DNA from: Genypterus blacodes
Lineage: Eukaryota
NCBI RefSeq assembly: GCF_046128005.1
Contig: NW_027466835.1
Location: 4,686,430-4,750,429, forward strand
Direction: 5' to 3'
Length of the DNA stretch: 64,000 bases
This document shows, piece by piece, positions 1 to 64,000 of this stretch; position 1 is the first letter of the stretch; each line of letters opens with the position of its first letter. The position numbers and the translations under genes are program-made. Below the pieces are notes generated by a model, which did not search any database, was not told the origin of the DNA, and worked only from the letters and a program-made list of their open reading frames with translations.

Positions 1-204
1 AAGGAAATGCGGTTTGAAATACAGAAATACAATGAATCACCACCAAGTACATAGTTTCTATTTTTAAATGTACCGATCTCTAAAACATGAGTTGGGCGGT
101 TTGGTGTAAAGTAAATACGACTAACCTTTACCCCAACAGACAGATAGATCTTTTTGTTTTTATATCACATCAAGTTTAAGGAAACAATTCTGGCATAAAC
201 TTAC

Positions 205-330
205 CGACAAAGCTGGAGCTGTTTTAGCTAATCTTGCTGCTGCTCTTCTTTGTGCAAACTCACTGTCCTCTTAGCGACATAGTTAGCTCCTGGTGGAATA
301 TCCCATGTCCTTAGCTAATCGTCTATTTCA
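205..330 (-). other. Possible non-coding first exon of a divergent upstream gene (mfsd11 by synteny), ending at a perfect GTAAGT donor
   Basis: Minus strand reads ...CAGCTCCAGCTTTGTCG|gtaagtttatgcc, so the exon ends at plus 205. All three frames are closed or lack an ATG, so this is non-coding 5'UTR at best. The upstream exon limit is not determinable. Confidence 0.25.
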
Positions 331-616
331 CACACTTACAGCATTAACTTAAATATGACACTTTTGTTCGTGTAAAACCGGATCTCCTGGAGTATTTTCC
401 CAGCATCGGTAATTATGACTTGCCCAAAACATGAAAACGCCGTCATGTGAGTCAATCAGCTGACCGTGGTGCTGAGCTAGCTATACTATGCTACGGAGAG
501 GGTTAATAGTAAATCTACAAACACTGTGATAGGGTTAAATTGTGGAGGGACGAATCTGTATCAGCCTATCCAGGATATGTCTTGTTCGTTGGATTGAAGC
601 GGTTCACTTCCGGGAT

Positions 617-646
617 TTTGAGATCGCAAATATGGCAAATATGGCA
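617..646 (+). promoter_or_regulatory. Tandem triple AAATATGG(C) motif (YY1-like cores) in the srsf2/upstream-gene intergenic region
   Basis: The sequence gcAAATATGGcAAATATGGcAAATATGtgg carries three direct copies of a 9-bp unit. GCCATnTT on the opposite strand resembles the YY1 core. A TATAAA sits at ~670-675. Confidence 0.3.
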
Positions 647-1129
647 AATATGTGGACATTGCGACGCCCTATAAACTCCTTCTTCTTTCGCGCATAAATA
701 AATATATGCATAGTTGTATATTTTTTTTCTTTTCTAATCTATATTAAAATCGTAATATGTTGAGAAAAAGTCGATAGAAGCCATTCTGCATCAATTTTCC
801 CGCATTACATTTAGCTAGAACTTGCTTCTCATGTTTTAATTTAATTGGTATGAATGTCAAAATTACTATTATTATTTTCAGTAATTAGATTAAATTATTG
901 ACAACTGTAAACAAAATATATGCAAACGGCCCAGCTTGTTCGTATTTCTATCAAACATTCTGCTTAATTTATTGTGTTGTGTGTTTGCTATTTAAGTTTG
1001 TTTCGCTCTGAATACCATACAAGATCAATTTTATTTACCCAAATGTTCACTTTTCCACTACCCTTCGTGACTGCAGTTGCTAGCACTTGCCAGTTGATGG
1101 CGGTAAGGTACAGTTTTGTTGTTTTCCAG

Positions 1130-1376
1130 TCGTCAAGAAGAGGCGGAAGTTCCTTCTTAGAGTCGCTGGTTTGAGGCGGTTCGTGGTAGCGAGCTGCTAA
1201 GAGCGACGAGGCGACGGTGCGGAGTCGCTGTGCTGAACGATCACGCGTGTTTCTACACCGATTTGCTACGCGCTCAGATTTAAACCATCGGTAATCGAGT
1301 GTAAGTTTAATCGTTGTGTTTTTTTGGCTATAGCCGTCGAGTTCTAAACTGCTTTCATTTTGGTCAAGGCCTCAAG
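1130..1376 (+). promoter_or_regulatory. srsf2: CpG-rich srsf2 proximal promoter / 5'UTR
   Basis: Dense CpG content (gaggcggaagttcc...gcgacgaggcgacggtgcggagtcgctg...cacgcgtg...ctacgcgctc) immediately upstream of the srsf2 ATG, in contrast to the AT-rich sequence at 700-1000. Confidence 0.55.
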
Positions 1377-1747
1377 ATGAGCGCCATGGCTTTCGGAAGG
1401 CCTCCGCCCAATGTCGACGGCATGACTTCCTTAAAAGTGGATAACCTTACTTATCGAACAACTCCCGAAACCCTGAGACGAGTGTTCGAAAAGTATGGCC
1501 GGGTAGGCGACGTTTACATCCCGCGGGATCGTAACTCGAAAGATAGCCGGGGCTTCGCCTTTGTGCGTTTCCACGACAAACGTGACGCTGAGGACGCAAT
1601 GGACGCCATGGACGGCGCGCTGCTGGATGGACGCGAGTTGCGGGTCCAGATGGCCCGGTACGGCAGACCCCCAGACTCCTACTACAGCGGGGGTCGGCGC
1701 GGCGGACCCCCTCGGCGGTACTCGGGCCATGGTCGTCGAAGCAGAAG
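1377..1747 (+). CDS. srsf2: srsf2 coding exon 1 (serine/arginine-rich splicing factor 2, RRM)
   Basis: ATG at 1377. Translation [123 protein letters not shown] is near-identical to the human SRSF2 RRM. Exon ends AG|gtaaga (donor 1748), phase 2. Confidence 0.9.
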
Positions 1748-2221
1748 GTAAGAACGACCACGTTGGACGATAACTGCGTTTCGCTTGTACGCAGCCGCCA
1801 TTAAACGGTGAAATGCTAATTCATTTCAGAACCCAAACTACTTTTTTTTAAATTTCAATGGCGGTCCTGTTGGGATCTCGCGTTTTGATAATTTGCGCAC
1901 TACATATTCTCCCCTCCCCCCACAGCCACATCAATTCTAGCCGCCATTCAGTTGTCTCTATCTGCCAGTGTGCTTTACTGGGACCATGTGATTAAGGGGT
2001 TAATGATAAGTTATGAGGCTTTAAGGAAAGTTCCAATTGTTTGTTTTTTGCACATAACCGCCTTCTTAGCCCTAGTTAAATCTCTGCAAGATTACTTTGT
2101 CCTCTTTATCAGAAAAGCAGCAAGTTTTATTATCCTGAAATGCCACGAAGAACCTTGACTTTTTTAAAATTGTACAAATACAATAACTCAATGCACTGAA
2201 TGTATTCAGCCATTCCCCCAG

Positions 2222-2525
2222 CCCCAGACGCCGGAGACGCAGCCGATCCCGCAGCAGGAGCCGATCTCGTTCCAGAAGCCGATCCCGCTACAGCAGATCC
2301 AGATCTCGCTCCTACTCCCGGTCGAAGTCCCACTCTCCCAAGGAGAAGAAGGCCAAGTCAAAGTCCAAGTCCAAGTCCAAATCCAAGTCGAGGTCTCCTT
2401 CCAGGTCTAGATCCAGGTCCAAATCTAGATCCAGAAGTCACACCCCTCCATGTAAAAGAGAATCCAGATCAAGATCCAAAAGCCAGCCCAAGTCGGCACC
2501 AGAAAATGGAGGGGGATCCCCATAA
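2222..2525 (+). CDS. srsf2: srsf2 coding exon 2 (RS domain), stop TAA 2523-2525
   Basis: Acceptor cattcccccag|CC. Phase-2 join gives ...[104 protein letters not shown], matching the human SRSF2 exon 1/2 junction exactly (GRRSRS-PRRRRR). Confidence 0.88.
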
Positions 2526-5074
2526 TGCACCAGCAATGGGTATGTATCCACAACATGGGCACTGTGATATGGAGATAGTTTAAGACAGGTGGGAGGGGTG
2601 GGAGATGAACTGCAGCAAAGCCACGTGAAAGTTTGGAAGATATGCAACCATCGTATTGAAACACCTGTTATTCTATACAAGGGAATTGTAGAAACCATGA
2701 TGTGGCAGATACATTTGAGGTTGATTACAAACTTATACAAAATACTCTTTTTGTTGTGGAGACATGTTTTTCTCCCTGAATTTGATCTGTAATGTAAATC
2801 CGTGGATTGATTTGTCACTTCCTGCCACACCGACTTAGACTCTAGTTTTCAGTAAATGTCAAAGCAGAATATATTTATATATATATATATTTATTTATTT
2901 TTTTAAAGAACAGTTCTGATGGTAAACAAAATCTGGAATTCTCTCCTTCCCAAGCTGCGGCATCCAGTTTGCTAAAGCGGAGTATGAGCTGAGCTGTATG
3001 AGCAGTTAGAGAGGTGTGGTGAGCTGCCCACGGGCCGCCTGCTGCCTGTGAGGCTTTCTGTGCAGCAGGGTGGAGGCAGTCATGGTTGGGGTTTGGTGTT
3101 GAGGTACGTCTGACTGGCCACCATTGGACATAGACATTTCTCCAGGTTGGGTCCCCCGGCCCAGAGGGGGCTCTTGGTGTTTGAGGGGAACCAAGGTTTG
3201 TCTAACTTTTTCTCCAAATGTCAGTCCCATTCTGTTCAGTCCCATTTTCTGTCCTCACTTCCACCTTGCATGCCATTTCAATCAAACACGACAAAGTCTT
3301 CATTTACATCTTCTTTTGGGTCTTGGTGCAAAGCGTATAGCGAAGCTGTAATCTTAAGGGTAGCTTTTTCTGTCCCGCTTAAAAGTCAAAGACAGCCAGT
3401 CGCATAGTTCCAACAGCACAACGCAGGAACTTAAGTGTGAGCGCAGCCTCTAAACACATTTGGAACGCTTCCACTTAAAATTAGCATCGCTTGTTGTTGG
3501 CAAGTAGGCGTTGACCCAGGTTAGGGGTGTGTACATTGACATTGTTCTCCATTTTAAAAATGCAAATACAGGCCTGTTGGTCTCTATCTGAGACACGCTA
3601 TGGTTCACTCGTCCAAAGAAAGTGTCCCCATTGGTTACGGCATGAACATGAGACTTAGGGTCAATGGACTGATTTGAGTTGACAGAATGTGAACTTTGTG
3701 TTGACACTTCCCATTAGAATTCAAGACGATGGATGATTAACCCATTCAGTGCCACAATATACATTCTTTCTGACATAAAGTGAGCTCCGGGTAGGCTGTA
3801 GAACTTCCTTTATTCAGACCAAAAGTTTACAAACGAGAAAGAAAAAAAACCTGTTGCCGAGTGTCTATTTGTTTCTCTAACTGTTCTTTATTTTGACAGT
3901 TTTCAGGTGAATCCTACAGACCTTCATCTTCAAGACTGGATCCCACCCAAGCAACAGTTTCCTGCTTTAAGAGGTTATTGTGTCTTCCATGCCTAATCCC
4001 CAAACTGATTTCATTGATGTGCTTTTGCTTTTTTTAATTTACTTCCCGCCAGTTTCGAAACTTAAATGTCTACTTTGAGTTGCGGGAGGGGGAGGGGGGG
4101 TGACGCTGCAGCGGTGTTATATGCAATGTGAACATTTGTATCAGTCCGGGCTGCCTTGGTTTTCTTTCCCCTCATACCCGTTGTGTTAGCACAGTATCGT
4201 GCACAGCTTCTCCTCCCATTATTAAGAAAAATCTGCCAACTTTCATCCTCTTTCAGCATAATAAAGACACGGTGAGCAAATTAGGGGTGAACATTAATAT
4301 TTGCTTTAGTCATTTCCACATGCATTTCCCTGTATGTTATTTTTATATGAATGCACACATTTTATGAAGCTCTAAGGTCTTTGTTGGACAGGGCAGCAGT
4401 TAATTTTGAGCACATTGACTTATACATTACATTTAAAATGTAAATGCGTTTGGAATGTGCTCCAAAATGGCTGAAGAGTGCAGACTGTAGTTTGGTTAGA
4501 AGTCTGAAAGACGGTTCCCTTAAGTTTTAAAACTGTTGGGCCGATTAAAAGCCATCAGATTCATTTTACGTTAAGTTTTTATGTTTAAATACAGTCGTAC
4601 TCATTTCCTGCAGAACACAAATTTGTAGGTTTTCTATTTCTTCTTTATCATTCTAATCCTGCTTGTATTTTTTTTTTGTGTGCACTAGGCGCAGTTGTGT
4701 AGCAGTTGAGTATTGCTGGTTAGCTGTTAAGGTGGCGTGTTGCTCTGCTGAGTTACTTGGCTGTATCCAGCATTCCCCAGAATGCTCCTGTGACTACCAG
4801 TGGTATGGTTGCTACAATTTCAGCCTTTTTAGGATGAAATTTTTCCCAAATGGTAATGTAAAATGAGATAAATTTGATTAAAGGTGGATTGTTTGAAATT
4901 GCCTCACTCTTGATTTCCTCAGCTTTCCAGTATGAATTCAGTTCCTGTGCACACAGACAGATGGACTGAGAGTAAAATGCTATTAAACACTGACTGGTCC
5001 TACACATGAGTAAATGATTAAAGATAAGGGTTGATCCAGAGCCTGACCTGGCAACATTGGCTTTTGTAACTTAT

Positions 5075-5080
5075 TTTATT
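5075..5080 (-). other. mettl23: candidate mettl23 polyadenylation signal (AATAAA on the minus strand)
   Basis: Plus strand ttttatt at 5074-5080 gives minus-strand AATAAAA ~125 nt downstream of the mettl23 stop. srsf2 and mettl23 converge tail-to-tail here. Confidence 0.3.
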
Positions 5081-5201
5081 CATAAATTCCATCACAAACA
5101 TTTTCCAGATGAAGCCTTTTTCTTATTTGGGAAGAAGTGAAGAGAGGGGTTGGTGCTAAATCAAGAAAAGGGAACCAGTAGGAAATCCTCAGAGCTTGAG
5201 T

Positions 5202-5373
5202 CTATAATGGTCCGTCTTCTGTCTTCAGAGTGATGATCATCATTTGTATGCTGTGGCTGCCTGGCAGTGTTGATCCAGCTAAACAACCTTTATTAGCATT
5301 AAAACTTTCCAGCTGAACGTTGACACACCTGAGTTTCCATTTGTGGAGCAATGCTTCAATGGACCAGTCGGCA
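5202..5373 (-). CDS. mettl23: mettl23 terminal coding exon, stop TAG (plus 5204-5202)
   Basis: Acceptor ttatgtttcag|T. Encodes SADWSIEALLHKWKLRCVNVQLESFNANKGCLAGSTLPGSHSIQMMIITLKTEDGPL*; compare human SADWSLEALLYKWDMKCVHIPLESFDADKEDIAESTLPGRHTVEMLVISFAKDSL. Confidence 0.85.
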
Positions 5374-5504
5374 CTGAAACATAAAACAGCATATTTATAT
5401 AAATAAACGGTGATGCAGGGTGATGGACTGGGTTACATGTCTGTTTCCAGTGATTACCTGCCTAACATAGTGTTAAAGAGGCTAAAGAGAAAGCCTTACT
5501 GTAC

Positions 5505-5589
5505 CTTCTTTCTTGGTACGTTGTCCAAAATTGGGCTTTGGGGTTTTTCCTTAGAAGAAATGCAACTGTGACCAGGACATCTTCAAAAT
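5505..5589 (-). CDS. mettl23: mettl23 coding exon 4
   Basis: Acceptor tttcag|AT. Phase-1 join gives DFEDVLVTVAFLLRKNPKAQFWTTYQER; compare human DFEDILATIYFLMHKNPKVQLWSTYQVR. Donor AG|gtacag. Confidence 0.85.
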
Positions 5590-5680
5590 CTGAAACGGGT
5601 TCATTTCACCTCAGTTTTCATACAGATGGCTCAAGCCTGTACACTTAAAAGTAAACTGGTTCTTCAGAAAGAAAGCAAAC

Positions 5681-5918
5681 CTTCTGGCTCGTAGAAAACA
5701 TCTGATCCCAGGATGATGTCCAACTTGGGAAGGAGAACAACATCTGGTAAGACTTGTCCCCAGGTCAGGCCCAGCACACACACATCTGGGAGGCTATTGG
5801 CTTCACAGCTGCGTCTGCAGTTCTCCAGGCAGAGCGGTGTCTTGGTGCTGTCTGACAGGATCACCTTAGCGCCGCACTTTGCAGCTACGACACCCGGGAG
5901 ACTCACACCTGCACCCAG
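5681..5918 (-). CDS. mettl23: mettl23 coding exon 3
   Basis: Acceptor catttcttcatag|CTG. Encodes LGAGVSLPGVVAAKCGAKVILSDSTKTPLCLENCRRSCEANSLPDVCVLGLTWGQVLPDVVLLPKLDIILGSDVFYEPE plus 1 nt, donor gtttgc. Matches human IGAGVSLPGILAAKCGAEVILSD...DIILASDVFFEPE. Confidence 0.85.
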
Positions 5919-6004
5919 CTATGAAGAAATGATGTCGCATCTGAAGGGGATCTTCACTATGACAACAGGTGGATAAAGTACAGGTGCCATACAAAGCTTC
6001 TCAC

Positions 6005-6109
6005 CTCCAGCACCGTCTGGTCCCTCAGCTGGCTCTTGTGTGTCCACAGATACTGAGCCAGCACCACTGCACAGGGCCACACATACATGCCATACTGTGG
6101 ATCTAGAAC
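6005..6109 (-). CDS. mettl23: mettl23 coding exon 2
   Basis: Acceptor ccttctcag|GTT. Encodes VLDPQYGMYVWPCAVVLAQYLWTHKSQLRDQTVLE, then donor gtga. Strong match to the human METTL23 N-terminal methyltransferase region. Confidence 0.85.
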
Positions 6110-6610
6110 CTGAGAAGGACATTTACAGGGTTCAGGAAAATCACAAATGAAGCAACGTGCAATGAGAGTCCTGCTACATGTTCTCTTGGGCAATTCCATA
6201 CTGGCCTTCCTTATAATTTCCCTAAATACATGACGAGAGAAGTAATTAGCCTCATGTTGTGTGTCTGCATACACACAACCTCATCATGGACCATGCAGAA
6301 CTGGAAGAATTAGAGGCAAAATAGCTTCAGTAGCCCAGATTTGAATTTTAGAAAGTGCAATTTTGTGTGAAAGAACTACACACACACATAATTTTGGGAT
6401 TAAAATAAGAATCATGAGGGGGCATCTTCTGTACATCCCTTTATAGAAGCAATGCACCTTTAAATTGAATTATTTTAACTTCTGTCAACGAAACAACACT
6501 GAGACATTGGTTACCTCACTTTTACTCGAATACAGTTTCACGTTATATGTTAAATAATCTCAAGACAATGATCTAACTATGAAACCGTAGCTGTCTGTGA
6601 ACGAACACAC

Positions 6611-6709
6611 CTCAGGTATGGAGACAGCTAGTGACTGCTGCGAGTTGATTTCCTCAAATGTAAAGTCTTTGTAAACTACGCTCGGTGTTTCGGATAAGCA
6701 TTCGTCCAT
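6611..6709 (-). CDS. mettl23: mettl23 coding exon 1 (ATG at 6709 on the minus strand)
   Basis: Minus-strand translation MDECLSETPSVVYKDFTFEEINSQQSLAVSIPE, then donor gtgtgt. Joins in frame to VLDPQYGMYVWP; compare human ...RVRIPE|VLEQKYGMYVWP. Confidence 0.72.
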
Positions 6710-7296
6710 TACGTCGTTTTAATCACTGACATATTCAGTTTACAATGTGACTCTGTACTTCCTAACAGACCCATGTGGACACACTGTGGTGTAGCCGCCA
6801 ACGATCGCGTCGCTTCCCTTTCCCTCTAACCTCGACGTGAGTGACGTGCCGAACAGCCAATGAAATACACGTATAGGCTGGGCGGGAAGACCTGATCCAA
6901 TCAATAACTGTTTTTGTCTAGCTGTAGCCAATAGGATGTTAGTATCTGCAGAGTGGGCTGGAGTTATTCATGGCGATCATGTTCGGCTACACATGCATTG
7001 TATCGTCTGCCAGCTAGCTGCAAAGAAAACATATGGCTAACTAGGCAACGAGGTTTCTGAGTATATTTACAAGACAGGCTCAGAACTGTAGCCATACTTG
7101 TTGGTATAGATCCGAGTAGGAGTCTTTCACAATACGTCCCTACTGCTTATTGATGCGTTGCTGAAAGAGCAACTAAGGTGAGCTAGCCGGGTAGCCAAAC
7201 AGCGCAGACTAGCGTATGTGTTTCTCCCGGAAGTCCAGTTTAGCTCGCTAGCTAAGCGGCTGCGAATCACGCTTTCTGTCTGAGCCAGGTGAAGGA
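6710..7296. promoter_or_regulatory. Bidirectional CpG-island promoter between mettl23 (-) and jmjd6 (+) with three CCAAT boxes and a GC box
   Basis: 587 bp between the divergent start codons. CCAAT at 6857-6861, 6897-6901 and 6928-6932; GGGCGGG at 6879-6885; TGACGTG (CRE-like) at ~6841-6847. High CpG density. Confidence 0.6.
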
Positions 7297-7425
7297 ATGA
7301 ACCATAAGAGTAAGAAGAGGATTAAAGAGGCGAAACGGAGCGCCCGGCCCGAGTTGAAGGAGTCTATAGACTGGATAAAACACGGTTATCATGAGACATT
7401 CGACCTGACACACCAGACCGTAAAG
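7297..7425 (+). CDS. jmjd6: jmjd6 coding exon 1
   Basis: ATG at 7297. Encodes [43 protein letters not shown]; compare human JMJD6 [35 protein letters not shown]. Donor AAG|gtaact. Confidence 0.88.
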
Positions 7426-8313
7426 GTAACTGTCAATGTTGCAAGCAACCACCGATCTTTACTGTGATGTAGCTGCTACGCGAGCTAACGCTTCACTGTG
7501 TTTGTGCAGCTGGTCACGTAGGCAGCTCGACCCCTAATGTGCCGCTCTGCTCCTTTATGGCCACCATTGCGTACAAGACTTGGAAGCAAATACGTTGTTT
7601 AATATTTCAATATGACTTGTAGAGCACATTTGAACACTTATCCTTTATTATCCAAACATGTGACGTTCACCCAACGCAATACCACAAATCCCCAAGTGAA
7701 AACAAACTTCATCATCATTCTTCCTAATTAAGACTTTTCCCATATTTAGATTTAGATTCTATTGGAAGATATGAAGTAAATAGAAACATTTTAAATTCAT
7801 TGTGTTTTAGTGATTTGCCAGGCCAGCCTTTTACTTAACAGCACATCCCAATTGATCAGGAACGGTATTGGGTAACGTCACTCTGGTGTGAAATCACAAT
7901 TAAAGCTCATATTTATACCACAAATGAGCTCTAGGCTGCCCATCTACCACATGCAGCTTCTCAATTCACAGACACGTTCAGTTGTTACTCATAAATATGT
8001 TCAGTATCTCGTTTTAGCAGAAGGATTTTGTTCCTTTTAGCTTTTTGTAGTCAACCATTCTGATGCTTAGCTGCAGCTACAGGCAAAACTGAAGCCATCT
8101 AAGTAGACTAGATGATGTAGATTGCATGAGCATGGTTTAGCATTTTGCACACAATTCTCTAATATATGATATATTTCAAATGAATGTTGAATTGTGATCA
8201 GCTGTCATCATTTAGCTGTGGTACTGTGTGGTGCTCCCATTCTGTTACGTTGTCCCTTGATGTCAGATGTACACATCCTTTGCTTTGTGCACTGATATAT
8301 GCTTTGTTACCAG

Positions 8314-8702
8314 GACAACGTTGAGCGCGTAGATACTCTGCATCTCTCCCCTGAAGAGTTCATCCGGCGATTTGAGCGACCGTACAAGCCCGTTGTCCTG
8401 GCGAATTCCCAGGAAAGCTGGCCTGCCCGAGAAAAATGGACTATGGAACGCCTCAAGCGCAAGTACCGCAATCAGAAGTTCAAGTGTGGGGAAGACAACG
8501 ACGGTTACTCGGTTAAGATGAAGATGAAGTACTATGTGGAGTACTTGGAATCGACAAGGGACGACAGCCCTCTGTACATTTTTGACAGCAGCTATGGTGA
8601 GCACGCTAAGCGCCGTAAGCTGCTGGAGGACTACCAGGTGCCCGTCTACTTCCGGGACGATCTGTTCCAGTTTGCAGGCGAGAAACGGAGACCTCCTTAC
8701 AG
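8314..8702 (+). CDS. jmjd6: jmjd6 coding exon 2
   Basis: Acceptor ttgttaccag|GAC. Encodes [129 protein letters not shown](R), with >85% identity to human. Donor AG|gtttgg, phase 2. Confidence 0.9.
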
Positions 8703-8828
8703 GTTTGGTTTAGTCATTATAACCCTTTCGTATAGATCAAACAGCACACAACTGTGGCTATTAGCAATGGGATTAAAACAGATACTCTGTAAGATATCGG
8801 AGCATGTTAGATACAATGATGACAGTGA

Positions 8829-9137
<309 letters not shown>

Positions 9138-9597
9138 TGAAGAAGAATCCTCCTTTAAATGAGAAATGGCTGTTCATTCCCAAAACATGCTTCATCTTTA
9201 AATGAGACAAGTTGAGGCTTTTGCTGGTGTTTAGCTGTGACTTTGCTCAAGCTCTATCTTACTTGTAAGCTGTGTGAAGAGAACACAGACTGGTTTGGAG
9301 AGACGCACAGGAATAGCAGGTAATACTGCACCGTCTGAAAATTAAGGTTAAGGTGGCAAGATGTTACAGCTGTGTGACCTAGATTAACGTAATGCCAACA
9401 AGGCTTAAGATAGCGGTGAGGTCCAACTAAACCTTCAGCTGCCCCGTTGGCATGATTAAATTCCGCCTTTGTAGGTGATAATGGCCACAAGAAGTGCTGT
9501 TGGATTCTAAATCAGGGCGTTATCTTTTATTAACCATAATAGCGGCCAATGATGATGGACAAACATCAGTACGAGCTGTCATGAAGCACTTGTCTGA

Positions 9598-9792
<195 letters not shown>

Positions 9793-9933
9793 TAAGAAAT
9801 CCCGAATTTGGTTCTTGTTTTGACTCTGTTTTAATCATCTATAATTTGGATGTAAAAACAGTTGTGTGTGTGTTGGATTGTTGAAACGAATTCTGTTGAC
9901 CCTCTCTGGTTTTTCGTCCTGTCGCTCTTGCAG

Positions 9934-10072
9934 TGTTCTGAAGCAGGAGAGGCCTGACATGGCAGTGCTGGCAGACCAGGTGGACCTGCAGGAGTCCACT
10001 GGAATTGCATCTGACAGCTCCAGCGACTCTTCTTCCTCCTCTTCTTCCAGCTCATCTGACTCTGACTCAGAT
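9934..10072 (+). CDS. jmjd6: jmjd6 coding exon 5 (poly-Ser acidic tail)
   Basis: Acceptor cgctcttgcag|T. Encodes (R)[46 protein letters not shown]. Donor GAT|gtatgt. Matches human [47 protein letters not shown]. Confidence 0.88.
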
Positions 10073-10086
10073 GTATGTTGTGAACC

Positions 10087-10102
10087 CAACACACACACGC
10101 AC

Positions 10103-10164
<62 letters not shown>
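10087..10164. repeat. (CA)n microsatellite, ~38 units, in jmjd6 intron 5 starting 12 nt after the donor
   Basis: The run acacacacgcacacacgcac(ac)n lies directly downstream of GAT|gtatgttgtgaaccc. Confidence 0.95.
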
Positions 10165-10166
<2 letters not shown>

Positions 10167-11071
10167 TGCATTAATAGGAACACTAAACATAACACAGGAG
10201 CCCCATAGTGGGGTGTTGTCTTACAGTTATCAGGTTGTTTATAGTGCGTGCAGCCATACTGTAAGTTGCCCCAAACACGTGCACAAACCCTGCCTGTGCA
10301 TTTCCATCTGAAACAAGTCCAAACATGAGTGAAAAACATTCAGACAGCACCACTTTCTATCAGATTGATGAAATAGACTTGTTCTCCAAAGATTTGTCCT
10401 GCAGACCCCCGGTGATTAGCACCTTCTCATCTGTGCTGTAAACTGACCAGTGAATCTGACCTGACCTCGTAAATCTAGCCTGGGACTAAATGTCTGCTGA
10501 CATTTCCAGCTGAACCCTCTTGGTCGGTCGGTCACTCCTCCTCTTAGACTCAAAGGTCCATGACATAAAACATGCCAATGCAGAAGCTGCTGTCACACAT
10601 GAGGAAAATACTTGGACTTGTTCAAATGCATTTACTAATACTCTCCCTAATGTCAGTATAATTGGAGGCTGGCAGAAGAAAACATTGATTAACAAAGATT
10701 CAACTTGTTTCAACCAAACACTGATTCAGTACTAAATCAAATACAAACTGTTTCAGAGACGTAAAAAGTGAGGCCATAGGATATCCTTTATGTTTGCTGT
10801 ATCATAATGTTCTGCTGACAAAGGAATCTGAACAAATTGTAAACAGCTCATGCTCCTATAAAGACCCAGTCTCTAAGAACAAACCCCTCAACACAGCCAT
10901 TCAAGATGCTGTAATTTCTGGCAACAGGTGTTAAAACATGACACATGTCTGGACAGCTGTAACTTGATACACAATTCATATGTAACACTGTTTAAGTTTA
11001 GCAGGTTGAACATGTACATAATGTATCATCCCCGACCCCCCACAAACACTTGTACACTCTGTTCCTAACAG

Positions 11072-11200
11072 GCGGGGTCGGGCTCGGAAGGGGACGCCAT
11101 GTCTCACCGCAGGAAAAAGCGGAAGACCTGTTCGATGGCCAACGGAGACTCCAGCAACAAGGATGACTGTGTCAGCAAGGAGCGCAGCTCATCACGGTGA
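11072..11200 (+). CDS. jmjd6: jmjd6 terminal coding exon, stop TGA 11198-11200
   Basis: Acceptor gttcctaacag|GCG. Encodes [42 protein letters not shown]; compare human ...[41 protein letters not shown]. The six exons total 1209 nt, 402 aa. Confidence 0.88.
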
Positions 11201-13983
11201 CCTCCGGCCACCGTCCACCCTCGCCCAGCGGTGACTCCTTTACTAATGCACAGAGAAACAACTTTAACTGCTTTTAGGTTTTGTTGTAATTTGGTGGGGT
11301 CCCTGAAGGAGTGCATCTGGTGGTACTGCCCCCTGTCTTTACAGAGGAGATGGCTGCCACTGAGCTTTGAGATTAGTGGAGGATCCTCTGGGATGTGGAG
11401 ACCTGCCACCACTGTGCTTCTCTACATGAAAGAAATGCATTATATCTCTCTTGTGCTCCGATGCAGAGGGTTAAATCATCGTGAAATGCCCCAAGCTGCT
11501 TTCACTAATCTGAGTCTGTGGGGGAAAAGTTGGCTGTGTTTATTTTAAAGGGCATCCTTACCTGTGTAATGGAGCTGTGACACATTCAGCCACCATAGAA
11601 TGTTTGCAAGGTATTTTTAGTGTTGTATCACTACAGGTGTTCATGAGCAGCCAGGTGTCCACGATATAATCTTTATTTAGGTAAAAAATTCTATCAAAAT
11701 TCAAGTCTCCTGTGGGATCGACTGGTCTGTCCAGCAACTGTCCTCAGCTTACGCTTCTTGTCCTTAATATTCAAAATGAAATTCACCACCTGTGTGGTAT
11801 TTTTGCACTCAGTTCTGCATGAAACACCACTTTGGTGTTTTCTTCTTTCTGTTATTTCATATAGTTTCCTCTGTTTTTCTCCTTTGGAAGAGAAATGAAT
11901 GCCAGAGCTGAATCTCAGTGAGTGTCGATCAAGTAGAATAGTGAATTATCCACACGTGGGGGAAACATAGTAATTCCTATTTATTCTGCCTGCTGTAGGT
12001 GTAACATACTGTATTAGACACAGGTGACTCCGGGAGAAATTGCAGTAATCAGTAGTCTCAGCTGGATGTTCACAAGCTCGGCCTTAAGGAGAGAAAATGA
12101 TCCATGTGGCTGCTTTGGTAGACTTTGATCTTCTCAGGTGATCATGTTTGACTTATTTCTCCAGCAACATTGCCAATGTTTGCCATTTTGACTTTCCTGA
12201 TGTTCTGCCTGGCTGGTGACATACGCTGCAAATGAGATAAACCTGTCCTGTCCTGAGGTAGGAGGTAGGCCTGCTAAATGTTGAGTCACACTGATTTTGT
12301 ACTTTTAACTCCAATCATAACATCTGACAGTAGAGGGCGCTACATTCACCAGAATGCACTACTGGACCTTTAGCTTGTACTGTTTACATTGTGACGACTT
12401 CATTAAAGCTTAGTCAGAAAGAAGAGCGGGCATGTCGGAAAGGGAGCAGAGTTTCAAACCCTTCATTCAGGTTCTGCCTTGTGCGTCCTCTCGATTTAAC
12501 TCAAAGTGATTATGTTCTTGATAAACATAACAGTTGGTGTCAAAATGGAAAAAGCTGTGATGCTTTACTTTTCAATGTTAATCATGTTTTAAGATGAAGT
12601 AAACTGACTCCAAGGACTGTGGCTGTTAGGCAGATTGTTGATTAACATTGTTTTGTTCTATGTTAAACATGGAGTTGACAGGATTCCTGCTTTCTATTTT
12701 CTACAAGATCATTTCTGACAACATTAATTGCTGTATGTTTATCTGTGCAGTACCTGTTGCTTTGACAAAAGTGCCTATGAAGTACCATTGACCACGTTGT
12801 TGGCCTGTGAGGTGTGTTAGTGTGACCGACTGCAGGGGAGGTTCTCTATTTGTGTTAGATCACAGGGTTTGGTGTTTTTAACATGTTCTGATCTGGTTTA
12901 AAGGCGTTAAGCACCGTCACGCTCCCTGAGGTCGGTCACACGGTGCCTTCGATCTGCCTCACTGAAGGCTGCATTGGGGCTTTGTCTCTGTGGGTGAAAG
13001 GGTTCCTGTCCTCATATCCTCCATCATCTGAATTGATCCTTGTTGAGGCGCAATTATTTTTCTTCTTCTACAACCACAAGATTCTGATAATGAATTGTGG
13101 TTGGTGGTGCAGGTTTGAAAGTCAGATGTGTTAATCCACAATAGATGAGAAATGGATAAACCTCTTACAATGTGAAATTTTGGAAACTGAGTTTAATATG
13201 GAAGAAATTCTTCTTGCAATGATAGTTTGTGACTCAGCTTCCCTTCACATCAGAGCAGATGTTGGAGTGAATTTAAGGAGAGGACCCTCTTCACATGTAT
13301 GAGGTGGGACACTAAGACATTATCCAGATTCCAATGAATCATGTCAATCTGTTGATGGAATAAATAAAATCTTTTCTATGACCAACAAAAATCTACAATC
13401 TATACTTTTTCATTTTACCTGCACAGGTGTAATATATGAATTCAATGTGATTACATGGAACCAAAATCTGTCCAGAAGAAACATGAGATCTCCACACCGC
13501 TGAAACATTAGGAAGTTTTTTTTTCCAGATTGATTTATTTTATAAGTCAAAGAAGCTAAGAAAATAAGTGATCAGCAACAGGCATGATGGTAGTCTATAA
13601 AGTGCTGCCTCTCCTTCAGCAGGTTGTATTGGTGTGCATACCCACACATACGCACGCGCACTCACCAATTATAGAAGCCATGAAATAATATAACAAGGAT
13701 AAGATAAGATTCAAGAAAAAGTATCGTTTTCTAAATTAACCGGAAGTGATATCTAACTTTTGACAAAAGCTTTTATTTTGACAGCTGCAGACGGAAATGG
13801 CACGTGCTTATAAGTTGAAGCGGACGGCGGCTCAGTCAGCCTGTTAAATCAGATTGGGACGGTGTGGGATGCAGCTCAGTGTGTGTGGCTCTGCAGCTTG
13901 ACACACGCACAGACACACATTGTCCTCAAAAACTAACTTCAACGTTTAGTTTTGACTTGGTAGAATCTTTAACATAATAAAAC

Positions 13984-14259
13984 ATGGAGCTTGACCCGAC
14001 TGTCATCATCCCCGCGCTTCTCTTCACGGCTGTTGCCGTTTATTTCGCTTCGTCACTCCTGAACAAGAAGCCCGACGACGGCGCGGCGAAGAAGAAGAAG
14101 CCGAAGGTGGGTTATGGAGACGACATCCCTCCGTCCAGAGCCCTGGCACCTGCACCCGTACTTTCCCCGACTCCTGCACCTCTATCCCCGGTAGTGGAGG
14201 ACGTCGGAACCGCGGAGAAGATCCAAGAAGTCGAGAAGAGCCCAGAACCACAGATTGAG
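13984..14259 (+). CDS. mxra7: mxra7-like coding exon 1 (N-terminal signal/TM segment plus Pro-rich region)
   Basis: ATG at 13984. Encodes MELDPTVIIPALLFTAVAVYFASSLLNKKPDD...SPEPQIE with a hydrophobic N-terminus. Donor GAG|gttagt. Assigned to mxra7 by its downstream exons and its position directly downstream of jmjd6, as in human 17q25. Confidence 0.65.
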
Positions 14260-16134
14260 GTTAGTAATTATCAATTTGTTTTTATTAATTGGCTAATTGG
14301 CTACTGGACGTCAAATGTCGCAACCAATACACATAAGTTACCAGAGCCCAAATTGTTGATTAAGATACTTATTTCACTGACCAACTAGTTTGCCTCATCA
14401 ATAAATTGTCTGCATGTTTGGCTAAATGACACAACTGGAAATGAAACAATTAAGTCACAATTAATAAGGTTCACAATTAATTAGTGTATTTCTTACTGTG
14501 ACGCAACACAAATGTCCCTTTTGGATGGTTTATGGTTTATTCCAACAATAAGTCACCCATTGGTCTGTGTGTGTGTATTCAGCGCATGTCTGTTTTGAAT
14601 ATATGGCTCATAAGTGACATTGCCTTAGCTAAGATATGAGGAGTAATTAAGCGTACCTGACACCCATATATAGTCACCATCTCTCCCCCCTTGCAAAACC
14701 TCATTCTTCTGAGCTCATTTGAATTTTGCAAACGTTGCAGAATCTTTATGAAAATGTGGAACTGTTCAGCTGCAATCAAATCCTTCCATCCCCGTCCCCC
14801 ATCCAGTCTTAGCACCTATCACTAATGTGCTTTCAAATATAGCCAACAGTGATAGAATTGTGTTGTATAAATGAACACTGCAGGGAGATAAAAGCAGAGG
14901 CTGTAATCCTTGCATGTACCTGGGATCCTTCACAAACGCACATGCATGCAAACATACAAACGTACTTCTTAACTTGGTCTGTCTGCCTCTGTTAGCAGGA
15001 TGTCTGAGAAAGTTATTGATGGATTAGTCTTGTTGTGCAGGTTGGACGTGATCAAGAGAAGAATCCATGTCATTTTGATACTGGTGGGCTTGTAAATAAC
15101 TTTTGAACATAGAATACCATAGAATCCATCTGCATTGGTTCATAAAGGCCCCACTCCTACTAGATTGTCCTGCTAAATTTCATCACTAAGTGTCGAAGCT
15201 GTTATTGGAGGACTGTTGTGCATTGGTGGAGGTATGAAGTCTCTGAGTGCCTTCTAGTTTGAAAAGTGACCATTGATTGGTCTAATGTGATTTGGTTCTA
15301 TTTGGGCTGCAGCCGTGATTAGATGTGAAAGCCTGCTCAGACTGGCACGGGAAGCGGGCTGTGATGGCAGCGATGGAGAGCCGGAAGCAGAGGCAGCAGC
15401 AGTTGCTCTCCTCTGTCAGCCTCAGCAGGGTTGTGGGTCCATCTCCAGGGGTCACGTTGCACATTCACCTGCTGCTTGTTCCATCTTTGCCAACACCTTT
15501 TCTCCACCTCCAGCCCTGTCAGAGGCCGTTAAAGCTCTCTGGCTAAAGACGCTGTAACACGAGAGACATGCATGTCGCAAACATGCACCTCCCTCTATAT
15601 TTGGCGAGGAACCTATAGCCTATATTTACACACACTGTATGTCGGTGTTCATGGCTCAGTCACATGTCTGAAATCGACTCTTGTGCTTTAGGAGTGGGTG
15701 TGACACGTCCACACCCGTACATGTGAGCTCTAAGAACTGTGAAACCTGCTCGGTGTTATATCATCCTGCTGACTGGGGCAGTATAGGCAGGTCCCTCAGC
15801 ACTGTATGGGAACAGTGTGCGCCGTTATAGTCTCAGATTTGGAATGTCTTCATACTTTATAATCACTCTCAGGTTGAGCTTTTGGGTGGAGCTCTATGAA
15901 CCAGGTTTTGATTGGAAACTCGTGGTGATATTTACAAACTGACACTTGACAACATGGCCATAAAACAAGTTGAAGCTATCCTCGTAAATATTGTATTAGA
16001 ATTGGAATCAATGATTTAATAACAAGTCATCAGAGTCTTTCTACCATCACACAGGCACATGGACAACAATGCTCGCAAAACTTAAAGCTTAAAGTATCAC
16101 AAATCTGGTTTCAGCCAGATATAAACCTGCCCAG

Positions 16135-16136
16135 AT

Positions 16137-16194
<58 letters not shown>

Positions 16195-16197
16195 GCG
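16135..16197. repeat. (GCAC)n tetranucleotide microsatellite, ~15 units (mxra7 intron 1)
   Basis: gcacgcacgcacgcac... is uninterrupted until gcgcgc. Confidence 0.95.
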
Positions 16198-19100
16198 CAA
16201 ACACACAACTGCTCACTCTAAAGGCGTTTGGGGCATAAACCTCAAGTTGTGCTGGAGCTGCAACTGAAGCAAAAACCACTGGTGGTCCCGCCCTCGGTTA
16301 ACGTTATGCAACATTATGCAACCTTGCCGTGCTCCTCCTCAGCTGTGTGACTTGTAACAGCCTGTATGGACGCAGCAGAGGGCTTCACATTATGGCTGTC
16401 CTGGCAGTTTACATTGTATAAGGGCTCCACATAAAGGGCCGTGCTGTGTTTGTGCTCCGTGTCCAGCTGAAACAGAGGGGCTCTTGTCCCGGCTGACAGG
16501 AGCTGAAGCTGTGTGGGAGGTTTCCTACACGGCCGGCGCTCGGTGGAAAGAGGCTGCTGAGGCCCAGTGTAGCAGCTTGAAAGGCAACATCACCCCCCCA
16601 AAGTCCAAACCAAAAAAGCTCATCTCAGCTTATCCGTTATCAAACTATAGTTTTTCACATTCTTGGCCTGAAACTGATTACAGGTTTGACTCTGTCTGCT
16701 TCCCACCCTCCTCCTTCCTCCTTATCTGGAACCGCTCTCTCCACGTTCAGCGCTGGTAGAATGAGGAGTTTCAGCGTCTGCTTAAGTTTGAGTTTGGATC
16801 ACTCTATCAGCGGTTACTTGGTGAGGCCGTTTCCCTCTGAGCCTTAGTTTAAGTTGAGTTTGTTTGCGTTGGCCGACATCACAAATGAGGCTTTATAGAA
16901 CAGATCCTGACACAACTATCCAAGTGAGTCCCCCTTATGAACGCCTCGATGTATGGAGAATATCACGTCATTCTCTTGTTGCAGTGGCACTAAATGATGT
17001 GTTCACTTCTTCAGCACCCTCCCTGTTTTCCTGCATGTAAAGCTGATCCTGTACTGTGTGTCACATGTCTGCTTCATGCCTCCATCCGTCACCGCTGCAG
17101 CCTAATTTGGCTGGCTGACATTTGTTAGTGTCGCTAAGTTGCGCTTCTAAAGTTACTCCTCATGCCGCTCTGAACCTGCGCCGCCACAAAGTACCACAAT
17201 GTACTGCAACGTACCACAACGTTCCAATTCAAATGGCTGGACTCTTGCGTTCTTCAAACGAGGGCTAGATGAGATGTTTGTTCCCTCACTGCACGCTGCT
17301 GGGAAGAGGAGAGAAATTTGTGAAGCATGTGAACTCCCTGACGTTTCCTCCTCACTCTGGCTCACTCACCAAGCTTCCATATATGGTGTGTGTGTGTGGG
17401 GGTGTGAGTGGGAAGGTGTGTGGTTTGGAAAAATGTTTCTTTCGTTCTCCTTCGTGCCGTTCTTTACCTTTTCTTCCTTTGCACTATTTTTTCTATTTAT
17501 TCTTCCTTCCTTCCTTCCCTCCTTCATTCGTTCGTTTATACCAAAAAAATACTTAGATACTTAGATATCCTTCCATTGTAGTGTTGCTACTTTTCCCTTC
17601 AGTGTACTTGAGTCCTTCTTTCATCACTGGTGTTTGGTTGCTCTTATTTCTGTCCATACAGTAGGAGAGTCATCTGTCTTGTCTATACGTCCATGGCATA
17701 CTGTATGTCCTACATGAGGTCCCATAAACGGGAAACACAATCTGAGCCCTGCAGGCCGTGGTGGTGGGTGTGACTCTTGTGTTTCGTTCCTGAGCTGCTC
17801 ACACATTCCTCCTCTCTGCTCCTTTGGTACTTCACCAGATTCTTAGCAGCGGCGTGAACAGCGGCTGTTTACTCATTGGTCCGGTTCTGTTGCGTGACCT
17901 TCCTATCCTGGTATTTTCCTCTTTCCCTAGATGTGTTCCTCGCCCGTCCTCCCCCACTCACTGCTCACTCACCGCCCAGAGAGCCTTCAGCTGGGCATCG
18001 CGTCCAGGCCGGAGTTATTCAAGTCATGTACCCGTTTGGGTCTGTTTTCAGATATTATGTAGTTTTCTGGAGTATTTCATGCTCTGGTACTTTGTTGTAA
18101 GCGTCAACGTCATCGTCTTCACACGTTTGTGGAGACGAGACAGTCTGGCGACGCTTCCCTGTAGGCCGAGGACAGAATGAGTCTCTAGTCACTTCTATCA
18201 TAAACGTGGGCGGCGTCAGCGAGCTCAGACCGAGATAAGGCAGCGAGCCGAGCGAACAATGTGTCTGTGTTTGGACAGACACAAGGCAGGGATGGAAGGT
18301 CGCTGACACAAGAAGAGTCTATTGGGCCACAGATGCCTTGGACCCCTGCCCTCGTCCTCCCACAGTGGGATCCTGTAAGCTGCCCTGTGGCACGACCAGC
18401 CTGCACAGCCCGGAGATTTAGGAATCACTTGGCAATGTGCAGGGCTTCCTTGGTGGGAAGAGGGATGGTGTTGGTTCTCGCATGTCAGAATTCCAAAAAC
18501 AGAAACTGTAAATCTGTGGTGGACCAAAACCAAAACCTCATCCTTCCTCTTTTGGTTTTTAATGCTTATAGTTACTGTACTCTATCATTATGTCAAACCA
18601 TACCAGCACAATTACAGCAGTGTGATATCAGATTGTCTTTATCAGGTGATCTGCTCACAGCGCAGATGAAATAAAAATAAGTTTTTCAGAATAATTGCAA
18701 TCTGAGGTTTTGGCAAAATCCCTCCGGACTCCATCCAGGTGTGTGTGAGGGGAATAGCTGCTGGACAAACCTGCCTGGGAATGAGATCTGTGTTCTTTTG
18801 TGCACAGAGAACCTCATCATCACTGTGGCATGTGTAGTGTATCTGCTCTATGAAGCCTACAGGCTATGGCTCTGACCCAGTTCACACACGTGTGAAACGG
18901 CACAGACCTGTTTCTAGTCACCATGACAATCCTGACAGCTGTTGCTGCTTAGAGTCGGTTTGACCCCTTTATCACTTTACTGTTATTACTTTTTGGACGT
19001 CTCGTTCTCTAAAAGTTGAGCGAACGACTTTGTCGTCATGACACCAGCTACAAAATAACAATTACAAGAGTTTGTTTCTCATGCCAGTGTAATAATAGAC

Positions 19101-20172
19101 TTGAATCATTTTCTTGACAAAGTGGGCTGAAGAAAGTTGCAGAGACTCATTTGTTGTTTTGGGTGAAGTGAGCATCATGAGAGCACAGAAATGAGCAACA
19201 AACAGAGCAGCTGTGACACCTCCATGTCCTGTAATGAGAGCAATGCTCTGTCATTCTAAAGTCTCTTCAGCTGACCTGGGCCGTTATCCTCCCTGCTGTC
19301 TGCTCAGGATTAACGGCTTGCTGAGCTCTGTGGAGCCACCGAGTCTCTCACACGACCCTTGTCAGTTCCTCAGCTACCTCCTCCTCCTCTTCCTCACCTA
19401 TTACAGCTTTGGGGTTATCTGTCTTGGTAGGAGGAGGATTCACATTTCCCACATACCGCGACGCCTGATGGCCTTCCTCTGCACTCTGTTACACAGCTAA
19501 AATGGGGGTTTATGTGTGAAGCAGGAGTGTAATGTTCCAGTGTGACAGATGTGACTCACAGGCTGACTGATTTCTTCTTTCAGTATTTTCCCTTTTAGTT
19601 TCAATGCTGCTTGGATGATCCGTCCTCCAAAACAGAAATCTCACAGCTGAAGAGCAAATCGGGGCCTCAGTTTATAACACATAGTGATGTCATGTCGGGC
19701 TTTACTCATCCAAGAAACATATTTGACCAATTTAGGCGTGAGAGGCTCGGCTGAAGCAGAAGCTGGGACCTGACGCACAGTTTATCATCTTGTTGCCTTA
19801 GCGGTATTTATAAACCCAGCCTGTGGCCCGCACACTATTCTGCTGTTTCATACCTCAGGAATTCAGAGGCAGAGGAAGTGACCAGCATTTCCGGCTAAAC
19901 AGATGCCATTCCATTCCATTCTGCGTGTCCAGGGCCCGTGTGGGATTAAGAGGCCGGGCACCAGGCGGGCCAAGTCATGATTAAACCTGAATCCAGCCCT
20001 GTTCAGTCTACCATGGTGCTGCCAGTTGTCCCTGCAGTGAGTCATGAGCAGGGCTGCTACTGACTGATGGGACTGGACAGGAGTTTGGGTACAAGGGGAG
20101 CAGTTGTTTCTGTAGCAGAGCCTCGCTGTTCACAGGAATTCTGTCCGTTAAAGTTTGTTTTGTTATCAAGTC

Positions 20173-20175
<3 letters not shown>

Positions 20176-20204
<29 letters not shown>
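20176..20204. repeat. poly(A) tract of 29 nt, possibly the tail of a retroposed element
   Basis: aagtctgt(a)29gttaac. Confidence 0.8.
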
Positions 20205-20207
<3 letters not shown>

Positions 20208-21035
20208 AACGATTCCTCTGACATCTATAGGTGAAATCATTTTTTAGTAAGTTGTAGCATTCTGGAGATATTTGGTGATCACTTAAGAGCTCGTCTATAT
20301 GAACTTCTAAGTTTACTTAGGTACAAATATGTTTCATCACCAACAGAATCCCCTGTGATGTCATCATACAGTAATAATAACCAGCCAACAAAATCTGATT
20401 ATAACCGTTCACGATCACATTTCTCTTTTCTATTAATAAAAAAAATAAATTGAAATTAGATTATAGTCACTAAGCAGCACTTCCTTAAAGCGTTAACAGT
20501 GCCGTGTTTGGTTCCTGTACGAGCACAGAGGCCGAGAGGGAAACCAGATCTGTTGCTCCAATGTCATTCTGCAAGCTCAGCACAAAGACACTGACAGGTG
20601 CATCAGCAGAGGAGAGTGAAGAGCGGGGCGGGGGCGGCCTCTCGGCCACAGAGGAGATGGACCAGTGAGTGTGTGTGTGGGTGTGTGTGAGAGCTGTCAG
20701 GGCCAGGGGAAGGACAGGTTGACGGTTCGTTGAAGTGGGCTTTATTTGTCCCTAATGTCAGTGGCAGATGGCACAAACGGTCCTCTTCACAAAGAGCTGT
20801 AAGTGACAGAGCAGCAGCTTTGTGAGTGATGACTGTCATCAGGTCACCGTCCACTCAGCACTCTGACCACAGCACAACAGAACCCCCCACAGAGCCCCGA
20901 GCAGCCTCAATCCAAATACTCATTCAGAAATGTGGAATATCAGGGCATAACCAAATGGTCATCCCTGTTTCCACAATGTCTATTATCTAAAATGCCTCAT
21001 GGAAGTTGACGTTTTTTTATCTCTTGTCTTTTCAG

Positions 21036-21453
21036 TCTGAACCTGCTCCAGAACCAGGGGCAAACATCGTTCCAGAACATAGACCAGAAACGCCTAAAGT
21101 ACCAGAAACTGTACCAGAAGCCCCGGCAGCTCCAGTGCCTGAACCAAAAACTGTCCCAGAACCAGAATGGGTGCCAGAGCAAATTGTGGCACAAGAGCAA
21201 GCTCCAGCACTGGCTGCAGTTCCAGAACCAGCAGAGGTACCAGAACCTGTCCACGAACCAGCTGTTGAACCAGAGCTTGAGGCCGAGCCTGAGGCAGAGC
21301 CTGAGGCCGAGCCCGAGTCTGTCCCGGAGCCAGAAATGCCTGAAGATGATGATGAAGCCCTGCCTGAGCTGATCCGTGAATCAGAAGAAGTGTCTGCCCC
21401 CGAGCTCACGGTGGAGCCGGTGACTAAAGTGGCAGAGGCCATCGAGGATTCTG
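21036..21453 (+). CDS. mxra7: mxra7-like coding exon 2 (long acidic Pro/Glu-rich low-complexity region with (EAEP)n repeats)
   Basis: Acceptor ctcttgtcttttcag|TCT, phase 0. The ORF is open across 418 nt: SEPAPEPGANIVPEHRPETPKVPETVPEAPAAPVPEPK...ELEAEPEAEPEAEPESVPEPEMPEDDDEALPELIRESEEVSAPELTVEPVTKVAEAIEDS. Donor G|gtgagt, phase 1. Composition resembles the acidic PE-rich middle of MXRA7. Confidence 0.7.
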
Positions 21454-23419
21454 GTGAGTTTGATGCAGCGCCCAACTGTTGAGCCTTTTATCTCACAACT
21501 TTTCAATGAAAGATGGAGCTTTGCCTTAAAGGCCTTCCTTTCATTGGAAAGCAAAAAAAAAAAAAATTAGTGTTTTATATAACCAGACAAACACAGAAAA
21601 CCAATATCCAGGCAAAATGCAAAATCAGGACTATTCTCAAACAGAATGATCCACGGCTGCATGACTGTGGTATTTTGATACTGGACAGCAGGAATCTAAG
21701 GACAGGACAAACCACTGTCCTCTCTGAGCCCTGCAGATGATGGATAGGAAATGATCACACACACACAGGGATTTCCAGTTTTTATCACACTGTGGCATAA
21801 CACGGTGGGCGGGGGAGTTTGTACGCGTCAGCAATTTTAAAACAAGTACAGGACACGTGTCCCCTCCTGACACACAATCTGCCATCAGTAAGTATGCCCA
21901 CATTTAGCATTCAGCCAATGTTTGGACACATTTTTGTTTCAGGGCAATGGTGTCGTCCTTCTTGAAGGTCTGGTTAAATCCTGAGTGAGGTTTCCCTGAA
22001 ACAGGAAGTAGTTTTCATTACTGACTGTAGGTTGTGGATTATATAACCACCAACCAAATCCAATGGTGCCATACGTCAAACTGCACGACTGACTTTAGAC
22101 TCTACAGGATTAAAGGATTGGTGTGTAATTCAGTGCCACTTAATTTGGAGCGTGTGTGTGTGGGAACGACGGATGATTTTAAGATACACACACGCACACA
22201 CACCTGCTGCACTATCTGCTGTAGTTCTGTGTTGCAGCTTGTAGGCACATAAAGCTGATTGGCTCTGCTGTCTGAAGCGCGGGTGTCGTCCTCCCGAGGC
22301 AGACGGCTGCTGCACCTGTGAACGAGCTGAAGCTAATGAATTCCCTCTAACGTACAAACTGACTTCACGTTTGTGTCATTGCAGAATCTGTGAAAACAAA
22401 CCACCAGTGACCCGACCAGTCACTGTTTCCTGGTCTTGGGCTCGACCTGTAAAGCCTAAACCTGTTTCAGACACTATATGATATACCGGGCTATACAAAT
22501 TACCTTGTCTCCACTCACTGCTGCCTATGTGTAGGCTAGCGACTTATCTTATCTGAATAAACAAGGCTAGACTCCACAAAGAGCCGATGTAAGTGTAGCT
22601 GGCTGCTGACAGGTCTGAGATGTGACGGTCAGACAGGAGCATAGCCATGGAGCCAGAGGTTTGGGCTGAGGGAAATCAATTTTCCTGAGAGATTTTTAAT
22701 CTTTTGGGCAGAGGATTTCCTGCTGGAGGGATGACTCAGGAGATTTGTTTTTTTCATTCCACAAATGCACTGAATCATAATTTCTTTAGAAGTCCAATAC
22801 AAGCAACATTCCATGCCACTACAGTGAGACTTGGGTCTGTGTTCTTTGGGGAAACAGCACGTCACCTCACCATCACTTCACTCTCCTGGTATCGATGTGC
22901 CAAAAGGCCAAAAAGCAGCAGCGCTGTGTCAGCTCTTCCAGGAAATGAGTTATCTGCTCTGTGCAGCCGCTCCGAGCATCTGCAAGAAGCAACCACTTCA
23001 CTCCGCTCTGAGGCGTAAACACAGCAGGCCTCCCTCTTACATACAAACCCAAAACTATGCAGGAGAGGCTGGGCCATAAGGCTGCAGCCTGCTGGCACAG
23101 AGCTCAGGCTTCACTCAGTGTTTCTGTGCTGCAGTGGGCTCTGGAAACACTTTCAGTATTCCCAGGAGTCTGAACGCAAGACAAAAGTGCAGCCAGTTTG
23201 TACAGATACTGATGTTTAGATGCTGCCATTACAGACCGAGTGTGTGGGGAGTGTTTTGAGCTCTGCAAATACAAAATTTGAATCTGGTTTTGAAAAATGG
23301 CTCAAAAATTAATTTTGTATAATACATAAATAACAGTTAAGCTACCAGAGGGCATATATTCAGTCTAAGAGGTTAAAGTCTGGTGGTCTTATACTCCTTT
23401 TGTCTCTCTTTTGTGTCAG

Positions 23420-23519
23420 ACTTGGTCGCCGACGACGAGAAAGTGGAGTTCACCGTCGGCATGAAGCAGAGCAGATTCGAGACGCTGATGACGAAGGAGG
23501 AGATTGAAGAGGAGCAGAG
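23420..23519 (+). CDS. mxra7: mxra7-like coding exon 3
   Basis: Acceptor ttttgtgtcag|AC. Phase-1 join gives DLVADDEKVEFTVGMKQSRFETLMTKEEIEEEQ(R); compare human MXRA7 ...FSFKYSPGKLRGNQYKKMMTKEELEEEQR. Donor AG|gtgagt. Confidence 0.8.
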
Positions 23520-26500
23520 GTGAGTGAAGGCTGAGTTCGGTCCCGATGAAGGCCTCCGTCTGACAGCATGCATTGGTCTGCGTCTGCCATGTTTCCTTAC
23601 TAGCTCAACGCACGCACACACACACACACAACCTGCTCGCTGCCCTCTTGACCTGCGTGATTTTTGTGTTTTATCCTCGCGTGCTGCCTGCATGACAAGA
23701 CAGTGGAGCAGCTAAACCTCTAATCCTGCCAGCTCGGGCGGTGGAGGGCTTTCTGCTTTGGCCCAATTTAATTCTCAGTGATTTCCTCCATTTCCCAGAA
23801 TTCCTGTCAGCAACTCTCGTCTTATTATTTCTGCTATAATAAAGAAACACATTTGGGCTCGCTAAAACATTGTTGCTTTCAGCTCTATGTTGACATTACA
23901 TCATTTAATCTTTTATCCTTTTTGATAAAAGTGAGCTAGATGAAGGTTTCATAATCTTTACACATTTGGATCTATTTTGTAATGGTGCTGATGTCGTTCC
24001 TGCTCTTATTGTGTTGAGGACAATCTTCCCTAAACTGGAAAATCAGTCGGGAGGCTTTAATGTCAAATTGGATGAGAATTGTTTTGTGCAGTTCCAGACA
24101 CTGGAGCTGCATCGCCCCTTCGTGTATACAACCTTTAAAAAACATTTTAAAAGGAAGGAAATCCATTACAGACCCTTATTAGACTTTTGTCTGGCACTTA
24201 ATGTAAACAACCTGATCTCTTTTAGACAGAAGTCTTATCTTCTCTCTTCAGCTCTGGCTTCCCCGTCTCTCAACACATTCTGAGGTCTAAACTTGTAACG
24301 TTATGTAATCGCTCGGTCATCACCGGTTTGAGAGCTGAAAGGTTTTTCCAAGCAGGGCTCACATATGGGAGGGTTTTACCTTTTTTCAGGGGGGGAGGGG
24401 TCGTTTATGAGGGAGTGGATGTCCCAAAGCTGATTCCAGCTCTTAAAATGTTAAGGTTATGTTCCCATGGAGTTTTTGAGGAGTTGGAGAGGAAAGCCAT
24501 ACGTGACCTCATTAGGAAAATCTGAGTTTGCTTCTTTTAATTCAAGGCTAAAGCTGTGACTCAGACATTGGTGGTGGTGATGATGATGATGAATGCGGCA
24601 GAGAGAACGGAGTAGGATGTTGAACCTCGTCCAAGTTCTTTGTTCGTTCTCCCTTGGTGAACATTGTCCTCGATACTCAGAGCTGCTGGCTATGGAACCT
24701 CTGCAGGTTCAAAGCTCCAGCTAGCTGTGTGTTATCCAGAGTATCAGAAATGATCAATTCTGAACCATGGCACAGTTCTGGTACCGATCACTGCGCCAAC
24801 AGAGAGAGGCGAACAATTTACCCGTTAAGCTGCTGAGCTCTGCAACGTGAAAAAGAATGAAATGAAGGATACAAACAGGAGCACAGGGCAGATCCAGACC
24901 CCATCAGAGCGGTTTCACTGTATTAGAGCCTGAATCACACCTGTGGTTTGGGACCCGAAACCCAAGAGTGCTGTCAGGGGTCGTCCATCATTGTTTCCCC
25001 ACTTCAAGTGTGACGTGTGGACTGCTGGGCTTCGTCCTGGATCATAGGGTGAAAATGAAATCTGAATCCTGACCTGAGCTCCACACGAATCTCTGAGACG
25101 GCGCCTAAGCAGTCCGGTCCATTGGGTTCGGACAGCAATCTGGGGCATCTGAGAAAATAGATGGATGGACCCTCCTCCACACCCTCCAATCACACCTCTA
25201 CTCCTTATATCCCCCTCCCCCCTTCTTGAACAGTGTGTACTTTTCTGTTCTGTTAAGACACACAGGCGCACGTGTTGCAACGACAGCCCTCCAATTTTAT
25301 TTATCCACCTCCCTCCCTCCCTCCCTCCACTCCACGTTATCTGGACTATCCCAGCATGTCCACAGAGTCTGAATGAATGATAAACATGTTACATGGCCAC
25401 ATTCTGCACTGGTTGTTTGTCTCTGCGGCTCACGAGAGCTCTCCCTCCGCCTTTATCTTTCCAGGATAGAGCTTACGTCTGATTTTACTTCTCTATAAGC
25501 GACCTTGGCAGACAGAGTGTTAAAAAACCCAAATGGTAAGGTGACATTTCTATTTAAATAACCCCTCGATCACCCACCTGTACCCAGCCCTGTACCCCGA
25601 ATGACTAAACCCCTCACTAGTATTTGGATTTCCAATTTCGGTACCGACGCTGATCAATCAGCATTTAGGCTCCAGTTAATCAATATGTCCCCTGATATGT
25701 ACCATGAGGAACTTAAAGCGTGACTGAGCAGCTGAGAGAAAACATGTGTCGACAGATTTGTTTTCCGTTTTGTGATGAAAGTGATTTTACAAAATTTCCT
25801 GATTTTCAGCTCATTTATCTCACCGGTGATTTTTGTAACAACCAGACATCAGCACTAAAAGGGATGTTGGGGATGATTGATTACTGATTGATCAGCAGAG
25901 GTCGAATTTCAGCTGCCATAGGTCACTAAACCCCATGAACGTGTCGCCCCTCTGACCGCCCTCACCTGCTTCCCCTCTCCTTACACCCTCATTCAGACCC
26001 ACTGAGTCCCTCTCATGCCTCTATCCATGAGCCATCTATGGGGATTCAGCCCAGAGTCAATGGCTCACGTGGTAAATTTGTTTACAAAGTGACACCCAGC
26101 TGTTCCACCCGCACTAAGCAGCGGCGGTGGGCCCTGTTCTGCCGCTCCAGGTGGCAGATGGTTTCATATCTCGCGTTATCCTCTTATTTCCGTTTGATCT
26201 CCAACGTGTAAGCCTGTGTGTCCGGCAGTGGAGGAAGGAGGACGAGAAGGAGGAGGCGGAGACTCTGTGCATCCTGGAGCTTAAGTGTCCATGGGCAACA
26301 AAACGTGGATCCTCCAGATGCTTTCTGTTTAACCCAGAAAGCACAAAGGAAGGCCGAGGCGCTGGGAAAGTGCTGCACACGGCAGCCAATATGGGTCGTG
26401 TCTCCTTTAGAGGAGATAGGATGTCCATATGAGGAGGACAAAAGAGCCTATAGGGACCTTCCCCAAGCCTTTCATGACGAGGCACCGTGGAGAAACGATG

Positions 26501-28136
26501 CTTTCTTCATCTCAACACTGACCCTTTGTGAAGAAAGATGCTGAAAATAAGCACGCAATTAAATCATTGGATTGGATTGTTGCACTCCATTACCGGCGTA
26601 CCAGTGCAGTAAGCTAATAAAGCTAATAAACAGTAAAAAAACCTAAACACTGACAGCAAACGGTCAACAGATGGGGCAACAGCATTACTGTAGTAATCTG
26701 ATAACATGGGTCAGAATGACTTGGCTCACCTCCACTGGCGTACTAATCTAATAACGTCTCTATTAAATGATCTAAAGCGAGCAGCCGGAGCTTCTCCCTC
26801 TGCCCCGTTTGGAACATTACACAGGTTTGACTTTCATCATGGCGGCGCTGCTTTTAGCAGCCACGTGCCAAACTCTGTATCACCGTGAATAACTGCCTTG
26901 GAGACGCCTCGCATGATTTGTCAACGTAATGAAAAGAGCTGCTTCTTTAAATGCTCTAAAAGCAGAAACCTTGCTTTTTGGGCTTTGAGCGCCCTCTGCT
27001 GGGTAAATACAGTAGGCAGCGTAAGACTACATGTCCTCTGGGAATGATAAATACACTTTGGATCATTCGTTTTCACAACCTTGCATGATCAACAAAGGCC
27101 TAACAGATAATCATGTTACGTCAATTCCATTCTTTCTTTTCCCTCTTCTTTCTTCTTCTTCCTTTGAAAATTAGCAGCTTGACATTTGTGATCTAAAAAA
27201 TTTACAAATGATTTCTCAACTTTGTGCAAACATGTGACTGGCAACGTTTTGGACAAATTTAATGCAAATGTAATTGTCTGGGGTACATTTTTATTTTTTA
27301 ATTCATATTTATGAAACGCTACTGCATAGATTAGTATGCATTTGTACGTCTGTTTATTTCTATTATTGCTGATCTTATGTCCATAGTGAGTGCATTATTA
27401 ATAATCACAGGATATCAAACTGAAGATAGGCTACTAAACTCTCTGCTTCTAATGGCCTCATAAGTTTTCCTTTATTTCTCCAAATGTTTCCTCTGCTGCC
27501 TTGTTTTTTTTGGGGTTTTATTCTCTCTGACGGCGGCTCGCTTGGTTCTCTTTGGGTTGTTTGTGTTCTGGTCTCTTGTGTTTGCCTCATGCCAGCTGCT
27601 AACTCTGCATGCTGCCCTCTAACATCACAGCCAACGGTGAGTTCTCTCTCTCTTCTCTCAACTTCAACACACCCAGTTTTTGCACCTCACCATCCGCTCG
27701 CTGCCCGCTCTCACTGGGACTGATGCTGATGTATGCAGCAAACAACGGCAGCTCTGTGTCGCAGAATAGAAACTGTCTCACACATAATGATGTATAAAGT
27801 AACACGTCATTGTTTACAGCCACATGACCACATATTCAGTACTAGTACGCTTATAAGATACGCGTGTGTCTTATTCAGAATCTTGGTGTCCTTTTACCTT
27901 AACTTTGTGTCCATGTAGGTTATACTAAAATCTAACACCACTTTGTGAGGCTCGATTGATAAGTTCTGAGCCCGGCACACAGGAGAGAGATGTGTTAGAA
28001 CTCAGAACTAATCAATCATCTCTTGTTTTTACAAGACTTTGTTTCATGAGACCTACAACGCCTTAAACTCAAATCCCTCTGATTGTGCTTTTCTGTTTTC
28101 TTACAGAGCGCCTGAATGATCCAACAAAGACGAGAG

Positions 28137-28138
<2 letters not shown>

Positions 28139-28169
<31 letters not shown>

Positions 28170-28192
28170 CACACTCACACTCACACACTCAC
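28139..28192. repeat. compound (CA)n/(CACTCA)n microsatellite
   Basis: acacacacacacacacacacactcacactcacactcacactcacacactcac. Confidence 0.9.
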
Positions 28193-28336
28193 GCCCACCC
28201 TACAGCTTTTCGTCTTTACTTCCTAACAGCTGATGTATGAAGAGGAGCACTGAAGAGCAAATCAATCTGCAATGAGTATCGGCCTCTTTTGGGGGGGAGG
28301 GGAATCAAACAGCACATCTATTCTGAATTTTATGAC

Positions 28337-28402
28337 ATTGTTCACTACCATTGTTAGGGGTGTGGCCTACAGTTAGGGGTGTGGCCTACAGTTAGGGGGC
28401 AC
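28337..28402. repeat. ~20-bp minisatellite, 3 tandem copies (GTTAGGGGTGTGGCCTACA)
   Basis: tgttaggggtgtggcctaca gttaggggtgtggcctaca gttagggggcacggcctaca. Confidence 0.85.
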
Positions 28403-29360
28403 GGCCTACAGGCAGAAGCTCTGCGCGTGAAAAGCAAAAATCTTCACACCCAAGTGCCTTCATGAACCTGATGTTTCTCCCCTCGCCTGTCGTTTGTTGT
28501 TTTCCTCGTGTAAAGAATGTGTTCAGGTGTAGCACCTCAAACATGGTGTGTGTGTGTGTGTGTGGCGCGAGTGTGGGGTTTTGGGATTTTGAAAGGGATT
28601 GTGTGAGATTTGTGTTGAAACTCTTTGCAACTCTGAAGCTGTGATCGAAATGTAAAACGAGCGATAAACTCCCCCCTTCTACCAATAACACTAGAATCAC
28701 TTTCTTTGTCTTTATAGTCGCTCTGGCCTGCTGCTGATGATGATGCTCTCTGATGAACTATTACAGGCTAAAGGTCGGAATAAAACCAATGACAGCGGGC
28801 TTCAGTTTTCACTTCCCGTCAGGGTTGAAGTTCTGCTTGCGTGTAGCATAATCGCTCGGCCATATAATAAAACTTAATTTCAAATTTCATTGTCAATTGT
28901 GTTTTTGTTCCAGCATTACATTTTTGATAGTCTGGAATATGAATAAACAAATCCCTTTGTCCAAGCTGTTTTTCTGCCGTTTCATTTTAGAGTGAAATGT
29001 TTGAATGAAATGCCTCTCACTTTAAACTCAAACTGAGGCGCAGGCACAACGTTGCATTAGAGACCAGAGGAGCACAAATAAATGTCAATTGTACACATGA
29101 CTGTTGTCACTCAACCACAGCAGTACCAGCACATACATGATGCAGCTGTCTGAGGTTATTTTTGCCATAGAATCCAGAACAAAGTTATACATTACTCATG
29201 TTACACACACACGCCTGGCACAAGTATGAAGTTTACATGTTATCAGGCTCTGGTTTTAGAATGCTGCAGACGGAACTGAGCGTGACTTCTCTACGTGTTG
29301 GCAGAAGTGGTGATGATGGGGTGGTGTGTTTGTGTGTGTGTGTTCTGATTCACTTCCCAG

Positions 29361-29475
29361 GGTGCAACAGGAGCAGCTGGCAGCGATCTTCCTGTTGCTG
29401 AGGGAGAACCAGGAGCTGCTGGGTGGCGTGACGGAGGGAGACATGGAGGAACAACTGAAACTCTACACCCTGTAG
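29361..29475 (+). CDS. mxra7: mxra7-like terminal coding exon, stop TAG 29473-29475
   Basis: Acceptor cacttcccag|G. Encodes (R)VQQEQLAAIFLLLRENQELLGGVTEGDMEEQLKLYTL*, consistent with the MXRA7 C-terminus (human ...EEEQRVQQEQLAAIF...QEQLRLY..). Frame is continuous from exon 3. Confidence 0.75.
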
Positions 29476-30415
29476 TCCAGACAGACGCTCTGAAAGACAG
29501 ACAGACGGGCAGGGAACAAACTGTACTCATGTCGAGTCATAAATGCTAATATTCAATTTATTTATAATTTGACTGAACAGCTGCAGTGAACATTTACAAG
29601 ACACATTTCCAGAAAACGTATTCATTGTAAACTCATGCAAAATGGTTAAGAAAATCTCAATAGCATTTAATCTGAATGTATATTTTGCTGATTGAATAAT
29701 TCTTTTTAATTAAGATTTTAAACAGACATCTTCAAGTTCTTCAAGAGAAATCTAAAGTATGTTGTAGATCGATGTGAGTGGCTCGTTCTTGTCACATTTT
29801 TGAAGATGTTTGTTAGTGTAGCGATCCAGTTTTGTTGTGTTAAAAGAAATTGTGATGTTTTTCATTCATTGTATTACAAACTAGTTGCGATATCTTTCAT
29901 TCAAATAAATATATTTGAAAGTAATCATTTGGATACATTTGGGTGATTTTGAAGACAGCGCAAAGTTTTGAAACTTTTATATTTGCAAAATATTTAATTC
30001 AAAAAGAATGTTTTCATGTTTTTTTCTCTATTGCTTAGACTCATTCGTGTGCCTCCACCGCCTCTTAGCGGTCATCTGTATAAGTGCATAAGCGCTACAT
30101 TTGGACACGCCCATTTCCGTGACGTCATGCCAGGTGTGTTTGTGCCTGCCAGCGGTGTTGAGGACAAAGCGAGCGGCTCTGTGCCTCCATCATCGGACAA
30201 AGAAGCTTTTAGATTCACTAAACCGACATCTGAAGAAACTGATTTGGGGGATTACCGTTAGGTTGTCCACGAAGTTATACATTTTATATTTTAGTGTAAA
30301 GACAAAATAGTTCCGCTGGAGCAAGAAAGGCTTAGTTTAGATCGCTTTAAGCTGCGTTAACGGACTTTCAACCAAGGAAATTCAGAGATATGAGCCAGAT
30401 CTGTTAAAAGTTCGT

Positions 30416-30420
<5 letters not shown>

Positions 30421-30448
<28 letters not shown>
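30421..30448. repeat. (GT)14 microsatellite ~140 bp upstream of the st6galnac2 start codon
   Basis: (gt)14 then aaagacc. Confidence 0.95.
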
Positions 30449-30451
<3 letters not shown>

Positions 30452-30589
30452 GACCTCCCACCCCCGTATGTGCTGACATGGACTTCGACCGCGCTGTGCT
30501 TTGCTTCACCTCCGTCCACCAAATGACGAGAGAGGAACAATCTTGCATTTCAATGTTCGAAATTTGATTTTTAAATACATATATTGACA

Positions 30590-30696
30590 ATGAGGGCGTC
30601 CTCCCTGAAGTGTGTTTTCTTTCTGATGGGGACTTCCTGTTTGACTCTGTGTGTCGTTATTTATGGAAAATACTTCACCTTAAACGGATTTCTCAG
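30590..30696 (+). CDS. st6galnac2: ST6GALNAC2-type sialyltransferase coding exon 1 (type II signal anchor)
   Basis: ATG at 30590. Encodes MRASSLKCVFFLMGTSCLTLCVVIYGKYFTLNGFL(S), a hydrophobic TM anchor typical of Golgi sialyltransferases. Donor AG|gtaggt, phase 2. Confidence 0.7.
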
Positions 30697-31610
30697 GTAG
30701 GTGATTAGACTTATTTCAACCCGGAGACTCTCTTTATAAACTTCTTTTCTCGTCCTGGGTAACTAAGGCTGTATGAACACGTACCCGAACGATAACTGAT
30801 CAAATCTGAGGCCGATAAATATTGAATTAACCACTGGATGTAATGTTTCGTTCCTTTGGGGTTTCCGACGTATAGTTCTACAAGAGCTTGTGCACACACA
30901 CACTGTTCACCTGATTTGCCCCCCCTGTCACTTCCCTCCACAAACTCTTTAAAGCTTAAGAAAAGGATTTTTCACTTCCCTCCTTTGCAAAGATCCAGCA
31001 GTAATGCCATGTTAATGTTTACACTGGAGGATGGATGTGTGATTGCTAAACTTGAAAATCAAAATGCAAACTCTCTTTCTAGATGAATCGAGCATATTTC
31101 AGACATTCATTTAAATTCACTCTTGTTTGTAATCTCAACATAACAAAGATCATCTGTGAAAATGCTGATTAGGCGCTTAGTGTTGTTGTCTTTTCCCAGG
31201 TAGGTCTGATCCTCATCTGAGTTTATATGACAACACAAAGTCTCCTGCATGCTGGTAGCTGCAGATGAACCAAACCGCTCCCGTACTCTCTGCACTCACA
31301 AGCTGATACACAATGAACCCATAATTAGAGAGGATGGTGGAACAAGAGCAACATTCTCTCCTCTCAGGACAGACCTGTTGCAGATTCCGTCATAGATCTT
31401 TCCTGTAACTAACAAACACCTCCTGTTTGTTGGTACCTACAATAATAGAAGGTGTAGTCAACCTGTGCAGTGAGGCGGCTGTCAGCGGATTTGTTTTGTT
31501 GTCTTGTAAAGTTGAAAGTGTTCTTGGTGAATCATTGATGCTTGTGAAATTTGAGTGTGTTTTTGAACCCACTTTACATCTTCCATATCTCACTTTTGTT
31601 GTGGCGTCAG

Positions 31611-31695
31611 TCAGCAGATAGATGGAGGCAGCAGATGGGTCCAAGACAACATTCGGGACATTTGGAATATTACCATGGCGACCGCAGAGGAGACG
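31611..31695 (+). CDS. st6galnac2: st6galnac2 coding exon 2 (stem region, N-glycosylation site NIT)
   Basis: Acceptor gtggcgtcag|T. Encodes (S)QQIDGGSRWVQDNIRDIWNITMATAEET. Donor ACG|gtgggt. This is the only acceptor nearby that keeps the frame open between exons 1 and 3. Confidence 0.6.
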
Positions 31696-31775
31696 GTGGG
31701 TAGCGACCTTCCCTCCTCACCGTATCTATCCATGAACTGGCCTAGGATGCACCAATTTGTTCTTTCTCTCCTCAG

Positions 31776-31947
31776 ATTGAGGGGCCTTGCTCTTTGAGAG
31801 GGACCATCAGGAAGGAGCGTCTCCTCAGGAGGCTGTTCAATTTCTCCGTGCCTGTCCTGCAGTGGGCCGGGAGCTTCTCTGAACCAGCATGGAACCATCT
31901 GAGGAGCCAGGAGCCTCCTTATGGCTGGAAGGGCCTTCCTCTCAGCG
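31776..31947 (+). CDS. st6galnac2: st6galnac2 coding exon 3
   Basis: Acceptor tctttctctcctcag|ATT. Encodes IEGPCSLRGTIRKERLLRRLFNFSVPVLQWAGSFSEPAWNHLRSQEPPYGWKGLPLS; compare human ST6GALNAC2 ...FNLSIPVLLWGDLFTPALWDRLSQHKAPYGWRGLSHQ. Donor G|gtacgc. Confidence 0.8.
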
Positions 31948-32027
31948 GTACGCTCCTCATTCCCTCTGTCAGGATGGGAGAGATGTGTGCTTATGAATTC
32001 TCGTTTCTGTTCTTGTTCTCTTCCCAG

Positions 32028-32190
32028 TTGTTCGCTCCACTCTGGCCCTGCTCAACGGCGCGGCCAGCAGTCGCCTCTTTGACCGGCGCTCGCCCGGCCA
32101 GTGTGTGCGCTGTGCTGTGGTCGGTAACGGAGGAATCCTCAAAGGATCCAGACAGGGGAAAGACATCGACAGCCATGACTTTGTGTTCAG
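32028..32190 (+). CDS. st6galnac2: st6galnac2 coding exon 4 (sialylmotif L)
   Basis: Acceptor ttctcttcccag|TT. Encodes [54 protein letters not shown](R); compare human VIASTLSLLNGSESAKLF...[30 protein letters not shown]. Donor AG|gtgagt. Confidence 0.88.
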
Positions 32191-32434
32191 GTGAGTGAGG
32201 TTTTATGAATGCTGAGGTCAGGGGTTTAAATCCCCTCCCTCCAGCCCCACCGCCCTCAAAGGACAAGAAACAGGTGGGCTGCTTTAGGTAAACATTCAGG
32301 CTCAATGAATGCAATTTAATGTGTATCCACTCATCTCAAATGTCAAAATGAAACAGTATGTAAGGGTTCAAATCATTCACTTCATGTCATGAGTCCCTGT
32401 CTGATTATAATTGTTCACGTGAACTGGGCCATAG

Positions 32435-32573
32435 AGTCAACGGGGCTTTGACAAAGGGCTTTGAAGAAGACGTGGGGACGAAGATCTCCTTCTACGGTTT
32501 CACCACAAACACGATGAAGCACGCGCTGCTGCTGTACAAGAAGGACGGCTTCACCCAGATCCCACAGGCCGCG
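32435..32573 (+). CDS. st6galnac2: st6galnac2 coding exon 5
   Basis: Acceptor gggccatag|A. Encodes (R)[46 protein letters not shown]; compare human [44 protein letters not shown]. Donor GCG|gtgaga. Confidence 0.85.
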
Positions 32574-32667
32574 GTGAGACTATGACACGCCCCTCGCCTC
32601 CATGACATTCTTCCTGTGTCACAGCTCTGCGTGTTTAAGAGCTCTCTCTGCTTCGTCACATCTGCAG

Positions 32668-32771
32668 GACATACGATACATCTTCATCCCGACAGGCTTG
32701 CGAGATTACGCAATGCTGGCGGCGGCCGTTCGCGGTCAGAGGGTGAAGACGGGGCTGGACGCTGGAGACAG
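32668..32771 (+). CDS. st6galnac2: st6galnac2 coding exon 6
   Basis: Acceptor cacatctgcag|GAC. Encodes DIRYIFIPTGLRDYAMLAAAVRGQRVKTGLDAGD(R); compare human [35 protein letters not shown]. Donor AG|gtgagg. Confidence 0.85.
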
Positions 32772-33170
32772 GTGAGGGATCCGTCCTAAGCTCACATGTG
32801 CTCAGTACTTTGATTATTTGCTTGTGCTGGGTTTAAGGGAAAATAAAGGGACATTACACTGGACAGCCAGTTTCTATATATTAAAAACTTCTTTCAAACT
32901 TTGGATCTGCACTTAATTAATCTCTGTTACCCATGACAACCACAATCTGCTGTTGAATCTGCTATAAAAGTGAAGATTAAAGGAATAGTAGTCCTGTAAT
33001 TTGAATCACAGCCTCTAGGTGGCAGTGTAGCCTCAATTCAGTCAGGATTTACAGCGCAAGTACTTTGTGTTGTATATTTTTGAGAATCAATACTTCTTCT
33101 TCTCTTTGGTTGCTGGTTTAAGTTTTCACTCTGTTTCTGTTTGTGTTTGTCATTATTATGTAACCAACAG

Positions 33171-33251
33171 GCCCTGGAGGTATTTTGGCCACAAACCTGC
33201 TAAGAACTTCAAGATTCTTCACCCTGAGTTTATTGCATACGTGACAAAAAG
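33171..33251 (+). CDS. st6galnac2: st6galnac2 coding exon 7
   Basis: Acceptor gtaaccaacag|G. Encodes (R)PWRYFGHKPAKNFKILHPEFIAYVTK; compare human [29 protein letters not shown]. Donor AG|gtgaag. Confidence 0.85.
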
Positions 33252-33319
33252 GTGAAGGAGTGCCGTGTGTATGCTGTATGTTTGTGTTTTTATTCACTAA
33301 CTCATTATGCATTTCTCAG

Positions 33320-33422
33320 TTTCTTGCAGTCGCCCATGCTGAGGTACAAAGGCACCCAGTCCCTGTACATGCCGAGCACCGGAGCCTTGATGCTGATGGC
33401 GGCCTTGCATTCGTGTGACCAG
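33320..33422 (+). CDS. st6galnac2: st6galnac2 coding exon 8 (sialylmotif S region)
   Basis: Acceptor catttctcag|T; the nearer tcttgcag acceptor creates an in-frame stop. Encodes (S)[34 protein letters not shown]; compare human [33 protein letters not shown]. Donor CAG|gtcaga. Confidence 0.85.
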
Positions 33423-33581
33423 GTCAGAAACAAAAAGGAGGGTCGCCTATGAGCTCATGAGCAAAAACATTACACTGGAAAATCACAAAAACCTGAAGAA
33501 AATGCTTTTAGAAAACACAGTCACACTTTCCATTCAAACACATCAGCTGGACGCTTGTGATACATTTGATCATTTCACGTC

Positions 33582-33582
<1 letters not shown>

Positions 33583-33613
<31 letters not shown>
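33583..33613. repeat. (GAT)10 trinucleotide repeat ending 14 nt upstream of the st6galnac2 last-exon acceptor
   Basis: ctgatgatgatgatgatgatgatgatgatgatggtgttctactgtag|GTT. Confidence 0.95.
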
Positions 33614-33627
33614 GTGTTCTACTGTAG

Positions 33628-33807
33628 GTTTCCGCTTACGGCTTCATCACCTCGAACTACGCAGACTTCTCGGACCACTACTACGACTCCGTGTGGATGC
33701 CGCTTCGATTCTTCGCCAACCACGACATGCGGATGGAGAGCCAGCTGTGGCAGGCGCTTGACCACTGGAAAACCATGAAGTTGTACCAGAGGAAGGGGAG
33801 CAGCTGA
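33628..33807 (+). CDS. st6galnac2: st6galnac2 terminal coding exon, stop TGA 33805-33807
   Basis: Acceptor ttctactgtag|GTT. Encodes [59 protein letters not shown]; compare human [55 protein letters not shown]. The nine exons total 1134 nt, 377 aa. Confidence 0.88.
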
Positions 33808-33902
33808 ACCCGTCCATAACCTCCATTTTCCTTTCACTGTTGACCTTCATTGACCAGCGACCATTCGTTATGAGCACATTGAGCAAACCAAGAGTTTTCC
33901 AT

Positions 33903-33908
33903 AATAAA
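33903..33908 (+). other. st6galnac2: candidate st6galnac2 polyadenylation signal AATAAA
   Basis: ccatAATAAAgatgcg lies ~96 nt after the stop codon. This is the nearest canonical hexamer. Confidence 0.35.
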
Positions 33909-35449
33909 GATGCGTTTAACTGGATTGAGATGATTTCTGCATCGGTTACAAACAAATAACTAACTTTAAAGGGAAAATATGGCCGAACATTTTAGGTTTC
34001 TCCTTAATCCCCAATGCAAAAAGATTCATTTACTAAACTGCACTTTCTAATGTCTGACTTGGACAATATATAAGAGTAAATGTGATACTATATGTGGTTG
34101 TAAGTCTGTGGTTATTCACAGCTTTTTTCTTTGTTTTGTAAGCTTTGTTTTGAACCGTGACTTTACTTTCTGTTGTATTTACCTTTTATGTGACTAAATA
34201 TTTGCCACTTGTGTTGTTTTAGTAAATGTTTAATGTTTGAGCTTTTTGTGTGGGACAATTCTTTATCTGTACTTTTCCAGGTTGCTGTTTTACTGCTTGT
34301 TAACAAAACCTGAGTGTTGTCTAAAGAGCGCGGTGAGCTTTGGCTTTGTGACAGCTCCTTTGTCATTAAGGTCTCACACTGACATTAAAGGCCTTCATAC
34401 TGTGTAAAACGATGCTGTGGTGTTCTCGGGATCAGCAACCTCTTTGATCATAAGAAGAAGTCTTATCTGTCCTCTGAGGGCAGGTGCGCTCACGCTCCTC
34501 ATCACTCTCTTTCCTCTTCTTTCTGTTTCAAGCTGCTCAGCTGGGTCACGGCTCTAACGGGCTGAAGGCCACTCGGAGCTTTTTTTCTTTTTTTTACCTT
34601 GATGTCCTCTGAAGTCCATTCAATCTGACGCCTTTTGTGCGGGTGAAATCTGGAGTTCTCTGAGCCTTTGTGTCGTGCTTGTCCAAGGACGTGCCGGCAG
34701 CCACAAGAAAGAGCGCGACACGCAGCTTTGATCGCCTCTCAACTCGGTCTGTCCACATGTCCTCCCACATCTCACAGGTTTAATGTCCTGATGGAGTGGT
34801 GAAGGTTCAGTTGAGGTCACATGAATGAGGGCCAATGGTCCTCACATGTAATACAGGTGTGTTTACATAAATGTTTTATGTTTGGATTTGCTCTCATTGT
34901 AAAAGACTAACATCAACCTGTGGTGGACAAAATATATTTTATATACTATACTATATTATATTATAAATAATAAAATATATTGTAAGACTGCAGTCTGACA
35001 AAACAATCAACATGATTGTTTTGGTTATGTTAAAATCAACAAAATGGTGTTAATCGGATCTCAAATATATTTAAGAAGTCATTTTATAATCGGTATAATC
35101 AGAAAAGTTCGTGTAGTGGGCGATACAACCGGATAACACGATTCTTCACAATAAAAGCACGACTGCGAATCTCAAATACATGAACATACGGGTATTGAAT
35201 GAGATAATAATGTTCAGAATGTTTTTATATCCAAAAATTCGACATGTGTTATTACGTTTCCATAATCATATGTGTATACGAAATCTGTTGAATTGAATTA
35301 CTTAAAATCATGAAATCGAGTCGTGGTGGAAATTAAACAAATATGATGCGTTAAAATGGTTCCTAAAATAACAATTTTCAAATGGAATCGCCTTGGAGGC
35401 AAATATTTACTTTAATATACTTAAGATTTGAAAGAGGTGGCAATCCCTT

Positions 35450-36320
35450 GCCAGACGTTTTATTTTGAAGGTCTTCCATGGAAGCTGCATGTTTTGTATG
35501 TTATGTTAACTTGTTGCTGACAAGCTGGCGTATTGTAGATTCGGTGACAGTGTAGCGGGGAATGGCACTCACAGCGAGGGGAACGAAGCGTCATAACAGC
35601 CGTACTAAGTAGTAAAAACGCGTTTCCTTCATCTAATTTGTGTCTGTGCGGGGATGAGACAAAGTAAAGACAGCAACAGGCGCGAAAAAACACATTTTAC
35701 TGAACTTTTCCTGGACTTTTTGGAGTATCGACGCAGTGACACCGAGGACTTTGGGGATTTTGCTGCGGACTGCCAGCTTGCTGAGCGACACCTCGGGAGC
35801 AGGGACTTTCTGTCACGTTTGGGTCCATATCACGGTAAGCGTGGCGCGTTACTAGACTTGTGTTTACACGGTGACAGGCCCGGTGGTGCGCGTTGCCAAA
35901 CTTCAGTACAAAGGTCCTCGCTCGCCAGTTTGCGAGCCTGGATCACACCGCGATGTGGCCAGCGTGCGGTGCGGTGCGGGGAGATCTCCACCTCCTCCGC
36001 CGAACTCCCTCCACGGTTCGCCCTTAGTGGACTCATTACTCTAGGAAGTTCGGTTCAACCAGCACGATGGCAAACTTTTACTATGTGCACTAACAAGCCT
36101 TGAGTTCGGCGCAGGTAAACCTCTCTAACTAGCTCTGTATTGTAGCAGAGTGCAGGTAAAGCTGGAGGATTGGATCAGTGTTCGTCACCGCCCACAGGCG
36201 CGCGGGTTCGAAGAATCAACCATTTGTTTACATTAAAGGTTGTTTCGAGATCCGAGTAGCGCCGAACTACAGAACGAGTCGTGTTTACGTCTTGTGCGCG
36301 TTTATCTGTAATGGTTTCAC
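35450..36320. promoter_or_regulatory. Orphan CpG island with no assignable coding exon
   Basis: About 0.9 kb of very high CpG density (cgcgttactag, ggtggtgcgcgttgcc, gcgtgcggtgcggtgcgg, cgcgcgggttcgaag). Plus-strand GT donors follow open stretches at 35827 (atcacg|gtaagc) and ~36114 (gcgcag|gtaaac). No protein similarity recognised. Confidence 0.45.
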
Positions 36321-37417
36321 GTTATTTTATTATTAATACATTATTATTTGTCTTTATTTAATTTTTCTAAATGAATTTTGGAGTGACACTTGCATTGTTT
36401 GAGTTTATCATTTTCAGAATGTACACAATAAAGATAATACTGCCAATCAGCAATACCTTTAACTTAAACAGCATAAACTAAAAAATGTAATCACACACCA
36501 TGAAATAGTGATTTCAGAAAAGGCAGAAGAGATATTTACATGGTGAATATGTAACACAACTGTTTTGATTTTAGTTCTAATGTAAAAGTAATAATTTCAA
36601 TATAAATATCCAACAGTTTTATTGACCCCACAGCTTGGTGCTTTTATGCCCCTCAGGGTAAAATATTTACATTCTTACCCTCAAGGGCAATATTATTTTG
36701 CGTTATTGATCTTTTCCTTTAATTTCCCAAACATGCTGCTGAGGTGGAAGTCCGGGAAGCTGCTTCAAAACATTGGAATGTGCAATACCAACAACAAAGC
36801 CATCTGAGGGGGATTTGTTATTATAAAACTTCAGAACAGAGTGAATATGTAGATCAGAGCTGCACTGTAGAAAAATGAAATGCAAACACGTCCAAACAGC
36901 TTCACGCCTCATCACAACTCTGGCATTCCAGTCTGTGGAGTTACTATGAGGAGATTTTCTCACAGTAAGAAGCTGCATTTTCAAGAATCTTGTGCTAATA
37001 CAAGGCATAGATTCAAAATTCAACTTCCTCCAGCTAATAAAGTGATTGTAGAATATGATCAATACAATGCAATTGATATTCTCTCGTGTATTACACATTT
37101 AGACCAGTAGACCAAGAGACGACTCACTGCAAGGGCTGCAGCTTCCAAACAAAACAATCCTGGTAAGTGTCCATCACGAGTTCCCAGAGTCCAAAGTTTT
37201 ATGCTTCACATTTCATATTTACTTAAGGATTCTAGAATCAGCAAAGGTTTGATAATTTGATTGATGGAGTGACAGTTTTAGCTCTCGTCCCTGCTGCCTC
37301 AAACTACAGGGTTCTGTGTTCTCCCTGTTTGTCATCAGTGCGGCCTTGCAGAGAGGAAGAAAAGCGGGACGTGATGAGTGTTAATGGGAATGACAGCTCT
37401 GCTTACACCCTGTTCTC

Positions 37418-37470
37418 CTGTGTGTGTGTGTGTGTGTCTGTGTGTGTCTGTGTGTGTGTATGTGTGCGTG
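37418..37470. repeat. compound (GT)n microsatellite
   Basis: tgtgtgtgtgtgtgtgtctgtgtgtgtctgtgtgtgtgtatgtgtgcgtg. Confidence 0.9.
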
Positions 37471-39279
37471 CTGTGCTCTGGCTGCCTGGTTATGTAACGA
37501 AACAAGTTGTAACCAAGAACAAAACTGAGCAGGGGTGCAAGCCAGCAGTCATCCCAGCTCAGCTCAGTGATCCAGCTGCATACTGTACACTGAGCATTCC
37601 CCAAAACAGCCTCTGTGTTTACACAGCAACACATTTCTTTAGCTCTGGCCCCATCGCTTGTTACATGCAGGCAGTTTGTGAAGTTAGAACAGTAAAGTAA
37701 ACCCGAAACGCAGGGACAGGGAGGTGTCAGTAGGTAGTGGCAAGGCACCCAAAACTACCAACCGTGACCGTGCAGAGAATGAAGTAGAAGAAGAATAAAG
37801 GCCGATCCGCTGAAGCAAACTTCAACCTTATGTTACAAGGCTCTGAGGAAGACAACATTTGGTCCTGCATTCTGCTTCATGAACGCTCAACAATAGCAGG
37901 AACTTTTCCTGACTGGAGTGCAAACGCAAAGCTCTGACAAACACGAAATGTCCCTCGATGACACAACTGTGGCAACTTCCCTCCTCATACATCGTCAAGT
38001 TGTGTTTGGCCACTGAGCTGGAAGAGTTTAAGTGTCGCGTTCCACTGTAGGAACAAAGTCGATGCGTAGCCAAAGCGAGCATGTAATCCATCACGGAGGC
38101 CCGAGGGCTGCAAACAGGGCCGATCAGCCGCGTGAGTGGATGCAGGTCGGTCAACACAGAGCGAGTCAGGTGATTCCCCCGGCTTATAATACCTCATTAT
38201 AATCCGTTTAACTGCTCGCCTGGTGCATCATTATGTAGCTGAGATGAAAACTAGAAGAACGACACCAACTCGCCTGCTGCAGTTGCATCAATATTCACGC
38301 GGCACAGGAAACACACAAGTGGATCCTTCACGCGCCATTGGCCTTCGAAGGCCCGGTTAGCTTTGATTAAACTGTACTCTCCACTCCTCAGGTTAAATGT
38401 CTCATAGAAGTAGAGGAATATAATATTGCACACCCCAGCACCTCTGAGGGGGTGTGTGTGAACTTGCCTATCTGTGTGTTTGGGTCCATGTTTTCAGCTT
38501 GTTATCCTTCCCCTTGGGCTACGGTTATGTCACATCAGAAGGAATGAAAACACCGTAGCGCTCGCGTGTGCAAGCCAGTGTCGCACCCCAAACAACACAA
38601 ACCAAGTGCAGCAACATCGACGGCTGTCAATTCAGCCGATCAGCTTGTTCTGATTAACTTGTCGCTGACATCAGTAATTTGCCCGATTTGCCTCCCTGTG
38701 TTGATACTTGCTCGGTTTCACCACGTTTTTCTGGTTTAAACAATGCGATCCCTCCCCACGTTTTGCAATCAGGCTTTCCAGACGTGTTTGCTCCCAATTT
38801 GCGGTCTGGGGAAAAACCTAAGAAGAAAACCTAGACACCCACACACACACCTATAAACTCATACTGTAAGTATGTCGTCAATGCCCCATGCTGCAGATTC
38901 TCGACTTCAAACACATATTTAACCCTTCATGAGATCTCCAAGCATGAAAAGGAAAGAAGTCTATTTCCACTATAGAGCAACTATACCAACATGTAACTGC
39001 AACCATTTGACCCAATAGAATCAATATATGTTGTATTTAAAGTGATATGGATTGTCAGTGACCTAGTTCAGATGTAATTTCCAGAAAATCATTACATATT
39101 GATAAGTAGTTGGAATAATTACCATTCAGAGTCGGATATGTGGTTAATCTGTATCTTTGTCCTAACGAGAGGAAGTACGACAGGCTTAGATGCAGATTTG
39201 TACTTGACCAATCCTTACGGCGATTGTAAACTGATACACAATGTCGTTCTGATTATGGTGCGACGTCACCGCCTGTGGG

Positions 39280-40492
39280 GAGTTGGGCTTAGGTGAGGTT
39301 GATGACTAATCTGGGTGTAACGCTGTCGAGGGGTCAACCCTCCCCAGCTCTCTCCTATGGGCCGGGGAGGGTTTGTCTTGGTGCTCGCAGAACTTGTTAA
39401 TTTCGTCCATAAGTATCGACCTCAATCTCTTGGGGCTATCATATCAAATCCCTCCAGAACATCGTTACTTCCACCACTAAAAGTTCTTTTATCCTTTCTA
39501 AGGTTTCGTCAGCGTATTGTTCCGCCCTCTGCGTTTCTCTTCAGAAGATTTTTGCTCGTATCATTGCCAGCATTAACTTTTTCACCCCTGCGATTCTCCC
39601 GAGATAAGAGCCGAATGTCTAAAAAATTAGTGTGTGAGGAAGACGAGGCGGTCTGGCCGATGCTTTTGTGTGTGTTTTGAGTGCACCGGGGGTCTTTTCA
39701 GGGTTTTATTACCTCTCTCTCTCTCCCTCTGATAGTGGGGAGGGGTTTCTTTTTTGGAAAAGTTCTGGCATGCAAGGAACGGCGCCAAACTCTATTTGTT
39801 CTGGCCCAGTTTGTAGGATTAATGGTGGTGAATCCATCCAATTACCGTTGAACTGGAGGTTATTTGAAACGCGGCTAAATCCTGTTGCTCTCCTCGCGGT
39901 TGTTGGTTGTGGTTAGAAGATCTCTGGGTCCTCCGTCTCCAGCACCTTTTGCTTAAGTTTCACTTCCATTTACTTTCTGCCCAACAGTGTGTGTGTGTTT
40001 GTGTCTGTGTGTGTTCACCCGAGTGCTTGTGCGGTTTTACCCACCATTGAGTCTGGAATATCGTAATAGATTAACTGGTGTGTTTTTCTCGTTTTTCTTC
40101 TCTAACTCTCAGGCTCTGCTCTGCTGGTTCAGATGGCTCCAACCCCCTGTTAGGGTACTGACCACAGTACCTACATCAAGACCCCCTTCTCTCCAGACCC
40201 ATCAACAGTACCTCTGTATGGCTCCAACCCCCCCTGGAAGCTCCTGGAAATAACATCACTTTGGAAATAAAGACTGAAAAGAAGAAAAGTTGGACAAGAA
40301 ATTTGAACAGCACAATAGATTTTCTGTCTCTCGGAGCTCAGAGTCGAGGTCGTAGATTGAGCAGCAGACCGCCAAGGGGGTGGAGGAGCGGAGGGTCTCA
40401 CCTGAGGCAGGTTGATGTCTCCATTTCTCAGCATGTTGCTCTGAGGAGGCACCGGGGTTTACGCAAAGGTTGTTTCAACACAAAGCAGGACC
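39280..40492 (+). promoter_or_regulatory. caskin2: CpG- and GC-rich region upstream of the caskin2-like ATG (putative promoter/5'UTR)
   Basis: GC-rich, CpG-containing sequence (ggccggggagggtt..., gacgaggcggtctggccgatgc, cgaggtcgtag..gaccgccaagggggtggaggagcggagggtc) directly upstream of the first coding exon. Confidence 0.4.
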
Positions 40493-40586
40493 ATGGGAAA
40501 GGAACAGGATCTTCTCCAGGCGGTCAAGAGCGGAGACTTGACCTCCACCCAGAAGCTGCTGTCCAAGCTCAAAGCCAACAGAAACA
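40493..40586 (+). CDS. caskin2: First coding exon of a caskin-family gene (caskin2-like ankyrin/SAM scaffold). The remaining exons were not located in the window.
   Basis: ATG in strong Kozak context (ggaccATGG). Encodes MGKEQDLLQAVKSGDLTSTQKLLSKLKANRN, then donor A|gtaagt, phase 1. Compare human CASKIN2 [32 protein letters not shown] and CASKIN1 MGKEQELVQAVK. A CpG-rich region lies upstream. Confidence 0.55.
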
Positions 40587-40865
40587 GTAAGTCGCCTTGT
40601 GGGGATGCTAAACGCTGTTTGAACCTGTGTGTTTTATGGTGCAGGCAAACACCACACGTCTATAAGCCTGACCAGACAGGTTGTTGATGAATGAAACGCT
40701 TCTCTGTCTCTTTGGTCATTTAACTCTCAGAGACACGCTGTCGCATTTTTGTGTGTAGTGGCACAAATGCTCTTTTATTGGATTTAGAGGCGTACTTTGT
40801 TTACGAAAGTGGAGTATGTGAGGCGATCCCGCTGAGAGCGATAGTGATCCCCATGTTGAGTGATT

Positions 40866-40867
<2 letters not shown>

Positions 40868-40902
<35 letters not shown>
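40868..40902. repeat. (GT)n microsatellite in the caskin2-like first intron
   Basis: (gt)15 then gcgcgc. Confidence 0.95.
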
Positions 40903-40906
<4 letters not shown>

Positions 40907-41588
40907 GAATAGAGCTGCTCGGTGGCTGTGTGTTCAGAACGTGACTGCAGAAAGACACTGAGACCCTTAAGACCTGCGGATTAGCCCGGTCCAGCTCCAG
41001 ACTGGCCCTCTGCTGATGAACTCAGGAGGACCAGCAACACCGAGAGCCAAACCTCAAACCTCAAACCTCCTGCCTGCCGTGGCTTCAAATATTAGCGGTT
41101 CTGCCCAATAAACTATGGATTCAGACTAGAGTCTTCCTTAAGAAGGCAATCCCTCATTGGTTGGGTTCACTTGAAAACAGCAATTCTATTAGAAAAGCCA
41201 TGAATTCTGTCTTAGTTAATTCTTCCTTAACCCGGTTACTTAAACCAGGATACTGCTGAATGCTAAGTGTGGAATAATGAGGTAAAAGCACGTAGAAGAG
41301 TCAGGTCAGAGAGTGTCAGGTCTCGTAATTTTACACAAGCAAGTTCACGACTCAAATCTGTGAACTATGCAGTGTAATACAAACTGCAACCAACTGGTGC
41401 AAATGGCCGGTGAGGACTGAGCGCTTTAGAATGTGCAGAATTTTACTATTTTGGCACGAAACTGGTGGAATTCTCCTCAGCTCAGATGTAAATATTGGAT
41501 TTCTAGGATCGATTACGCTCTTTTTTCTGCCCCCTTCCCTTGGGATGAGAGTCTGTTGCTACTGTTTGATGGGAGGTGTTTGATGGCC

Positions 41589-41629
41589 CACCTCCTCCTC
41601 CTCCTCCTCCTCCTCCTCCTCCTCCTCCT
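41589..41629. repeat. (CCT)13 trinucleotide repeat
   Basis: cacctcctcctcctcctcctcctcctcctcctcctcctcctg. Confidence 0.95.
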
Positions 41630-42325
41630 GAAAAACAGAGGCCAAACTGGAGAAGAATGACTCAGGTGCTGCTTTAGATATCAAATCCTCGCCTACAATA
41701 GCTCTTATCTCACGTTACAATAGTCTCGTCAACTCGTGTTTGTAGTCCTTTATACCTCCATACATTGGGTTGTTCACCTACCCACCCAGGTTCGCACAGT
41801 TCATCGACCTGTTTGGGATTCACGGGGTGTGAGTAGGATTGGGTGTGTAGTGTGTGTGTGTGTCTGTGTCACTTTAGAAAAAGGGAGAGGAATTCTCTGC
41901 CTCCTGTGTGTTTCTGTAATCGCAACATGAATATTAACGATGTGACACACTTTCAGTTTCTCTTTCATTGCGGCGCCTGGACAGCTGGAGAGAGAGAGAA
42001 ATGTAACCCTAACTTGCTCTCACACTTCACACCCCACCATAGGCGTGCCACCGTGGCGTGTGCATCCTTTCCTCCATCCGCTTTTCCATGGCCCGGATGC
42101 CCCTCTACCCAGCCACATCCTCCTCTTCTTTTTTAGCTCATTTGTTGTCTGTGGAAGATATAGATGTCATGTTCAAGTGTGTGTCAGAGGAGGCTGGCAG
42201 AAATTGGGTTTAAAGACACAAGATATTAATTAGTATTAACTAAAATCCGCCTCACTTTGACCTGTGCACAAACCCCAGAGTAATCAAGGGAACAGACTTG
42301 TATGGGGGGGTCATTTTCCCACTCC

Positions 42326-42369
42326 TGCTCCTCCTCCTCCTCCTCCTCCTCCTCCTCCTCCTCCTCCTC
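42326..42369. repeat. (CTC)n trinucleotide repeat
   Basis: ctcctgctcctcctcctcctcctcctcctcctcctcctcctcctcg. Confidence 0.95.
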
Positions 42370-45300
42370 GCTCGCCCTCTCTCCCTGTGAATCTCTATGA
42401 CTAATTGCTTGGTCTCTCCCCGTCTCCGTCCTCGCAGCAGAGATGGTGCCTGACAGTTGTTTTTGTTTGACGTTCATGTGACCAAGAAAGGGGCTGTGCA
42501 GGGGCCCCAGGCCAGCAGGAGGTCAGGCTTAATCACAGCGATAACCCGTCACCCCCCGGCCTATTTGGGGCACGCAGCCAGTGTCCAGTGTCTTTTTTGG
42601 TTCTGATCCTTTAGTGATAAGAGAGCGAGTGTCCTGAGATAATGATTTGGGGTGTTGGGGGGGGACACACACTGTTGTCATTTGCATTACCTTTGTTTGT
42701 CAAACATGGACAGGTCTTGTATCCCTTAGATGTCTTTCAACCCTAGCTAGTTGAAGTTTGTGTTAGAAAAGATCAAAAATATACATTTATCGTGACTCTA
42801 CCTCGTGTTTTGTATGAAGTATATAATATAGAAATCCTTGAAATCTAATAAACCCAACAAGCCTTTTGAAAAGTTAACAGCACCAGCAGCAGAAACTGCT
42901 TCTCCTGTTCTCGTCATATCAGAACTTTGGAGAGTCAAATAAAAGTGGACTGCGACAGGGAAACACCTGGAAAATCAAACAAACGGCAGACAGCTCAGAC
43001 AGTAAAATCCCTCTCATAAACAGAGTGGAAGAATACAAGGAAGAGGAGCGCTCACTCTCTGTTCTTAAGGCCGCAAAATTACAGAGGAAGTCACAAGGAG
43101 CAGTGCAAAGAAAAGAATCTGAAAATATGATCCAACCAGATCAGTCAGTGCATGTACCAGACGAGGTGGTGGCAGGTGTGACGGGGGGGTGAAGGCCGCA
43201 GTAAACGTCGTAAAGTGTCCAGGCAGGAGGTCGTCGTTCCCCTGCGACGAAGCTGGAGCTGCCCCGGCCAGCTGACGGGCCTGTTTTGTCTGTCTTTAGT
43301 CCCTGAGGGGCTTCCTGCAGGCTGTCAGATTACCCCAGCACCCATTGTTGTTCACCTCACCCCACCCAATTTATCACATTATATTTTACTCGAGAGCTTT
43401 TTGGCTATTGTTATGGACAACACCGGCCTATTAAATGGCCAGGGACAATCAGTAACCCTCCACCCCTCCTGCTGCCGTCAGATCGCCCCACCAGATAGGG
43501 AAGGATACTTTTGGGCAAATTGCCCACGTGGACTGATATTGGGAAGCTTTTACTCGTTTACAGCACCCAGATGTTGCACGGTCAGGATTAGAAGCGATTG
43601 CAGTGTGAGGGCAGAAGAGTTATCAGATTTACTGGAATCTCATTGTCATACCGAAGCTATTGAGGCACACGGTACAGCATTAGGTTTCCACAGGTCCCTC
43701 TATGGAATTACAACTGAAAGTTACTAATTGAATAACCTCACCACCAAAGCATTCTTTGGAAAAGTGAATCAAAAGCTTTATTTGGTGTTATTGAGACTAT
43801 GTAGAGCAACACACAGTGGAGAATTAAGCCAAACTCAAGATGAAAGTACCTGTAACTCGGCCAAAGTGGCTATAGGGAGTGCCTCTCAGACCCTTTTTGT
43901 CTAAGATATTAAACTGAATAAATCTTGCCTCATTAAAGTTTCTTGCTGGTTTATCAGAAGCAAAAGCTGAAGAACACATTGAGCAGACAATGCCAGAGAA
44001 GGTGGCAGTGATTTAAACGTATATTTAAACCACAAACGATTGCAAGTGAAAGCCTCCTTGGTGGATGACATCGCCATCTGTCTTTTTTAGACAAAAGTGT
44101 GCCGCAGGAGGCATTATTATTGACCCAATGGAGTGATGTTCTCCGTTGAAGCTCATCAGCGCTCCATTATTGGACCCTCATAAAACTGTCGTCCCGCTAT
44201 GAAAAGCGATGCCGTTTTGAAAGCCTCCAGACAAAATGCAAAGCGGCGTGGCGGAGGCTGTGCAGGCCACAGTGGAGGGAGCAGCTGAGGGGACGGGCTG
44301 ACTAACGCCCACCCTGGATATCTGCAGTCTCTTCACTCACTCTTCTTTGCATGTTTTATTCATGAGTTTGGGTTCATACCAAAGCCCACCCAATCACCCC
44401 CCACACAAAATCTTCCCTCTTCCCTGCCTGCGCCTCTTTGGCTCTGTTGGCAGCGCTCCTCCATGAGCTCCTCACTCTCTCAGATCTCCGTGACCTCCAC
44501 CTTACTTCTGCTTTGTTGACTGCTGTTGTGCGCACTCGCCCTCACTGGTTTGTATCAAAATGTATTTTTGCTTTTCCTGCTGACAAGCAGGGAATAACTG
44601 AGTCACTTGACATCCTCAGTATGGAACTGGAACAAACTCTGAGATTCACACCCACACTTTCCCATTCACACTATTAAAGAAATTCAGAAAAAGGAAATTG
44701 CCTTTACATAATATGTGCTTTTCTCTGGGTGAAGGTCAAGAAGAAAGATCTCACTTGCTTCATGAAGTGTAGGAGACATTTTCTACAACGTTGCCCCACT
44801 GCTGCCCGTCCTGCCCTTTTCTCATAGCAAAACAAAAACCGTCACAGCGAAGGAAAATTTCCACTCTCTTTTAGACGAGAAGGTGTTAAAACCTTTAAGA
44901 CAGTCCGTGAAATTCTATTTCTGCTAGTATTTGCCTGTCAACTCCACTGTTGGTGTGCGAGATGTTTAATTGGTCCACTAAACAGACAGGTCCCCCTATA
45001 GCCTTTAAAGGAGGGCAGTCATACCTAGTCAGACAGGGAAAACAAAGCTCTTGTGTGTCTGTTGGGAAAGGGGCCCCTCAGGACCTCTGGCTGTCATGGG
45101 TTTAGATCAGTATGTGACGTAACAGGAAAGAGAGGAAAGGCTTAAGTGGAAGTTGGAAGGCTAAGCAAAGGTTATCCTGACTCAAGAGCGCTTTGAAAAA
45201 GGATGCAAGTATTTCATATCTGTATTTCTGAATGGAGCTCCAGGCCCTTCAGTCTGTAATCAGGCTATGTAGAGACTACAGGAAGCAGACTGCTGGAGTG

Positions 45301-48300
45301 GCAGGCTGGTGTTGACGCTGTCAGCTGGTCTCGTATATTTTAGCCACCCAGATGTGATTAGAATGATATTGTGCAAATGAGCCTGTCTGCGCTTGTGTCC
45401 GGAGTGGTGCAGGAAAGTGGATAATCACCCACTGCTTCTTCTAAAGAGGGCCTTTGAAATGACAACTTGAAGATTAGAACTCTAGCACCAGGCTTTGCAT
45501 CGTGTGTATAAAGAGAAACGTAGTGTCTGCCGGAGTTATTCTTTATTGTATTACGTAAAAGATTTAACTCTTACTTTTAGCTCTCCTTTTGTAACTCCCA
45601 AGAAACACTCTTTGGACTGATTGCAGTTTTACATATGATCATATGATTGTGAGTTCTAGGCTCATGTGGGCTCGAGTTCTGAGCAACACTTTCTGTCATC
45701 ACCTCCTATCCTACTCAAAGCATTTGATTGCCAGTTCCTTTGGCAGTCAGATGAGCCAATAGGCAGATGTTGACACTGGCAGCAAGAGGTAACAATCATC
45801 AGATAATCTGATGGTCGTAAAACTCTCTCCCAGGGTCTGTGGGATTTTTGTTTGGTGAAGTTTCTTTTGCAGGACGATGCTGTGTTGTACTCTCAGCTTT
45901 GTCGCTTTCTGTACTTGAATATCTTCCTGCCGCCGTCCCGATGCGGATTTAAAATGATGCAAATTGAGTGCAAATAGAACACAATGTGACTTCAAAGTCG
46001 GCCCTAATGAAACTCAAATGAGCTTACCAACTGTGACTATTGAGACGGGAGCTTCTAATTCCGTAAAAAACGGAATTTAAGATGCTTTGCCCCCCCGTGC
46101 TACACAGAACAGAAGAGTCAACGCACAACATGACTTATGAGACACAGCTGTGCACTTAACGTTTCCCAGTTATTTTTCCAAAAATCCCCAAACTTGTATC
46201 CGTGCCAGCCATTGTCCACAGACACACAACATAGCGGCGCACTCTGCATTTGAATGTGGAGGCATGAATAGAAGGGGTGATGTCATGCCGTTGGTATGTG
46301 TACCCCATAGCAATACCTTCCATTCCTTTTCTAAAGCTGCCTGGAATTTGACTCCACTGAAATACAGTATACATACATTGAGTTTCCAGAAGTTTAGAGG
46401 GGCTGACAAGAAAGAAGGTGAGTGAAGCCCCATGGGCGGTGCAACACTGTTACTGTTCCTTTCCCAGGATGTCTGTAAGACAACCTCAAACAGAATGTGA
46501 CTCAAAGGCGAAAAATGTAGTTGTAGTTTTTGACACAGCGATGAGGAAATTGGGAGCCTTGTCTCAGATATGGAAAAGCACAGTGGGGAAGCTTCCGGGT
46601 ATGAAAGAGAAAGTCGCCTGTGATCTCTCCCTCCTGCAGCTAGTGTGTCACCTTATCTCCATTACTGTAAGTGGCGGCTTGATGCGCCGCACCCAGGCTG
46701 ACCGCCAAACAGGCATGCACGGTCACATGCTAGAGGCGTGTGTTCAAGGCAAGAGGACGGGGGTGGAAGTGTTGGTCTGCCACGATCCTGCCGGCCAGAA
46801 AGATGAAAGTTTGCCGCAAGGAAAAGTCCATTATGAGCAAAGGATAGGGTGTGGAGTCTAACTCATATCCTCGGAACAATATGTGTGGAGTGTTCTGCCT
46901 TGTTTTGTTTTTGGTTGAAAATAGGAAAAAGCTTGAGAACACAAAATGCATACATGGCACCCCACCCACTGCCACTTCACAAGGAACAATGCAAGGATTC
47001 CAGGGATACAGAGTTGATGTGTTCAGTCTCTGTGTTTGTGTGTGTGTGTGTGTGAGGCTTTTTATTGAACGTGGTCTAAGGTTTGGAGTCAATGCTACAG
47101 GGAAATATTATTTCCGTGCCTTTACTGCTTGACTCCTCATAAAGAACATACGAGACATTTACCATGCTGTGGACTGTGGGGGTTCAAGCCAAACCTAATT
47201 AAGAACAACAGAAAGATTTGTTTTAGCTTTAAGCCAGCGACTAAACATGCTGTGCATGGGGAAAATTGGGCGCTCATTAACAAGTTGGTGTCATAATGTG
47301 AGTATTTACTGGCCATAGGGGTGCGTGCTTTGCCAAAGACAAGCCGTGCTGTCACGCAGTGACTGGCCGACTCGCTAAAGAGGACCTGGGAGGCTAGTGC
47401 TACATCGTCAACTGGCCATTAGGTCCCATTAGGTCCTGCCCTACAATCAGCCATATTCATGAGGACCATCCATCTCCAGAGGGTCTGTCGCTGTCACCCA
47501 GTCTGGAGTGGCACGGGGGGGCGGAGGGTCCTGCTTAGCATTTTTACAGCAGCGCGTGAATGGAGGCTGCTGTCAGCACCTTCCAGCTGGATCAACACAA
47601 TTGAAACTAAACGTCCTACCTCCTCCGCTTGGCCCTCCTTTTTCCTCATTAGGATCTGTTGACTTTTAACACACTTCTAACCCGAGTGAAGTCAGAAAAG
47701 TCAACCTTGAGTATTCATATGCAGAGGTGAATCATGATTCTCCAGATGAGCATGTGAGATGCACAAAGCAAACTGAGACATTCCTTCCTCTTGATTGTAG
47801 TTTGCATTGCCAGAGAGTTTCTTCAGTTAAGTGTTAGTTCTACATTTGCCCAATAGCGGTCAGGCTATTCTGGGTGTTTTCAGAGGAAATAAAACACACC
47901 GGCAGCGTGTTCATCATGTTTCCAACAAGTGTGTTCCCTTCACTCTGGTCCGCTACCATTATGGCATTGAAGTTGTTGTAAACCAGGTGTTTGGCCGTAG
48001 TGTTTCGCTTTCTCACTGAAGCCCGTATCAGGATGGATATCAGGACGTATCAGTCATTCTTCTGTTTCTCATTCATCAGATTACACTGTGCTCAGTATCT
48101 CTTGTTTGATAAACCTGCTGCATTGTGCATCACGTGCCTGTCAGCCACCCTTTCTCCTTTGGCGCCTACTCCCAGCTGGGGATGAACACAATGCATCAGC
48201 GACCTGCATTTGCATGCCTGGCAAACTAACATCAGCTGTCTTGTGGGTCTCCGTGTGCTCAGTACACACCCTTATCTCCCCTGTACGTCTTTCCTTCGCT

Positions 48301-48773
48301 GCGAGTCCCACAGGACTCTGGTCGGCCCTGGCCTCCAGGAAAGGTCTGGTCTGGGAAAAAAATGACAGAGTGAGACACTTTGTCAGGGCAATTAGTCCGT
48401 AAAAGCCCCCTGTTTTCAACATGTTTTTAATGACTGCTTTTGTGTGTGAGGGTAATCTTTAAAGTAAATAAAGAGGCTGTAATTTTAGAAGAATAACACT
48501 CTGAGAGTGGGAAAATGGACACATTGGCGTACACATGAAAACCTTATGAAGTGATCAGATCTTTTGTGTCTTCTTGCATATTATCTTGTTATCTAATGGA
48601 GTTTTGATTCTGATAATCTTTCCTACCTGCCCAAGTTTCATCAAATTTGGCAGCTTTTTGAGATATCCTGCTAACAATCACACAAACAGGACCAGTAACA
48701 CACCATTGTAAGCGTAGATGATGTGGTCATTATTCTGCACAGAGAACACAGAATGAAAACTGTAAAGAAGTCG

Positions 48774-48846
48774 CGAGCCAGCCAGGAGTCGAACCTGGAA
48801 TCTTCTGATCCGTAGTCAGACGCGTTATCCATTGCGCCACTGGCCC
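48774..48846 (-). tRNA. tRNA-Arg (anticodon ACG), 73 nt
   Basis: Minus-strand sequence GGGCCAGTGGCGCAATGGATAACGCGTCTGACTACGGATCAGAAGATTCCAGGTTCGACTCCTGGCTGGCTCG. It has a 7-bp acceptor stem, anticodon loop CTACGGA, and T-arm GGTTCGACTCC, and is identical to the canonical vertebrate tRNA-Arg-ACG as remembered. An oligo-T run (ACAGTTTTCATT) lies within ~15 nt downstream. Confidence 0.9.
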
Positions 48847-51800
48847 ATGGAAAGTGAGGTCATCTGTTACCATTAAGACATTGTGGTAAACAGGGTTGAA
48901 ACTGGTTTGTGTTGTGATTGAACTCCAAATAAACAGTGTCCATGTGACAGCAAAAAGAGCGAATGTTGACATTTAATCAGTTTAAAAGAGAACAAAATTA
49001 GTCAAAATCATGATGTCGGCGATATGAAGTGGAATATTTCCCAGACTGTGGGAATCGTTTTTATAAATAAATGATACACAATCCCCCATTTCCTTACACC
49101 CATGAGTGTGTCTAATTCTCCTTGAAAAGAAGATTTGATGCTTTGGTCATTTTGTCCAATTAACAGGCTAAGTTGCAGACCAGAGCCTTGAACATTGCAC
49201 AGATGTTTCCCGTTTGAGGCGTTCTGTGTTTCCCACTTTTTTGGCCAGTGTTTCAAGTCTCAAACTCGGATGCGGTTAGGGAAATGATCCGTCTTCTCTG
49301 TCTGCTCTGGGCTGAGCCATTGTGAGGGCATTTGCTTACATATATCAGCATCTTATAGGGGTGGAGGGGGAGAGTGTTACTGGGTTTCTCTTTTATGTCC
49401 GTCCTCTGGTTTTGCAGAACACAGTAATGTATGTTTTGTATGCAGATTATTATTTCCTGCAATTGAAATAGTTTCCTGTAGACAGAACCTGATGTGAAAC
49501 AGAACTAATCAACCTATAAGCTGACTTTGATGTGATTTTCCTTGAGATGAGCGAGCATAAGATCATCTTCATCATCTTATTAACTACTTGTTTTGATCAC
49601 ACTGCCTAGTATCTTCTACTGCTTCACACACCCAAACAGTGTTTCCTGACTGTGTCATAAAACAGCAGGAATGCATTTTTCTTCCCCTGCAGCCAAGGAA
49701 CATGTTCTCGTACCCTCACAGCACCTTCCGCTCTCCACGCGTTGTTATTCCTACTCCTTTGTTTGCGACACTTTTATTATAGAACCCACAACTTAACACA
49801 CTGGCTTGTCTGTAACCGAAGGCTTTTGCGTGAAGCTGTAATGGACTCTCCCCAGGGGATCTGGTGCAGTAATGTGGCCGAGGCCTCACGGCTCTCCAGC
49901 GGCCGGCCCCTCAGCTGCCGAGACACGTCAAGCCGTAGCATGAAGATGAAAGTCGGCGGTGCAGGCATCTCCTCCTTCTCCTGACCACCGTGTCATCATG
50001 GATGTGTCGATTAGTCAGCAGGAGTGACAGGCCCAGTAACTGAACAATGAAGGCTGAGAAACTCACATTGCTCCAGATATGATAGTTGTTCTTTGTCGAC
50101 TTCAGAGGTTTTGTTGGCCTATGGACACTAAAGGCATGAACTTAACCCCTATCCATAACTGTTTGCACATAAAACTAACATTTTAATGCAACTTTGACTG
50201 CCCAGGTTTATTTTATGCGTCTTGGGCTCACTGGAGACTTTTGACGTCCATTTCCAGGGTTTTTTTTAAACTCAGACTATAAATCCTGAAGTCTTAAAAA
50301 AAGTTGTTTCTAATATTTTGACATGAACACGATAAAATATTTATAGTAAATATAGACATAAAGCAAAGGTAGTGGCAGGTTTAGATGAAATCTTGGTGTG
50401 GGTATCAACCTTCAGAGAACGATATTCCTTTACCTCGCCGTTCAAAGACGAACAATGGCACACTCGCATCCAGCTGACCTAAGCTTTACACCGACATCGT
50501 CTGGCAGAGCTGTGAAAGCCATTAAACACACGCATGATTTATTATGACTGAGCAGGCCCCCCGTGAGCTTCGGGAAGTCAATTCTCCCCCGTCTTGAAAG
50601 GAAAACCAGCACTGCGTCTCCTATGGATGAAAAACCTGGAAAATGTGTTTGCTTTGGACTCTCAGTGCTTTACTAAACACCATTTCAAGGAACATAAATT
50701 CAGCGCACGGCTGCTGCTTGTGCTGAAGCTGGACTGCTGAGTGTCAATTCCGAGCTCTTGGATGGGTGTTTTGGCTCCTTTTTGACGAGTCATAAACTCG
50801 CCTAATTCTTACTGGACAGGTTTCTAAAGCAGCTCTGACAGGCCACATTCAAATAGCTGAGTGGTTTATTAATAATCATGTGTGCATATACAGGATTAGA
50901 GTAAGCACACAAAGACATTTCAGTCAGCGCAACACATTATTTGTAACATTACAGGATTTGGATTATTGTATGTTGCTTCCTTGTCTGTGTAATGTAGTAT
51001 AGTTGGGTAGATTCACATTGGCTGACACAATTGGTATGTTTACATGTACACCTTGTTTCCTTGAGGTAGTGTGTCTTATTAGAACTTTGTAGATATATGA
51101 AAAATACACCGAATGATGAATCTCAGGCCTGATCTTGGTGACGGTCTCCCGGAACTGGCACGGGATGTGCAAACCCGTCTCAGAAACCATTGAATGTAGC
51201 AGCTGTGGTTTTATGGTTGAGAGTAATGGCACTGCTGAGGACAAAGACGAAGGCAAACAAACTTCATCTTCATAACCGTGATCGCCAGAGTCATAGACGT
51301 GAAAATATGTAGTCTGTTATCAACTGAGAATATCCTGATATCACTGATCCCTTTATGAATGATGACATTTATCTCACAAGAAGAATTATACGTGTAATTT
51401 ACTTTGGGTTTCAATGTGAATTCATGGGAGCTCACTGCAGTCTGAACCACAATTTGTTCTGATACGGTTTGGTTTCCTTATATCCACAACTTCTAAGTTC
51501 TTCTGCCCACCTTAGTTTCTCAGAGATGTACGTGTAAGTGTGGGTTATGTGGCGTTTCTCCAGCTAAAACCCAGCAGTGTTAACAGGACAAATCTTCCCA
51601 GTCTCTGCCTCTTATCGTCTCGACGCCGGACCTGCAACTCGTCTGAGCGCCAAACACAAACACACTTCGATAAGAGGCACCATAGACGTCAGGAGATGAG
51701 GCCACCTCCTTTCAGCCTTGATCCCCACTGACCTTTTCAACCACTCACAAAACGCGCCAAGGAATTGGTTACTATTTATCCTCCCATTCATTCTTGGATA

Positions 51801-54072
51801 CAGAATGTTGATTCAGTAGCTGTGAAGTCATGTGACTCACAGGCACTATGTTTAGTTTGCTCTTGCTCTGAATACCCTACATATGACTGCTGGTGCCTCT
51901 GAAGATCCCTGATGACCACAATCTGATACTCTGTGGGTTTCTCGCCACTTCAGAGGTCAACAGTTTAACCCATTGACCCTTTTTTTTCTAACTAACTACC
52001 CCTTTGATCTTTCTGACCATGTTTGGCCATTGATTATAAATTCTCTACATGCTCACACGTGTCTGCCCAAGCATACTTGTGTGCAAAAACCATATGTGTG
52101 TTAGCTCATATAGTGCCATGTTTGTGATGGCTCCTGCAACATGCGGTGTGGGTGTGTGGAGTTAGCGTGACCACACATTCCTCCAGGCCCGTCTGCAGGG
52201 CTTCTGTATTTCCATGCCTTGGTGTTCCTCCTCATACCCGGTCTGTCCAAACCCCCAGACAGGCTCCAGGCTGGCAAGATGGTACAGAGACTAAGATTTC
52301 ACTCCTCTTCCTCTTCTACTAAAATCCTGCAAAGCACCCAGCTATCATCTCCATATCACTCCAACCAGTCCTTAAATGGTCCGAAATCATATCAAGCACA
52401 CGGTGATGTACTGTGTGTAGCGTTAAGCATAAACAATTTTACTGGGTGGTGTTGCAGACGGTTCTAAACATTTATGACCATCATGGCGACAATCATTTGG
52501 CTCAAAATGGGTGAAACACAAAGAAACGACTGTTACTTACTGCACAAACAAGAGCTAAAAGCGAGAGAAAGGCTGATTTAAAGGTTACTCCAAAAATGTA
52601 AATCCTCTTTAGTTATAACAAAGAAAATGTTTGAGCGGAAAAAGCAGCAGGGATTATGGGTAACGTCAACAGCAAATAGAAATTTAAAAAATGACATTCA
52701 ATAGTAGAATACAATGCTAAGAATTGTTTAATTACTATTTTCCTACGCATCCTGTCGTATCTGTTGTTCAGTAGTTGTTGAATTCCATGTGCCGTTTAGA
52801 AGGTCTTGGGTTTGGCTTTGTGAACCCTGCAGATACCCCGGTGATAATAGCAGACATGTGCCGTGTTGTTTACATTCCCATCAAGCCACAGGAGCGTAGG
52901 GAAGTCTAGTGCCGAGATGGCTGAGGGGAGCAGGCCAAGCCGATGCGACGGTGATAGAGTAGTAAGCCAGGTCTGACGTCTGTCTTATCAGGTTTGTTTT
53001 TGTCTGCTGATAGATGTGGCACTAGCAAACAGGGGAGGCGCTGGACCTGTTGGCTGGCGTGGATAAGATCATGTGACCCATGCTTGATTTGCTTCATGGA
53101 ATATGAAATATTGTTGTCCCGCAAAGCTGAGATTGCTCGTTGCTGTCAGCTGCAGAAAATGATTATTGTTTTCAAATTTCCGTGTTGATACTTTGTCTTA
53201 CATCATTTTTTTGCCTAACAAATGATCAGAAGGTTGAGTACATCTATGCTGTGGGAGAAATAATTGCTCTTGGTTGGCATTTGAATTATGAATGGAGAGA
53301 TAGAAGGTTGTGATCATCGTCAAAGGACTTGGTAGTTGTGGAGATGGAGAGAGAGGGGGTAGAGAAGGAGAAGTAAGCAGGATGGAATCCTGAAGAAGCT
53401 CAGGAAGTGTGAGGGGGTGAGGGAGTTGGACTCTATCTAGAGTTGGTCTCCCAGTCACTCAGTTTTTCCTCTCCCCTTTCTCTTTTTTGTGCTGACACAA
53501 TGGTTAAGCCTCCCGCTCTGCGGAACAATGGTCTTGGGAAAGGAAGTGTAGAAGGGGCCCTGCTCGAGTCCTCGCTTTGTTCCTGAGAGCTCCTCCACGC
53601 CTAGAGAGCCTCTGTCAACACACACCCCCCTTCCTCTGACGCCCGTGTCACGGCCAGGTTACGGCCGAACGCCTCGGAGTTCGATCATAGACGCACTTTG
53701 CACCATCTCCCAATAAATAAGCAGCCCCGAGTACATACCAGACACACACAGCTTTACCAAAGCAATGACAGTCAATACTATCATTTAGAAGCTCAAAGTA
53801 AAGTAAAAATTGCTGTTGGATTGGACTCAATTGTTTTCTGTTTCGATCTTGGTGTTATGAATGAAAATGAGTTTCATATTATTGTTGTATGGATTCATTT
53901 CCTCACATTGCACCCTTCAATTCACCCTTCGTTTTCACATCCATTACATCCACATACTAGTCATTCACAGGTGAGAGTGAAACTTGTACTTCAGCTGGTT
54001 ACTTGGCATTCTTTCCTCCAGCCCTGCCTCTTACACAGGGGTCATTGCATTTGTACTGGAACACCAACAGCG

Positions 54073-54074
<2 letters not shown>

Positions 54075-54110
<36 letters not shown>
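54075..54110. repeat. (CA)17 microsatellite
   Basis: gccacacacacacacacacacacacacacacacacacacag. Confidence 0.95.
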
Positions 54111-54111
<1 letters not shown>

Positions 54112-57100
54112 TAGACGTACATAAAGGCGGTATGTAGGAGGTTATGGAACCAACTGGATAAGTGGTTCACAATGTGAGGTGCATTCCACCGTTGGGAAAA
54201 ACAACACATAAACAAAGACGAGCGGGACGAAAGCCGGGCGGCGCTTGTCTCTGCTCGGCCGAGCGTGAGCATTTGCCGTTTCACCGTCTTCTGCCTTGGA
54301 TATAGTGTACAGGCTGAGCACTGTGGGAAAATACCGTCTTAAATTCCAATAACTGTAAAACAATGAGGTTAATCATTCAGCCGCTGGAGGAGAGAATGAT
54401 TGTACCTGAACCAGTGTGTAGCGTGGTCAGTGAGGATACTGCAGAGGATTTATTTGTTTAGTGTCACTTAAAGCGTCTGAAGTACTCTGCACCACGTTTA
54501 GTAAACCACAATGTAAAGAAACCACAGGAGAAATCCGGAACCGTAAATGAGTGGCATCAGAGATCATGTAGGTGTTTTTTATTTTTGGCCTCCATTTCGT
54601 CATTTCTTTGTTTTCCAGTGAGTTGTCTGCTTTTATTTCTTGTTAGAACTCATCTAAAACATAAAGTTCAGTGGTTCCACACACTTCAGGTATGTGCTGC
54701 AACCTTTCATTTTCCCACAACACCCCTGGCTGCACAGCTCTGCAGAGACGTGCAGTACGTGCGCCTTCACAGAGCTCCTTCTGTTGGCCTGTGGTGGCTG
54801 TGCAGCCTCACGTGTGCATATTAGTCACCCGCCATTCAAGCTTCTTCAGCAGGAGGTCTGTGTCGCTGCCCAGACCAATCAGAAGGGTTTTGATAGAAGC
54901 CCTTTCAGTTGATTGATGTCAAGCTTGTTTTGCCTTCAGTGTACTTCAAAAACTTTCATACAAGAATGTTTCTGGCTCAATATGCAACAAACACATTCAA
55001 CCACAGCTGCATATTGTTTTAAATGCATATACTATGGTTTAAGGAAACTCTGGAGTCTGTACTGCCATATTGGCCGAAATGGGACTTTTACATGGACGGA
55101 ATTGATAGGCTTCCAATTTTCTCTGAGCACTACGAGGACTAAGAAGCGAGTCGACCTTTGTGGAAATGCATGCAGAGGTTTTTACTCTGACCCAAACATT
55201 TACATACCTGATGTAAACTCGGGTTAGCATACTGGGATTTACATTTCAGTCACATTATGGGTCAAAGCTACTTCATGAACAGAAAGCTACCAATGTGTGA
55301 GGAAGTAGCCATTGCTTTGCTTGAACAGCTCCTGCCCCTCTTTCAGGGTCAGGAAGTCCCCCTACCTACAGATTAGCCTCCCTGCTTAGTGTATCCAGAT
55401 GTTTCAAGAGGCTGTGAGGATTAGATTAAACCTACCAGTGCAAATTGAAACCTAATGATTTTGATAAGCGCTTATAACCTCCGCCGGTATCGTTTTACAA
55501 AGGCATTTGCCACTACTCTTCCAGGAAGGTGATTTGGATATTGATCTGTCTGTGAATCTGAAAGCCACAGCCACCAGATGAACTGGAGACACGTCCACAT
55601 CTGGATTCTTACTGTTTGTATTTATATAGTCGTCGTTCAGTTAATGTGTTCTACTTGCACAAATCAGCAAAGTAAACCGATAAAATTAACTCCATTTGCA
55701 TCTGTGTGATCGTCGTCCAGTTTGGCACTGCGTCTAGATGTCGGGGGTTGGCTCAGCTCTCGCCTCCCCGAGGTTGAGCCTTGTCCAAACATGACATTGA
55801 GCCGGAGGGCAGGCCAAAGGGAGAAACCTCCTTTGTGTGCTCTCCAGGCCCTCGCTGTCATGCCACCGTCCCAGAGTGCCGATAAGACACAAAAAGGCCA
55901 ATAAAAAAAAGAATCTTGTTCGCGCCACCGTTGCTGCGTAGTTGCCTGGCAATCCCCCTATTCCCTTCGGCAGATAAGAGACAGATCCCGTCCCGCACTG
56001 GCCTCGGCCAAACACACATACTGCTTCCTGTGTTCCTGTGCCAGGCTGTCAGGAGGCCAGAGGGGAAGAGAGCCACAGAGCTGTGAACTCAAGAGCTGGG
56101 AATTACAGCTGCTGACTGGTGTTTCCCCCTGTGAGAGAGCCGGCAAGATCAAACAAGAAGCCACACACCATCTCTGATACAATATCAAACATTCAGGCTG
56201 TTTAATGTCAAAAGATTGTTTTTTCTTGCAGTGTCGGGCGTAGGAGCTAATTTGTTTGGATTTGCATGTGCACTTTGTAAACCTCAGTAATCTGCATGTC
56301 ACCTTGGGCGTGGTTTCATCTTTTTTTTCAAATTCATTCAGTTTTTCACTGCAGGTCTTGTCTTGTTTTGTATCATATCTGATCGTATTGAGGGATTGTG
56401 TCAAACAGTGGCTTTTTATCTACAGTCATTGACATAAAACGCTGTTAAATGCATCGATTGACTCCTGGACGAATAATTGAGAATCAGTTAGACTCCCTCT
56501 CTGTAATGGGAAACTGAGGGACTTACTGTAAGTGGGGGGGTGGGGGGGATTGCGTGGGCCTCCCACATCTTAGTCTTAGTGCCCCCATGGGGAAACCTGA
56601 TTCCTGCAGGTGGTAGAGGCAGGTGGCGACATCAAGGAGGAAGCGTGTGGCCGACTGCAAACCCCCCCTCTGAAGAGGAAGCAGGGGCCAAGCAGGAAGT
56701 TTGATCCTCCGGAAAAACATGTATACATTGTGTGCATATCAATCAGTTGATCAAACTTCATTTATATATCACTTTTCAGACAAGTTGATATATAAATGAT
56801 AGAAAATGTGAAAATAAGAAGATTGAAAAGAACTTGTTTGTCCAATCAGGGCAAAACAGACCAAGTAGTTGCTGCTTTATGCCTAATTCTATAAATATAC
56901 CAACTATATACTATATTATACTATACTACACTACTAACAAACAGGCTGCCGATTGGTCCCTCTCATACTGTATCTCTCAAGCTTAAATGATTCACTTTGG
57001 ACATTTTCCAGACCCAATCTCTTAGTGAAAGTTGAGATGTTGAGATGTGATCTGTCTTTGTGAGCTTAGGCCAACCTGAGTCGAATTTCTTAACATTATA

Positions 57101-58099
57101 AGCAATTAATAAGTGGTAAAGTTTGGTGCGTTCACTAAAATATGAGGGGTTTAAGTTGCACCTTAGCGTAAGGAGACGGAAGGCATAAAACTACAAAATA
57201 TCCAAATTTAAATAGGTGGATCTCAGTGTGAAACGACAACTGTTGAGTACAGAAATAAATATTGGACCATGTCAAAGCTCGATGAAGTAAGAATTCATTT
57301 TAGCATCTGCAGACTTGCTGAGCCGAGCAGTAGAGGGGATCATGTTGTTTTGGAGGAGAGCTGATACTGTAAGTACTTCTGAAGCCCATCATCCGTGCAG
57401 TCAGAAACCACAGAACAGCCGCGTGGATTCATTCCTACTTTATTAGCGAGATGAAGACGTGTATTGTGTTTTATTGCTGCATTTAAACGACAAAGGGCCT
57501 GTTTATATTTAGACTACAAGATTTAATCTCAAGTGGAAGGAATTAGACTGCTGCTGTTTCTCAGGGAACGTTTTTTGACAAGGGTCTGTTATGGTGTTCT
57601 GGAGGACAGCCAGGGTTCTCCTAAGAAGACGTACTTTTAGCACGCTGGCTTTACAATGGTTGCATGGTGTCTACACTTCACCACACGGAGAACAGAGAGG
57701 ATAGTGGCCCAACATTTATCCTTAAGTTTGTTTATTGCCCCGTCCTAAATTCAGCCACTTGAGCCATAAGAAACAAAAAAGATTTCTAAGGCGTTGCCTG
57801 CTCTTTCACAGACAGACATGTAATCATAGTTTTGATACTTTTGGTGGTTATCTAATTTTAGTCAGTAGATTTTACAACAGATTTTCTTTCAGTCTGGTGC
57901 ACCAGAAGCACAGGCTGAGGCTCGAATCCATGGGCCTGATCCCAAGGAGACCTCTCAAATTTGCAGACTCCTGCAAAACCTCCCTCTTTCCCCGCATTCT
58001 TGTGGTGGCGGATCCCTGGGATGTGAAACTTCCAGCTGAAATTATAAAAAGATATTGGAGTCCCTGCAACTCCAGCGGGCTCCAGCTCCAGCTCTGTTC

Positions 58100-58190
58100 T
58101 GGGCCCTCTCTGCCTCTCTCTCTCTAGCTCTCTCTCTCTCTTGCTCTCTCTCTCTTGCTCTTTCTCTCTCTCTCTCTCCCTCCCCATAAA
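58100..58190. repeat. (CT)n-rich polypyrimidine low-complexity block
   Basis: ctctctgcctctctctctctagctctctctctctcttgctctctctctcttgctctttctctctctctctctccctcccc. Confidence 0.9.
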
Positions 58191-58799
58191 CAACATTAAA
58201 AATAACTTTGAACAAATGCGTAGCAGACGATGGCCTTAAGAGGACCACTGGCTACGATATTCGGCATGGAGTACAAAGTGCTTCCTGCTCCAGCCCTGAG
58301 GCCAATGCGCTCAAGCTGCCAGTCAACTGATGAGCGGAGTTTGCTATCAGATCGGCCTCCTTATGTGGGTGGATTTGGGATTTGAAAACTTTAAAGGAGG
58401 GGAGACAGAGTTTTCATGGCTCCAGCTATGTCCTCTCCCTCCCTTTTCTTTATCTTCAATGTGTGTCTGGGTATTCATTTATGCGTGAGTGTGTGTGTGT
58501 GTGTGCGTGGTGTGTCTGTGTTAATTTGTGCATGTGCAGAGTTTGATTTATTCACGTTAATTATGGAATCCAGGTCGTTATCAAAGCAGCACACCAATCC
58601 TTAGAGAGAACGCCTGCTGTGTTTCCCCAAGATCTCAAATAGGAACTTACTTCAAAAGCACTATTGTTGTGCGTGTGTATTTGGGGAGGGTGTTAGGTTT
58701 TGGAGGGGCGGGGGCAAAGAAGTTAAAGGCTCTGTGGTTCTTCCCTGCCTTACTTTGCCTCTTGTACAGCCGTATTGAGGGATTGAGTAAGAAAAGGAG

Positions 58800-58850
58800 T
58801 GGTGTGTGTGTGTGTGTGTGTTGTGTGTGTGTGTGTTGTGTCGTGTCGCC
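58800..58850. repeat. (GT)n compound microsatellite
   Basis: ggtgtgtgtgtgtgtgtgtgttgtgtgtgtgtgtgttgtgtcgtgtcg. Confidence 0.9.
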
Positions 58851-60638
58851 TGGTCTCCAGGCTGTGGGTGTATCCAGTGTCTGGGATCGCTTTCCCATTC
58901 TCCCCCGTAAAGCCCCTGTGGACTGACCCTTGACCTCCCTCGACCTGGGATAGTAAACACTAGACTTCACCAGCGTTTGACTTACCACCATGAAGACGTG
59001 TGCAGACGATGATGGAGCTGTCATATGGCCGTATCTAGAGCTCAGTACTCAATAGATGCAGGTTGAAATTCTACAACAACTTTAACCCTGGCTAGTTACT
59101 TATGGGACCTTTATTGTCTCCACTTTCCACTGGAACTGGAAGCTGTCAGTCTCAAAGTTTCCATCCAGCTATTTTATGCAAATGTTGTCATATCAATTCA
59201 AAAATGCTTGATGGAAATAATGCGCCCACAATTGTGTTCACACGCTTGATGTCAATAAATGTTTGTTCAATAAAATGAAATGTGGTTAAACCCTGATGGA
59301 AACACAGTCAAATGCAAATAGTGATGTCACGTGACGGCCCCAGCTGGTTCCCTTTTGAAAACAGCTGCAGAGTGAAAATGGGCATCGGTGGACTGAAGTT
59401 ACAATCACCACTCTTCTGAATCTTATCTGTCAGAAAAACATAAATGTACTATTTGGCAGACAACGGCGGCAGAATGCAGGAATGTTGCATTGTTGTGCAA
59501 AGGTTACGACAAACTGTGGACTATTTTAGGGGATAAATGTTGTATGGAAACATAGCGTGTGCGGTCCGCATTGCTTCACCTTTTTCCATGTGCGGCCGTA
59601 AAATCCAGGTGAAATTTTGCTGTAGAAGTTAGTTCCCTTTAAAATAAATGTGCATTTTTGGTGAAAAGTCTGACAACAATGAGCTTTATCTGCATCTCTA
59701 TGACAGCGACATGATTATGCGATGATTCAGAGCGAGTACAATGGCCTTTGCTCCGAGAGGCTAAGTCACTCGCATTCACCACTGAATGCAGCTTTTAGAG
59801 TTACAGTGCAGAGTCGGTGACCGTGGCGTTATAATGACATGCTGATTAAACACAACTCTAGCTTCAAGCGTCCCGAACAGAGTGCAGACTTTGTTGGGAA
59901 TGAGCAGAGTTTGGAATTCTGAAAGCATGGAGCCTGAATACCATAAGAGGCAACATTCCAGCGAGTGGGAGTGCGGGGGATTGAAAGTCACACCAAGAGA
60001 AGTCACAGAATGGGACAACGTGAAAAAAGGAAGAGGTCTTACTACTGATTGTGTCGCTTCTTCTTGGTTGGTGGACGTCTCATTTGACTCAGTCGAGAGG
60101 GTCGAAAACTTTGACCGTAGTGAGCCTGCAGTGGGAGTCTGTGGCCGAGCCCCTGCAGTGGTTGCTGACAGCCGCGTTGTCTCGGTGTAAAGGCCTCGGG
60201 GGGGGGGATCCATTGTCTAGCAGGAGATCAAAGAGATGCAAGTTTTATTCTCTCGTAGTCTTAGCGGCGTACCATCCTCTGACCCAGCAAAGGGAGTCAA
60301 ACCTGGGTCAGAGGCTAATGAAGCTTCCTCAGGAGATCCAGCCGAGAGAGAAGACGAGGGATTTATGGCCCCCAAAGCCGGTCAGGTGTCGCGGTTGGCT
60401 GAATATACTCTCTTTAAGGAATGTACGGCTATCGCGTTGTTTGCTCCTCAAGAGACATCAAGCGAACGGGTTAGTTTCCCGAGAATCCTGGTGACAGTCG
60501 TTTAGCGCCCTAAGGGGAACTGGAGTCTTCGGCGTCTGTCATCGCCTCCTGCTGTCTCTTCTGACCAGACATTGTATCTGTATGAGGTTCTGTGTGTCTT
60601 TGGTTGCATTGCCTGCGGGACATCTGCTCGCCAGGCTG

Positions 60639-60659
60639 CCCCCCCCCCCCCCCCCCCCC
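60639..60659. repeat. poly(C) homopolymer of 21 nt
   Basis: ccaggctg(c)21gtctcag. Confidence 0.9.
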
Positions 60660-63600
60660 GTCTCAGAAAAGCTCCCTTTTATTACGATTTTCCCTCACAT
60701 CAATGACATATGTTGGAGCTGGTCTTCGCCAGGGTTCAACAACATCATTTTCCATATGTTAGTATGTACGGTACAAGCTCGGTCTTGTTTTCTGAGACCA
60801 AGAGAAAGCGTAGGTCGACCGAGGATTCATCAGGCTTTATGCTCCTGTAGAACTGTCACAGGTAGTGATGAAACTTTTGGGCCTTAAGAGATGAATCCGC
60901 TGACAGCTAACTTACTGCCCTTCCCGACAAATATTACCTGTGACCAAATTCCGAAAGAGTCATAAATTTAGAACACAATTTCCTGTCACAACACACATCT
61001 ATAAATCAGCCACATCTAAGCTGATGACATGTCTGCGTGCTGAGTTTTTTTTCTATCATATTGAGTTTTGGTCATACATGTCACATCTAACAGTTAAGTA
61101 TTAGTGGTTGTTTTCTCTTTTTGTCCCCCGTGTTGGCGGTACGGTGTAGTCAAGAGTTCCCAGTAGGTTGCTGAGTTTGATCACAGCCAGATGTTTATAT
61201 CATGTATTGTCTTCTGTTTCCTTCACAGAGTTGTTGGGTTCTACCAAGAGGCTTAATGTCAACTATCAAGACTCAGATGGGTGAGTGATGAAGTCAGCAC
61301 CATAAAGACACATTTCTTTTGGACAGTTTTCTCACATTCAAGTCTCAGTTCAGCCAAGTTCTCCTCCTCCTCCTCCCCCTCCTCCGTATCCAGTCGTTAC
61401 ACAGCTCCCTCAGCATCTATAAAATGTTATTTTCCACTATGCAATATCTTCTGCTACAATATTCAAGCCTCGGATTTGGAAACCAAAGCTGAAGTGTCTC
61501 CACTTTTGCCTTCCCGTTGGCCTTCGGTGTCATTTTGTGTCTAGCTGAATTAGCAGCTTAAATGAAATATAGTTGTGCGATAGCCGCGTTGGTGTCAAAC
61601 ATCATTTAAACCTTCGTCTCACTTTTACCGCTTCTTTTTCCCTGAAATGAGAGGCCACCACCGCAGTCTGCTAACCCCCAGTTACCCCCTCAGCCAGTGG
61701 AAACGCTGATGGTTACATTTCCCACCCCCCCAAAGCATATTAGCATGGAAGAAAAAGCAATAGATGAAGAAAGTTTTGTCCAACTTCCGTCCTCATCAAT
61801 ATTTGTCATTGTCTCATTTACCTCCCAACTCAGACTTTTCTTGTCTTTGCGTACAACGTTTCCATCAGACATTTCAGAATGCCGCCAGCAATGCGCCTAG
61901 CATGAAACTAAGCATCATGCAAAGACTGTGGGACTGATTCTGAGATCGGAGAGCTTCTGTCCATTAACACGGCAAAGCATCTTTCGGCGCACTTGCTGCC
62001 TTATTCTTCCTTTACGTCATTCTCTACTTGTTGGTATGACAGCTGAACGCTGGCTGGGAATTTCAAGTGACAGGGTGTTTATCGCAGTTGTTCGCAATTA
62101 CAGCCAATACTTGGCTTTAATTGCGAAAGGGGCAGTCAAGGAACATTCAAGATGAGGTAGTTCTGCTTTGTTCTGGTATGCATGTGGAAGGGGTCAAAAA
62201 GCACTGGGGTTCGGCACTCAACCCTAAATGGTATGATGTCTCCACATAATTTGTAAATATGTTACACAAGATTTGTAAGGCCAGTGGAGAGTGTTGCAAA
62301 TACTGAATCCTCCCAAAGGGGCATTGGTTGCGAAAGAGTTCAGCTAAGTCTATAAGGAGGCTTTATATGCACCAATACATGACCTAATAACCCCCTAGTA
62401 AAACAACTGTCAGTGTTGGTGCCTTTTGAGCCTAAGTAAACACTGTTCGGTGTAACAAAAGCCAGAGGGAGACAGCGAGCAAAGAGCGGCTTTAGATAAG
62501 CGGAGGGTCTGAGAGGGCAGTAAAACACACAAGTTAGAGGGCAGGAGTGTCGGTGCACTGTATATCACCCACACGGACCCGGAGGAGGTTGAAGTGTTTG
62601 TGTTACATCTTTAACTACTCTCCTCTTCCTCCTCCTACTCCTCCGCCTTTGTCTTTGTTGGCTCTCTAGAGAGCAAGGGGTTCGGGGGGTGGAGCCCAGC
62701 AAGGTGAAAGGTCAGCGATGGGCGTCAGCAGAATAGGGCCGGACCGTGACTGATTAGATAGGAGTGTTTAGAAAGAGCCTATATGGCTTAATGTAGTGAT
62801 GACAGGCAGAGCGTCCGGCCGCTTTACTGTGACAAGAAGAGAAATTAGTCAGGAAAAAGTTTCCCCCACATCGCTGATGTGATGATATGTTAAGGGCACA
62901 ACATTGCCATGTCTGAGCCTTAATTGCTGCTTTTCCCCCCTGTGTGTGTTTGTGTGTGTGTGTGCAGTGAGTGTGTTTGTGTTGAGGCTAATAGCCTCCG
63001 TGGGGACTGCAGATCTTGAACGTAGGAAAACCTCCTTCATTATTCATCAGCGCTGTTGGCACTGCGCCGGGCAATGTAGCACCAAACACAGTCCGAGTAC
63101 AGCAATCACACTCCTGCAACTGAACACGACATTCCTGTTACACAACATCCCACAGTCCCACAGCGTCACACCTTCATTTGTTTACGCCATAACATGTCAA
63201 CGCTTCTCTTTCTGTCCATGTCGTTTTGTTGTCTGACAGCTAATCTGAGAACGTTCAGGGATTTGTGTATGAGTGAAGTGATCTGAAGTACTTTAAGAGT
63301 TGGGTAATATCTGTGAGGACGGGTTAATAAAGAAAGACTTTTGTAGCACATCATTTTACTTGACTGGTTGGAGGCAAAGTTAAGAATGCTGACAAGGTTA
63401 ATCATCATTAAGCATGTGGGCCATGCAAAAAGCTTCATTACACTATTTTTGTCTTGGCAAGTCCCAAGACAAGACAGAGGTCAGGCTACAAGTCAAAACC
63501 ATCAAGTCCAAGTAAGTTCACAAGTCAGTGAGCGTGCAGAGGAAGTTCATGTCCTGTGACAATATGCTTAGCGTGTTGGCAACAAGTGGGATTTCCAGAG

Positions 63601-63773
63601 GATGTGTCATTTGAAGAAATCTGGACTGATTCAGAGATCGAGGAGCTTCTGTCCATTAGAGCAGAGGACGGAATGTTCCGTCTAATCATAGAAACAGTTC
63701 AATTCAGGCATTTATGACCATAAGATTTGAATCCTGGACCCAAGTGCTACAAAAACATCTCGCAAAACAGATC

Positions 63774-63855
63774 CGTCACGAACAGGATTCGAACCTGTGC
63801 GGGGAAACCCCATTGGATTTCGAGTCCAACGCCTTAACCTCTCGGCCACCGTGAC
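63774..63855 (-). tRNA. tRNA-Ser (anticodon CGA), 82 nt with long variable arm
   Basis: Minus-strand sequence GTCACGGTGGCCGAGAGGTTAAGGCGTTGGACTCGAAATCCAATGGGGTTTCCCCGCACAGGTTCGAATCCTGTTCGTGACG. It has a 7-bp acceptor stem (one G-U), anticodon loop CTCGAAA, long variable arm, and T-loop GGTTCGAATCC. The terminator TGTTTTGCG...TGTTTTTG follows immediately downstream. Confidence 0.88.
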
Positions 63856-64000
63856 CTGCGCTTATATGAAGTGATGACCCAATGTGGGTCGCATGTATAA
63901 CAGGTGTGACAAAACTCTGAAGAAATCTTTGTTCACCAATCCGAAAACAGTGGTCCATGATTGTAAACTTGACTTAGTATGTTGCTGATGCTGGTTCCTC

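Follow-up and report, generated by a model that had tools for sequence, protein, structure and literature searches.

What does a CpG island encode or control when it lies between two genes on the same strand and holds no recognizable coding frame? The question is raised by a 64,000-nt stretch of the genome of the pink cusk-eel, Genypterus blacodes (hereafter, the window), in which positions 35450 to 36320 form such an island. On the plus strand of this 64-kb window, the order is srsf2, jmjd6, mxra7, st6galnac2, the island, and caskin2. The open reading frames (ORFs) at 1311 to 1748 (+) and 8296 to 8853 (+) are recognizable as srsf2 and jmjd6, respectively, and the ORF at 13981 to 14385 (+) is mxra7-like; srsf2, jmjd6, mxra7-like, and then st6galnac2 is also the order in the human 17q25 block. 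The C-terminal exons of st6galnac2 (32102 to 33807, +) show 99% identity to XP_075998844.1 (st6galnac2, Genypterus blacodes). Downstream of the caskin2 ATG exon, the next exon does not begin before 61229, and the intron between them spans 20.6 kb.

Beyond the st6galnac2 stop codon, a block at 34036 to 34752 (+) retains 62 to 67% identity with Centroberyx, Myripristis, and Polymixia. It presumably represents a long conserved st6galnac2 3' untranslated region (UTR) that ends near the AATAAA at 34969. This hexamer is the last st6galnac2 poly(A) signal and is located just 5' of the domain in which CpGs are retained.

The island as a whole contains 60 CpGs, with an observed/expected ratio (o/e) of 1.07 and a GC content of 0.51. 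Its 781-bp core, from 35520 to 36300, contains 59 CpGs at an o/e of 1.10 and a GC content of 0.525, compared to a window background o/e of 0.54, and qualifies as a CpG island (length, >200 bp; GC, ≥0.5; CpG o/e, ≥0.6). A preliminary description of this DNA had singled it out as the strongest island outside annotated promoters. This agrees with our ranking in 400-bp windows, where it comes second and is exceeded only by 1401 to 1800, the 5' end of srsf2. The adjoining flank at 35000 to 35450 is AT rich (GC, 0.24 to 0.41), yet its CpG o/e is 1.4 to 1.8, so the CpG-retaining domain reaches approximately 450 bp further 5' than a GC-based call. The edges of this domain are sharp, with no CpG at all in 34800 to 35000 and in 36400 to 36700. 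Based on CpG retention and these boundaries, the domain from 35000 to 36320 is probably unmethylated in vivo.

The island is single copy, matching only itself in the 64-kb window, and its matches in other loci are found at or near the syntenic position. Repeat structure within it is limited to trivial short tandem repeats. On these grounds, a transposon or repeat origin was rejected.

For comparison, orthologous loci were fetched through the st6galnac2 proteins of Myripristis (L001), Polymixia (L002), Toxotes (L005), Morone (L006), Centroberyx (L007), Hypomesus (L008), and Puntigrus (L009). In all seven, the caskin ATG exon lies 3.9 to 7.7 kb downstream of st6galnac2 on the same strand, and no gene is called in the intervening DNA. 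In Myripristis, Polymixia, Toxotes, and Puntigrus, caskin2 is annotated as the next gene after st6galnac2, and the caskin ATG exon was placed 3' of st6galnac2 by tblastn/blastn in Centroberyx, Morone, and Hypomesus. The gene ranges used for these other fishes cover coding sequence only, and UTR exons are invisible in them. Morone saxatilis shows two peculiarities at this locus. Its st6galnac2 range (L006, 10001 to 11672) measures 1672 nt for a 367-amino-acid product, versus 4.5 to 9.7 kb in the other fishes, and could reflect either a copy with few introns or a quirk of the annotation. In addition, the caskin gene is uncalled in this assembly, despite the presence of its ATG exon.

Alignment to Centroberyx and Myripristis reveals a conserved module in the 5' part of the island (Table 1). 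Several of its motifs are invariant or nearly so, including GTTTTATTTTGAA (35457 to 35469), GTGACAGTGTAGCGGGGAATGGCACTCACAGCGAGGGG (35544 to 35581), TTTTGGAGTATC (35718 to 35729), and ACTGCCA (35769 to 35775). A three-species nhmmer profile retrieved the module on the plus strand, in syntenic position, from three fishes that were left out of profile building: Polymixia (E = 5e-41), Toxotes (E = 1e-28), and Morone (E = 2e-19). By sequence, the module is undetectable in Hypomesus and Puntigrus. At the position equivalent to that of the Genypterus island, Puntigrus tetrazona nevertheless has an island of its own (L009, 19851 to 20150), with a GC content of 0.73 and 49 CpGs in 300 bp, approximately 4 kb upstream of the caskin ATG.

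TABLE 1 Features of the st6galnac2-caskin2 interval and of the downstream caskin2 introns (a slash within a motif marks the splice boundary)
Feature	Position	Strand	Basis or remark
st6galnac2 stop codon	33805-33807	+	
CpG-retaining domain	35000-36320	.	100-bp CpG profile; core 35520-36300
Conserved module, likely promoter/non-coding exon 1 of caskin2 (~380 nt)	35457-35834	+	Alignments, nhmmer profile
149-codon ORF, chance open frame	35654-36103	+	Not coding
Putative 5' splice site ACG/GTAAGC	35832-35840	+	Last exon base 35834, G of GT 35835
Predicted caskin2 intron 1 (4278 nt)	35835-40112	+	Conserved donor and conserved acceptor
Second donor-like site CAG/GTAAAC (G at 36115)	36112-36120	+	98.3rd percentile, rough matrix
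Conserved non-coding element C, enhancer-like	37287-37647	.	Cores TGTCATCAATG, TGTTAATGGGAATGACAGCT, TTATGTAAT
Conserved non-coding element D	37927-38123	.	Invariant CTGGAAGAGTTTAAGT
Conserved non-coding element E, forkhead-like	38281-38399	.	CAATATTTACAC
Predicted 3' splice site at the start of the caskin2 ATG exon	40071-40112	+	Branch-point-like TTAAC 40071-40075, pyrimidine tract, CAG/G
caskin2 exon 2	40113-40586	+	380-nt leader and first 94 coding nt; ATG 40493; donor ACA/GTAAGT
uORF MSPFLSMLL-stop in the caskin2 leader	40415-40444	+	Conserved
caskin2 ATG	40493	+	
tRNA-Arg(ACG)	48773-48846	-	Inside the 20.6-kb caskin2 intron 3' of the ATG exon
tRNA-Ser(CGA)	63774-63855	-	In the next caskin2 intron, opposite strand to caskin2

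The module ends at a candidate 5' splice site. The preliminary description had recognized its motif correctly (CACG/gtaagcg) and had placed it at 35826/35827, 8 nt away from its actual position at 35834/35835. Across six acanthomorph species, the site reads ACG/GTAAGC, AAG/GTAAGT, AAG/GTAAGT, GAG/GTAAGC, AAG/GTAAGT, and AAG/GTGAGT. It thus conforms to GGTRAG in all six, the sole change within this motif being a consensus-preserving A to G at +3, while the flanking sequence carries indels. CpG enrichment accompanies the orthologous donor in each of the six species (o/e, 0.80 to 1.08, versus backgrounds of 0.44 to 0.63). In terms of quality, the Genypterus donor falls in the 99.4th percentile of plus-strand GT sites in the window, as judged by a rough matrix. 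Chance would supply about 0.34 sites of this quality in 871 bp, and the score by itself is therefore not significant. When ranked among the 287 to 473 GT sites between the st6galnac2 stop and the caskin ATG, the donor comes first in five of the six species and is fourth of 465 in Genypterus. The donor and acceptor matrices are approximations that serve ranking only, and the putative donor function is argued from conservation.

The second donor-like site, for which the earlier position (GCAG/gtaaac) proved accurate, fares differently as a splice site: it is replaced by CATATA in Centroberyx and by CGTATC in Myripristis, and it is lineage specific and probably unused. On the minus strand, no donor of comparable quality is found within the island. 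Likewise, the st6galnac2-caskin2 interval contains no other conserved donor and no other conserved CpG island. A CpG-rich patch at 37951 to 38350, with GTGAGT at 38132, was considered as a rival promoter and discarded, as its core is a Genypterus-specific insertion between elements D and E. The CpG-rich stretch itself (approximately 38090 to 38280) is missing from Centroberyx, Myripristis, and Polymixia and hence is not a conserved promoter. A proximal promoter at approximately 39250 to 39650 was also rejected, since this segment has a counterpart only in Centroberyx and, in part, in Myripristis and Polymixia, and the percomorph intervals offer no space for it.

At the other end of the interval, the acceptor at 40112/40113 (tttttctcgtttttcttctctaactctcag/G) outscores all others between the donor and the caskin2 ATG. 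It belongs to the 99.9th percentile of the window, where 4 of 4115 sites are at least as good. The preliminary description had expected an acceptor upstream of 40493; the strong conserved site precedes the ATG by 380 nt rather than lying just before it. Together with TTAAC, approximately 37 to 41 nt upstream, and a pyrimidine tract, it is kept in eight acanthomorph sequences, including the Logan contig L010, and the cyprinid Puntigrus shares the acceptor along with both of these features. The aligned acceptor is the top-scoring one in Toxotes and Myripristis and not the top-scoring one in Centroberyx, Polymixia, and Morone. A candidate closer to the start codon, at 40431/40432 (...GATGTCTCC....CTCAG/CATG...), 61 nt 5' of the ATG, was rejected because the conserved sequence there is that of an upstream ORF (uORF) and a far stronger conserved acceptor is available at 40113. 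A conserved acceptor upstream of the ATG requires an upstream exon.

RNA-derived sequence from a distant, otophysan-like fish (Logan contig L003, SRR32360492) bears on the extent of the ATG exon. In this contig, the first two coding introns are correctly spliced out, and a leader of at least 330 nt is contiguous with the ATG exon, collinear with the Puntigrus genome, and marked by motifs shared with acanthomorphs. This leader indicates that the ATG exon extends far upstream. The match between the L003 leader and the Puntigrus genome starts approximately 24 nt downstream of the aligned acceptor and includes none of the intronic motif.

The same contig has an unusual structure. L003 begins with a Nextera adapter, and within its nucleotides 1 to 962, downstream caskin ankyrin-repeat exons are joined, at approximately nt 311, to the 5' ATG-exon leader. 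This junction is either an assembly chimera or a back-splice (circRNA) near the exon 2 acceptor. Owing to the adapter start and the joining to downstream ankyrin exons, L003 was set aside as evidence for the caskin2 5' junction. Two further Logan contigs, L004 and L010, were discarded as transcripts, as both are genomic.

The caskin2 leader also carries a short conserved uORF. In five species, it follows the consensus MS(P/L)xLSM(L/R)L-stop and comprises 9 to 11 codons, with length changes of whole codons; Morone has a different, 20-codon form. A nested core of three to five codons, from ATG to stop, is found in nine of nine fishes, including Hypomesus and Puntigrus, and ends 48 to 70 nt 5' of the main ATG. 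The whole-codon indels of the uORF, combined with the L003 leader, indicate that the segment from 40113 to 40492 behaves as an mRNA leader. The uORF may exert translational control on caskin2.

Between the conserved donor and the conserved acceptor lies the predicted first intron of caskin2, which would measure 2.1 to 3.9 kb in Toxotes and Myripristis (2.1 kb in Toxotes). It harbors three non-coding elements, C, D, and E, which are conserved in all species compared, and more strongly than the island. Element C is present in seven of seven sequences, with up to 88% identity in its core. The three elements were dismissed as internal exons because they have no conserved AG...GT boundaries. They contain MEIS/PBX/homeobox- and forkhead-like motifs. 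Such cores in elements that lack exon boundaries give them the appearance of intronic enhancers, and they probably serve caskin2 as intron 1 enhancers.

Taken together, the interval offers a single conserved, top-ranked donor, which is attached to a conserved module in the only conserved island, and an acceptor that needs an exon. Read most parsimoniously, the island would be the CpG-island promoter of caskin2 and contain its non-coding exon 1. We consider this reading, in which both the initiation and the 35834-to-40113 join are inferred from genomic sequence, to be likely, with good confidence. Transcription on the plus strand would start inside the conserved module, roughly between 35480 and 35700, and exon 1 would end at 35834 with the donor ACG/GTAAGC. 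Removal of the 4278-nt intron, with its three enhancer-like elements, would then join exon 1 to exon 2 at 40113, followed by the 380-nt leader with its short uORF and the start codon at 40493. A transcription start site (TSS) upstream of 35654 is computed to yield a spliced leader with a 96-codon uORF that overlaps the caskin2 ATG, which would be unfavorable for translation. The main TSS is therefore expected downstream of 35654. A distal caskin2 promoter with a 5' UTR exon had been among the original suggestions, and the conserved donor and acceptor speak for it. The qualifier "alternative" does not hold, as no other conserved promoter-like island or donor is present in the interval. The term "orphan" is a misnomer for an island that, on this reading, serves the adjacent caskin2. 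Nothing relevant on the promoter or first exon of Caskin2 turned up in the literature searched.

Other readings of the island were weighed against the caskin2 promoter. The island could drive an independent spliced long non-coding RNA (lncRNA), conserved in acanthomorphs, with exon 1 ending at 35834, while another first exon feeds caskin2 exon 2. The conserved module and donor indicate that some spliced transcript starts here and not which one, and the interval does contain good acceptor-like sites, among them those at 39545, 39736, and 38392. However, none of the conserved blocks has conserved internal exon boundaries, and no second conserved donor or island is at hand to serve the caskin2 acceptor. 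Moreover, in Toxotes the donor-acceptor distance is 2.1 kb, most of which is filled by the three conserved elements. The lncRNA model needs two unseen features, versus none for the caskin2 model, and we regard it as unlikely. A similarly low probability is assigned to the conserved exon belonging to a separate acanthomorph spliced non-coding RNA or, in a milder version, being shared between such an RNA and caskin2. If the exon were shared, caskin2 output would be controlled by a distal promoter together with the leader uORF of 9 to 11 codons. It is still less probable, and in our view very unlikely, that the island is a CpG-rich element regulating caskin2 or st6galnac2 from a distance, either as an orphan island or as a poised enhancer, that no stable spliced RNA is made, and that GGTRAG is a protein-binding motif. 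According to a section heading of PMC3583005, distal regulatory elements can be marked by non-methylated islands between genes, and the neighboring elements C to E are clearly enhancer-like. Against this, the one change that the donor has undergone, A to G at +3, preserves the splice consensus, no other donor of the interval scores higher in five of six species, and the conserved acceptor upstream of the ATG would still be left without a partner exon.

The readings that invoke a different gene product are harder to sustain. The preliminary description had also envisaged the promoter of an unannotated small gene. Such a gene could encode a protein from the ORF at 35654 to 36103 or from its first 60 codons spliced onward. 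The preliminary description had given the coordinates of this ORF correctly and had recognized no similarity in it. Consistent with this, no match was obtained among 5.8 billion proteins in a word-indexed search, among 1.84 billion cluster representatives in an exhaustive phmmer search, or in Pfam, and tblastn of the ORF against five orthologous loci gave nothing at the syntenic position. Its 149 codons exceed what most shuffles produce, with 20 of 2000 reaching at least this length. However, non-coding DNA of the window holds ORFs of similar length, at 43215 to 43727 (170 amino acids) and 37257 to 37700 (147 amino acids). A comparison of the frame across fishes argues against coding as well: the orthologous segments contain stops in all three frames and one to four frameshifting indels, and the ATG is missing in two of the five species. 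Judged from these sequence data, the ORF is not a gene, and a small-protein gene is hardly credible here. Only slightly more room is left for a promoter of an SNHG16-like small-RNA host gene, a reading that we hold to be highly improbable. It draws only on the lack of a coding frame and on a synteny analogy, human SNHG16 being a snoRNA host gene that adjoins ST6GALNAC2. Against it, no snoRNA, scaRNA, or microRNA family exceeded the Rfam gathering scores anywhere in the window, and a search of 34500 to 41000 with permissive filters gave chance-level matches only (E ≥ 0.3, scores far below the gathering cutoffs). SNORD1/SNHG16-like RNA was undetectable in the window, where the only Rfam matches are two tRNAs, both far downstream and on the minus strand (Table 1).

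The caskin2 promoter reading has several implications. An apparently orphan island most likely marks where a known gene for a neuronal scaffold begins, with an ordinary promoter and 5' UTR exon conserved across acanthomorphs and no new gene involved. The likely boundaries of caskin2 exon 1 and exon 2 in Genypterus are thereby set at 35834 and 40113. The three deeply conserved intronic elements and the conserved uORF become candidate regulators of fish caskin2. In more general terms, gene tables restricted to coding sequence make ordinary 5' UTR exons resemble orphan islands. The significance of the island lies mainly in annotation.

In mammals, exon 1 of CASKIN2 is non-coding and lies in a CpG island shared head to head with TSEN54, and the ATG lies in exon 2. 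The arrangement proposed for Genypterus resembles the mammalian one in its untranslated exon 1 within a CpG island and in an ATG located in the second exon, which encodes MG(K/R)EQDL. It differs in the upstream neighbor, which in fish is st6galnac2 in tandem rather than a divergent TSEN54. In addition, the Genypterus island is without a comparable minus-strand donor. With orphan CpG islands and lncRNA promoters, the Genypterus island shares an intergenic location by coding-sequence annotation, CpG richness, and the lack of a coding frame. In contrast to orphan islands, it has a natural partner in the conserved acceptor of neighboring caskin2.

The closest likeness is to the CpG-island or non-methylated-island promoters of vertebrates. 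In PMC3583005, non-methylated islands are described as marking orthologous promoters across vertebrates, fish included. Similar to such promoters, the Genypterus island has a CpG o/e of approximately 1.1 over roughly 0.8 to 1.3 kb and occupies the same place with respect to the orthologous gene in all fishes compared. It further shares with them a conserved donor a few hundred nucleotides into the island, an ATG in exon 2, and conserved elements in the first intron. Measured against these promoters, nothing about the island is unusual: its GC content is modest (0.51 to 0.525) and its domain is partly AT rich, both of which are typical of fish islands according to PMC3583005.
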